This document shows positions 1 to 64,000 of a stretch of DNA of 64,000 nt, piece after piece. Each line of letters opens with the position of its first letter. Position 1 is the stretch's first letter. The translations under genes and the position numbers were made by a program. The stretch comes from Chiloscyllium plagiosum (Eukaryota), in NCBI RefSeq assembly GCF_004010195.1, contig NC_057754.1, forward strand, positions 1,756,306 to 1,820,305, read 5' to 3'. The notes below the pieces were generated by a model, which did not search any database, was not told the origin of the DNA, and saw nothing but the letters and a program-made list of their open reading frames with translations.

Positions 1-630
1 AACTGGCAGTGTCATCAGTCTCTACTGTTTCCAAAAGCTTCAACTTGTTCCTGACAGGTACTTCTCCCAGGGTCTCTTGCACCTGTCTCCTCTCTGCCTT
101 CCTCATTGTCTGCTCACTTCTGCTCTCTTCTGGAACGATTGGTGTAATAACCTCGCTGAAGGTCTTGTCCAGAAAGATCTCGTTCTCTCGGATGAGCCTA
201 AGGTCCTCGAGTTCTTTCATCAGCGCTGCAATATGCTCGGTCAATTGCTGAATGTGCACACACTTTCCACACATATACGAGCCAGACACACCAGAGTCGT
301 TGACATCCTACATCAAGCACGTAGTGCATGAACCAGCTGGGCAGTCATGTCTTCACCCTCTTCAACTGTGGCGTAATCACTTCACTCAACCTCCTTGTCA
401 AAGACTCCTGAGCTGAAGCCTTATTCTTCGATCCAAACTTCCTTAGACCCTCTTTTTGTGGCAAGTCTGTGGACTCTTAATTAAGGTTAGAGGAGGAGGG
501 AGGGAGGGGGAGGGAGACCCTACTTTGTAGGACCTGGGGTTTAGAACACACCCACTCTAATAGCAATCACTTACCTTCCCGACCGGCTTTGCACTCCGTC
601 TGAACTTCCGCCCAGCTCCCGCCGCTCTCG
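1..630 (-). mobile_element. CR1 LINE 5' end: 5'UTR (~349-630) and disrupted ORF1 N-terminus; element continues left of the window
   Basis: Minus strand from ATG ~348, with one frameshift and one stop, reads MTAQLV/CTTCLM*DVNDSGVSGSYMCGKCVHIQQLTEHIAALMKELEDLRLIRENE. This CxxC..CxxC plus coiled-coil layout matches the CR1 ORF1 at 48053-48790. Confidence 0.8.
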
Positions 631-3600
631 ATGTTCCATGTTTCAATGTTCCATGTTCCAATGTTCCAAGTTCTGTGTTCCATTTTCAATGTTCCATGTT
701 CTATGTTTCGATGTTCCATGTTCTATATTCCATGTTCTATGATCCATGTTCTATATTCCATGTTCTGTGTTCTATGTTTCGATGTTCCATGTTCTATGTC
801 ACATGTTCTATGTTCTGTGTTTCATGCTGGATGTTCCATGTTCTGTTGTCCATGTTCTATGTTCCATGTTCCAATGTTCCATGGTCTGCGTTCCATGTTC
901 CATGTTTCGATGTTCGATGTTCTATGTTCCATGTTTTTATGTTCCATGTTTCGATGTTCCATGTTTCGATGTTCTATGTTCTATGTTGGATGTTCTGTTG
1001 TCCATGTCCTATGTTCCATGTTCTGTGTTCCATGTTTTGATGTTCCATGCTTCGGTGTTCCCTGTTCTGTGATCCATGTTCTATGTTCCATGCTCTGTGT
1101 TCCATGTTTTGATGTTGCATGCTCTATGTTCCATGTTCTATGTTGCATGTTCTAAGTTCCATGTTTTAATGTTCCATGTCTGTGTTCCATGTTTCAAAGT
1201 TCCATGTGTTATGTTCCATTATCTGTGTTCCATGTTCCATATTTCAATGTTCGATGTTCTATGATCCATGTTTCGATGTTTCATCTTTCGATGTTCCCTG
1301 TTCTTTGTTCCATGTTTTGATGTCCCATGCTCTATGTTCCATGTTCTATGTTCCACATTCGATGTTCCATGTTTCAAGGTTCCATGTTCAATGTCCCATG
1401 TTCTGTTGACCATGTTTTACGTTCCATGTTCTGTGTTCCACATTCCAATGTTCCATGTTCTATGTTCCATGTTTCAATGTTCCATGTTCTATATTTCATG
1501 TTCTTTGTTCCATGTTCCGATGTTCCATATTCTATGTTCCATGTTCTGTATTCCAAGTTTCAATGTTCCATGTTCCATTTTACATGTTCTATGTTCCACG
1601 TTCTATATTCCATGTTCTATGTTCCATGTTTCAATTTCCCATGCTCTATGTTCCATGTTCTGTGTTCAGTGTTCGATGTTCCATGTTTTGCTGTTCCATG
1701 TTTCAATGTTCTATGTTCTTTGTTCCATGTTTGGATGTCCCATCCTCTATGTTTAACGCTCTGTGTTCAATGTTCTATGTTCCATGTTTCAATGTTCCAT
1801 GCTTCGATGTTCTATGTTCTATGTTGCATGATCTGTGGTCCATATTCTATGTTCCATGTTCTGTTGTCCATGTCCTATGTTCCATGTTCTGTGTTCCATG
1901 ATCTATGTTCCATGCTTCGATGTTTCATGTTCTGTGGTCCATGATCTATGCTCCATGTTCTGTGTTCCATGTTTTGATGTCCCATGCTCTATGTTCCATG
2001 TTCTGTGTTCAATGTTCTATGTTCCATGTTTCTAAGATCCATGTTTTGATGTTCCATGTTTCGATGTTCTATGTTCTATGTTGCATGATCTGTGGTCCAT
2101 ATTCTATGTTCCATGTTCTGTTGTCCATGTCCTATGTTCCATGTTCTGTGTTCCATGTTTCGATGTTCCATGCTTCGATGTTTCATGTTCTGTGGTCCAT
2201 GTTATATGTTCCATGTTCTGTGTTCCATGTTTTGATGTCCCATGCTCTATGTTCCACGTTTCGATTTTCCATGTTCTATGTTCCATGTTCTGTGGTCCAC
2301 TTTCTATGTTCCATATTCTAAGTTCCATGTTATGCGTTCCATTTTCTATATTCTGTGGTGCATGTTCTGTGTTCCATGTTTCAATGTTCCATGGTCTATG
2401 TTCCATGTTTCAATCTCCCATGCTCTATGTTCCATGTTCTGTGTACGGTGTTCTATGTTCCATGTTTCGACATTTCGCATTTAAATGTTCGATGTTTTAT
2501 GTTCCATATTCTGTGTTCCATGTTCCATGTTTCGATGTTTGATGTTCTATGTTCCATGTTTCTATGTTCCATATTTTGATGTTCTATGTTCTATGTTTCA
2601 TCTTCTGTGGTCCATGTTCTATGTTCCATGTTCTGTTGTCCATGTCCTATGTTCCATGTTTTGTGTTCCATGTTTTGATGTTCTATGCTTTGATATTCCC
2701 TATTCTGTGGTCCATGTTTTATGTTCCATGCTCTGTGTTCCATGTTTTGATGTCCCATGTTTCGATGTTCCATGTTTCAATATTCCATGTTCTATGTTCC
2801 ATGTTTTAATGTTCCATGTTTTGATGTTCCATGTTCTATGTTACATGTTCTGTGTTCCATGTTTCAATGTTCCATGTTCTATGTTCCATGTTTTGTGTTC
2901 CATGTTTCAATGTTCCATGTTTTATCCATCATGATCTGTGTTCTATGCTTTGATGTTCCATGTTTTGATGTTCCATGTTTCGATGTTCCATGTTCTATGT
3001 TCCATGTTCTGTGGTCCACGTTCTATTTTCCATGTTCTATGTTCCATGTCATGTGTTCGTTCTATTTTCCATGTTCTATGTTCCATGTCATGTGTTCCAT
3101 GCTTTGATGTTCCATGTTCAATATTCTATGTTCTGTGTTCCATGTTTCAATGTTCCATGTTTCGATCTCCCATGCTCTATGTTCCATGATTTGTGTTCGA
3201 TGTTCTACGCTCTGTGTTTCGATGCTCCACGTTACAATGTTTCATGTTTTCTGTTCCATGCTTTGATGTCCCATGCTTTATGTTCCATGTTCTGTGTTCG
3301 ATGTTCTATGTTCCATGTTTTGATGTTCCATGTTGCATGTTCTGTGTTCCATGTTTCGATGTTCAATGTTCTGTGTTCCATGTTCTATGTTCCATGTTTG
3401 GATGTTCAATGTTTCGATGTTCCATCTTCTATGTTCTGTGTTCTGTGGTCCATGTTCTGTGTTTCATGTTCTATGATCCATGTTTTGATGTTCCATGTTT
3501 GATTACCATCTTCTATGATCCATGTTCTGTGGTCCATGTTCTATGTTCCATGTTATACGTTCCTTGTTCTATGTTCCATGTTTCGATGTTTCATGTTCTG

Positions 3601-6600
3601 TGTTCGATGTTCGGTGTTCCATGTTTCAATGTTCCATGTTCTATGTTCCATGTTCTCTGTTCCATGTTCTATATTCCATGTTTTGATGTTCCATGTTGTT
3701 TTAAAAAAAATTCTCAAGGTCAGGTTCGTAGGAGAGTATATTCCATGTTTTGATGTTCCATGTGTTGATGTTTCATGTTTTGAGTTTCATGGTCTATATT
3801 TCATGTTCTGTGTTCCATATTTCAATTTTGCGTGTTCTATGTTCCATGTTCTGTGTTCCATGTTCCATGTTTGGATGTTCAATGTTTTGATGTTCCATCT
3901 TCTATGTTCCGTGTTCTGTGGTCCATGTTCTGTGTTTCATGTTGTATGTTCCATGTTTCGATGTTCCATGTTCTGTGTTCGATGTTCTGTGTTCCATGTT
4001 TCAATGTTACATGTTCTGTGTTCCATGCTCTATGTTCCATGTTGTATGTTCCATGTTTCGATGTCCCATGCTCTATGTTCTATGTTCTGTGTTTGATGTT
4101 CTATGCTCCATGTCTTGATGTTCCATGTTTCAATGTTCCATGTTCTATGTTCCTTGTTCTATGTTCCATGTTTCAATGTAACATGTTTCAATGTTCCATG
4201 TTCTATGTTCTATGTTTCGATGTTCCATGTTGTATGTTCCATGTTTCAATATCCCATGCTCTATGTACCATTTTCTGTGTTCGATGTTCTATGTTCCATG
4301 TTTCAATATTCCATGGTCTATGTTCCATGTTCTGTGTTCCATGCTTCGATGTTCCATGTTCTATATTCCATGTTTCGATGTTTCATGTTTCATTGTTCCA
4401 TGTTCTATCCTTCATCATCTGTGTTCCATGTTTCAATGTTCCATGGGCTATGTTTCATTTTCTTTGTTCCATGTTCTGTGTTCCATGTTCGATGTTCCAT
4501 GATCTATCTTCCATATGTACATTTTCCATGTTCTGTGTTCCATGTTCTATGTTCCATGTTGCGATGTTCCACGTTTTGATTTTCCATGTTCTATGTTCCA
4601 TGTTCTGTGGTCCATGTTCCACGTTCCATATTCTAAGTTCCATGTTCTGTGTTCCATGTTCTGTGTTCTGTGGTCTAGGTTCTGTGTTCCATGTTTCAAT
4701 CTTCCATGTTCGATATTCCATGTTTCGATCTTTCATGCTCTATGTTCCATGTTCTGTGTTCGATGTTCTATGATCCATGTTTCGACATTTTATGTTTCAA
4801 TATTCCAGGTTTTATGTTCCATATTCTGTGTTCCATGTTCCATGTTTCAATGTGCGATGTTCTTTGTTCCATGTTTCGATGTTCCATGTTTCGATGTTCC
4901 ATGTTCTATGTTTCATGTTCTGTGTTCCATGATCTATGTTCCATGATCTGTGGTCCATGTTTTATGTTCCATGTTTCAATGTTCCACATTCTATGTTCCA
5001 CGTTTCGATCTCCCATGTTCTATGTTCCATGTTTCAACATTTCGCATTTCAATGTTCGATGTTTTATGTTCCATATTCTGTGTTCCATGTTCCATGTTTC
5101 GATGTTTGATGTTTTATGTTCCATATTCTCTGTTCCATGTTCCATGTTTCGATGTTTGATGTTCTATGTTCCATGTTTCTATGTTCCATATTTTGATGTT
5201 CTATGTTCTATGTTCCATCTTCTGTGGTCCATGTTCTATGTTCCATGTTCTGTTGTCCATGTCCTATGTTCCATGTTTTGATGTTCTATGCTTCGATGTT
5301 CCCTGTTCTGTGGTCCATGTTTTATGTTCCATGCTCTGTGTTCCATGTTTTGATGTCCCATGTTTCGATGTTCCATGTTTCAATGTTCCATGTTTTAATG
5401 TTCCATGTTTTGATGTTCCTTGTTCTATGTTCCATGTTTTGATGTTCCATGTTCTGTGTTCCATGTTCTATGTTCCATGTTGCGATGTTCCATGTTTCGA
5501 TGTTCCATGTTCTATGTTCCATGTTATGTGGTCCACGTTCTACTTTCCATGTTCTATGTTCCATGTCATGTGTTCCATGCTTTGATGTTCCATGTTAATA
5601 TTCCATGTTATGTGTTCCATGTTTCAATGTTCCATTTTCTATGTTCCATGTTTCGATCTCCCATGCTCTATGTTCCATGATTTGTGTTCGATGTTCTACG
5701 CTCTATGTTTCGATGCTCCACGTTACAATGTTTCATGTTTTATGTTCCATGCTTTGATGTCCCATGCTTTATGTTCCATGTTCTGTGTTCGATGTTCTAT
5801 GTTCCAAGTTTTGATGTTCCATGTTGCATGTTCTGTGTTCCATGTTTCGATGTTCCATGTTCTGTGTTCCATGTTCTATGTTCCATGTTTGGATGTTCAA
5901 TGTTTCGATGTTCCATGTTCTATGTTCCGTGTTCTGTGGTCCATGTTCTATGTTCCATGTTTGGATGTTCAATGTTTTGATATTCCATCTTCTATGTTCC
6001 GTGTTCTGTGGTCCATGTTCTGTGTTCCATGCTCTATGTTCCATGTTCAGCATTACATGTTCTGTGTTCCACATTCTATGTTCCATGTTCTATATTCCAT
6101 GTTTTGACGTTCCATGTTTTGATGTTCCATGTTCTGTGTTCCATGTTTCGATGTCCCGTGCACTATGTTCCATGTTCTGTGTTCCATGTTCTATGTTCCA
6201 GGTTTCGATTTTCCATGTTTCAATGTTCCATGTTCTATGTTCCATGTTCTGTGTTCCATGTTTCGATGTCCCATGTTCTATGATCCCTGTTTTGATGTTC
6301 CATGTTTCAATGTTCCAAGTTCTATGTTCCACATTCTGTAGTCCATGTTCTATGTTCCAAGTTCTGTGTTCCATGTTCTGATGTTCCATTTTCTATGTTC
6401 CATGTTCTGAGTTCCATGTTTCAATGTTCCATATTCAATGCTCCATATTCAGTGTTCCATGTTCTGATGTTCCATGTTCTGAGTTCAATGTTTCAATGTT
6501 CTGTGTTCTGTGTTCCATGTTCTATGTTCCATGTTCTGTGTTCCATGTTTCGATGTTCCATGCTCTATGTTCCATGTTCTGTGTTCCATGTTTTGATGTT

Positions 6601-6718
6601 CTACGTTCTATGTTCCATGATTCGATGTTCCATTTATCAATGTTCTATGTTCTATGTTCGATGTTCTATGTTCCATGTTTCGATATTCCATGTTCTATGT
6701 TACATGTTCTATGTTCCA
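631..6718. repeat. Degenerate 7/8-bp satellite (ATGTTCC / ATGTTCT / ATGTTTC[A/G])n, at least 6.1 kb, running into a gap
   Basis: Directly visible tandem units throughout; + strand strongly T-rich. Confidence 0.98.
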
Positions 6719-7218
6719 NNNNNNNNNNNNNNNNNNNNNNNNNNNNNNNNNNNNNNNNNNNNNNNNNNNNNNNNNNNNNNNNNNNNNNNNNNNNNNNNNN
6801 NNNNNNNNNNNNNNNNNNNNNNNNNNNNNNNNNNNNNNNNNNNNNNNNNNNNNNNNNNNNNNNNNNNNNNNNNNNNNNNNNNNNNNNNNNNNNNNNNNNN
6901 NNNNNNNNNNNNNNNNNNNNNNNNNNNNNNNNNNNNNNNNNNNNNNNNNNNNNNNNNNNNNNNNNNNNNNNNNNNNNNNNNNNNNNNNNNNNNNNNNNNN
7001 NNNNNNNNNNNNNNNNNNNNNNNNNNNNNNNNNNNNNNNNNNNNNNNNNNNNNNNNNNNNNNNNNNNNNNNNNNNNNNNNNNNNNNNNNNNNNNNNNNNN
7101 NNNNNNNNNNNNNNNNNNNNNNNNNNNNNNNNNNNNNNNNNNNNNNNNNNNNNNNNNNNNNNNNNNNNNNNNNNNNNNNNNNNNNNNNNNNNNNNNNNNN
7201 NNNNNNNNNNNNNNNNNN
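6719..7218. other. Assembly gap (500 N)
   Basis: N run. Confidence 1.
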
Positions 7219-7324
7219 GGCAGTAACTGTGTAGGTTCTCTCTCTCTCTCTCCTACACTGTCCTCACCATGTGTTTCCTTCGTTCTCTCCATTTTACAAC
7301 AGGAATCTAGATGTGAACTAACTA

Positions 7325-7620
7325 GAGCGTTATAGCGAGTCAGCATAATATTCCTACTTTGTACTCAATGCCTCTAATTATGATAGCCAAAATCTGATAT
7401 ACTTTGCTAATGCATGCACAATATACAGGACACTGCTATCTTCAAAGATTTTTTCAACATAGATATTCAGGTCCCTGTTTCTCTGCACTTTCTTTAAAAC
7501 AGTGCCATTAATTATATATTGCCTCTCCTTATCCTTTCTGCCAAAATGCAACACCCTTTTCTTCTCTATATTAGATTCCAGTTTTCTGTTCATTTTGCTG
7601 GACTATCTAGGTCATGTTGC
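7325..7620 (-). mobile_element. Old CR1 ORF2 C-terminal fragment
   Basis: Minus ORF ...VLHFGRKDKERQYIINGTVLKKVQRNRDL resembles the KCEVIHFGRSN motif of the other CR1 copies here. Confidence 0.7.
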
Positions 7621-8421
7621 AGACTTTGTTTTTATTCTGCTCCTGAGCACTCTCTAGTGCAGCAACCCCTGCTGGGAGGCAAGTTTTTGGACATTGAATA
7701 AGACTTTAGCCCTGCCTTTGAGGTCCTCCACAGTCCAATAGTCCATTGTCACACATTGACCAGGATTGTGCTTTCAGAAAGGTCACCTGGGCAAGTGCCA
7801 TTTCAGTAGGAAGTTGTCAGTACTAATATTATCCTCTTGAGACATCATACCCCAGAGTTTCTGTAAGTATAGGTAATAGTCTCCAAAAGTCAGTAGAACC
7901 AGTGGAAGCTATCAAAGAATTTCAAGCACAATGTACATCAGCATTAGTCCAGCTTCTGTGATATTTTTGGATTGGTTTAATAAATATTGTTTTAGAAGTC
8001 AGCCCAGTTCAGAAATGGGTATCCTCCCCAGTTTGAGTTAATAACGATGGTATATTTCTGAGAACTGTGTCCAAGTGTAGCTTTTTGAAGGGAATCTTAA
8101 CATTAGGATGCTTACTTTTAAAAGATGTTTTATGTGTATTAACTTTAGTAAGTACTTTACACCAAGCAACTAGTAGACAATTCTGTTTAGTTTAACAGTC
8201 ATGTTCAGTTATTTAGAATCAGATTACTCAGGTAGAAGACCACCATGATTAAAAAATGCTCATTTTTTGTGATAAGTCAATTTTCTTACATTTTAATAAA
8301 ACTACATCAATCTGAAACAAATCAAATAATGTCTTTTAGTACAAAATCATTTTTAAAAATTTGCATTTAACACTTTGCACAATTGTTGTGCTGAAAGGCT
8401 TCTTTTACATTTTTTAAATTG

Positions 8422-9080
8422 ACTCTTTCATGGGATGAGGGTGTCATGGGCAAAGTACCACTTTGTCCCTAATTTGCCATCAAGTGATTGGCTTCTTAGG
8501 GCCATTTCAGAGGGCAGAGTGAATCTGGAGTCACATGGAGGTCAGACCAGGAAAGAACAAAGGATTTACATTCTCATTTCAGTGAAGCAGATAGGTCTTT
8601 TCAACAATAGTGGGCGGCACGGTGGCACAGTGGTTAGCATTGCTGCCTCACAGCGCCAGAGACCCGGGTTCAATTCCCCCCTCAGGCGACTCTCTGTGTG
8701 GAGCTTGCACATTCTCCCCGTGTCTGCGTGGGTTTCCTCCGGGTGCTCCGGTTTCCTCCCACAGTCCAAAAATGTGCAGGTTGGGTGAATTGGCCATGCT
8801 GAATTGCCCGTAGTGTTAGGTGAAGGGGTAAATGTAGGAGAATGGGTCTGGGTGGGTTACGCTTCGGTGGGTCGGTGTGGACTTGTTGGGCCGAAGGGCC
8901 TGTTTCCACACTGTAAGTAATCTAATCTAATCTAATCTAATAATGATAGTTCCATCATCACCAGTTTAGACTACCTTTCAGTTTTGTTGAATTGTTGAAT
9001 TGAATTTAAGTTATACCAGTTCTCATGGTGGGTATCTGGATTAATAATCTAGTGAAATTACCAGTGTGCCACTTTCTCCT
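8422..9080 (-). mobile_element. Old SINE/LINE-tail element interrupted by an HE1 SINE
   Basis: Left end TCTTTCATGGGATGAGGGTGTC is the reverse complement of the 3' end at ~47455-47485 (GACGCCCATGTCCCATGAAAGA). Confidence 0.5.
8611..8940 (+). mobile_element. HE1-type V-SINE (tRNA head, V domain, CR1-like 3' end, (AATCT)n tail)
   Basis: A box GGTGGCACAGTGG; B box GGTTCAATTCC; V domain CCCCGTGTCTGCGTGGGTTTCCTCCGGGTGCTCCGGTTTCCTCCCACAG; 3' GGGCCGAAGGGCCTGTTTCC; three more copies in the window. Confidence 0.9.
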
Positions 9081-9714
9081 GGGGTGTTTCAACAGATTAT
9101 AGAGCAAAAATATAAGTTGTGAAAAATATAAGTTTGAGCCGAAGTGCAACTTTCAGCCAAGTCTTCGATTATACCCATAGCAGAAATGCATACAGTGAGT
9201 GCAGCTTGCTGGGATGAAACAAGAGACTTTGGTGCTATGCTTGCCACAACTCTCAATCACTGGGGCTTTCCTTATTTGATGGCTGGAACTATTTTAGATG
9301 AATAGTTTGAGATTTGTTTTAATGATTAATCAACAATTCCATTACTTGGAGTATTGCTGTAAGAAGATGCATTTCATCAAAGCTTTTCATCTTGAATCTC
9401 ATCTGGATAATTTGCAAGGAATACTGAAACAACATTTATATCATATGAGAAAGAAATGCTGATTTGCTGGTGAATGAATATTGCTATGGTGAGTGCACAG
9501 GTTGGATAATGACTGACAGCTGCCAAGTTTTCTTGAAATCAGGAAGTTGACTCTGGTTGAGGCATTGTTCCTCAGAAATGATCCAGAGAATGGCTGTCAT
9601 CTGTTTTACTGAGTTGGAACAGATACAATGTATGCTCCTTCTGCCTGCAAAAAAGGGGGCTACATGTTAATATATATCAATTCCATTGCTTGCTTCCACG
9701 CAAGCCTAAGCGCT

Positions 9715-10390
9715 GATCCAGGGGTGCAGGTACATAGTTCCTTGAAAGTGGTGTCACAGGTGGTACAGGGTGGTGAAGAACGCGTTTGGCACATTTAATT
9801 TCATTGATCAGAGCATTGAGTACAGGAGTTGGGACGATATGTTACAGTTGTATATGACATTGGTGATGTCACTTTTGGAGTACTGCATACAATTCTGATT
9901 ACCCTGCTATCAGACAGTTATTATTAAACTGGAAAGAGTACAGTGAAAATTTACAAGGATGTTGCCGGGACTGGAGAGTTTGAGTTATAGAGAGTTAGGC
10001 TGGGTCTTTTTTCCCTGGAACATTGGAGGTTGAGTGGTGACCTTTTATATTCCTCAAATCATGAGGGGTATAGATAAGGTGAATAGACAAGGTCTTTTCA
10101 TCAGGGTAGAGGACCCAAAACTAGAAGGCATAGGTTTAAGGAGTGAGGGAAAGATTTAAGGGGGACCTTAGGGAGCACCTTTTTCACACAGAATGACGTG
10201 TACGTGGAATGAACTGCCATAGGAAGTGATAGAAGTGGGTACAATTGTAACATTTTAAAAATATTTGGACAGGATATAAATTGGAAAGGTTTTGAGGGAT
10301 ACGGGCTAAATGTAGGCAAATTGGAATTGTTCAGTTAGAAAACCTTGTCAGCATGGACAAGTTTCCCTGCTATATGACTGTATGACTCTT
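9715..10390 (+). mobile_element. 5'-truncated CR1 3' fragment
   Basis: GGGGTGCAGGTACATAGTTCCTTGAAAGTGG ... ACTAGAAGGCATAGGTTTAAG ... TATGACTCT tail; homologous to other copies in the window. Confidence 0.85.
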
Positions 10391-10881
10391 GCTGTCAATT
10401 TTTATTGTTTTAAAAGGAGTTGCTGTGCGTTCATTTGAATTCATACAAGACATTCAGTTTCATAAAGTGAACATTATCTGTGCACCTACACTGGGAAGCT
10501 CCCTCAGCTTCTTTCACTTCACCAGTGCAGGTTTGGCAGAATTCACACTTATGTTCATCTATAAGGTTGCTGTCTTACTTTCACGAATCTTATGGTGATA
10601 GAGTGGGAGAAGACATGGGAATTTTTCTGTTACAGTTTATCATTCACAAGACAGTAAGAAAGCAAAAGCCATCCAGTTCAACAAAAGCTGTGACTTTGTA
10701 AGCAACGTTTAAACTAACCACAGTAAACTCCATCTTAGCAACCTAAATTCCAGAGGGAAAACTTTGCATTGATGCTTCCTAATCTCCAAAGATAATCAAG
10801 CAAAGCTTCTTAAAATTAATTCATTCTTATATTCTCTCAGTCTCTGAATGTTCTTTGCAAACAGATATGTGAAGTAGGATT

Positions 10882-11765
10882 TAGAACAAAGAACAAAGAA
10901 AATTACAGCACAGGAACAGGCCCTTCGGCTCTCCTTGCCTGTGCCAATCCAGATTCTCTATTTAAAGATGTTGCCTATTTTCTAAGGATCTGTATCCCTG
11001 TGTTCTCTGCACATTCATTTATCTGTCTAGATACACCTTAAATGACACTATCATGCCTGCCTCTACCATCTCCATTAGCAACATGTTCCAGGCTTCCACC
11101 ACCCTCTGCGTAAAGAACTCTCCACGAATATCTCCCTTCAACTTTTCTCCTCTCACTTTGAACTCGTGATCTCTAGTAATTGAGTCCCACACTCTAAGCA
11201 AAAGCTTCTTGCTATCCACCCTGTGTGTACCTCTCATGATTTCGTAAACCTCAATCAGGTCCCCTCCATCTTTCTAATGAAAATAATCCCTATCTACTCA
11301 ACCACTCGTCATAGCTAGCACCCTTCTCTGGTGAACCTCCTCTGCACCCTCTATAAAGCATCCACATCCTTTTGGTAATGTGGAAACCAGAACTGTACGC
11401 AGTATTCCAAATGTGGCCGAACCAAAGTCTAATGCACCTGTAACATGACTTGCCAACTCTTGTAATCAATACCTCATCCGACAAAGGAAAGCATGCCATA
11501 TGCCTTCTTGACAACTCTGTTGAGCCTGCATTGCCACCTTCAGGGTGCAATGGACCTGAACACCCAAATATCATCAGGGCTTTTCCATTTACTGGAAAAT
11601 TCCATTTTCCATCCACTCTTGAATTGGATCTTCCAAAATATATCACCTCTCATTTGCCCGGATTGAACTCCATCTGCCATTTCTCTGCCCAACTCTCAAA
11701 TCTATTTATATTCTGCTGTGCTCTCTGAAAGTCCCCTTCACTATCTGCTACTCCACCAATTTATC
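10882..11765 (-). mobile_element. 5'-truncated CR1 3' fragment
   Basis: AGAACAAAGAACAAAG tail; minus ORFs TRDHEFKVRGEKLKGDIRGEFFTQRVVEAWN and IYFGRSN. Confidence 0.88.
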
Positions 11766-12351
11766 TCATAGTGACTTGTTGTTTAAACTAATTTAGCAGG
11801 GGGGTGGGAACCCAAATTGTAGTTTGAGTATACAGGAGGTTGAGAGGTCAGAAATAAGGTTTCAAGGTTGCAAGAAGGCACCGGCAAACAAGAAGTTGGT
11901 TTGAAGTGTGTCCACGTCAATGCCAGGAGCATCCAGAATAAAGTGGGTGAACTTGCAGCATGGGTTGGTACCTGGAATTTTGATGTTGTGGCCATTTTGG
12001 AGACATGGGTAGAGCAGGGACAGGAATAGTTATTGCAGGTTCCGGGATTTAGATGTTTCAGTAAGAACAGAGAAAATGGTAAAAAAAAAAGCGGGTGGTT
12101 GCAATGTTAGTCAAGGACAGTATTACGGTTGCAGAAAGGATGTTTGAGGACTCATCAACTGAGGCATTTTGGGCTGAGATTAGAAACCGGAAAGGAGAGG
12201 TCACCCTGTAGGGAGTTTTTTATAGGCCTCCGAGTAGTTCCAAAGATGCAGAGGATAGGATATTAAAGATAATCCTCGATAGGAGCAAGAGTAACAGGGT
12301 AGTTGATATGGCCAACTTTAACTTCCCAAATATTGACTGGGTTTACTATAA

Positions 12352-12418
12352 GGTAAAAACAATGACTGCAGATGCTGGAAACCAGATTCTGGATCAGTGG
12401 TGCTGGAAGAGCACAGCA
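12352..12418 (-). mobile_element. Short Penelope-like terminal repeat fragment inside CR1
   Basis: Reverse complement of the segment at ~15430-15490 (TGCTTTTCCAGCACCACT..TGGTTTCCAGCATC); interrupts the CR1 EN coding sequence. Confidence 0.7.
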
Positions 12419-12493
12419 AACAGTTCAAGTACTTTAGATGGGTCACTTTTTGTCCAGTGTGTGCAGGAGGGTTTCCTGACAGTATATAGACAG

Positions 12494-13185
12494 CTGAAAA
12501 TGTGTTGCTGGAAAAGCGCAGCAGGTCAGGCAGCATCCAAGGAGCAGGAGAATTGACGTTTCGGGCATGAACCCTTCTTCAGGATTGAGATAAATGTGTC
12601 CAGCAGGCTAAGATAAAAGGTAGGGAAGGAGGGACTTGGGGGAGGGGCGTTGGAAATGCGATAGGTGGAAGGAGGTCAAGGTGAGGGTGATAGGCTGGAG
12701 TGGGGGTGGGGACGGAGAGGTCAGGAAGAAGATTGTAGGTTAGGAAGGCGGTGCTGAGTTCGAGGGATTTGACTGAGACAAGGTGGAGGGGAGGGGAAAT
12801 GAGGAAACTGGAGAAATCTGAGTTCATCCCTTGTGGTTGGAGGGTTCCCAGGTGGAAGATGAGTCGCTCTTCCTCCAACCATCGTGTTGCTATGGTCTGG
12901 CGATGGAGGAGTCCAAGGACCTGCATGTCCTTGGTGGAGTGGGAGGGGGAGTTGAAGTGTTGAGCCATGGGGTGTTGGGTTGGTTGGTCCGGGTGTCCTA
13001 GAGGTGTTCTCTGAAACGTTCTGCAAGTAGGCGGCCTGTCTCCCCAATATAGAGGAGGCCACATCGGGTGCAGTCCAGGTGTCCCAAAGGTGTTCTCTGA
13101 AACGTTCCGCAAGTAGGCGGCCTGTCTCCCCAATATAGAGGAGGCCACATCGGATGCAGTTCTCTGAAACGTTCCGCAAGTAGGA
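12494..13185 (-). mobile_element. 5'-truncated Penelope-like element: GIY-YIG endonuclease C-terminus and terminal repeat with hammerhead motif
   Basis: CIRCGLLYIGETGRLLAERFREHL and AQHFNSPSHS..RWLEEERLIFHLGTLQPQGMN; flanked by near-identical ACAGTAT(A/G)TAGACAG (12479-12493 / 13186-13200). Confidence 0.9.
12551..12586 (-). ncRNA. Minimal hammerhead ribozyme motif (GUC site)
   Basis: Minus: AATC-CTGAAGA-A-GGGT TCAT GCCC-GAAA-CGTC-AATT. Confidence 0.65.
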
Positions 13186-15370
13186 ACAGTATGTAGACAG
13201 GCCATTATGGGGTCAGGCCACATTAGATTTGGTACTGGGTAATGAACCTGACCAGTGTTAGATTTGGAGGTAAGTGAGCACTTTGGTGATAGTGACCATA
13301 ATTCGGTTATGTCTACTTAGTGAAAGGGCTAGGTATATCATGCAGGGCAAGAGATATAGCTTGGGGAAAGGCAATTATGATGCGATTTAGTGGGATTTAG
13401 GGTGCATAGGATGGGGAAGGAAACTGCAGGGTTAGGCACAATTGAAATGTGGAGCTTATTCAAGTATCAGATACTCCTTGATAAGTATGTACCCATCAGG
13501 CAAGGAGGAGGTTGTTGTGCGCGGGAGCCGTGGTTTACTCAGGAAGTTGAATCTCTTCTCAAGAGGATGAGATGTGAAGGCTCAGTTAGGGCGCTTGAGA
13601 GTTACAAGTTAGCCAGGAAAGATCTAGAGAGAGAGAGCCACGAAGAGGCAGGAGGGGACATGAGAAGTCGTTGGTGGATAGGATCAAGGAAAATCATAAG
13701 GCTTTCTATAACTATATCAGGAATTAAAGAATGTTTAGAGTAAGATTAGAGCCAATCAAGGATAGTAGTGGGAAATTGTGCATGGAGTCAGAGGAGATAG
13801 GGGAAGTGCTAAATGAATACTTTTCGTCAGTATTCACAGTAGAAAAAGACAATGTGGTCAAGGAGAATACTGAAATACAGGCTACTTGACGCGATGGGAT
13901 TGAGGTTCACAAGGACGAGGAATGAGCAATTCTGCAAAGTGTAAAAGTAGATAAGTCCCTTAGGCCAGATAGGATTAACCTAGGATTCTCTGGGAAGCCA
14001 GGGAGGAGATTGCTGAGCCTTTGGCTTTGATGTTGGTGTTACCATTGTCTACAGGAATAGTGCCAGAAGACTGGAGGATAGCAAATGTTGTTCCCTTGTT
14101 CAAGAAGGAGAGTAGAGAGAACCCTGGTAATTTTAGACCAGTCAGCCTTACTTTGGTTGTAGGTAAAGTGTTGGAAAAGGTTATAAGAGATAGGATTTAT
14201 AATCATCTAGAAAAGAATAAGTTGATTAGGGATAGTCAACACGGTTTTGTGAAGAGTGGGTCATGCCTCAAAAACCTTATTGAGTTCTTTGAGAAGGTAG
14301 ATGAGGGTAAAGCAGTTGATGTGGTATATGGATTTCAGTAAGGCAATTGATAAGGTTCCTCATGGTAGGCTACTGCACACAAAATACGGAGGCATGGGAT
14401 TGAGGGTTATTTAGCGGTTTGGATCAGAAATTGGCTAGCTGAAAGAAGACAGAGAGTGGTGGTTGATGGGAAATATTCGTCCTGGAGTTCAGTTACTAGT
14501 GGTGTACCACAAGGATCTGTTTTGGGTCCACTGCTGTTTGTCATTTTTATAAATGACCTGGATGAGGGCAGAGGAGGATGGGCTAGTAAATTTGCAGATG
14601 ACACATAGAGGTCGGTAAAGTTGTGGATAGTGCCGAAGGATGTTGTTACACAAGGATGTAGATTAGCTGCACAGCTGGGCTGAGAGGTGGCAAACGGAGT
14701 TCAATGTGGAAAAGTGTGAGGTGATTCACTTTGGAAGGAGTAACAGGAATGCAGAGTACTGGGCTAATGGTAAGATTGTCGGTTGTGTAGATCAGCAGAG
14801 GAATCTTGGTGTTCAGGTACATAGATCTTTGAAAGTTGCCACCCAGGTTGGTAGGGTTGTTAAGAAGGCACACGGTGTGTTAGCTTTTCTTGGTAGAGGA
14901 ATTGAATTTCAGAACCATGAGGTCATGTTGCAGCTGTACAAAACTTTGGAGCGGCCGCGCTTGGTGTATTGTATACAGTTCTGGTCACCACATTATAGGA
15001 AGGATCTGGAAGCTTTGGGAAGGGTTCGGAGGAGATTTACTAGGATGTTGCCTGGTATGGTGGGTCTTGCAAGGAAAGGTTAAGGGACTTGAGACTGTTT
15101 TCATTAGAAGGAGGTTGCGAGGTGACTTAATTGAAACATATAAGATCATCAGTGGGTTAGATAAGGAGGACAGTGAGAGCCTTTTTCCTCAGATGGTGAT
15201 GGCTAACACGAAGGGACATAGCTTTAAATTGAGGGGTGATAGATTCAGAACAGAATGTTAGTGGTAGTTTCTTTACTCAGTGCGTAGTAGGGGCGTGAAA
15301 TGCACTGCCTGCAACAGTTGTAGACTTGCCAACTTTAAAGGCATTTAAATGGTTATTGGCTAGGCATATG

Positions 15371-15493
15371 GATGAAGGGCTTTTGCCTGAAACGTCGATT
15401 TTCCTGATCTTCGGATGCTGCCTGACCTGTGCTTTTCCAGCACCACTCTGATCTAAACTCTGGTTTCCAGCATCAGCAGACCTCACTTTTGCC
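15371..15493 (+). mobile_element. Penelope-like terminal repeat fragment inserted in the CR1 3' region
   Basis: GATGAAGGGCTTTTGCCTGAAACGTCGATT...; ATATGGATGAA occurs at both junctions. Confidence 0.8.
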
Positions 15494-16199
15494 TATATGG
15501 ATGAAAATAGAATAGTGTAGGTTAGATAGGCTTCAGATTGGTTTCACAGGTTGGCGCAACATCGAGGGCAAAAGAGCCTGTACTGTGCTATAATATTTTA
15601 TGTTCTATGTTTTTGTCCAGTAATAGCATGAATAGGCACTGTCACTGATTTCACTCAAGTACTTCAAAAAGCACACAATTTCTCTTTAGCAATCAGGACT
15701 CCCTTTTGCAATATCAAAGCACTGCTAATGAGCAAAGAGAGGCTTCAAATATGTACACTCGACCTGGAAGTATACTGTCTCTATAGCAACTCTGATTGCT
15801 GGGTTGCAGTTGATGGTATTCTTTGAAAAATGTATTCATTTTCTCAAGTGCATCTTTCACTTATTATAAGTAATTTATGTTTAAATGTTGCTCTATATAA
15901 ATTTTTACACATATCCCGGTTGTAACAATATCCAGACTGCAACCTCTCAACCTTGTAGATGCAAGACAAAGTCCTGAGAAGATGCTCAAGTGCAGAAATA
16001 AAATCACGTTTTAACCTTGACAAGGCTGTGACAATATAGACAAACCTAGTCCATTGAATGGTAAAGTTGGAAGCAAGCATTTTTCCAGATAAACCTGCGA
16101 GGTAAGTTTAATAAAAACAGTTGGGGAATCTCCTACCTTAAAAACAATGTCAGGTGATTATTCCTGATGTGAACATTTAATTTTATGTCGTAATAGCAA

Positions 16200-16748
16200 T
16201 GACCGATTAAACATGACTCTTTACTAGATAACTGACAGTTAATTAACATGCTGAAATGAGTGTTCCCCATTAACAAATATACTAAAATTACAGTCAGCAG
16301 TGAATTAAAATGCTAAAACTGCAATTAGCAGTTATTTAACACAAACAGAAATTGCTGGAGAAGCTCAGCAGGTCTGGCAGCATCTGTGCAGAGAAATCCA
16401 AGTTAATGTTTCAGGTCCGGTGACCCTTCCTCAGAACTGCTGAACTGCAGAACTCTCCAGTTCTGAGGAAGGGTCACCAAATCCAAAGTATTAACTCTGA
16501 TTTCCCTTCACAGATACTGCCAGACTTGCTGAGCTTTTCCAACAATTTCTGTTTTTGTTTCTGATTTACAACATATGCAGTTCTTTTGGGTTTTAAAGAT
16601 GCTAAAACTAAAGTTGGCAGTTAATTCACACACTAAAACTCCAGTTAGCAGTTAACTAAAATGCTAAAACTGCAGTTAGCAATTAATTAATGTGCTAAAA
16701 CTGCAGTTAACAATTAAACTAACATGCTAAAACCGCAGTTAGCAGTTG
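16200..16748. repeat. Degenerate ~31-bp minisatellite (GCTAAAACTGCAGTTAGCAATTAATTAATGT-like), split by a Penelope fold-back element
   Basis: About five clear units at 16600-16748 and more decayed units at 16200-16340. Confidence 0.8.
16342..16595. mobile_element. Inverted pair of Penelope-like terminal repeats
   Basis: AAACAGAAATTGCTGGAGAAGCTCAGC..CCTTCCTCAGAACTG mirrored by CAGTTCTGAGGAAGG..GCTGAGCTTTTCCAACAATTTCTGTTT; hammerhead motif at 16401-16438 (-). Confidence 0.8.
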
Positions 16749-17302
16749 AAGCACTCTGACTCTGAGTTATGCAGTCAAACCACATTAAAGAGCTTACTTG
16801 AATTCACCATCTGGACTGACACATCTTTGTAGAACTAAGGCTTATCCTTATCAGTGGTGCTGTTTTCGGATGAGACCTTAAAATATGACTTCATCAGACT
16901 GTTAAGATGAACGAAATAGAAGCCGTGAGACTTTTAGGAATGTAGGAACAGGAGGAGGCCAATCAGCCCCTCAAGCCTACTTCACTTTTCAGTAAGGTCA
17001 TGGTTCATCTGTGGCCTAACTCCATATGTGTGCCTTGGGACAATATCCCTTGCTTAATAAATATTTGTCTATTTAGATTTAAATTTAGCAACTGAATAAG
17101 AATCAACCACTATTTGAACTAGAGAGTTCCAAACTTCCACTACTCTTTCTACATAGCAGTGCTTTCTAAGATCTCTCCTGAATGGCCAGGTCCTAATTCA
17201 TAAACAATGCCCCCTGGTTCTAGAATCTTCAACCAGTGGAATTGATTTATCTTTATTTATGCTGTATTACCCCTCCTAAAATCTTGAGACCTTGATAGGA
17301 TC

Positions 17303-19565
17303 TCCTGGCTGCGAGGTGAAGCCCAGCGTGGACTCCGGAGATTCCCAGCCGTGAGGTGAAGCCCAGCATGGACTCGGAGATTCCCGGCAACGAGGTGAAG
17401 CCCAGCATGGACTCTGAGATTCCCGGCCTCGAGGTGAAGTCCAGCGTGGACTCGGAGATTCCCAGCCTCGAGGTGAAGCCCAGCATGGACACGGAGATTC
17501 CTAGCCTCGAGGTGATGCCCAGCGCGGACTCAGAGATTCCCAGCCTCGAGGTGAAGCCCAGCGTGGACACGGAGATTCCCAGCCTCGAGGTGATGCCCAG
17601 CGCGGACTCGGAGATTCCCAGCCTCGAGGTGATGCCCAGCATGGACTCGGAGATTCCCAGCTGTGAGGTGCAGCCCAGCGTGGACTCGGAGATTCCCAGC
17701 TGTGAGGTGCAGCCCAGCGTGGACTCGGAGATTCCCAGCCTCGAGGTGAAGTCCAGCGTGGACACGGAGTTTCGCAGCCTCGAGGTGAAGCCCAGTGTGG
17801 ACACGGAGATTCCCGGCCTCGAGGTGAAGCCCAGCGTGGACCAGGAGATTCCCAGCATCGAGGTGAAGCCCAGCGTGGACTCGGAGATTCGCAGCCTCAA
17901 GGTGAAGCCCAGCGCGGACTCGGAGACTCCCAGCCTCGAGGTGAAGCCCAGCGCAGACTCGGAGATTCCCAGCCTCGAGGTGAAGCCCAGCGTGGACTCC
18001 GGAGATTCCCAGTCTCGAGGTGAAACTCAGCGCGGACTCGGAGACGCCCAGCCTCGAGGTGAAGCCCAGCGCGGACTCGGAGATTCCCAGCCTCGAGGTG
18101 AAGCCCAGCGTGGACTCCGGAGATTCCCAGTCTCGAGGTGAAACTCAGCGCGGACTCGGAGATTCCCAGCCTCGAGGTGAAGCCCAGCGTGGACTCAGGG
18201 ATTCCCGGCCACGAGGTGAAGCCCAGCGCGGACTCGGAGATTCCCAGCCTTGAGGTGAAGCCAAGCATGGACTCGGGGATTGCCGGCCACGAGGTGAAGC
18301 CCAGCGCGGACTTGGAGATTCGCAGTCTCAAGGTGAAGCCCAGCGTGGACTCGGAGATTCGTAGCCTCGAGGTGAAGCCTAGCCTGGACGCAGAGATTCC
18401 CAGCCTCGAGGTGAAGCCCAGTGCCGACCCGAGGGCTCCCAGCCTCGAGGTGAAGCCCAGCGTGGACACGGTGATTCCTGGCCTCGAGGTGAAGCCCAGT
18501 GCGGTCCTGAGGGCTCCCAGCCTCGAGGTGAAGCCCAGTGCCGACCCGAGGGCTCCCAGCCTCGAGGTGAAGCCCAGCGTGGACACGGGGATTCCTGGCC
18601 TCGAGGTGAAGCCCAGTAGGGTCCTGAGGGCACCCAGCCTCAAGGTGAAACCCAGTGCGGTCCTGAGGGCACCCAGCCTCGAGGTGAAACCCAGTGCGGA
18701 TCGGGGATTCTGGCCTCGAGGTGAAGCCCGGTGCGGTCCTGAGGGCACCCAGCCTCGAGGTGAAGCCCAGTGCGGTCCTGAGGGCACCCAGCCTCGAGGT
18801 GAAACCTAGTGCGGACCGGGGATTCTGGCCTCGAGGTGAAGCCCGGTGCGGTCCTGAGGGCACCCAGCCTCGAGGTGAAGCCCAGTGCGGTCCTGAGGGC
18901 ACCCAGCCTCGAGGTGAAGCCCAGTGCGGTCCTGAGGGTAGCCAGCATCAATGTGAAACCCAGTGCGGATCGGGGATTCCGGCCTCAAGGTGAAGCCCAG
19001 TGTGGCCCTGAGGGCACCCAGCCTCGAGGTGAAGCCCAGTGTGGTCCTGAGGGCACCCAGACTCAAGGTGAAACCTAGTGCGGTCCTGAGGGCACCCAGC
19101 CTCGAGGTGAAGCCCAGTGCGGATTGGGGATTCCGGCCTCAAGGTGAAGCCCAGTGTGGTCCTGAGGGCACCCAGCCTCGAGGTGAAGCCCAGTGTGGTC
19201 CTGAGGGCACCCAGCCTCAAGGTGAAACTTAGTGCGGTCCTGAGGGCACCCAGCCTCGAGGTGAAGCCCAGTGCGATCCTGAGGGCACCCAGCCTCATGG
19301 TGAAACCCAGTGCGGATCAGGGATTCCGGCCTCATGGTGAAACCCAGTGCGGATCAGGGATTCCGGCCTCGAGGTGAAACCCAGTGTGGATCGGGGATTC
19401 CGGCCTCAAGGTGAAACCCAGTGTGGATCAGGGATTCCGGCCTCGAGGTGAAACCCAGTGTGGATCGGGGATTCCGGCCTCAAGGTGAAGCCCAGCACAG
19501 ACTCAAGGATTCCCGGCTTCAAGATGAAGCCAGCGCAGACCTGGGTTGAAACCATGCGTGGACTC
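17303..19565. repeat. CpG-rich 38-40 bp VNTR, ~58 units (GAGATTCCCAGCCTCGAGGTGAAGCCCAGCGTGGACTCG and variants)
   Basis: Directly visible; conserved core CCTCGAGGTGAAGCCCAG. Confidence 0.97.
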
Positions 19566-19682
19566 GTCTGCTCTGCCTGTTTTTCTCATCTCTTTCTCTG
19601 CTTTAGAAGGAGTGTAATGCTGAACTTATAACTTTTCTAATTTATATGTAAGATTTTGTACCAAAGATGTCACAAATATTAT

Positions 19683-20066
19683 GGCACAGACAGCAGCACA
19701 CAGAGGGCTAACACCTTAAACACATTATCTGAGCAGACACCAATTGTTAAAGTTAACCTGAGAATGTAACTTTTAAAAAAAGTTTTGTGATTTACATACG
19801 AAAGAAGTGAAGCTAACATGATCATTCTAACAGATGAGAGACTTAACAAACAATCAAGGAATTTTTCAATGTATAATTTCAGTTACATCACACTGTAAAC
19901 TTTTACTATAAATTCTGTGTCTTACAATTGTGTACTCCACAACAACCTGATGAAGGAGCAGCGCTCTGAAAGCTAGTGCTTCCAATTAAACCTGTTGGAC
20001 TATAACCTGGTGTGTGATTTTTAAACTTTGAACACCCCAGTCCAACACCGGCATCTCCAAATCATG
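19683..20066 (+). mobile_element. Penelope-like 3' fragment/terminal repeat (second family) with decayed hammerhead motif
   Basis: CCTGATGAAGGAGCAGCGCTCTGAAAGCTAGTG..CCTGTTGGACTATAACCTGGTG..CCAGTCCAACACCGGCATCTCC, shared with the copies near 41308, 42106 and 62913. Confidence 0.8.
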
Positions 20067-22388
20067 GCTGGAAATAGTGACTTTGTACACTTTACAATGT
20101 ACTCATGTATCCCTGCACTTAAGTACGTGACAATAAAATCGAATTCTAATTCTAGATCACCCTTAATCTTCTAAATTCTAGAGGATAAAGGACTAATTTG
20201 TCCAAACTCTCCCTATAATATAAGTACAGGTATCATCCTTGTAAACTTGCACTGAGCTCCCCCTAGGGCCAAAACATCGTTCCTAAGGTGTGGTGCTGAG
20301 TTCTGCTCACTGTGGGATCTAACTAGAATTTTGTATAATTTATATAACTGCAGCATAACATCGCCATTCCTGTATTCTGACCCTTTATATTTGATGACCA
20401 GCATTCCATTAGTCTTCTTGATTATTTTCAGAATCTGTCTGTGCCATTTTAAAGAGCTATGCATCTGAACCCCCAAATCTTGCTGGATATCCTCTGTATT
20501 TAACTTGTTGCCTTCTGAAAAAAACCCCGGTCTATCTTTATTCGGTCTGAAATGGATAATCTCACACTTGCTTATATTAAAATCCATCTGCCACTGCTGT
20601 GCACTTTCACCTAATCTATCAATATCTTATAGTAATTTTATGCTGTTGTCAACACTGTCTACGATGTTGCTGAATATTTTTGTCACCAGCAAGTTCAGAT
20701 ATCTGACTTCTAATGCTATGCAAGTCGTTAATGAATACCATGAATAACTGAGGCCCAAACACAGATCACTCCGGGACGCCACTTGTCCTAGTCTGCCTAT
20801 TTGAGTACTTTTCAGTGGAGGAATGGTGGGGAGAAGGGAGGGGGTGCTCCTTGGGGTCCTGACCAACATTCTTCCCTCAGACAACACCATCCGAAACAGA
20901 TTAATACTTATTTATTTTATTTGCTGTCTGTGGGAAGTTAGCTTGCAGTTTTGCCTTAATAATAACAGCAACACCAATAGCACTTTTACAAAAGAAATTG
21001 TTGGCTGTGAAACGCTTTGGGCTAACATAAGAATATAATTTGCACCATATAAATATAAAATTTACTTCTATAGAAAAATAATCAAGAGCAACTAATTGGC
21101 CGTATTATTTTTGCACTTTGCAAAAAAAAGTTCCATGATTGCTTCCTTGTGATAAGTGCCATTATCATGTTGCTAAATTAATTCCTTGGACCTCGTAATG
21201 ATGTAAAATGGCAGCAATAAATAAGTACAAAATGATTCTATTAAAGATGTCAAGATGAACATTAAAAGTGTACTTACATATTTCTTACACTTTCCCTTTT
21301 CTTAACGTTGTGGGTTGGCTGAGTCAAATTGGCTTACAATGATTTTCTGGTATTAATTTATTAAACAGTTTTGAAACTCAGAAGTATTCTAAATCGTAGC
21401 ATGGCCTGAGATTGACTCGCATCTTAAACTTAACTGCAACACTTGTTGGTAATTTAGCCAGGAGACAACATTTCACTTCAGTTCTAATTGAAATTTTACT
21501 GTGTAAATAAATGGTAACAATGCTGTTGGAAAATGCAGAACAAAGGAATTTCATGTGAATGTGTTAAATTGTGTGTGTGCGTATTTGCAAATTCTAAATT
21601 TTGGCATTGTTTAGAATTGTGTTGAGCATAGGAATTGGCATCGGCAATTTAGCCCATTGAACCTGCCTCACCGTTTAGTAAGATCGTGGCCAATTGAATA
21701 CTTCAGTGCGTTTTCTTGCACTTTCCCCATAATACTCATGCCATTGATAATCGGAAATTTATCAGTCTCTATTTTAAATATACTCAAAGATTGAGCTTTC
21801 ATAGTTCCCTGAGTAGAATATTCCAAAGATTCAAAGCCCTCTGAGTAAAAGAATTTCTTTTTATCTCAGTCCTAAATGGCATTCTCTTTAATTTGGAATT
21901 GTGCTCTTTATTTCTAGACTCACCAACCAAGAGAAACAACTTACCGGCATCTACCCTGTCCTTCCATTTAGTGTTTTGCAATTTTCAATGAGAGCACCTC
22001 TCATTCTTTGAAAGCGCAAAGAATACAGGCTCAATCGCTCTTTGTAGGACAGTTCGGCCATCCCGGGAACAGGTCTGGTGAACCTTTGTTGCACTTCCTG
22101 TTAGGCAATTGTTATGGACCAGACAAACCTCCCCGCCTCAAAATACATGAAGAAGATAGCCTAGACCCTAATTTTTTTTGTCATTTTAAAAGTAAGTGTT
22201 GCGTTCCAGAAAATTCAATTGGTCGAACAACTTGATTTCAAACAAATGCAGTTTACTTTGACACTACTGTTAAAATACAGACAAAATTAAAAGAAAAAAA
22301 AGAATTGGCGTAACTGTAACTCTGTCAAAAGGCTTAATAAAATGATATATACATACACACTACTAATTAACTGTTTTAACATAATAAG

Positions 22389-25300
22389 GCTACTTTTGAA
22401 ATACTGTGTGCAATTCTGGTCTCTTTCCCATCAGAAGGATGTTGTGAAACTTGAAAGGGTTCAGAAAAGATTTACAGGGATGTTGCCAGGGTGGGAGCAT
22501 TGAGCTATAGGGAGAGGTTGAATAGGCTGGGGCTGTTTTCCCTGGAGCATCAGAGGCTGAGGGGTGACCTTATAGAAGTTCATACAATCATGAGAGGCAT
22601 GGATAACATAAATAGACAAGGTCTTTTCCCTGGGTGGGTGAGTCCAAAACTAGAGGGCATAGGTTTAAGGTGAGAGAGAAAAGATTTAAAAGGGACCTAA
22701 GGGGCAACTTTTTCATGCAGAGGGTGGTGTGTGTATGGAATGAGCTGCCAGAGGAGGTGAATATAGAACATAGAACAGTACAGCACAGTAACAGGCCCTT
22801 TGGTCCTTGTGTTGTGCCAACCTTTCATCCTATTCTAGGATCACCCTAATCTACACACCCTACATTTCACTATGATCCATGTGCCTATCCAAGATTTGCT
22901 TAAATGTCCCTAATCTCTCTGACTTGACTACCTCTGCTGGCAGTGCTTTCCACGTACCCACCACTCTCTGCGTAAAAAACCTACCTCTGACATCTTCCCT
23001 AAACCTCCCTCCAATTGCTTTAAAATTATGCCCCCTCATGATAGCCAATTCTGCAATGGGAAAAAGTCTCTGGCTATCCACTCTATTTATGCCACTCGTC
23101 ATCTTGTACATCTCTCTCAAGCCACCTCTCATCCTTCTTTTCTCCAATGAGAAAATCCCTAGCTCCCTCAACCTTTCTTCATAAGACATGCCCTCCAGTC
23201 CAGGCACCATCCTGGTAAATCTCCTCTGAATCCTCTCTGAAGCTTCCACATCTTTCCTAGAATGAGGTGATCAAAGCTGAATACTATATTCCAAGTGTGG
23301 TCTAACTAGGGCTTTATAAATAGGGCTTCAACATAGTTCGCGATTCTCAAACTCAGTCCCTCTATTAATGAAAGCCAACACAACATACGCCTTCTGAACA
23401 ATCCTATCAACTTGGGTGGAAACTTTCAGGGATCTATGGACGTGGACTGATCCCTACATTCCTGCACACTGCCAGATATCCTGCCTTTAACCTTGTAATC
23501 TGCTTTGAAATTCAACCTTCCAAAAGGAATCACTTCGCACTTTTCCATGTTAAACTCCATCTGCCACTTACCAGCCCAGCTCTGCATCCTGTCAATGTTC
23601 CGTTGCAATCTACAACAGTCCCCCACACTATCCACAACTCCATCAACCTCCATGTCTTCGGCAAACTTACTAACCCACCCTTCCACTTCCTCATCCAAGT
23701 CATTTATAAAAATCACAAAGAGCAGAGGTCCCAAATCAGATCTCTGTGGAACACCACTGGTCACCAAGCTCCAGGCTGAATACTTTCCCTCGACTACCAC
23801 CCTTTGTCTTCTGAATTCAGCCAATTCTGAATTCAGACAGCCAAATTTCCCTGTATCCCATACCTCCTTACTTTCTGAATGAGCCTACCATGGGGAAGCT
23901 TCTCAAACACCTTACTAAAATTCATGTACACCACATCCACTGCTCTCTCTTCAATAACATGTTTTGTCCATTCTGAAAGAATTCAGTAACCCTTATGAGA
24001 CATGACCTGCCCCTCACAAAGCCATGCTGACTATTTCTAATCAAGCTATGCTTTTCCAAATAATCATAAATCCTGTCTCTCAGAATCCTCTCCAATAATT
24101 TGCCCACGACTGGCATAAGACTGACTGGTCTGTAATTCCCAGGGTTGTCCCTATTCCCTTTCTTAAAGAAGCCATCCTCCAATCATCTGGTGCTACTCCA
24201 GTGGACAGTGAGGATGCAAAGGTCATCGCAAAGGCAATCTCTTCTCTCGCTTCCTGTATAACCTTTGGGGATATCCCATCTGGCCCAGGGGACCTACCTA
24301 TCCTCATGTTTTTCAAAATTTTCAGCACATCTTCCTTCTTAACATCAACCTGTTTGAGCATACCAGCCTGTTTCACACTTCCTCACACAGGTCAGAGTCT
24401 CTCTCACTAGTGAATACTGAAGCAAAATATTCATTTAGGACCTCTCCTGCCTCCTCCGACTCCAGGCACAAGTTCCCTCCACTATCCCTGATTGGCCATA
24501 ACTTTCCTTTGACCATCCTCTTGTTCCTCACATAAGTGTAGAATGCCTTGGGGTTTTCCTTAATCCTACCCGCTAAGACATTTTCATACCTCTTCTGGCT
24601 CTTCTAAATTCATTCTTCAGTTCCTTACTGGCCACCTTGTAATCCTCTAGAGCCATGTTGGTCATTGCTTCCTCAACCTTAAGTAAGCTTCCTTCTTCCT
24701 CTTGACTAGATGTTCCATGTCTCTTGTCATCAAAGGTTCCTTCACCCTACCATCCCTTCCTTGCCTCAGTGGGACAAACCTATCCAGCACTCGCAGCAAG
24801 TGCTCCCTAAACAACCTCCACATTTCTGTCATGCACTTCCCTGAGAATATTTGTTCCCAATTTATGCATTATAATTCTCCCCTTCCCCAATTAAATACTT
24901 TCTCATACTGTCTGCTCCTATCCCTCTTTATGACTGTAGTAAAGGTCAGTGAGTTGTGATCACTATCACTGAAATGCTCTCCCACAGAGAGATCTGACAC
25001 CTGACCTGATTTGTTGCCAAGCACCAAATCCAATATGGCCACCCCTCTGGTTGGCCTATCTACATATTGCATCAGGAATCTTTTCTGGACACACCTGACA
25101 AAGTCTGCTCCATCCAAACAATTTGCACTAAGGAGGTTCCATTCAATGTTAGGGAAGTTGAAGTCACCTGTGACAATAACCCTGTTACTTCTGCATCTTT
25201 CCAGAACCTGCCTCCCAATCTGCTCCTCCTTGCCTCTGTTGCTATTGGGGAGGTCTGTAGAAAATTCCCAATAAAGTGCTCCTTTCCTGTTTCTGACTTC

Positions 25301-25617
25301 CACCCGTAATGACTCCATAAACAAACCCTCCTCGATGACCTCCCTTTCTGCAGCTGTTATACTATGCCTGATTAGCTATGCCGCTCCCCCACCTCTTTTA
25401 CCTCCCTCTCTATTCCTTTTGAAATATCTAAAAGTGGTGGAGGCCGATACAATTACAACGTGCAAAAGGCATCTGGATGGGTCTATGAATAGGAAGGGCT
25501 TAGAGAGATATGGGCCAAATGGTGGCAAATGGGACTAGATTAATTTAGGATATCTGGTCGGCATGGACGAGTTGGACCAAAAAGTCTGTTTCTGTGCTGT
25601 ACATTTCTATGACTCTA
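22389..25617 (+). mobile_element. CR1 3' fragment split by an antisense CR1 (22389-22760 and 25431-25617)
   Basis: SYRERLNRLGLFSLEHQRLRGDLIEV..WNELPEE continuing as VVEADTITTCKRHLD; TTCTATGACTCTA tail. Confidence 0.88.
22761..25430 (-). mobile_element. CR1 ORF2 (EN-RT), decayed, with 3' tail
   Basis: GDFNFPNIEW..PTRGVAILDLVL; NYRPVSL..SQHGF; SGVPQRSDLGPLLF..SKFAED; tail ATAGAACATAGAAC. Confidence 0.93.
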
Positions 25618-26789
25618 TAACATCTCATAAACACATCTTGGCAAAGGTAAATTCAGTAAAATAGATTGTCTCACATACAGTTCTAGCAGCAGGAAGAAAG
25701 CCCCAGCTTTTAGCTGTAACAGAAAGAGGAATGAGAACTTCTGCATCCAGCTTCAAGATCCCAGCAACTGCTGAAAGCTAAAACTAAATAACCCAGTTCT
25801 GTTGGAGTTTGACCTCACCCATTCAAGCTGCATCTATTGTTCCAACCTTAAAAAATAACACCTCAAGGCCTCACAAACTGTTTACTTTATTGGCTTTGAG
25901 TAGATCACTTGACATCTTCATAAAAAGCCAGGACAAAATGCACCTCTTAAAGCCATTGTATCGTCACACAACAATATCTTTCCTGAGATAAAGGGGCCAA
26001 CATTGTGGTCTTGTGATATATCAGATACTTTTTTATATATATTTTCTTTCAATTTTATTCCCTCCTTCTCCTGTCATGTGGTGTGGCAAAATTAACTCTG
26101 GTAACTCATTTAGCAGCTGTTCTTAAATGGGTGAATTTTGGCAGTGAGTGTCAGCAGCTGATTTGGCTCTGAATGATACAAAATTTAAGTTTGAGTCTGT
26201 TTTCATGTATAGATTTTCCAGCATGTTTTCAGGAGTGGAAATTCTGGCTATCTCTTACCCTTCCGAACACTGTTAATGTACCCCTGAAGCTATCGTGTCT
26301 TAGATCAAATATTCCATCATTGACTGAAGATCAAGTAATCCATCATTGACTGAAGATCAAATTTGGGGTTTCCCGAATAACTCATTAGGACATTGTGTGA
26401 TGCATCCACCCAGTGGGACTGCTAATCTGCAAGTTCCAAATCCCCAGACAGCAATGATTCTTCTGCGATGATATTGCATGCTTCACAGTTTTCTCTTCCT
26501 GAGTCATTAGCTTAGGAAATAATGCATCCATCTCATGAAGTTGTTTAGCCTTTGGATCTTCTAACTTATCGAGCGTCTCTGACACTGATTTCTGAGTAAC
26601 TGGTTACTTGTTATGCTACTAACCTGAATTACAAGTTAGTAGCAGCCTTCTAGAAACTTGTTCTGTATTTTTTTCATCAAATCTCACTTTTAGTTTGGAG
26701 TTCAGACTCCTTTTCTAACTTGCTTTTCTGATATTGAAAGAACCATTTAGATTAGTTCACTCAGCATGTACCAGGAAGCAAAACTGGGA

Positions 26790-26976
26790 CTTTCTGACCT
26801 CTGCAACAGGTCAGCTACAAAGCTATTCCGGCAGCGTTTATTTCCCCTAACAGAACTGTACAGGAGTGTCAGACGTTCTGCTCAGAGCTGGCTCTGAGGG
26901 AGTTATATCGGTTGTACCACGTGTAAATAAAGGGTGACTTGGTGACAGGATACTGGCCTCTGTGGAGCTATTTCAA
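26790..26976 (+). mobile_element. Possible LTR 3' fragment
   Basis: TGTAAATAAAGGGTGACTTGGTG..GGAGCTATTTCA: AATAAA about 50 bp before a CA end. Resemblance to LTR U5 ends is from recall; left boundary uncertain. Confidence 0.4.
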
Positions 26977-29900
26977 GAACATAACGTTTGAGTTCACCTG
27001 GATGTGGAAAATTCAATCAACTTTACATTATATGAAGCAACATCCTAATTTGGTTTGCAGAATAATGAATTCCATGGGACAATTCCATTAATGGGAAGCA
27101 ATCTAGCACTGAAAATATGTTGAGTTGTGAGTTAACAGGAGTCATTATGTGAAGCTCTCTTTCCCCCTTAAAGCCATGCGAGACAGGATCAGAAGGCACA
27201 GGTAAGGTTTTAACTCTGGGGCTGATTCTGAAATGTGCATTTCCATTTCACAAACTGCAAATGAGAATGCAGCCACTCAAATTATTGTTATTCCATCTTT
27301 TTTACTGGTAGGAATAAAAACAGGCTATGTAATAACATGGTAAAAATTCAGTTTCTTTATTTGTGTGTGTTTGAAGGATTGTGTTCAGCCCCTGTGTGCT
27401 TGTCCATTCCATAGTTGAGTCATCTGCTCAAGTTCACTGCCAATTCTGACCCAAGGAGTGATGGCTCTCTTGGTGAAGGCAGCAAGTTCCTGTGGCATTG
27501 TGCCCTAGCCAAATGTTAGGGACTTAACAAGGTGAGATCAAAAATAGGGAACTACTGGTGAGGTTAGTTGTTATTGTTCTGTACAAGGTGTCCAAAGGAA
27601 GGCATTCTTCATAGGGTAGGTGTTAGCTGACTGTTAGCACAGAGGGATTGGGTACTTTGCACCTAACCTATATGAGAATGCATTGATTCTGGATGCAGTA
27701 AATGTGGACAATTTTCATCAATGAAACTGTTCACTTTGATTTGGAAAATTCAAGCCACTTTATTTAGCATCCCTAATGAAGAGTTGCATTTCTTTGTAGG
27801 GATAACACTATTAGTATTCCTACCAGGAATGCTATATAACATGTGATTTGTTGTTTTAGTGATGCAATATAACTTTTTCAGCTTAAGCACAGTAACCCAA
27901 TACTGTATAAGATTAAGCCTGTGCACTGACCCATGGTAAAATTGAGGCATCCTTGCTTCTATATAGAATAGAGTGTTAGTCCTGTGGCCTTGTAATAGAA
28001 TCTCAGTTTAACACAGGCTGCATTTCCATAGAAAAGGAAATAGCTATCACAGCACTAAATACAAAGATTTGGATTGGAACCTCTAATATTCATTCCAATT
28101 CCTCTGTGTGAATTCTGATGGTTGCTATTAGATATGATTAAGTGCATTCTGACAGGAACTAAACATAATGCCAATTGTCTTCATACACAAGTGCTGCTGC
28201 AGTCATTCATTAAGTAAAATTAATATTTTATTGTTGAGTTTTGGAAATAAGTGGAATACTTTCCTCATTCAGTATTTTCCCAGTGAGATAAGCATACTGG
28301 AACATTTGTAGACACTGAATTTAATTTTTTATTCTATCATTTAAAAAAAAAAGTTTTTATACGTACAATGGTTATTGCACGCACAAGTCATTCTCTGAGT
28401 GAATTGCTTCAAGCCCTCTGCCGATACAATCCTCCATGTAACTGTGCAGTTGGAAATGTACAAATGTCGTCCCTGTTTAATTGTCTCTCATAGATATATT
28501 TTCCTTCCCTTCTCCATGGGGTTTAAAGAAAAGCTCACTCTCTGATCAGTATCATTCACAGATGGTCCCAGTTAGAACATGGGGACCCGACATGTGGGAA
28601 ATGGTTTGTATGGGGGAAGGAGAATGGATAAACCATGTCATGGCTTCTTGGGAGTAATGCATAGTACACCAGAACATTGCACCATCAGACTGCTTTAGAT
28701 TAACCTCTGAACAGATCTGCTGCAATTGCTGTGACATTGTAATTAATCCCCAAAGTATTCAATCTGGACTGAAATTCGTATAGAGCTGGGAGTGTCTCGA
28801 ATGAATGAGCAGATTTCTTGTGTGAAAAGCTTACTGTGCTGCTGCAGAAGCTCTGTTCGTAATTACAAGATTTATTACAGTCACATTCATAGATGTGGCT
28901 AAATATAAGCAGTCCTTTTACAGATGTGTCTTTTATGACTATGTTATTGCAAGGGGAAATAACAAAACCAAATAAATTCTCAGCTTTAGGGACTAAATTG
29001 CTATTGAAGTTCAATTTACAATGGCAGCTTTCAAAAAGAACTGGTTAGGGATGGGGGAGCAAAAGAAATTTGAAATCCAGGCGAGCAGCGAAAATCGGGA
29101 GAGCAGAAAGCTCCTGTGGAACTTTCAAAGTTCACAGGCAAAAATGAAAATCAGCAGCACCATCACATTATATAAACTAAGTTCGCATGTTGCTGCTTGC
29201 AAAGTTCATTCTAGCAAGCCCATCTGCTGCAAGGCAACTCTGCTTAGACTTTCTTTATAATCGTTAATGATATAATCAGTCCTGTTTATATTTGTGTTCA
29301 GTTCAAATGCAACAATTCTATGTTGGGTTGTATCATGTAATTGTCATTGAATGGAATCCTCTGTAATTGACAGATGAAAAACAAAGTTGTCACTTTATGA
29401 ACAGTGAAGGGTAACTTACTAAATGTAGGTCTGAGAAGAGGGTCTATTCTACTTCTGAACGGTGAAAATATCGCTGCATCTGGACTGCTTCTTGAGCAGT
29501 TCTTGATCTTTGTAAACACTCTGTACTATTTGTGTTGTGTGGCAAGTGCCCAAAGCTAGATAATAGAGGGATTAGCCAAATTCTATTCCACACAGCCAAA
29601 TATTGGGCATTTAGAGACTCAATTTCTTTGTTATTGAATGCACATTAAATGCATAATACTGAGAGTGTTTCTGTTAGCACTGGCAAACAGTGTATGCTTA
29701 GGAACATTTCATTTTTTCTTGAAATGGAAGAGTGGTGGTGGGGGGGATAAATTCAGGCTAAGGGTTAGGCTTTTAGCACAATTTGACTTAATCCTCCTTG
29801 CCGTTCAGTAAAGTTGCTGAAAGGCTCCACTGGCTATATGTGCTGCTTATTCTCACTGTAGCATCTCTTTTGTTCTTAGGATTTTCTCTATTTAATTCAA

Positions 29901-32900
29901 TACATGCCCTCGTACCAGAGCTTCTGAAAATTGTAGTTTTGGCTCTTCTGTTTAGAAAAATGTTACGCAGTTTGCAAACTTGGCTGCTGGCATCTGTGCT
30001 GTTTTTATGGAACTGCTTCATTTGAAAACTGTGACAACTTGGCTTTTTTTTAAAACAATGTGGCTCACACAAGAAGTCAAGGCTGAACAGCCTTTTTGTG
30101 TGAACAGGTTTGAAACTGGTCACCCAGTGTTGAGTCAGGCCTTTTGATATTATTTTGTTTTTTTTAATGTATCTCATGCATTTCTCATTTCTCCCCCAAC
30201 AGCGTCTGTTGTTTGAGACATAAAGCATTTTGCACAAATCTATTAACATTCGGTGCATGGCGTGATAAAAAGCACGGCTAATTTCTCCACCAGACTACTC
30301 AGTAAAGCAATAAAAATGATCTAAATTCAGCACATAAATACAAAAGGAGAAAGAAAAGTGAAGATCAGTATTATAACAGCTACTAATCTTGCAGTGTGGT
30401 GGCTTTTATTCCACACCTTTCCACTAAAATCTCAGCTTTTCACTATAAAAACCGTAATGTACAAATCATCCAACTGGTAAAAACAGTTTGGAGCAATTTT
30501 CTCAGATGCAAGCAAAACACATTTATTTCCCAATAACATTAATTGATATACTGATTACTGAAGATAAACTAGTCAGCGTGCCAGGAATGAGCCTCTAAAC
30601 AGAAATGCTTATGATCTAGTGGTTTTGACAAGCAGATGGCACAGACTAAAGGTGAGCATGAAATGCCTGGTAATTTACTGCAAAAGGACATTGCTCTGTA
30701 GTGCATGAAAACAAGATTTCAAAAATGTGAAAGTGGAGAGAAGGAAGGGAGCACTTGAGCTATATACTCAGGCAGCTTGATTTGGCAATTGCAATGGGTT
30801 TGCAGATAGAACAGGCTCCTTCATTGTCATAAGCTAAACAAGCAGAACATTTGTCAGATAACGTTTGGTTTATAGTTATTTCCAGCTACTTCTCCTTGGA
30901 GTTCACCTCGTTGATGGCTACATACTAAATATGTCTGAATGCATTTTTCTTTTCTAAGTTTATAAGGGTTCTTTTTCGTGTGGTTTATCACTTTATAAAG
31001 ACACAAGAAATACAAATACGATTGTCTGTTTCTGAGATATCAACATCAGAATAAGCTTGAGAAATTTGTCTTCTGTCACAATACATTAACAATATATTTC
31101 TTCTGTTCAGTCTCAATTACTTCCCCTCCCCCATATAAAATGAAAGTCATTTATATTGCTTACAATTTATTAGCCAAATTGCTGATTTTGTGTATTTGTA
31201 GTTAAAAATAGAGCAAAATTGAGTTAAAGAGGTAATATAAATGCACAGTACTCTGCCTCTACCAGAAGGCAAAAGAACTTTGCAGTTGTTTGACTTCATC
31301 CTTTGCCTTTTTTTTCCAAGTGTTCAAAGAACATCGACAATTTGAGGAAACTGAACTGTACATATGAGCTTGGTTTGTTTAAAATTAGATGATCTTACAA
31401 ATACAAGCAAAAGCAGAGCCTGACTTTCCATCAGCAGCCACAAGTTAGTTGCCACATGAAGCACTGTCTAGTAAATGTACTAGATGAGAGGAGTGGTGAT
31501 TTTGATGTTTTTGTATCAAGTGAGAAATGAATAACGTTTGATGATCTGCAGATTAGAAATAAGATTAATGTCAATTTGTATAAACTGTTTCATAAGTATT
31601 ACAAATTAATCTCTGCCTCTTTTTGCATCTCCTTTAAATTTGACTTTATCACAATCACTTTTCAATATATTAAAATTCATCGTCAAATTTGTTATGTAGG
31701 TGCACAGGGAAAATTTCCTGTTTTGAGAGTAGTTCGGATCCTTCAGCTCTCATGGGGTTAAATAAAGCTCTGCAGTTACTTAGATTACAGATTGCCAGCG
31801 CTGACTGAATCTGTTAACATGTATAGAAAACTTTGTTGCTATTCGAGATAGAGGCCATTAATTCAAATTGAGTGCTCTGCATTTAATAATGTCAGTATAT
31901 ATCAGGTTATATAAAAATTTGCTGTAATTCATAAAGTAGCAAAAAATACTCCAATTAAGTAAAACATGTAAGTGCCTGCTTACCTGTTCAAGGTTTACTC
32001 ATCTTCAGGCACTGTTATTCAGATCAAGCACCCATAAAATGTAAGAGATATTCCAGTAAGTGAGGGGGAAAAGAGAGAAAGAATGAGTATAAGACACCCC
32101 TCCTGAAGTCAGACAGCATGAGCAAAGTACAAAGCCACTAGTCGATCACACAGCAAGCAAAATAAAAACAGGTTGAGTCTCAAAGCTCCATAGATGTCTC
32201 AGACAAGCCAGCTAGTACCCACTGCAAGAGCTCAACTGGAGACTGAGAGCTCCTGCATGCTGACACGCTTGCTGAAAATTCTGATGAGATCACCAGTAGG
32301 TTGGGCTTCTGGATTTGACAGGCAGCTGAGGATGCGTTTGGGATCTTGCATTTCTAGCTATCTTGAGGGGATACGAAGCTAACCTTCCTAAGTGGATTAT
32401 TCCATACAGAATACTGTAAGTCAGTCATGTGTGTTCATTTAAACACAACAAGCTTGACGGCTAGAATGGGTTGAGATGAAAGCTTGGAAAAGCAGGTTAA
32501 ATATGTAGCTGGTTGCCAGCTGCAACTTGAGAGCTTGCTGATTTCAAAAAAATCTTTCAATTTCTCTCTAGAGCATTGTACAAACCAGAATAATGCCAGA
32601 TTTTTTTTAAAAAGCATATGAAAATCCTGAGTATCAAGGCATAGTGTTCATTACTGTTAGAACTGCCATCAGACCCAGGAACCTCTGCATTGGGTGAAAT
32701 TGACAATCTGATTCAGATGTTCAGTGTATTGTATGAAAGCCAAGTGATTTTACTATGTATTTTGCGCTGATGTTGTATGCTGGTAAACAGTTCGACGACC
32801 AACAAGGGGGACTATTTTGAAATTATTGTTTTTTTTTGTAAAATGAGGTTTTGTGGAGTTATCCCTTTGATGCTGCTGCGTGGTTAGACTGAATGAATAT

Positions 32901-33621
32901 AAGTATCTCATTGTGTAAATGTTCTCTGCATTCTGATGCAGATTACACACTTGTGCAAATAATCTTTACAAAATGTTGTTTACTTATTAAAAGTAAGTCA
33001 GGTGACATCTGTAGTACAGTACTAAGATTAGAATTGACGAGTGACCAAATATAAGTTTTCAGTGCTGGATGCACACAAATTTAAATCTGACATGTTCTGA
33101 TCTTCCTCACATGGCAAGGAGAAGTCAGAATTTCAACAACATTTAACCTTCATTTTCTACAAGGATTAAGTATCTTCACAGCACTCAGAGGAGTAAACTT
33201 TGAAAATATTTAATCTTCAGAAACCAAATTAATAAGATTAGTACACTAGTTTTTCACTGTGCACTTGCGTGTGTGTGAATATATACAGAACTGTAAATGT
33301 GTGATGTATAAAATCATGATTCTGAAAGGGTTAATGAAGGAGATAGCATATGGCTCCACCCAATCTGATGATGTAATACAGTGCTGGGTGGCAAAAAGAG
33401 GAATCTAGCTAAGATTCAGATGGAAACAGATGTTACCATCAGTGTCTCTGATAACCTTAGTTGTTATATCTAAATAGCAGATGTGACTTGACCTATTGCT
33501 ATGATGCAAGAAACTTTATCTTGTTAAGGTAAGTGCCTGTTGTGAAGAGGCTTTCTTCTACCATTATTAACCAAATGGGCCCTTACACTCAATACAGAAA
33601 GGAAGATAAAGTAAAATGCAC

Positions 33622-33725
33622 TTGTGGTGCAGGTGTAGGGTCCCTATCTCTGAGCCAGGAGATCCAGGTTCAAGTCCAATCTGCTCCATAAGTGTATCAT
33701 GACATTCCTGAACAGATTGATTATG
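33622..33725 (+). mobile_element. Short tRNA-derived SINE
   Basis: A-box-like GTGGTGCAGGTG and B box GGTTCAAGTCC; no intact cloverleaf. Confidence 0.55.
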
Positions 33726-33729
33726 TTAT

Positions 33730-35698
33730 CAAGAATGGAGAATTAGTGGCAGCATCACCCCAATTATCAGGCTTACAAAGTAGCCAAGAGTTTTGGGAAA
33801 GCGGAAGATTGGGAAAACTTCAAAAAGCAACAAAGAACCATGAAGCAAGAAATAAAGAAAGATACATTATCAATGCAAACCAGCACAGAATATATAAACA
33901 AGTAGGAAAAGCTTTTATAAATATATAAAATGGAAAAGGGTTGCTAAAGTGGACTTAAGTCCCTTGCAGGATGAGAAAGGGGAATTAATATTGGGTAATG
34001 CTGAAATGGCTGAGGCCTTGAATAACTATTTTGTGTCCATCTTCACAGTGGAAGATGTGTCTAACATGCCAAAGAATGATGTTAGGGATACAATGGAAGG
34101 TACAATGGACCTCAACTCAATTGCAGTAGTGTTGAGTAAACTTGAGGGTCTGATGGTAGATAAGTCCCCTGGTCCTAGTGGAATGCATCCCAGGGTGCTG
34201 AAAGAAATGTGGAAGTTAGAGTAGATGTGTTAATGGTAATTTACCAAAATTCACTGGACTCTGGGTCGGTCCCAGCGGACTGGAAGACAGTGAATATCAT
34301 GTGCTGTTTAAAAAAGGGTGTAGACAAAAGGCAGGTATCTATAGGTCAGTTAGCTTAGTATCTGGAGTTGGGAAATGCTAGAGGCTATCATTAAAGAAGA
34401 GATAATAAGGCATCTGTATGGAAAGGGTTCCTTCAGGCAGATGCAGCGTGGATTTAGGAAGGGAATGTCATGTTTGACAAACTTACTGGAGTTCTTTGAG
34501 GATGTAACGAGCGTGATGGGTGGAAGGGAACATGTGGATGTTATATACTTGGATTTCCAGAAAGTGTTCGATAAGGTGCCACATAAAAGACTCATCCATA
34601 AGAGTTTTGGGGTATGTGCTAGCATGGATAGAAGACTGGTTAGCCAATAGAAAGCAGAGAGTTGGGATAAATGGGTGTTTGGCTGGTTGGATATCAGTGG
34701 TGAGCGGGGTGCTGCAGGGGTCAGCGATGGGTCCGCAACTGTTCATGATATATATAAATAATTTGAAAGAGGAGACCGAGTGTAATGTATCCAAGTTTGC
34801 TGATGACACTAAAATAAGTGAAAAGGCAAACAGTGCAGAGAATGTGGAGGGTCTGCAGAGAGATTTAGATAGGTTAAGTCAGTGGACAAGGGTCTGGCAG
34901 ATACAGTACAATGTTGGTAAATGTGAGGTTATCCACTTTGGAAGTAAAAATTGTAGGTCAGCATAAAACATTGCAGCATGCTGTTGTGCAGAGAGACTTA
35001 GGAGAGCTTGTACATGAATCACTAAAAATTGATTTGCAGATGCAACAGGTAATCAGGAAAGCAAACGGAATATTGGCTTTCATTGCTTGAGGGATTGAAT
35101 TCAAGAGCAGGGAGGTTCTTACTTGTACAAGGTTTTGGAGAAGCCGCACCTGGAGTATTGTGCACAGTTCTGGTCTCCTTACTTGAGGAAGGATATACTG
35201 GCTTTGGAGGCAATGTGGAGGAGGTTCACCAGGTTGATTCCAGAGATGAGGGGTTTACCCTATGAGAAGAGGTTGAGACGCCTGGGACTGCACTTGCTAG
35301 AATTTAAAAGAATGAGAGGGCATCTTATAGAAACATAAAATTATGAAAGGGATAGATAAAATAGAAGCAGGCAAGTTGCCTCTGCTCGTGAGTGATACTA
35401 GGACTGGAGGACATGGCCTCAAGATTAGGGGGAGTAGGTTTAAGACAGAGATTAGAAGGAACTACTTTTCCCAGAGAGTTCCATGTAATTGTCTACCCAA
35501 GGAAGCAGTAGAGGCAGTTTCATTAAATATATTCAAGATACAGTTGGCTGAGTTTTTGCATGGTAGGGGAATTAAAGGTTATGGGGATAATGCAAGTAGG
35601 AGGAGCAATGATGATGGATAGATCAGCCATGATCTTAATGAATGGTGGAACAGGGTCAAATGACCTAGTCCTGCTTCTATTACTATGAAACTATGAAA
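33730..35698 (+). mobile_element. CR1 ORF2 (RT to 3' end), decayed
   Basis: DKSPGPSGMHPRVLKE; SCLTNLLEFFEDVT..VIYLDFQKVFDKVPH; SGVLQGSAMGPQLF..SKFADDTK; CTATGAAACTATGAAA tail. Confidence 0.93.
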
Positions 35699-37566
35699 TT
35701 ATAATTAGCTGGTATTTATTGGTTCCATATCACATCACACCACTTTCAACATGATGATCAGCAATGTCCATTGTTGTCACAAAGTCACAATGCTATAATA
35801 AAATTCAGAAGGCAAGTGAGTTTACTTTAAATACTTTATCATTTTAATAACACTCAGACAGTCAATCAGTAGCTGCAGAAAGTTGAACAAAAAAGCAGCA
35901 ATACTTGTGGAAGGGACAACGTAGAGACAGTATTCCTTGCTAGAACATATAATTCATACCTGGTAAGGAGAACAGGAGAGCATTGTGAGTTAGGAAGAGC
36001 TTAAAAAACAAGATCTACTTGGCAGTTAATGAATTCTTAGAGTAGCCGGTTCTGTCGGAGAATCCCAATTTAAGGTTCAGCTGGAAAGTGCCTGCTTCAA
36101 AGTTCTGTGAATAAAGTAAAAAAATGCCAGTAAGGTGAGAGGAAAGTCTTAAATTAAATGGTACAAAGGTCAAGACTGGGGAAAAGTAGAAATCAAGGAA
36201 GAAATCATTTATCATTCACAATAACCTCACCACCATAGTGACACACACCTCAAGGCATGGCTACAGTTGCAAAATCAAGGTCCATAGCTGCAGAGAAGAT
36301 TTTATGTGGTGACAAAGGGATAATTTAAAAGACAAGACAGAGTCTATCAGAAGAAGATAGTTTGAAGATTCTGATAAGGATAGGGATCAATATATTAAAC
36401 CGTAATTTTGGAAAATGACTTATAAGGTTGTAACCATAATGCATTATTGGAAAATTGTGGAGGAGACATGTATATGTATTGGACAGTGGACGGAATGAAG
36501 TCATCTGTTTTGCCCACTCACATATGGGATACATTTTCTTGGCTACAGAGGGGAAGCACTTCCAGTTTACCTGCAGAAGCTGAGAAGCAACCATTTTGAT
36601 AGCAAAAATTGTAGGCAGATTCCCAGTAAGCAGTACAGAGATAAATTACATTTTACAGAATGTAAAGCTTTATTAGAAGGAAATAATGACACTTATATAT
36701 TGTACAGTTTAAAAGTTTGTAAAGTGAAAAAAATAAAAACAGCATTGCTAAATATGGAAATTAAAGTCTTCCAAAAAGTAAAATTAAGCAGTGTTGACTT
36801 ACTGCATATTAGAATCATCATCTTAGGAGAAATTAATGATTCAATTGATTCAACTTGAGAGAACCTGCTAACATCAATGGACATCTCATTAATTTTGAGC
36901 TTGATAAAGGGACAAGTGTCACAATCCTCTCAGATCAAATATTATAGCTCAAGAAATGGGGATTATGTCTGCAGAGGTAAAACTTAATGGTTCAGGTGGA
37001 ATAATTCTCAACATTAAAGGTATTCTAGTAGCAACTCTCCACCACAAAGATTGTAAAAGTATTGAAAATATATACATAACTTACAACCAATCCTTCAAAC
37101 TTTTAAGCCTGCATGGATGACTTGACAGCTACATCCACAAAGTTTAAGAAAGAGTACAAATAATTCCAAGGATACACTGGTCCAGGAACAATGTGTTGTC
37201 AATTGGTCAAGGCATAACTGTTAGAAGATTTAATTAGGCTTCCTGGACTTGTGGTGAAACCTAAAAAGGAAAACAGAGCAATTGGCTTACATGGCAAAAT
37301 GGTTGTTAATCATTCTGCCAGCCCTCAGGCATGCATAGACAGAGTCAGTGATGTCGGCTGGCAGTATGAGCCTGTATTCTCTCCCTCTCACACTTCCCCC
37401 TCCTTTCTCATACTTTCTCCTTCCTGTATGCTTGAATCTGAGGTTCAGCTCATTGTGCTTGATGGCTCTTTTAGCTTGGATGTGCACAGTGGCAATGGCA
37501 CCCAGAGTTTGGAAGATTGAATTGCCAGGTTGCAATGCTGACTGTGCACTTTAAAACTTGGGAAAG

Positions 37567-38235
37567 TGAGTCATACAGCCCAGAAACAGCCCCTTCAGGC
37601 CAATTTGTCCAAGCTGACGAGATATCCCAACCCAATCTAGTCCTACCCGCCAGCACCCGACCCATATCCCTCCAAACCCTTCCTACTCATATACCCGTCC
37701 AAATGCCTTTTAAATGTTGCAAGTGTACTAGCCTTCACCACTTCCTTTGGCAGCTCATTCCATACAAGCACCACTCTCTGTCTGAAAAAGAGACCCCATA
37801 GGTCCCTTTTAAATCTTTCCCCTCTCACCCTAAACCTATGCCCTCTATTTCTGGACTCCCCCACCTCAGGGCAAAGACTTTGTCTATTTATCCTATCCAT
37901 GCTCCTCATGATTTTGTAAACCTCTATAAGGTCACCCCTCAGCCTCTGACCCTCCAAAGAAAAGAGCCCCAACCTGTTCAGCTTCTCCCTATAGCTCAAA
38001 TCCTCCAACCCTGGCAACATACTTGTAAATCTTTTCTGAAAAGTTTCACAACATCTTTCCGATAGGAAGGAGACCAGAACTGCAAGCAATATTCCAACAG
38101 TGGCCCAACCAATGTCTTGTACAGTCACAACATGACCTCCCAACTCTGTACTCAATACCCTGACCAATAAAGGAAAGCATATCAAACACCTTCTTCACTT
38201 TCTGCGACTCCACTTTCAAGGAGCTATGAACCTGT
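37567..38235 (-). mobile_element. CR1 3' fragment
   Basis: Minus ORF QKRFTSMLPGLEDLSYREKLNRLGLFSLEGQRLRGDLIEVYKIM..WNELP. Confidence 0.9.
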
Positions 38236-38239
38236 TAAG

Positions 38240-40160
38240 AAAGTGCTAAATTGGGGAAACGCTAATTACAATAGTAATAGGCAGGAACTGGAAAAGTTAG
38301 ATTGGGGTAGTTGTTTGAGGGTAAATCTAAATCTAGCTTGTGAGACTCTTTTAATAAGCCAGTTGATCAGAGTTCAGGATCAGCATGTTTCTTTGAGTAT
38401 GAAAGAATGGCAAGACTTGGGAAGCCTGGATGATGAGATATTGAAAGTTTAATGAAAAAGAAAAAGGAAGCATGTATAAGGTTCAGGAAACTGAAATAAA
38501 ACAAGACCTTTTGAGGAATATAAAGGAAGCTGAAAATAACTTAAGCAGGAAATTAGGAGGGCCAAAAGAGAGAGGCCTCTAAATGTCTTTGGCAAGCAGG
38601 ATTAAAAAGAATTCCATGGCGTTTTATACATAGATTAGGAGCAAGAGGGTAATGAGGGAAAGGATAGGTCCACTCAAGAACAAAAGAGGTTATTTATGTC
38701 TGGATACAGAGGAACTGGGTGAGGTCCTTAATGGGTATTTCCCATTGGCGTTCACTGAGGAGAAGGAATGGTGGTAGGATTAGGAAGGGGCTTGTTGATA
38801 TTAAGAAGTAGGAGGTGTTAGGTGTCTTGAGAATAGTTGATGTTGTTCCTTTGTTTAAGAAGGGCAACAGGGATAATTCAGGAAATTATATGGCTATGAG
38901 TCTTACATCAGTGTAGGGTAATTATTGGAAACTATTTCAGAGACAGGAATTACCTGCATTTGAAAAAGAATGGACTTACTAGGGATAGTCAGGATGGATT
39001 TAAATGAGGGAAGTCTTATCTCACAAATTTGATAGACATTTTTGAGGAAGTGACAAAGATGATTGATGAAGGTAGGGCAGTGGATGTTGTCTACATGGAC
39101 TTTACTAAAGCAAGGTTCCTCATTGTAGGCTGGTCCAGAAGATTAAGTTGCATTGAATCTATGTTAAATTGGTAAATTGGATATAGAATTGATTAGAAGA
39201 CAGAGGGTAGTTGTAGATGGGGTGTTTTTTCAGACTGGAGGTCTGCGACCAGTGTTGTTATGCTGGGAGCAGTGCTGGAACCTTTGTTGTTTGTAATATA
39301 TATATAAATGACCTAGATGAATATATAGGTGGTCTGATTAGTAAATTTGAAAATGACTCAAAAATTGGTAGATTTGTAGTTAGTGAGGGATGTTATCAAA
39401 GTTTTTGAGCAGGATATAGATCAGTTGGAAAGTTGGATGGTGAAATGGCAGATGGACTTTAATCTGGACAAATGAGAGGTGAGGCATTTTGGGAGGTAAA
39501 ATGCAAGGGGAAAGTATACATTGATGGCAGGACCCTTAAGTGCATTGATGTAAAGAGAGATCTTAGAGTGTAAGTCTATAGCTCTCTGAAAATGGCAACG
39601 CAAGTGAATAAGGTGGTAAAGAAGGCATATGGCTTGCCTCATCAGTTGGGGCATTCGATATAAAAGTAATGTTGCAGCTGTATAAGATTTTAGTTAGGCT
39701 ACATTTGGAGTGCTGTGTACTGCTGTGTTCCCCATGTTATAGGAAAGATGTAGAGGCTTTGGAGAGATTTACCAGGATGTTGTCTGGAACGGAGTGCAGT
39801 AGTTCTCAGGAGAGGTTGGACAAACTTAGATTGTCTTTGCTAGTGCGTCAGAGGCTGACAAGTGACCTAATAGAAGTGTGGAAATGCCAAATATTAGGGC
39901 GTGGGTGGAAGTTTAAGCGAGATGTACAAAGTTTTATATACAGAGAGTGGTAGGTACCTGGAACACATTGCTAGGGGAGAAACAGATGCATCAGCAAAGT
40001 TTACAGGCATTTATACAGATACATGAACATGAATAGAGGGATATGGAGCATGTGTAGATGGATGGGATTGGTTTAGACTGGCATCATGGTTGGCATAGTC
40101 ACGGAGGTCCGAAATGCTTGTTCCTCCCAGAATGCATCACCTCACATTTGTTCTATGTAG
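38240..40160 (+). mobile_element. Older CR1 ORF2, heavily decayed
   Basis: LNWGNANYN; YINDLDEYIGGLISKFEND; MLQLYKILVRLHLECC..ERFTRML. Confidence 0.85.
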
Positions 40161-41307
40161 AGGTCTCTTTTATATGGTCCACAGCTAAAGAAAAAGGAAT
40201 CCATTCAGATTACTGGAGATGACCTGAAGGAAATGTTTCATATGGCTGTGAAGAAACAGTGGTAAGCAAACCAAATCGGTTTCCAGGAAATTTGACAAGA
40301 AGGAAGAATGTGCTATTATTCCTTTGTATTGCATTCCAGCGGGTTTGCCAAGAACATGTACATTCAGCACTGGCAACATTTCACAGTCATAGATGACTTA
40401 CAAGTGTGTGACTGAAGGCTAGTTATTTCAGCACCTTCTGGGAAGACAATCTTTGAAAGGATACACCAGGTATGCTTAGGCTTTCACAGGGGTACAGCAA
40501 GCATCCAGTCAGCAATGTGGTGGTCAGAGGTTTTAAGAGTTTGAAGTTCACAAAACTCATCGTAAAATCCATGATTCTTAGAATTGACAGGACTACAAAA
40601 CAGTCCTAACACTTTTGAAGAAAATTCAGTTGACAGATATCAGCAAAGTTGGTGAGAAGCTGCAAACCTAGAGAAAAAGAATGGAAAGTTCAACCCTCAA
40701 ATCTTTAATGGAAGCTGTTCAGACAGCAAAACACCATGGTGAACAAATTAATGCAGCAAATTTGACATTGCTGTCAGATGATCAGACAACACAAGCTCAC
40801 AAGCAACATTTCAATCTCTTGTCTTCTGAAGAAGAATTATTAGTACCAATGACATAAATAATGGTAAGTAAGCAGAAATCCTCCAATAACAATACTGAGG
40901 GTATGAAGATACTGACTCACCAGGAAGATATCCAGAGGGCAAATGAAAACATCCAACCTATTCAACAAATTGAAGTAAAGCACTTACGTACTTCAACACA
41001 GATGCATTAGATTGAGAATGGAGATTGTATTGCACAAATTAACGATGAGCTGCTGTGACTCCATGAAAGACAGATCAACATTCATAGATTCAAGATACAG
41101 TTCAGAAGAAATTACCTGGCTCAGAAGTCTAGGATTATGAAAAAATGGTGTTCCATAATGAACATACTTGAAATTAAAAGACATCAGACTATGTTTTGTA
41201 GCAAATACTTGAGTTAACAAGGAAAGAAAATTCAGAAAATTATGGGTAGATGAAAAAGAGGATTAGATCAACTATTGAGTTTAGAAGGAATGCATCCTTC
41301 ATGAAGT

Positions 41308-41430
41308 CAAAAGTCACACAACACCAGGTTATAGTCCAACAGGTTTATTTGAAAACACTAGCTTTCGGAGTGCTACCCCTTTATCAGGTGCTAGTACACT
41401 CCAGTCCAACACTGGCATCTCCACATCATG
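41308..41430. mobile_element. Penelope-like terminal repeat, partly inverted
   Basis: Minus-strand copy with decayed hammerhead motif joined to a plus-strand CCAGTCCAACACTGGCATCTCCACATCAT end; flanks TCCTTCATGAAG / TCCTCCATGAAG. Confidence 0.78.
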
Positions 41431-41688
41431 TCCTCCATGAAGGACATCCAAGAATGAGAAGATCCTCTATTAGAGAAATTATTACAGATTAATCAACATC
41501 AAGATCAGAATTAAGTTCAACAGTCGTAATGCCACACCTACCAATCTTTAGTTCAAAGAGAATGCATTCTGGAAGAATTGTGAAATCATCTACATTTGTG
41601 AAGTCAAGGACTTTGGGTAGTGGTGAATGTAAAATGAAATTATATGTACTGGAATGTACAAATGCTCACTATTCAGAAAAAAGGGTTT

Positions 41689-42008
41689 TTAGATTAGATT
41701 AGATTACATTACAATGTGGAAACAGGCCCTTCGGCCCAACAAGTCCACACTGACCCGCCGAAGCGCAACCCACCCATACCCCTACATTTACCCCTTACCT
41801 AACACTACGGGCAATTTAGCATGGCCAATTCACCTGACCCTGCACATCTTTGGACTGTGGGAGGAAACCGGAGCACCCGGAGGAAACCCACGCAGACACG
41901 GGGAGAACGTGCAAACTCCACACAGTCAGTCGCCTGAGTCGGGAATTGAACCCGGGTCTCTGGCGCTGTGAAGCAACAGTGCTAACCACTGTGCCACCGT
42001 GCCGCCCA
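41689..42008 (-). mobile_element. HE1-type V-SINE
   Basis: Reverse complement of 8611-8940 with (AGATT)n tail. Confidence 0.92.
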
Positions 42009-42105
42009 AATTTTTGTGGGTGGGAAGGGACGGTGTATCCGAAAATGGTTCTGAAAGGGTTAATTTTGTGGCCTGCATTAAACTTCACTCAATCTGATGA
42101 TGTCA

Positions 42106-42239
42106 GAAGTCACTACTTCACCTGACGAAGGAGCAGTGCTCCGAAAGCTTGTGATTTCAAATAAAGCTGTTGGACTACAACCTGGTGTTATGTGACATCT
42201 GACCTTGTCTACCCCAGCCTAACACCAGCAACTCCACAC
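42106..42239 (+). mobile_element. Penelope-like terminal repeat with 16-bp TSD
   Basis: CAATCTGATGATGTCA at 42090-42105 and 42240-42255. Confidence 0.85.
42118..42154 (+). ncRNA. Minimal hammerhead ribozyme motif (CUU site)
   Basis: TCAC-CTGACGA-A-GGAGC AGT GCTCC-GAAA-GCTT-GTGA; TCAC pairs with GTGA. Confidence 0.65.
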
Positions 42240-45200
42240 CAATCTGATGATGTCACACAGTGTTGGGAGAGGGATAAAAAGGAGTCTGCCTTAAGATTCT
42301 GACGAAGATAGATGTATCGTCAGTGTCTCCAGTTTTAATTACGTCTTTTATACATGTTCTACCATGTGTCATCTCAACACATCGTATGGCTGCATTACTT
42401 ATGGACACATTGAACTTTTCATTCTAACATGCATTTTCTCAAAGAGGAGATAAACGACGACTGTGGATGTAAGTTTAGTGACTGTCTGGAAAGGTCCTGA
42501 GAGGAACGATGGATTGTCACACCTGAAAAGGTGCCAAGGGAACTTAAAGCAGTAATCCTTCAAAGAATAAATATTAAAGTTACAGCGGAACAGGTCTACA
42601 TCAGCAATTTTCATAATAATTATGGATAATGGAATAAGTGTAAAGGAAAGAGGTTCAGATTTAAGATTTGAGATTTTGCGATAAACATGTTAATTGTTAA
42701 TTTACTTACTTAAAGAGGTGTACCCATCCTTTGGGGAATTAGTTTTAGTATATTCTGTTCCCATATTTTTGAATTGGATCTACTGTTCTGTTGTGATGGA
42801 AGTTACATGGTCAGTTTCAAAATAAATACTTCAATGTGAGTTTTAAGATTTGATTATTTTAAATTTATATAGGTAGCAACATTTAAATGCAAACACAGTC
42901 AGGTGTTATGATTCTTCTTTTCAGAAGGCCTCACGAAGATAAGATATCAAGTTGTGTTACCAGGGTGACCATATTAATTAATGTTCAAAAAATCTCATTA
43001 TACCACACAAAAATCAATTAAGCTTTATGAACAAATGAATTAGCGGCAAAAGTAGGCCATTTGGCCCTTCAAACCTATCTGTCTCAGTAGGATTATGGCC
43101 GAGCTGGTTTTTTTTGTTCATCTGTGTGGTGATTAAAATCCAATGACTATGCTAACAGTTGATGTCCTTTGCACACTGTGACATGAATGAATGTACAATT
43201 AATGCAGTAAGTGTTAATGAACAAGGGCTGTTAGTAATTAAACATTTTGAGAGGAAAACAATTGGGCATTGCTTTCTTTCCCTTCAACTTCAGACAATTC
43301 TTTTCGTTTTGAAAACAAAATGAGAATTATGCAAACTAAATTGATCTTTGTTGTGAAGGAAAATTGTTGAGAAGATTAAAGAAATATTTTAAATTGGCAG
43401 ATAGAGTGAAAACTGCATTGGTCCAGATGATAATCTTTGGTTTTATGATTCACACTATTTCAAGGAGTCATCTTGCGAGCATTTGCATCAGCTTCAAAAT
43501 AATAATATTCCTTTCTTACTGTGGCAGGTAAGATTCCTATCCCACCTTGGCATCACGAGCACACTAAAAGAAAGTGAGACGTGTATATAATATCCCTGGC
43601 AGTCTTGAGAGTAAATAGCTCTCAGTCTCAATCAGCCAAAACTGCAGTCAAAAAAAGGACCAATGTATGGCAAATAAAAGAATGAACAGGAGAGAATTAA
43701 CCTGATTGAGATCAAATTAAATACAGAATGAAGTGAGTTGGAACAGGGTCAGCTTTAGCAAATAGCAAAATGTGTCCCTGTTTGTTTTAAAGGCACACAC
43801 TGAAAGACATGAGTGGATTGGGAATTTAACTCTGGGCTACTTTACACCATCTAGCAAGAGTTAAATTGCTGTAACTGTAGATTTATGACACTCTTTGTAA
43901 GCTGACTTTTTTTTAAACTCCAACTTAAAGATAAAGGAAGTAGTTGCACAATTTTTGATGTTTGTTTCCTGTTCAAAGCAGCTGCAGTTTCATTTAACTC
44001 CGAACAGCCAAATCCAACCAGGGTCATGACTCCAGAGAAGCCACAGATGGCTTCCAGACCTTGCATAGATTGTTTCTAAATAATTTGCATTCACGACAAA
44101 GTGACTTTGATTACATAGTTCTAAATGTCCACCTTACATAGACATGGGGTTGCATGTACTCTGAACTCCAGACCACATAATACAAAATCATTTAGAGGAC
44201 AAAAAAATCAAAGTGAATACTTTATTTCTGGTTTTTGACCTCTTTTCTCCTTTTCTCTGATTGGATCTTGCTGGTTCCATGTTGCTATCAGTTTTTAGAC
44301 ATCCTGCCAAGTGGCTATTCTTCAAAAAGTAATCTAAACAAATGGTAACCCTAGATAAACATTGGACTTAGCGACATTCTTATCCAGTGAATGAAAGAAA
44401 AAAATGTGCCAGCAGGATATTGGACCAAAGAAGAAATCACAGCTAACCTTATGTGTTCTCAGGCAGTGTCCACAAGGCAGATACCAATCAGAAGCATGAA
44501 AGCTAACAGATTTTAATCCTCACCCTTGCCCAGTGATGCAGAGGAAACCTGGCATCAGCTCATTAGTTGCAAACAGAAATTAGGTGTCCGGATCTTCTAT
44601 CCTGTACAGCTCAGTTTGATGTTAACTTTATTAACAGAAAGGAACTTGTGCCCCTTTTAAAAAAAAGTGTTGGCTGAGTATAACCATATTTTATCTTGCA
44701 GTAGATCACTGGGAAATGTTTGTCTTGCTCCTTTTTTCACCGTCTGGCATGAGGAATGGTCTGGCTTCTTCTCGGTGCCTACCCTTAGTACTGTGCAAGA
44801 GGTTATCGGTGCAGTGACCTAGAGAATTGAAACTACAGTGGAGGGCGCTACTGCAGCACCCAAGCAAGTAATAATTATAAATCTCTCAACATTGTATCTT
44901 TCTGTAGGAACCAAAATTTTCATCTTAAACATTGAAATTCATCCTTAGAGGTCCCTAGTGGCTCCATGAATAGAAGCACTGTCCACTGTAGCTCTTAAAG
45001 ACTCTATATTCATACTGTCACCTTGACCTACAGCAGTGGTTCATATCTTTGGAGTCGGGATGTTACAATGAGCTTCAGTGTTCCCAGCCTGGGGAGGTGA
45101 AAATTAGTATGACTCTTGCTCCTTTTACGATCCAATAACTCCTGCTGGCATATATGCCTGTGTGACCATGGGTCGAGAACAGATTTGCACTCAGCCCTTG

Positions 45201-45454
45201 CACCATCTGTGGTCAGATATGCTGCCAATGTCTACATTGTCACTAGCATAAGTCAGCAGAGGATTGCCAGAACTTCTGGGACTGTACCCAGCATGAGTTA
45301 GTGCCTTCATTAAAGTAGAAGAGAGAATTGAAGGAGAAACCTATTTGATCTCAGCTATACAAAAAAAACTCCACAAAGCTGTTGTATATTAAGTTTGGTA
45401 TGAAGTGTCTGTGTCTCACTTAACATTAATTACAAGTGCCAGTAAGTTATGCTG

Positions 45455-45670
45455 ATATTGGTGCAGCACATTTAATGCATTAAAAAGTGTGCCAAATTGC
45501 TTCACAAATGGCTGCTGGGAATAGAAATGATGCTGAGCTAGAAATAAAGAGATTAGGAGGTGTGTTGGAAGCCTTGGCTGGCGAGAATGGCTTAGAGGTG
45601 TTCTTAAAACTGGAAGGAGTTGAAGGTGCAAAGAAAACTCAGGAGGGAGTTTCGAAGATTAGGATATGAA
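45455..45670 (-). mobile_element. Possible old L2-type LINE 3' fragment
   Basis: GCAGCACATTTAATG..GCTTCACA..GAGGTGTTCTTAAA..GGGAGTTTC resembles reverse-strand L2 3' ends (recall only). Confidence 0.4.
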
Positions 45671-47149
45671 AAAATTTTAAACTTTCCCTTTATTAATAAC
45701 TATAATAGCTCCCTTTGTTCAGGCACGGCCACACCGTTAATCATCTTATAACCTATGGATCTTCTCCAGATTTTTCCAAGATCAATCGTAACTTTCCTCA
45801 CCAATTAGCTGCTCCTTTTTCTCCATCTTTACCTCACTCCAATTGCAGTTCAACATTATATGTCAGCTCCTGAATTTGATTTCCAGAATTTGTTTTTCGC
45901 TGCCAGCCTTTTGTTTATCTCATTTCATAAACTTGAGCTTGCTAGAAACTCAGGTGTTTGATTCTTTGAACACTTGGTTCAGATGGACCATGTATCTAGT
46001 CTGCCTTTTGTTTGAAATATTGTATTTGTCCTGTGCTGAATTCTTTAATCCTTCAGCTCCGACCTCATGTGCTTATCTCATTTTTGTGTTCTCTTGCAGC
46101 CTATTAGTTCAATCTATTTTTTTCTATTATCATAAAATTCCGCTTTTGAGTCTATCTTTGGTGTTGTCTTTTGTAATTCTCTCATCATGGCTTAGTTAAA
46201 AATAACCCCTGCAAAATATGCCTTTGGAAATGTTTTGGGTTAAAATATGTTGCATAAGTATATGTCTTTGTTATTTTATTATCATGCCTGCTCAGTCATG
46301 AGCTAATCTGTCCTCTAAAATCTAATTCTATTCTTTAAGTGCCATCTTGTGTGTCTATTAACTGTGCTTTCACTGTGATGTTTTCAAGACTTGAGCTACG
46401 ATGTGTGCATGCACTCGGATTATTACCAAGTGACTTAAACGTAAAATGTTTGTACAGGTTTATTGGCCCTACTCGTGGGATACATTGCTGGATAATGAAT
46501 CCAAAACTGTCTTTTTTTTATATGTATACTAACATGCTATATTCCTTAAGACTAACTGTGAATAGTGTAGTGCTCATTCCTTTCCTTCTGTATGTAATTA
46601 GCAGCAGTGAATCAAGGATGAGTTTTTTTTATTTTTGGGTAAATCTAATAAGTTAATTTGTAACAAGTTAATTGTGAAGCAATAATCATTTTACAAATTA
46701 ATCTAAAATCATATTTCCAAGGGGCTCCCAAAGCTCAGTGGAAGAAAGCTTCCCTTGATGTAGTTACAGGTTATATAATACATGATGGTGAGATGTCCAG
46801 TTACACCCACATGCAGTTACTGAGATCAGTGAGAGTGGCTGCTATGTTACTGTAATTGTTCTCACTAGCCCAGGGCTGATAAGTGAGAAGACCAACTGAA
46901 CACTGAGGCTGCTATCCAGTGACAGCCACTAGAAGGTGTGCCGTTCTTGTCTGCAGCAGGGTTAAGTGTGGGTTATATACTAGTTTGATCAAGAGAGTCC
47001 TTCCCATAATTTGAATGGGCAAATAGAAAGCTAGCAGAGAATACTTGGAGTGTTGTATGTTTAGCTTCAGGAGAATAGGCTCTTGTGAAGCAGCAGTTCC
47101 TTCACAAATATAAATGGCTATTATGGGATAGGTTGAGGTGGGAAAAGAG

Positions 47150-47488
47150 TGAACAGACTATTTCACAAAGCTCCTTTGACAGCACCTTGCAAACCTTTGA
47201 CCTCTAATACCACAAGGGCAGCAAATACATGGAAACAGCACCGCCTACAAGTTCCCTCCAATACCATTCTGATTTGGAAATATATTGCCGTTCTGTTAGT
47301 TTCTGAGCTCAAAAGGCTGAAGCTCCCTCCCTAATGGTTTTGTAGATGTCCCTATGCCACACAGCTGGTGGACATAGAGTTATTGTTCAAGAAGGCTGTC
47401 TTTACCATCTTTTCCTGGGGGCAATTAGGATTGGGCACAAAATGTCAACATTGCCAGAGACGCCCATGTCCCATGAAAGAAAAAAAAA
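47150..47488 (+). mobile_element. Old LINE (CR1/L2 group) 3' end
   Basis: TTCAAGAAGGCTG..GGGCAATTAGGATTGGGCA..CCCATGAAAGAAAAAAAA; related reverse copy at the right end of the window. Confidence 0.6.
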
Positions 47489-47664
47489 CTTAACTGATGG
47501 GCAGTAATGCTTCTGGTGTTGATGAAAATGAGAGATGGCCGAAGGATTGTTAGCTCTACTTGAGTTTGAAAGCCACCTTCCAGTAACTGGTGCAGATTAC
47601 ATGTAGGAAGTCATAGGCCCAGTTTGTACAGTCACTGACATCCCACATATCAGATGTGTTTGAT

Positions 47665-48052
47665 TGTAGTACCCCCACCTGAGTTACAAGCTACTGAGTT
47701 CAAATTGCAGCCAATTACTTGATCATGAAAGACTGCCATTTCAGTGCAGTGCTGAGAAAATATTGTATTGCTGTAGTTACTGTCTTTCAGATGAGATATT
47801 CATTTGAAGCCTTGTTTGCCTTCTCAGGTGGATGTAAATAGGTCCCCCTGTTCTTTAAAACCCTGGTGCCTGGTCAATGTTTATTCCTAAATCAATATCT
47901 CAAATGGTCAATATCACGTGGCTGTTTGCAAGGTCTTACTGTGTACAAATTGGTTGCTATGTTTCCCAATTAATAGCAATGACTACACATGAGAGAAATC
48001 ATCAATAATTTGTAAAGTGCTCTGAGACATCTAGTTGTGATGAAAGGTATTA
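47665..48052 (+). mobile_element. Deu-domain SINE (SacSINE1/AmnSINE1-like)
   Basis: CTGTCTTTCAGATGAGAT..TCTCAGGTGGATGTAAA..CAAATTGGTTGCTATGTTTCC..TGTAAAGTGCTCTGAGACATC. Confidence 0.7.
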
Positions 48053-49470
48053 TTGAGGTAGCCCCCTCAGCCATGCATTCATCTGCTCTATCCTCCTATT
48101 CCTACCCTCACTAGCTCTTAGCACCGGGTGTAATCCAGATATTACTACCCTCAAGGACCTCCTTTTTAAATTCCTGTCTAACTTTCTATATTCTCCCTTC
48201 AGAAGCTCATTTTTTTCCCTTCCTGTGTCATTATCTCCAATGTGTACAATGACCTCCTGCTGGTCCTTTTCCCCTTTGGGAACATTCTGTTCCCTCCCCA
48301 AGGTATCCTTGATCCTGGGACGAGGAAGGCAACACACCATTCTGATTTTTCTCTGCTGGCCGCAGAAACGTCTGTCTGTGCCTTGGACCCTATCACAATC
48401 AATCGCTTGGAACCTGACGTACCACTCATTACATTAGAGCCAGTTTTGATACCAGAAACTTGGCTGTTTGTGCTACATTCCCCTGAGAATATATCAGCCC
48501 CTACGTTTTTCAAAACAGCATAGTTGTTTGAAATGGGAATACCACAGAAGATTCCTGCACTAACTGCCTACCTCTCCTACCTTTTCTCCCTTCCTATAAC
48601 TGCCATCCATCACACCCCCTTGCTTTTGTAAATTCCCCATTGCCTCTAACTGCGGATCCAATCTATGTGATCTGATAGGATTCGCAACCAAAGACACTTC
48701 CTGCAGACATAATCATCTCCCTGCAGACATGAAACTCTCCCTAAACTCCCACATCTGACAGGAAGAGCATACCACTCTACTGAAGGGCCATATTTGCTCC
48801 TGCACAATCGACAGACCCAGATAACAGCACCGTCTTTTTGGTCTAAAAAACAGTGCTTCGGGCTAACCTAGTACTTACGGTTTATGTTTTTAAAATTTAG
48901 TCAAGAGACATATCCTAATAAAACATATAATCAAGAAAGAACCCACTCTGCTCAGTCCTGTCAATTTACAGCAAAGTTACACGCTAAAAATAATGCACTT
49001 ATCTGTGAGTGGGCACTGTGGACCAGTTTGGGCCAAAGGGCCTGTTTCATGCTATATTACTGTATCATTCTATGACTTGATAACTTCTATGCTGTGAGAT
49101 CTCCCATACAGGTTCCTCCAAGGTCAGCTGTGAATCTCGTGGTTTGTTAATTTTTCCTAGATGGACTCTAATGTCCAGAGATACATGAACCCAAATAGCA
49201 AAGGCAGTAACTGTGCAGATTCACTACTGTGTCAGTTAGCAGTTTAGGTTTCTTTCTCTCTCCCTCACTAATCATGTGCTCATTGCCTTTTGTCTGTCTT
49301 TCTCCTTTTAAAGGTGCCATTGGTTTGATCTTCTTTCCAAAAAGTTCCAAAACAATGCAACAGCTTATAAAACAGTAATTGCTGCTCCTGGAGTTTGAGG
49401 AAATCAATTCCAACACCTAAAATATGTCAAAAAAGGAGCAACTCTTACAGCCACAATTTTTTCCCGTTCT
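48053..49470 (-). mobile_element. CR1 5' portion: 5'UTR and decayed ORF1 (Cys motif plus SGNH esterase-like domain); no ORF2 attached
   Basis: Minus: VVCSSCQMWEF..YVCRKC near 48700-48780; MVCCLP..EVIVHIGDNDT..RVVISGLHPV..RIEQMNAWL. Confidence 0.82.
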
Positions 49471-51901
49471 CCATGACTGGCATTCAACTCCACATTGTGA
49501 TTACTGAATTGGAAACAATTATAAAGGCACAGGTCTTGTTTCCACTCCAACTGCAAGAAGAGGAGCAGTCACAGCCTGTGCCAGACTCATGCTGCTAGTT
49601 ACCGACAGCAGGTAGCGCATCAAAACATTCTCTATGGTCAGCAACAGATGGGTGTGACAATGTCTGCAAAGATGGCTCATATCACCTTATGTATTGCAAT
49701 TGAACTTGATGGATGACAAAAACATTTGTCATTTATCAGTACCAAGAATTTATTTATGGTTGGTGCATTTCCAAGGAATTGTCCAGCACGACGGTCAATT
49801 GTTTCAAGTCCATTCTCCTAACATCTCTTGGAAGTGAAGTTTCAAGAACATTCTTTGTCTGCCAGAATGAGGAGTACGTCAGATTCTGCAGAGGTGCAGG
49901 CATGCAGTTACCAGTAGGTGTGAATAGAACATCTCTGGTATAACAAGCTTTTTGGTATTCCTCTGTTGGTCCTCCTCCAAAGTTGAGCATCCCCCATTGG
50001 GAAGCCCTTCAGTATAGCCAATGGAGGTGGAAGGAAAACACAGGCAGTCAAGCAGTTGCTGTAGTGATCCTGAAAACCAAAGTAAATTAATGTAGAAGTG
50101 ATGAACTGCTGAATAAAATATGGTCATTGATCCTTTTATACTTAATCTGGATGCACTCACCTCCAAGTAATCCTGAATGTCCATTTAGATCCAATTCTGA
50201 GAGCTAGAAAATTACTTTATAGAGCGAGAACTTTGGCTTACACTCAAGTCTTTACAAATACTTGGAACAGCAGGCAGAATGAGTGCAGTGTCCATTTTCT
50301 AGTCCCAACTGCATGTCTTTCCAGATTGTAAAAGTACTAAAATAAGCTTCTGCTCTAAGGCATTTTGTCAGAGGTCAGAGTAGGATGAAAGTTATTATTT
50401 TAGACTTATTATGCGGCAATACTTGACAATTATCTTAAAATACAGCAAGTGTAATGAGAATGTGAATAAAAACATAGATGTCATTTTGAATCTTTTTTTT
50501 GTATGAAATCCAGGTTAAATTAAAATATGAACACTGTGGAGGTCTGTGACCCAAATAGCTCCTCTGGATTGTCCTTGTGGAACCAATGCTTCGTTTAATC
50601 TTCATTTTAATAGCTTTGTACCTCATTGCAAGGCTGTCAACATCAATGAAATGTTGGAGGTGACACTTATGATCAACAAGATTGACAGATTGCAAATCCA
50701 TTTACAGATGTGTTTCTCAGGGTGACATCAAGGCAGAAAACTTAAATGAGTGCTTGTCATTCTGAATGGAGGAATGGGGCAAGCCCTGCTCATTGTTGTT
50801 GATGCAAAGAGCTGACACCACAGTATAATTTTATAATATCAATCCCAAATTAATTTTTCTCATTTAAAATGATTGAAGCATTGTTATATTAATTAATCTG
50901 AATTTCCAAGGGATCTTCCCAAGGTCTGTTGACAGAATAACCTCACACTCTCTCCTTTCCAGCTCCTCAAATCTCCACTCGTTACTTCCCTACCATCCCT
51001 ACATCCACCACCAAAGAATCCAAAAATGACTTGTTCGTACCATTTCTCTGGGGCTCCTCCACATTGGCACTCAGGTTACAGTGGAAACCCAGGAAATGCT
51101 TGCAGCATTGCCAACAGCATATGTTTCGACTCTTATTGACCTAATAACCAGTCTAATAATCCAAAATATATACAACAAGCTTCCTGAAGAGTTCTCCCAA
51201 TTTGTTGCCATTTTGTCAGGAAATTTGGTATGAATAACAGTAAAAAGGACTGTTACTTGAATGGTAAAAATTTGCAGCATGCTGCAGTGCAGAAGGACCT
51301 GTGTGTCCTTGTGCAGGAATCACAGAACGTTGGTCTGCAGGTACAACAGGCAATTAGGAAGTCAAATGGAATTTTGTTCTTCATTGGTCAAGGTGGGTTA
51401 TCTTGCAGCTGTATAGGGTACTACTGAGGCCACACCTGGAGTACTGTGTGCAGTGTTGATCTCCTTACTGGAGAAAGAATGTACAGGCACTAGAGGAAGT
51501 GCAGAGGAAGTTCACTAGGTTAATTCCAGAGTTGAGGCTTATGAGGAGAGACTGAGTAGACTAGGATTATATTCATTGGAATGTAGAAGAAAATAGGGGG
51601 ATCTTATGGAAAAATTTAGATTTATGAAGGGGTGGTTGAGATGGTTAGATGCCTATTTATGGGCAGTTCTGGATGGGTAGTTGCCCCCTCCGGGCAGGGG
51701 GTGAGTTCCCCGACTCAGCACTATTGGCGATTTATATGGTGGTTTGTTTTATGGTTTTTGTTGTTTTTATTTTTAATAATTTTGTATGTTTGTTAAATGT
51801 AGTGGTTTTAGTTTATGTAGTTCTTATATTTGGTGGACTATGCGACACTAAGGCTCAGCAATTTGTGGTTCGGGTTCCTACTCTCTGGAATTTAAATGTA
51901 A

Positions 51902-52448
51902 TTGCAGAAGATTAAGGCTAATGATTTGATTAAATGGTGTACCTGGAATATCAAGGGAAGTCACTCACCAATTAAGAGGAAGAAGGTACTCTTGAGTCTT
52001 AGAAAGGAGAGGGTGGATATTGCTTTGTTACAGGAGACACATTTGGATGACAAGGAGCATCTGAAATTACAGCAGAATGGCTTTGACCAAATTTATTTTT
52101 CATCATTTAATACCAGAAGTAGGGGAGTGGCTATATTGGTAAGGAAAAATCTCTCATTTAAATTGTTGGAATGTGTTAAAGACACATACGGGAGGTTTGT
52201 AATTCTTAAAGCCATGATAAATGGGGAAAAAAATGGCATTTTAAATGTTTTTTGTCCCCCAGCTCATCCTCTTAAGTTCTTGATAGGTGCTTTTTCTAAA
52301 CTGATAAGTCTCAAGCCTTGGCACATCATTATAGAGGGAGATTTTAACTGCCTCATGGACCCCACAGTAGACAGGTTGCCTAAAGGTCCCTCGATACCCT
52401 CTGCACAAACTAAACAGTTATTGGGTTTGTGTGGGGAATTAGGATTGG
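51902..52448 (+). pseudogene. L1 ORF2 APE endonuclease domain, cut by a gap
   Basis: TWNIKGSHSPIKRKKVL..DIALLQETHL..SRGVAILV..GRFVILK..IIEGDFNCLMDPTVDR. Confidence 0.92.
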
Positions 52449-52575
52449 NNNNNNNNNNNNNNNNNNNNNNNNNNNNNNNNNNNNNNNNNNNNNNNNNNNN
52501 NNNNNNNNNNNNNNNNNNNNNNNNNNNNNNNNNNNNNNNNNNNNNNNNNNNNNNNNNNNNNNNNNNNNNNNNNNN
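52449..52575. other. Assembly gap (127 N)
   Basis: N run. Confidence 1.
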
Positions 52576-52769
52576 CCGTTGCAGCGGACAGCTAGGAGCA
52601 TGCGCCGTTCTTGCTGACACCGAGGAGCATGCGCTGTACATTCTGTGGCAATGCTGCGATCACTGACAAATTCAAGTGTCCAAATGCCAATAGGAGAAAA
52701 AGAAACGGTAGAGCCAATATGTATTTATTTAGGACTCGACATAACCAAACATGCTCCTCACTATTTTTG

Positions 52770-53540
52770 CTACTCACCTTTCCGACACCCTTCCTGATTT
52801 TACAAATCTCAATAAGGTCACCCCTCAACCTCCTCCACTCGAGTGAATAAAGTCTCAGCTTCTCCTTATAACTCAAATCCTTCAGTCCTGACAACATCCT
52901 GGTACATCTTTACCGAACCTTCTCTAATAGTATTCTTTCTATAACAGGGCGACCAGAACTGTACTCTGTTCTAAACGTGACCTCACCAACATCCTGTATA
53001 ATTTCAAAATGATGTCCCAACTCCAAGATTCAACTGTGTGGGCGGCACGGTGGCACAGTGGTTAGCACTGCTGCCTCACAGCGCCAGAGACCCGGGTTCA
53101 ATTCCCACCTCAGGCGACTGACTGTGTAGAGATTGCACGTTCTCCCCGTGTCTGCGTTGGTTTCCTCCGGGTGCTCCGGTTTCCTCCCACAGTCCAAAGA
53201 TGTGCAGGTCAGGTGAATTGGCCATGCTAAATTGCCCGTAGTGTTAGGTAAGGGGTAAATGTAGGGGAATGGGTGGGTTGCACTTCGGCGGGGCGGTGTG
53301 GACTTGTTGGGCCGAAGGGCCTATTTCCACATTGTGAGTAATCGAATGAAGGTGTGAACAATGAAGGCAAGTGGGCTAATCAACTCTTAACAACTCTGTC
53401 TACCAGTGATGCAACTTTCAAAGAACTATGTACCTGAACCACACCATGTCTCTCTTCTACAACATCACCCAGGGCCCCGCCAGTAACTGCTCCAAGTCCT
53501 CCCCTTTTTATTAAAGCAAAGTGCAATGCCTCACTTTTAT
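52770..53540 (-). mobile_element. CR1 fragment containing an HE1 SINE
   Basis: Minus ORFs MLSGLKDLSYKEKLRLYSLEWRRLRGDLIE and VQVHSSLKVASLVDRVVK. Confidence 0.8.
53039..53346 (+). mobile_element. HE1-type V-SINE
   Basis: Highly similar to 8611-8940. Confidence 0.92.
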
Positions 53541-53834
53541 CTATACTCTCTCGTGTACACGCTCTCTCTCGGACACAGACACACACCACCCAACACGCAC
53601 ACAGGCTTATACTCCATCACACTCATACATTACCAGTTTTTGTTTTAAAGCTGCTCATTTCTGAGGGAAATCCAAGATGGTGGCAACGAGCAAGTCTGAG
53701 TCTACAGTGCTCCTCCCAAGATTTGGGTAAAGTGGGTCACCCACCCCCACCACACTCACCAAATCATTGATAATAGTTGTTTAATTTAATTAGTTGTTTA
53801 ATATTAAACTTAAACAATCTAATCTTTAGTTAAA

Positions 53835-54465
53835 ATGACTAAAGGGAAGGGAGCCCGCAGCTCACAACAAGCAGGACCCCCTCCGCCACTCTCTCCAGCT
53901 CCAGCAGAGGCGTCCACAGCCGCCCCGGGGGACTTACCTACAGTGGCAAGACTTGTGGAGATGATCTCCAAGCTGGACGCGAAGATCGACGCGTTTAGCG
54001 AGGATTCCCGAAGTCGATGGGACTCACTCTCGGCCACACTGCAAAAGCACGACCAAGACATTAAAGAAATCAAGCGCCGAGTTGGAGGGGCAGAGCTAAA
54101 GGTCGTCAAAAAAATATTCGTTTGCTGGGCCTTCCCGAACGGGAAGAAGGAGGCCAGCTTACAGTATTCCTGAAGCAGTGGCTGCCACAGCTTTTAAATC
54201 TGGAAGCTGGATCAGGCCAGGCAAGGGTGGAAAAGACCCCCAAGCTATGATCTATAAAGGATCCAAGATCATGTTATTCCAGGACTTTTCCCCGGCTCTG
54301 GTTCGAAAGAGGAAGGCATTCGACGAGGCGAAGAAGCGTTTAAGGGACTTAAATATTCAGTACTCCTTACGCTACCCAGCGACGTTACACTTTAACCATG
54401 AACAATCCGTATATAACTTTGGATCGCCAGAAAAGGCTAAGGAATTCTTAGACTCTCTTAGATAA
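53835..54465 (+). pseudogene. L1 ORF1, frameshifted and internally deleted, preceded by a 5'UTR from ~53663
   Basis: MTKGKG.. coiled-coil region, then IYKGSKIMLFQDFSPALVRKRKAFDEAKKRLRDLNIQYSLRYPATL, the L1 ORF1p C-terminal pattern. Confidence 0.88.
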
Positions 54466-54608
54466 ACTGTAAGGCATAATGGATGTTGGTTTGCCTTTCA
54501 CCCCACTTTGTTTTGTATCCCCCCTTTTTTTTCCTCTGACTTTACTTTACTGTTTAATATTATCATGCGGGGTAGGGAGAGGGATTTGATTTTCTCCCCC
54601 CCCCCCCC

Positions 54609-55220
54609 NNNNNNNNNNNNNNNNNNNNNNNNNNNNNNNNNNNNNNNNNNNNNNNNNNNNNNNNNNNNNNNNNNNNNNNNNNNNNNNNNNNNNNNNNNNN
54701 NNNNNNNNNNNNNNNNNNNNNNNNNNNNNNNNNNNNNNNNNNNNNNNNNNNNNNNNNNNNNNNNNNNNNNNNNNNNNNNNNNNNNNNNNNNNNNNNNNNN
54801 NNNNNNNNNNNNNNNNNNNNNNNNNNNNNNNNNNNNNNNNNNNNNNNNNNNNNNNNNNNNNNNNNNNNNNNNNNNNNNNNNNNNNNNNNNNNNNNNNNNN
54901 NNNNNNNNNNNNNNNNNNNNNNNNNNNNNNNNNNNNNNNNNNNNNNNNNNNNNNNNNNNNNNNNNNNNNNNNNNNNNNNNNNNNNNNNNNNNNNNNNNNN
55001 NNNNNNNNNNNNNNNNNNNNNNNNNNNNNNNNNNNNNNNNNNNNNNNNNNNNNNNNNNNNNNNNNNNNNNNNNNNNNNNNNNNNNNNNNNNNNNNNNNNN
55101 NNNNNNNNNNNNNNNNNNNNNNNNNNNNNNNNNNNNNNNNNNNNNNNNNNNNNNNNNNNNNNNNNNNNNNNNNNNNNNNNNNNNNNNNNNNNNNNNNNNN
55201 NNNNNNNNNNNNNNNNNNNN
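54609..55220. other. Assembly gap (612 N)
   Basis: N run. Confidence 1.
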
Positions 55221-55941
55221 ACCACACTTTTGACTGATCCCTACAAATCTGACATAGAAAGAGGGGTACTAAGGGCTAAGAGTACACTCTCTGTCAGTAC
55301 TCTATATCACCAATTGGGGGGTGCCACCTCCGATGAGTCTGATCGACTCTGCAAGATGTGGGAAAGTTGAAGTTTCTTCAGAGGCATGGGAGGATATTTG
55401 GGAGAATGCAAGGAAGATATCAATTTGCAATAGGACCCATGCTTTACCGTTGAAGATTCTCCACAGTGTCCACTTAGCCCCAGACCGTTTGTCAAAATTT
55501 AAACCAGGGCTACCTTCAGCATGCCCCAAGTGCAAGGTCTATACGGGTACTCTTACCCATTGTCTTTGGTCTTATGACAGGCTTCAAATATATTGGAGCG
55601 CTGTGGTGGGTGCAATGGAGAGGATTTTAGGTGTAGGGGTGGAGAAGGACCCTATTTCGCTCCTTTTGGGCCTACCCATTGTATTTCCTGCAGACTCGCA
55701 TAAGGAAAAACTTTTCAATATTCTTACATTCTGTGCAAGGAAGAATATCTTGCTAGGTTGGATATCAGAAAACCCCCCAGGCTTGTCGGGTTGGCGGAAG
55801 ATTGTTATGGAGCATATTCCCCTGGATTTTCTCACAAATATAGTATACCACAAAACTGGGAATTTTTACATGGCATGGCAACCCTTTTTGAAAAACCTGG
55901 ACACAGATTTATCTGCTACACTAACAAGGGCTTTTATATAG
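55221..55941 (+). pseudogene. L1 ORF2 C-terminus with Cys/His motif
   Basis: WEDIWENARKISICNR..KILHSVHLAPDRL..CPKCKVYTGTLTHCLWSY..YW..ARKNILLGW. Confidence 0.88.
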
Positions 55942-57984
55942 CCTTGACGATTGTGTTTCATGAGTCCAATATCCAGGGAGGAGGAACTGTGAATGTATGA
56001 GTGTTTTGTTTGGCTGGGCTGAGTTATTACTATTTATTTGTTTGTTGTTAGGTATTTATTTAGTTAGTTAAATAGCTAGTTTAGGGTTTTTTTAAAATTT
56101 TATACTTCTCTATATATGTTTATACATTCGTATAGGAGGGTGGGTTGGGGAATTTTATTTTATTATTTGGGTTTAGTTTTGTACTATTTTTGTACTGCTT
56201 TGAATTGCATTGTTTTGTATTTGTTGTAATATTTAAAAATCTATTTTTTCTTAATAAAAATATATTATTAAAAAAAAATTATGAAGGGAATAGATAAAAT
56301 AGAAATAAAGAGAATGTTTCCACTGGCAGGTGAAACTAGGACAAGAGGGCATAGCCTTAAAATTAGGGGGAGCAGAATTTGAACTGAATTGAGAAGGAAC
56401 TTCTTCACCCAGAGAGTTGTGAATCTATGGAATCCTGCCCAGCGAAGTGGTTGAAGCTTCCTCAATAAATGTTTTTAAAGCTAAGATAGATTATTTTTTG
56501 AACAGTAAAGGAATTAAGGGTTATGGTGAGAGGGTGGGTAAATGGAGCTGAGGCCACAAAAAGATCAGTCATGATCTTATTGAGTGGTGGAGCAGACTCG
56601 AAAGGTCAGATGGCCTACTCCTGTTCCTAGTTCTTATGTTCATGTTCTTGTGTAACTTTGATAGAAGATAGATGGAAATCCATTTTGTTCTCCACTCCAG
56701 CTATTTTGCTGAAGTTATGGGAGGTGATAGAAAGACCTCTGAAGAAGTTCCCAGTGATCCTACTGAGGACTATTCTGACCTATTTATATTGCATTTTTAA
56801 TAAAGTAATGTTTAGAATCATCAAGTTTGGAGAGAAATTAGGGTTTCTCTAACAGATGAACTAAGGTGGAGGTAAAGGCACAGCTGGGTAATGGTGTTAC
56901 AGAGATGAAAGTAGGAAGCAGCTTTGTGAAGAACAAGGACCTGAGCTGGAAAGATAGCCCAGAATTGAAAAGGATGCTACTGCTATTGATCTGGGATGAT
57001 TGCTTGAACTAATGGTGAGGTTACAGATGTGAGGATGGCAGAGTTGAAGAGAGTATCTTTGTCTCTTCCAATGGTTATTTGGAGGAAATTGTACTGTGTA
57101 TATATTTTGCACTTAATGTTCTGTGAGTAGTGTGAGAATGCAAAGAAGCAGCAGAGGGGTTGCAAGGGTTAAATGGCAGACATTATTAGCACTCAACTAG
57201 TGATGTCTTCTGTAAATCTTAAATTTGTTCAACATCCTTTAATCAAGCTTTTAGGTTAAGGTATCATATGACTTTCTGTCTCATTACTGCTTAATTTTGC
57301 ATAATTTTCAGAGCTAGGAGAAATAGGCCTGTGTTTACTTGTAATGAGAACAATATACATTGCCGAACAATATACTCTGTTTTATAAAAAACAGGTTAAA
57401 TGAATTTGATTTTCTATTCTATCTGAGAGGATATTGCACTGTGCATTGCACATCAGCTGCCATCATGTTAGGCTTTATTCATTACAATACAATTCCAGTT
57501 ATATTGTTCATGTTTCTAGACAGTCTACAATATTCATCACTACAGACAGCTATCTGTAAACCTGATGTAAATAAACATCAGGTGATACATGTACATCTGC
57601 AGCGATGTGCAGAATAGGCTCTTTAGAAATGGACACAATGGGAATACAATTGGAGAGGTATTGGATAAGCAGGGGACAATAATTATGAATGTTCTCAGTG
57701 AATCAAGGCTGAAACACAATGAGATTATATTGATTCCATATGGACGGAAGGTAAAATAGGATAGCAAATTATCCCAGAGCCACTATCTTTGCCTCAGAGT
57801 GGCTCAATGATCAATGTCATTGGCTTTCAAAGCTGAGAATATAGTGATGAGAAAATAGAACATGCAAAATCAGATTATCACGCTCAGTTGCGCAGATACG
57901 TCAAAGATACCTCACTACCTCCTCCTTCTTGCGACCAATTCTAATAAACATAGCTGCCTTTCCCACAGTCATATAGGGTCCCTG

Positions 57985-58608
57985 CCTTTATTAGGAGGGG
58001 CACAACAGTGAGGAAGTGATGTTGGACTTGTGTAAGACATTTGTTAGAACTCAGCTGGAGTGTTGTGTTCAGTTGTGGGCATCCCATTATAGGAAGGATA
58101 CAAATGCATTGGAGAGAGTGCAGAGGTGATTTACAAGAATAGTTCCAGGAATGAAAACTTCAGTTATGAGGATAGATTCAAGAACTTGAGGCTATTCTCC
58201 ATGGGGAGAAGAAGGATGAGAGGAGATTTGGCAGAGCTTTTCAAAACCATGAGCAGGCTGGATAGAGTCAATAGAGATAAGCTCTTCCTGCTCATAAAAG
58301 AAACAAGAATGAGAGGCATAGATTTATAGTGAGTTGCAAAAGAAAGGAGGGTGATGTGAGAAGAATCTTTTTTACACAGCGAGTGATAAGGGTATGGAGT
58401 GCACTGTCTGGACATGTGGGTGGAAGCAGCTTTAATTGAGACATTCAAGAGGTCATTGGAGAATTATTTGGGTAGAATCACTGTGCAAGGGTTTGGGGGA
58501 AAAGCAGGAGATTGGCACTAGGTAATAATGCTTGTTTGAAGAGCTGCTGCAGGCACAATCAGTTGATTGGTCATCTTCTGCATCGCAACAAATCTGTGAT
58601 GCTGTGAG
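57985..58608 (+). mobile_element. Old CR1 3' fragment
   Basis: NFSYEDRFKNLRLFSMGRRRMRGDLAELFKTMSRLDRV. Confidence 0.85.
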
Positions 58609-58877
58609 GCAGCTAAAAATGGCTTGTCACTGCCTTTAGCAGAGTTCGATCTCTTAGCTGTTCACCCTCATCATCATCTAATGGAGTTAATTTCCATATG
58701 TTCATATTACCCTTCTCTATCCTTTCCACCCTGTGATTGCAAATATCCTCCAATATGAATCTTTCCTGATTCTTTGCAGTTTTGTTTAAATATTAAAATC
58801 TGAAATGAAAAGTATTCACAGAAACTGGCAGAAAGATAAATACAATAATACTTGGACTGCCTAAAGATGTAAATAGA

Positions 58878-59086
58878 GTCAAGAGTGTGGTGCTGGAAAA
58901 GCAAAGCAGGTCAAGCAGCATCCGAGGAGCAGGAAAATTGACATTTTGGGCAAAAACCCTTCATCAGTTTTGAGGCTTTTGCCCGAAATGTCGATTTTCC
59001 TGCTCCTTGGATACTGCCTGACCTGCTGTGCTTTTCTAGCACCACAGTCTTGACTCTAATCTCCAGCATCTGCACTACTCACTTTT
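58878..59086. mobile_element. Inverted pair of Penelope-like terminal repeats with ~20-bp TSD
   Basis: GTCAAGAGTGTGGTGCTGGAAAAGC.. mirrored by ..GCTTTTCTAGCACCACAGTCTTGAC; flanks TGCCTAAAGA(TG/CA)TAAATAGA. Confidence 0.85.
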
Positions 59087-59529
59087 GCCTAAAGACATAA
59101 ATAGACCAGTTCTTACTTTGCATTAGACAACTACGTGTTCACTGTGTTTGAGTCCAGAGATGATAAGGCACCTGTGGGACCTTTTCAGCAGAAAATAAAG
59201 TGCAGGTGATGTAAGGTGTTTGAGAGTTTTGGAGTAAGCTTGAGGCCAAATAGAAGGTCAAGGTTCACTGATTTGGGATAACAGAGGAGATTGTGTTGTA
59301 GGAGAGTCTGTGGCCAGTTTTCCAATGGATGCAAAGATGGTGAGGAGTATAAGGAGAAGGGAATAAACCCTGGTCATAGTCTGACATTTTGACTTTGGGT
59401 AGAGTCTTTTTGGTACTGTGGAAAGATTTAAATTTATATCTTAAATTTGAGTTAAATGTGCACAGATGAGGAAGATAAGAGGCTGAAGTTGAGCTTTTCA
59501 GAAGTGAAGTGAAATGGGTGGTGATGGTG

Positions 59530-59917
59530 ATAGAGAAAAGAAGGTTTAGGGGTGACTTGATTGAGGTGTACAAGATGATTAGGGGGTTAGATAGGGTTGA
59601 CAGTGTGAACCTTTTCCCGCGTATGGAGTCGGGTATTACAAGGGGGCATAGCTTTAAATTAAGGGGGGGTAGATATAGGACTGATGTTAGGGGTAGGTTC
59701 TTCACTCAGCGAGTCGTAAGTTCATGGAATGCCCTGCCAGTAGCAGTGGTGGACTCTCCCTCTTTATGGGCATTTAAGCGGGCATTGGATTGGTATATGG
59801 AGGATAGTGGGTTAGTATAGGTTAGGTGGGCTTGGATCGGCGCAACATCGAGGGCCAAAGGGCCTGTACTGCGCTGTATTCTTCTATGTTCTATGTTCTA
59901 TGTTCTATGTTCTATGT
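59530..59917 (+). mobile_element. Relatively young CR1 3' fragment with (TTCTATG)5 tail
   Basis: Open frame EKRRFRGDLIEVYKMIRGLDRVD..TRGHSFKL..FFTQRVVSSWNALP; perfect heptamer tail 59882-59916. Confidence 0.93.
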
Positions 59918-61217
59918 ATCGACAGCTGTGAAAGAAGGGACCAGTGGCTTAGAAAAGAAAAGTATTAGGAAGGGAACTGGGAATTTGAAAATATGTGTGC
60001 ATTCCTTTCCTATTCAAATTGTACATGTACATTTCCTAAAACCAATGCAAAATAGGAAAATGCCCGATAATGGAACTGCAAATGCTGAGTTACATTACAA
60101 CTTCATAGCATAAATGGTGCACTGGAGAAGCAAGGACTATGATCCCATTGTTCATCAGGTTCTTAAATCACAAGAGTTACCCTGGTACAGTTAAATTTTT
60201 AATTAGCCAGTCCCAAACATTAATCTTCAAATGGCTGTTCATTATAATTTATGAGGAAAAGGTTGTACTGTGTATGCAGATATTAGCCAAGAGGCTGAAC
60301 TGTATTCGCTAAAATCTCATTAGATCTAATTTCTTATGAAGGCAAACCATTACAAATGAACAATTACTGCACTTATGATTAACCGTCACAAGTAGTTTGG
60401 TTTGCTCACATTGACTGTAATTCATCTTTAAAATAATGTTAATATAATTTTTTCGGACTCTAATGAGCATTTCATTTTTGCCATTTCTGCGGTGTTATTT
60501 GTTTAACATTCTCCAATTTGTGGGTACCATCAGCATGTTATTCCACACATTTGTAATAAGCTTGAAGGCTATAGAATTTATAAAACCGTTGCTTTAATGT
60601 AATAAGATTAATGGGCATAATATGACCCTGACGACAAGGGAAAATGGTTCACGATAAGACCTTTTAAAGGGGGTCTTTTCGCCTTTTTTTAAAAAGTGGT
60701 CCTAAGTGAAATATCTGCTTCAAACAGGGGTTCTGATTATATGAGTTAAACAAGAATTCTTCAACTTCAGGTCATTGCTGTGAACAAGTGCAAATGAAAA
60801 TTTAAAAATTTTTGAATACCTTTGGAAATGGGGAAGATAGACTTGAAAACTATCCAATCAGGGAAATCTCTTTGCATTTTGATTGGCATAAGAAGCGTCC
60901 TAATATGGATAAACATAGCGGTGACTCGAGAAAGAGTGAAGGATGGGTCTGTTGGAGGTAGTAGGTAATGTGATGAATAAGGACACAGTGACAACTCTAT
61001 AGACAGGGCTGGATAGGACAGAGAATCTTCTCCACCTCAGCGTTGTTTATGATTGGGTACAAAAACATGATTTTATGTGCATAAATTATTGTCTGGTGAC
61101 TTATTATCAGTTCAAATGTGACTTCTTTCCATCAAATAGCTTGCTAACTTGCACTCGTCTCACACATGAGGAACAGTCACTTTGATGTAGAGCAAATTAT
61201 TATTGAAAGGAGATGTC

Positions 61218-61760
61218 AGAGTTATAAAGCATGGAAACAGACTCTTTGGTCCAACTCGCCCATGCCAACCAGAGATCCTAAACTGACCTCGTCCCATTTG
61301 CCAGCATTTGGCCCATTTCCCTCTAAAACCTTCCTATTCATAGACCAATCCAGATGCCATTTAAATGTTGTAATTGTACCAGCCTCCAACTGTTCCTCTG
61401 GCAGTTCATTCCATACACACACCACCTTCTGTGTGAAAAGGTTGTCTCTCAGGTCCCTTTTAAATTTTTCCCCTCTCACCTTAAACCTACGCCCTCTAGT
61501 TTTGGACTCCTGGAACCTGCAGAAAATACCTTGTCTATTCACCCATCCATGTCCCCCTCATGATTTTATAAACCTCTATAAGGTCATCCCTCACCCCCAA
61601 TTCTCCAGGGAAAATAGCTTCAGCCTATTCAGCCTCTCCCTATAGCTCAAACCCTCCAAACCTGGCAACACCCTTGTAAATCTTTTCTGAACCTTTTCAA
61701 GTTTAACAACATCTTTCCTAAAGCAGGGAGAGCAGAATTGAATGCAGTGGCCTAACCAGT
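61218..61760 (-). mobile_element. CR1 3' fragment
   Basis: ESKTRGRRFKVRGEKFKRDLRDNLFTQKVVCVWNELP. Confidence 0.9.
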
Positions 61761-61826
61761 GATTGGAAAAATAGGTTAATTAAAAAAAAGGAAGTATTCT
61801 GCAGAGAATCAGATGGAACCCTGGTT

Positions 61827-62072
61827 TTAGATTAGATTACTTACAGTGTGGAAATAGGCCTTTTGGCCCAACAAGTCCATACCGATCTGCAAACCACCCA
61901 GACCCATTCCCCTACATTTACCCCTGCCCCGAACACTACGGTCAACTTAACCTATACATTTTTGGACAGTGGGAGGAAACCAGAGCACCCGGAGGAAACC
62001 CATGCAGACACAGGGAGAATGTGCAAACTCCACACAGTCGCCTGAGATGGGAATTGAACCACTGTGCCACCC
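61827..62072 (-). mobile_element. HE1-type V-SINE with internal deletions
   Basis: V domain and (AGATT) tail present; segment between A and B boxes lost at an AACC microhomology. Confidence 0.85.
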
Positions 62073-62912
62073 ACTACCTTCAGCCTACTAGCAACTTAGT
62101 GACAACAGAGACAGGCAGGGTGTACAATCAGCATTAGACTCAATCTCACCAGTTTCCACATTGCTGTGTTAACTTAAAATTGCTCTGAGTGAATCTTAGT
62201 ATACACCGCAAAGGGATTTCAGAATTATGCTCAATCCTGTCTAGCTTGCATTCATTGACAAAGCAAACATAGATAGCAAGGTGAGGAATGCTTACATGGG
62301 ATTTTCAGTCTGTGTGGCTCAGTCTGAGAAGGGGAAACCATTTCCATAGTGCTAGAGACTTCAAACGGCACGTGTCATTTTTATGTTCAGCAAATCCCAT
62401 TTCTAAAAGCATCCACAGTTTTGTTCCTGATATTCTTCATTCTGCTATCACCTCTCCCCTTCAATATATTCTACTTTTATTCTTCAGTAGAAGCACTGCA
62501 AAGGATCAAAAATAGGAAAATAAATTTTAAAAAGAAATCCATGGCAATAAACATAATACCATGAAGAAGTCAAACACCTTCTGGTTGGTAAGGAGTTTGT
62601 GTGTTTAAAGTGCTTTACACAGAAACACAAATGAAACCAGTTTTCAATGACGTCTTATTTTCTGAAAACTTGTATGGACAATACAAATATACTTGTAAAG
62701 TGACTGTAGTGAGCAGTGTAAAGCAATGCGACTTACAGGATAGCTGGATGAGGGGTAACTAGGATACGGCATTCTGCAAAACGAGACAGCCTATGATATC
62801 GCATGGAAAATATGCAGCTTCTTTCTCTCTCTCTCCCGCTCCCTGATGATAGGGGAGAAAAGAGAAATAAGTTTTGCTAGCCACAGAACATCAGTTACTT
62901 AGTCTAACATGC

Positions 62913-63104
62913 TTTGAAGATGCCGGTGTTGGATCGGGGTGCACAAAGTTAAAAATTACACAACACCAGGTTATAGTCCAACAGGTTTAATTGGAAGCCC
63001 TAGCTTTCAGAGCGCCACACCTGATGAAGGAGCGGCGCTCCGAAAGCTAGTGTACTTCCAATTAAACCTGTTGGACTATAACCTGGTGTTGTGAGATTTT
63101 TAAT
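62913..63104. mobile_element. Inverted pair of Penelope-like terminal repeats with perfect 14-bp TSD
   Basis: TTAGTCTAACATGC at 62899-62912 and 63105-63118; arms CACAACACCAGGTTATAGTCCAACAGGTTTAATTGGAAG / CTTCCAATTAAACCTGTTGGACTATAACCTGGTGTTGTG. Confidence 0.9.
63017..63053 (+). ncRNA. Minimal hammerhead ribozyme motif (CUA site), best-preserved copy
   Basis: ACAC-CTGATGA-A-GGAGC GGC GCTCC-GAAA-GCTA-GTGT; ACAC pairs with GTGT. Confidence 0.7.
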
Positions 63105-63807
63105 TTAGTCTAACATGCATTTGTATTCTCCCCAGCCCTCACTATGCTGGATTAAGAAGCGGAATTTAAATAGTAGGCGAGTTGCACTGTCTGATGGATT
63201 GGGTGAGCACGGAGAGGCCAATCTAGCTTTGTTCACGTGTTTGTATGTAACTGTGAGAGAATTGTCAATTCTGACTGGGAGGATTTTACTGAGCTGAGTG
63301 TATGGGAAATAAATTAACAGCAGCAGAAATATCATCATTAATCCACTGATATTTCAGCTTCAGCTGTGCATCTTAGTTCACTCTCTTCACACTTAATGCC
63401 AATCTCTGTGTTTTCCAATGCTTTTGACTGTGTGGAGTAAATATTATAGGATGCCTGTGAAGGTGAAATGTCTGAAATGACTTTGATTAAAAGTTTCTAG
63501 GTAACAGCAAAAGGTGAGAATTCTCTTATTTCACTGGGGCAAGCTTTGCAGGCCGGAAACTCAGCAAACCATATATTGAAGGTCTGATTCTAATAATGAG
63601 TTATATCGTTTTGTTTTACACCCTTTTCTGATTTTAAAGGAGTAATATCACAACAAATTATATATGCCTTTGTTCCCTATTTATATTTGTGATATGACTG
63701 TACTCCTTTCAAGTTGTGTGAGGACTTGTACAGAAAATAGTGACCTGCAGTGAACTTAGACATCTAGAGAGACCAGCTCACAAGGCCCATGGAGACAGAT
63801 TTTGTTT

Positions 63808-64000
63808 TCTTTATTGTTGGGATTGCTGCAAGGCCGACATTTATTGCCTATTCTCAGTTGCCTTGAAGAAGATGGTAATGAGCCTCTTTCTGAATCGCCT
63901 TGGGATGCAGGGATACTCATAGAACTGTTAAGCCGGGTGTTCAAGGATTTTGACCCAATGTCAGCAAAACACCGTGGCATATATTCAGTATCACTGGAAC
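63808..64000 (-). mobile_element. Old LINE 3' end related to 47150-47488
   Basis: CATTTATTGCCTATTCTCAGTTGCCTTGAAGAAGATGGT is a diverged reverse complement of the 47400-47445 segment. Confidence 0.55.

Follow-up and report, generated by a model that had tools for sequence, protein, structure and literature searches.

A tandem-repeat insertion within a CR1 element

The window, i.e., the whole 64,000-nt stretch of DNA analyzed here, contains a gene-less insertion of 2.85 kb (17303–20154) which consists mainly of GC-rich 39-nt repeats and interrupts a minus-strand CR1 element. The 3' portion of this host (end of ORF2 and 3' UTR) occupies 16943–17302, and its decayed 5' portion (C-terminal region of the reverse transcriptase, RT) lies at 20159–20811, where orthologous contigs of all three organisms examined bridge the tail of the insertion and the flank. 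Once the block was removed, the C-terminus of the minus-strand ORF2 could be read in one frame across the site. When this de-blocked host was compared with CR1 copies in the window, two tblastn matches spanned the junction (23483–22899, E = 2.3e-24; 38038–37709, E = 8.6e-12), and a blastn match of the host to 51633–51443 also crossed the insertion site. GATC is present on the plus strand at both ends (17299–17302 and 20155–20158). However, sequence inspection shows that the element opens with the unit-like GATCTCCTGGC, and the two copies might therefore reflect 5' microhomology between the target and a repeat unit instead of a 4-nt duplication. The anatomy given in a preliminary description of this DNA, namely a block with GATC at both ends inside a continuous CR1, was therefore confirmed as real.

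The same description had reported neither an RT nor a tRNA head, which agrees with our searches of this element, whose 5' end is missing: none of the 4 long ORFs inside it matched a Pfam family at the curated cut-off, and ARAGORN found no tRNA. No ORF2 remnant with endonuclease or RT was present in the 2.85 kb, though such an ORF could lie beyond the truncation, and no Pol III head derived from a small RNA (tRNA, 5S or 7SL) was found in the remaining part. Upstream of the array there is nothing but CR1, and the remaining copy has no 5' hexamer or Alu-like part. At the 3' end, a poly(A) tail is absent, and the element ends in a hairpin, AATAAA and ATTCTA repeats. Rfam showed no match at the gathering score anywhere in the window; 6 sub-threshold matches (microRNA, snoRNA and cis-element; E up to 1) within 16000–22000 were taken as chance.

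Structure and history of the repeat array

TRF placed the array at 17312–19535, with a period of 39, 57.4 copies and 83% matches. Unit starts identified by a script numbered 58, and the 57 complete units were mostly 39 nt long (45), the others being 37 nt (9) or 40 nt (3). GC content reached 0.65 and the observed/expected CpG ratio was 0.64, compared with 0.28 elsewhere in the window, in good agreement with the ~58 CpG-rich 39-bp repeats noticed previously. The units were ordered non-randomly, the mean distance between them growing with their separation (5.9 at lag 1, 10.5 at lag 40), and the two ends of the array were made of distinct classes. The 5' class (17303–18408) comprises 39-nt units and three 40-nt units, and in the 3' classes (18409–19482) 37-nt units are interspersed among 39-nt units of another type, with duplicated blocks that have periods of 115, 117 and 74 nt. 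Degenerate terminal units follow at 19483–19566 and were also present in the orthologous contigs of the two related organisms. Because the element begins mid-unit inside the array, this copy appears to be truncated at its 5' end.

An identical partner was found for 10 of 57 units, and exact repeats of 102, 89 and 74 nt occurred within the array. The best duplicated blocks differed at 4/184, 4/162, 1/103 and 4/117 positions, which is at or below the divergence of the orthologous contigs (3.2% and 4.1%), although blocks picked as best-scoring are biased toward young ones. Several multi-unit blocks thus seem to postdate the insertion, part of the array having expanded at this locus. Another large array is located at 631–6718 of the window.

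The period of 39 is divisible by 3, and the array has a reading frame that stays open for 273 codons. However, in the most open frame we counted 10 synonymous vs. 49 non-synonymous codon changes, and 12 of 57 units break the frame. On these counts a coding repeat was rejected, the repeat units being non-coding, and a retrocopy of a repeat-protein mRNA is disfavored. No protein of near length was related to the open frame; among longer proteins there was one match (35%), to an unrelated low-complexity protein. The repeat-unit pattern was absent from the viral contigs scanned.

A dispersed 3' region and a nested Penelope-type piece

Of 24 sequencing runs listed, 4 were used, namely 3 DNA runs and one single-cell RNA run. 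Contigs and reads from this organism (A) and two related organisms (B and C), in the 3 DNA runs, were compared with 19461–20660, which covers the last ~80 nt of the array, the tail and the right flank; joints, loose ends and allele differences are those listed from longer tables. The 3' part of about 180 nt belongs to a dispersed family at roughly 45–165 times single-copy depth in A, B and C. In all three runs, depth was 45–62x for the first segment of this region (19598–19669) and 117–166x for the second (20067–20137, measured in the bin 20101–20140). The preliminary description had called the 3' region short, AT-rich and unique. It is short and AT-rich, but from ~19598 on it is shared by the many dispersed copies that the same description anticipated.

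Terminal repeat units reached 128x (A), 16x (B) and 41x (C) single-copy depth, the latter two being lower than the depth of the tail. Bin 19541–19580 was at 1.0–1.4x, so that copies matching this junction at 80% or above cannot be numerous. Between the array and the family region lie 30 pyrimidine-rich nt flanked by two directly repeated TCTGCT motifs (19567–19597, approximately single-copy depth), a stretch which is probably private to this insertion. It is absent from a second locus in organism C, where 19493 is joined to 19598 with 12 other letters (depth 33.3); the orthologous contig of C (depth 36.7) runs straight through 19493–19598. Among the listed joints, this was the only further locus linking a repeat unit to the tail. 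Because it does so, the repeat is not a single-locus sequence never connected to this 3' end elsewhere, a possibility that the preliminary description had raised against itself. In addition, a contig of organism A (depth 39, about 5x) carries 31-nt units that are not found in this array.

The 3' region is split by a nested piece (19670–20066) of very high depth, with copies elsewhere in the window at 41309–41430, 42120–42236 and 62908–63103. ATG is present at both ends (19667–19669 and 20064–20066), and 583–782 loose ends per DNA run were listed at each of 20065 and 20066. Based on these features, the piece starts near 19670 rather than at 19683 as first proposed, the presence of a nested fragment being upheld. 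Its assignment to Penelope is suggested by a hammerhead-type core motif at 19947–19971, which also occurs in two other window copies; the piece gave no Rfam match at the gathering score and contains no RT/GIY-YIG ORF. Joints from 19662 to 20071, 20073 or 20080 skip the piece in all three organisms (3, 6 and 7 contigs among those listed), showing that the family has copies without it. In single-cell RNA data (2% of the run, 3'-biased), most tail reads had the orientation of the AATAAA strand (11.3 vs. 1.55); they derived from other copies, and no reads were found on 19461–19580. The indexed runs included no RNA run listed as containing the sequence, which is no measure of its expression.

The same insertion was present in A, B and C, with contigs bridging the tail and the flank, and is therefore old. 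No empty orthologous site was seen, as both relatives examined carry the insertion. A recent or polymorphic insertion was ruled out by the filled site in B and C, and an assembly artefact by contigs of three organisms that bridge the array end, the tail and the flank.

Terminal hairpin and a candidate LINE partner

The second segment of the family region ends in a stem-loop (20095–20129) and GTGACAATAAA (20127–20137, the sole exact match in the window). It is followed by a microsatellite tail (20138–20154) of one degenerate and two perfect ATTCTA units, so that the AATAAA and short tail described earlier are present, with the tail read in this register. The hairpin of this copy alone was not significant (z = −0.34). 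However, the three majority alleles listed between 20088 and 20140, in a table that contains 774 further differences besides those listed, each restore a base pair, and together they change the folding energy from −6.9 to −14.8 kcal/mol. Random triple substitutions did equally well in only 3 of 2000 trials, and shuffles in 2 of 1000. At 20097, 93–103 contigs had the majority allele.

Scanning metagenomes with the tail pattern returned 36 loci, none of which had a blastn match to the window; 6 were read upstream, and a LINE ORF was found only in a fish contig, L013. This contig encodes an ORF2 C-terminus with ALKBH8_N (E = 3e-11), and the ORF is followed by a 9-bp hairpin, the GTGACAATAAA end and an ATTCTG tail, but most of the letters in common were prescribed by the search pattern, and L013 is one of the 36 loci that it returned. 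About 230 nt, free of repeats, separate the ORF of L013 from the tail. Protein relatives of L013 belong to unnamed chordate clusters, one of which has ALKBH8_N on 22% of its members, and no longer homologue of the ORF was found. This LINE is a putative member of the Rex1/Babar clade; ALKBH8_N is not named in the excerpts of the papers checked for this label. The tail pattern was absent from the viral contigs and prokaryote genomes scanned, no shark LINE with this tail occurred in the viral, prokaryote and metagenome collections scanned, and tblastn found no Rex1-type ORF2 in the window. The comparison of ends supports the view that the terminal hairpin and tail resemble those of a fish LINE of a type other than the CR1s here, as the preliminary description had suspected when it likened this end to those of the Rex1/Babar type. 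The partner itself, which rests on L013 and its presumed clade, is probably of the Rex1/Babar type.

Origin of the insertion

The best overall explanation, to which we assign a probability of about 0.5, is a copy of a retroposon family whose mobile RNA bears the repeats and is moved by a tail-recognizing LINE. That the block is a retroposed family member is very probable, and RNA-mediated insertion is supported. The repeat units are likely to be part of the mobile unit, and the family is probably non-autonomous, a candidate reading based on a 5'-truncated copy. Target-primed reverse transcription, mobilization in trans and Pol II transcription would be expected for such an element. The family is dispersed, of low to moderate copy number and without coding capacity in its visible part, and its RNA would end in about 180 AT-rich nt that include the terminal stem-loop and CAATAAA and are closed by a short (ATTCTA)n tail. 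The hairpin may be bound in trans by a LINE recognizing its own 3' end, most likely Rex1/Babar, which would nick the CR1 at GATC and reverse-transcribe the family RNA from the tail. Copying would stop inside the GC-rich repeats, where pairing of a unit-like GATC with the target is conceivable. The units would belong to the mobile RNA in at least a small subfamily, the Penelope-type piece would have landed in the tail after insertion, and the array would keep changing in place by block duplication. This explanation is favored by the continuous CR1 with its GATC pair, the depth of both tail segments, the joints skipping the nested piece, the hairpin restored by majority alleles, the end of L013, the second unit-to-tail junction in C, the 31-nt units in A, the non-coding units and the strand bias of the tail reads. 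Against it speak the single further junction among the joints listed, the single-copy depth of bin 19541–19580, the repeat depth in B and C, the lack of a Rex1-type ORF2 in the window and of a shark LINE with this tail in the collections scanned, the way in which L013 was retrieved, the non-significant hairpin of this copy, the duplication of only 4 nt and the lack of an empty site in both relatives.

Alternatively, a short LINE-tailed element with one or a few GC-rich seed units might have inserted here, with the 2.2-kb array growing afterwards and any SVA likeness confined to this copy. We consider this rather unlikely. In B and C the repeats were at lower depth than the tail, which is consistent with such growth, and the repeat values of both could stem from the orthologous array alone, but the 128x of A exceeds what 58 units give, and an array of 31-nt units exists elsewhere in A. 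Moreover, the depth test undercounts the array because only its last ~80 nt were compared, with 301 of 2127 array 31-mers matching them at 80%. Identical units, long exact repeats, block differences no greater than ortholog divergence and the presence of another large array in the window also favor local growth, and locally duplicating minisatellites derived from transposable elements (TEs) are common according to the available part of one report (PMC3389668). Yet the blocks were picked as best-scoring, the insertion starts inside the array, and an excerpt of another report describes in-place remodelling for SVA and LAVA too (PMC4432496).

It is improbable that a full Rex1/Babar-type LINE, truncated in this copy before ORF2, supplied the array and tail as its long 3' UTR. 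The missing 5' end leaves room for an upstream ORF and the end matches that of the L013 LINE, but no ORF2 remnant exists in the 2.85 kb, and the repeat-free distance from ORF to tail in L013 is similar to the length of the family-shared part of this element, suggesting a borrowed UTR with repeats replacing the ORF. Least credible is a one-off event, in which either reverse transcription switched templates from a LINE tail to the transcript of a minisatellite, or the mRNA for a 13-residue repeat protein gave rise to a processed copy. The period divisible by 3, the open frame of 273 codons and the single-copy junction bin fit it; against it are the absence of coding constraint, of protein relatives other than the unrelated low-complexity match and of poly(A), as well as the second unit-to-tail junction.

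For the repeat-bearing retroposon, then, the proposal of an SVA-like, probably 5'-truncated analogue holds with respect to RNA-mediated insertion, the dispersed 3' end and the non-coding repeats, while the long array was seen in this copy only. The element resembles SVA in general outline without being one. It is possible, though doubtful, that sharks hold independently evolved, VNTR-cored non-autonomous retroposons (subfamily units of 31, 37 and 39 nt) which borrowed a Rex1/Babar hairpin and move in trans. If true, this would be a vertebrate SVA analogue outside primates, driven by a tail-recognizing LINE instead of L1, and the role of the array in mobilization or silencing would be testable apart from Alu/L1 biology. 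If such elements arose twice in vertebrates, with different LINE partners, the GC-rich repeat core would be a recurring design, and a Rex1-dependent ORF-less derivative would extend the list of RTE, Ingi, Vingi and R2 given in the accessible part of PMC5786205. If the array reflects only local growth, the locus represents a common kind of minisatellite, seeded by a TE whose repeat family is either uncatalogued or simply unnamed.

Comparison with known systems

No published description of this element was found in the literature, Repbase and Dfam being outside that search. The comparisons below extend as far as the excerpts of the cited papers. VNTR composite retrotransposons (SVA, LAVA, PVA and FVA) have been described as specific to hominoid primates (PMC4432496). 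Like them, the shark element is non-coding and has a central GC-rich array in the 30–50 bp unit range, ordered unit types and DNA-level remodelling (PMC4432496, PMC5753468), besides a short non-repeat 3' domain and, presumably, LINE dependence. Unlike them, it shows no Alu-like part, hexamer head or SINE-R (its 5' end being missing), has a hairpin and microsatellite tail instead of poly(A), a 4-nt duplication and a partner that is not L1-like, and is apparently old, occurring in three species. No common origin is implied, and the long array is shown here for one copy.

It has been reported that ends of stringent LINEs and SINEs typically carry a stem-loop (PMC3747384), as in shark HE1/HER1, elephant-shark SINE2-1_CM and Nematostella SINE2-5_NV with Rex1-24_NV (PMC3747384, PMC5499810), the sea-anemone pair being the only one listed with a Rex1 partner (PMC3747384). 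The element shares with such pairs a LINE-type 3' tail, a terminal stem-loop and a microsatellite end, but has no tRNA head in the remaining part, measures at least 2.4 kb without the nested piece and has a minisatellite body. Bipartite ORF-less non-autonomous LINEs (Bov-A, RIME and Vingi derivatives) likewise combine a LINE 3' end with the lack of an ORF, and Pol II transcription is expected for them; reports of them are confined to RTE, Ingi, Vingi and R2 and do not include a Rex1-type form with a repeat core (PMC5786205). Rex1/Babar LINEs are present in cartilaginous fish, with the highest levels in rays, and, as here, an oligonucleotide tail comes after their conserved 3' UTR (PMC13343379, PMC6274825). 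The element differs from them in having no ORF2. Its sequence match is to the single fish contig L013, whose clade assignment is putative. Finally, in TE-derived minisatellites a repeat unit also grows locally inside a TE copy (PMC3389668), but in the present case related units occur at other loci and are once joined to the same tail.

Insertion Site and Repeat Array

The element at 17303–20154, a 39-nt repeat array followed by a short 3′ part (the tail), is a real, old retroposon insertion. When this block was removed, the flanks read in a single frame as the decayed end of a minus-strand CR1 ORF2, and the junction was crossed both by protein matches to CR1 copies located elsewhere in the window (E values 2.3e-24 and 8.6e-12) and by a DNA match to another CR1 copy of the window. 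GATC was found on either side of the block; the first letters of the element are unit-like, so that microhomology, as well as duplication, may account for the left GATC. Neither RT nor tRNA nor any Rfam family was detected inside the block. The anatomy proposed in the preliminary description (tandem array, continuous CR1 and flanking GATC) was borne out. The repertoire of CR1 and Penelope elements would be consistent with a shark genome.

TRF reported a 39-nt period and 57.4 copies at 17312–19535. A script found 58 unit starts, and the 57 complete units were 39 nt (45 units), 37 nt (9 units) or 40 nt (3 units) long. Unit types follow an order: the 5′ half consists of one 39-nt unit class, and in the 3′ half 37-nt units are interspersed among those of a second 39-nt class; mean distance between units grew with lag (5.9 differences at lag 1, 10.5 at lag 40). 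CpG observed/expected was 0.64 in the block versus 0.28 in the rest of the window. CpG sites of the 5′ unit class (17314–18330) were changed in 16 of 138 cases versus 53 of 759 elsewhere, a modest 1.7-fold excess, suggestive of recent turnover or of low methylation in the germline. One reading frame through the repeats is open over 273 codons. A protein-coding repeat was rejected, as codon changes relative to the consensus were 49 non-synonymous and 10 synonymous (23 39-nt units among the first 26) and 12 of 57 units broke the frame; protein searches returned no true relative of this frame.

The window also contains a 6.1-kb array of ATGTTCC/ATGTTCT 7-mers (631–6718), which runs into an assembly gap (N at 6719–7218) and whose unit is similar to the (TTCTATG)n CR1 tails at 15553–15611 and 59882–59917. 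Bases 1–630 presumably represent the beginning of a CR1 ORF1 on the minus strand. Besides, a 222-nt fold-back (16338–16559, 81% self-complementary, with a minus-strand hammerhead-like core at 16434) is located within a 31-bp minisatellite (16233–16747), and related pieces occur at 12501–12589, 15371–15495 and 58886–59091.

A Dispersed 3′ Family

Public runs of three organisms contained the stretch: A, near-identical, and two relatives, B and C (best shares 0.61, 0.22 and 0.13, respectively). From each organism one contig set, and from A also a single-cell RNA run, was mapped at 80% likeness on 19461–20660; this interval comprises the final two to three repeat units together with the tail and right flank. 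Contigs of A showed 0 and 1 differences from the window. Contigs of B (3.2% divergence) and C (4.1%) bridged the array end to the nested piece, a Penelope-type insertion splitting the 3′ part, and the nested piece through the tail to the CR1 flank; judged from these contigs, both insertion and nested piece therefore predate the A/B/C split. No empty insertion site was seen in contigs of A, B or C.

Relative to single-copy (orthologous contigs with depths of about 7.5, 9 and 36 in A, B and C), summed depth was 46x, 45x and 62x at 19621–19660 and 117x, 127x and 166x at 20101–20140, figures that are rough and not equal to copy number. The numbers of contigs with the majority allele at 20097 (93, 97 and 103) agreed in kind. 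Joints from 19662 to 20071, 20073 or 20080, bypassing the nested piece, were present in 3 (A), 6 (B) and 7 (C) contigs, and other family copies therefore have an unbroken tail; one bypass contig in C had 28 letters versus 11 in the window copy. By these sequence data, the 3′ part, previously regarded as unique, belongs to a real dispersed family, which in each of the three organisms has depths within 45x–166x and copies free of the nested piece. The family is probably undescribed; it may already be present under an automatic name in the repeat libraries behind PMC13343379 or the shark genome papers.

The nested piece had been recognized earlier but with a different boundary: it starts at about 19670 and ends at 20066, with ATG at both ends. 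Further copies of it occur in the window (79–91% identity), and the matches of hundreds of contigs per run stop at 20065/20066. A hammerhead-type core at 19947–19971 suggests its assignment as Penelope-type; passages of 10.64898/2026.07.22.740005 describe such ribozymes in PLE terminal repeats. At the family level, reads of single-cell run X21 ended in poly(A) at 20002 (700 reads) and 20005 (914 reads), shortly 3′ of ATTAAA and just downstream of the core, and the Penelope-type family is therefore heavily transcribed and polyadenylated. Short inverted (fold-back) insertions of this family occur at 62908–63103 and 41304–41430.

Tail Hairpin and Candidate LINE Partner

In the window copy, the hairpin 5′ of AATAAA is weak (z −0.34). 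The majority alleles at 20097, 20116 and 20121 (those listed in 20088–20140) each restore one base pair, giving a stem at 20095–20129 and changing the energy from −6.9 to −14.8 kcal/mol; of 2000 random triple substitutions, 3 equalled this. A tail-pattern scan of a metagenome returned 36 loci, none of them shark-like. One contig, L013, carries the decayed end of a LINE ORF2 of fish type, in which ALKBH8_N was matched (E 3e-11); a UTR of about 230 nt follows, then a 9-bp hairpin, GTGACAATAAA and finally an ATTCTG tail. Most shared letters were fixed by the search pattern, unlike the upstream ORF, the paired arms and the ATTCT tail. Its peptides matched nothing within the window, so it is not of the window's CR1 kind; from its C-terminal motifs we tentatively assign it to the Rex1/Babar LINEs. 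Rex1 occurs in cartilaginous fish, most abundantly in rays, according to passages of PMC13343379. A shark partner LINE with this tail was not found in the window and metagenome loci. L013 and two further contigs of the same assembly, L003 and L018, look like fish-host DNA in which repeats end in TGACAATAAAG followed by a short tandem tail; of the three, L013 alone has a LINE ORF upstream.

In the 2% of the single-cell RNA run of A that was examined, the orientation with + strand poly(A) ends dominated among tail reads at 20101–20140 (11.3 versus 1.55 in the other orientation), and no reads fell on repeat units. At 20116, 13 of 14 such reads had the family allele, and the cleanest had 4 other differences; they therefore derive from other copies, and may be passengers in host transcripts.

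Origin of the Array

Evidence for the array as part of the mobile family is mixed. A short element whose array grew purely locally is a rather unlikely source of the block. Such growth is favored by terminal-unit depths of 16x (B) and 41x (C), which lie under the depth of the tail and for which the orthologous array could account by itself, although this test undercounts (301 of 2127 31-mers of the array match the mapped units at 80%). It is also favored by the most similar duplicated blocks, selected as best-scoring (4/184, 4/162, 1/103 and 4/117 differences), whose divergence does not exceed that between species, indicating that the array was also altered in place after insertion; two further blocks had 28/409 and 6/129 differences. 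However, terminal-unit depth in A was 128x, above what 58 units give, and a contig of A at depth 39 (about 5x) has 31-nt units foreign to the window array (nearest window match, 2 mismatches in 19). Also against it, a single-copy contig in C (depth 33.3) matched a repeat unit up to 19493 and, after 12 other letters (7 of 12 equal to the rest of the unit, by eye), the shared tail from 19598, the one second unit-to-tail junction among the joints listed; the orthologous contig (depth 36.7) was continuous across 19493–19598. The 30 nt missing from this second junction lie between TCTGCT repeats at 19567 and 19597, and their absence from other copies would explain the depth of only 1.0–1.4x at 19541–19580. 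That an autonomous LINE supplied the block as its 3′ UTR appears improbable, and a one-off chimera or retrocopy highly improbable.

Our preferred reading, to which we assign a probability of roughly 0.5 as a whole chain, is that a non-coding RNA containing both GC-rich repeats and a 3′ hairpin of LINE type would have been reverse transcribed in trans at a nick in the old CR1, with copying truncated within the array; a Penelope-type piece would later have inserted into the element, and the array would subsequently have been remodelled in place.

Comparison with Known Systems

A shark VNTR retroposon was not found in the full-text literature, with most subscription papers, Repbase and Dfam outside this scope, and passages of PMC4255032 on the coelacanth CoeG-SINE gave no structure for comparison. 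The block is no member of SVA/LAVA, the primate VNTR composite retrotransposons: it lacks poly(A), no Alu-like part was seen and the probable partner is different. The analogy drawn earlier is plausible and partly supported; its key claim would be that many copies carry long arrays and are mobilized by a named LINE. In outline the block is like SVA/LAVA as described in PMC4432496 and PMC5753468, with GC-rich units in a set order, a short 3′ domain, presumed dependence on a LINE and DNA-level remodelling. Further resemblances are to SINE/LINE pairs of the stringent type and to bipartite LINEs that lack an ORF, in passages of PMC3747384, PMC5786205 and PMC5499810.
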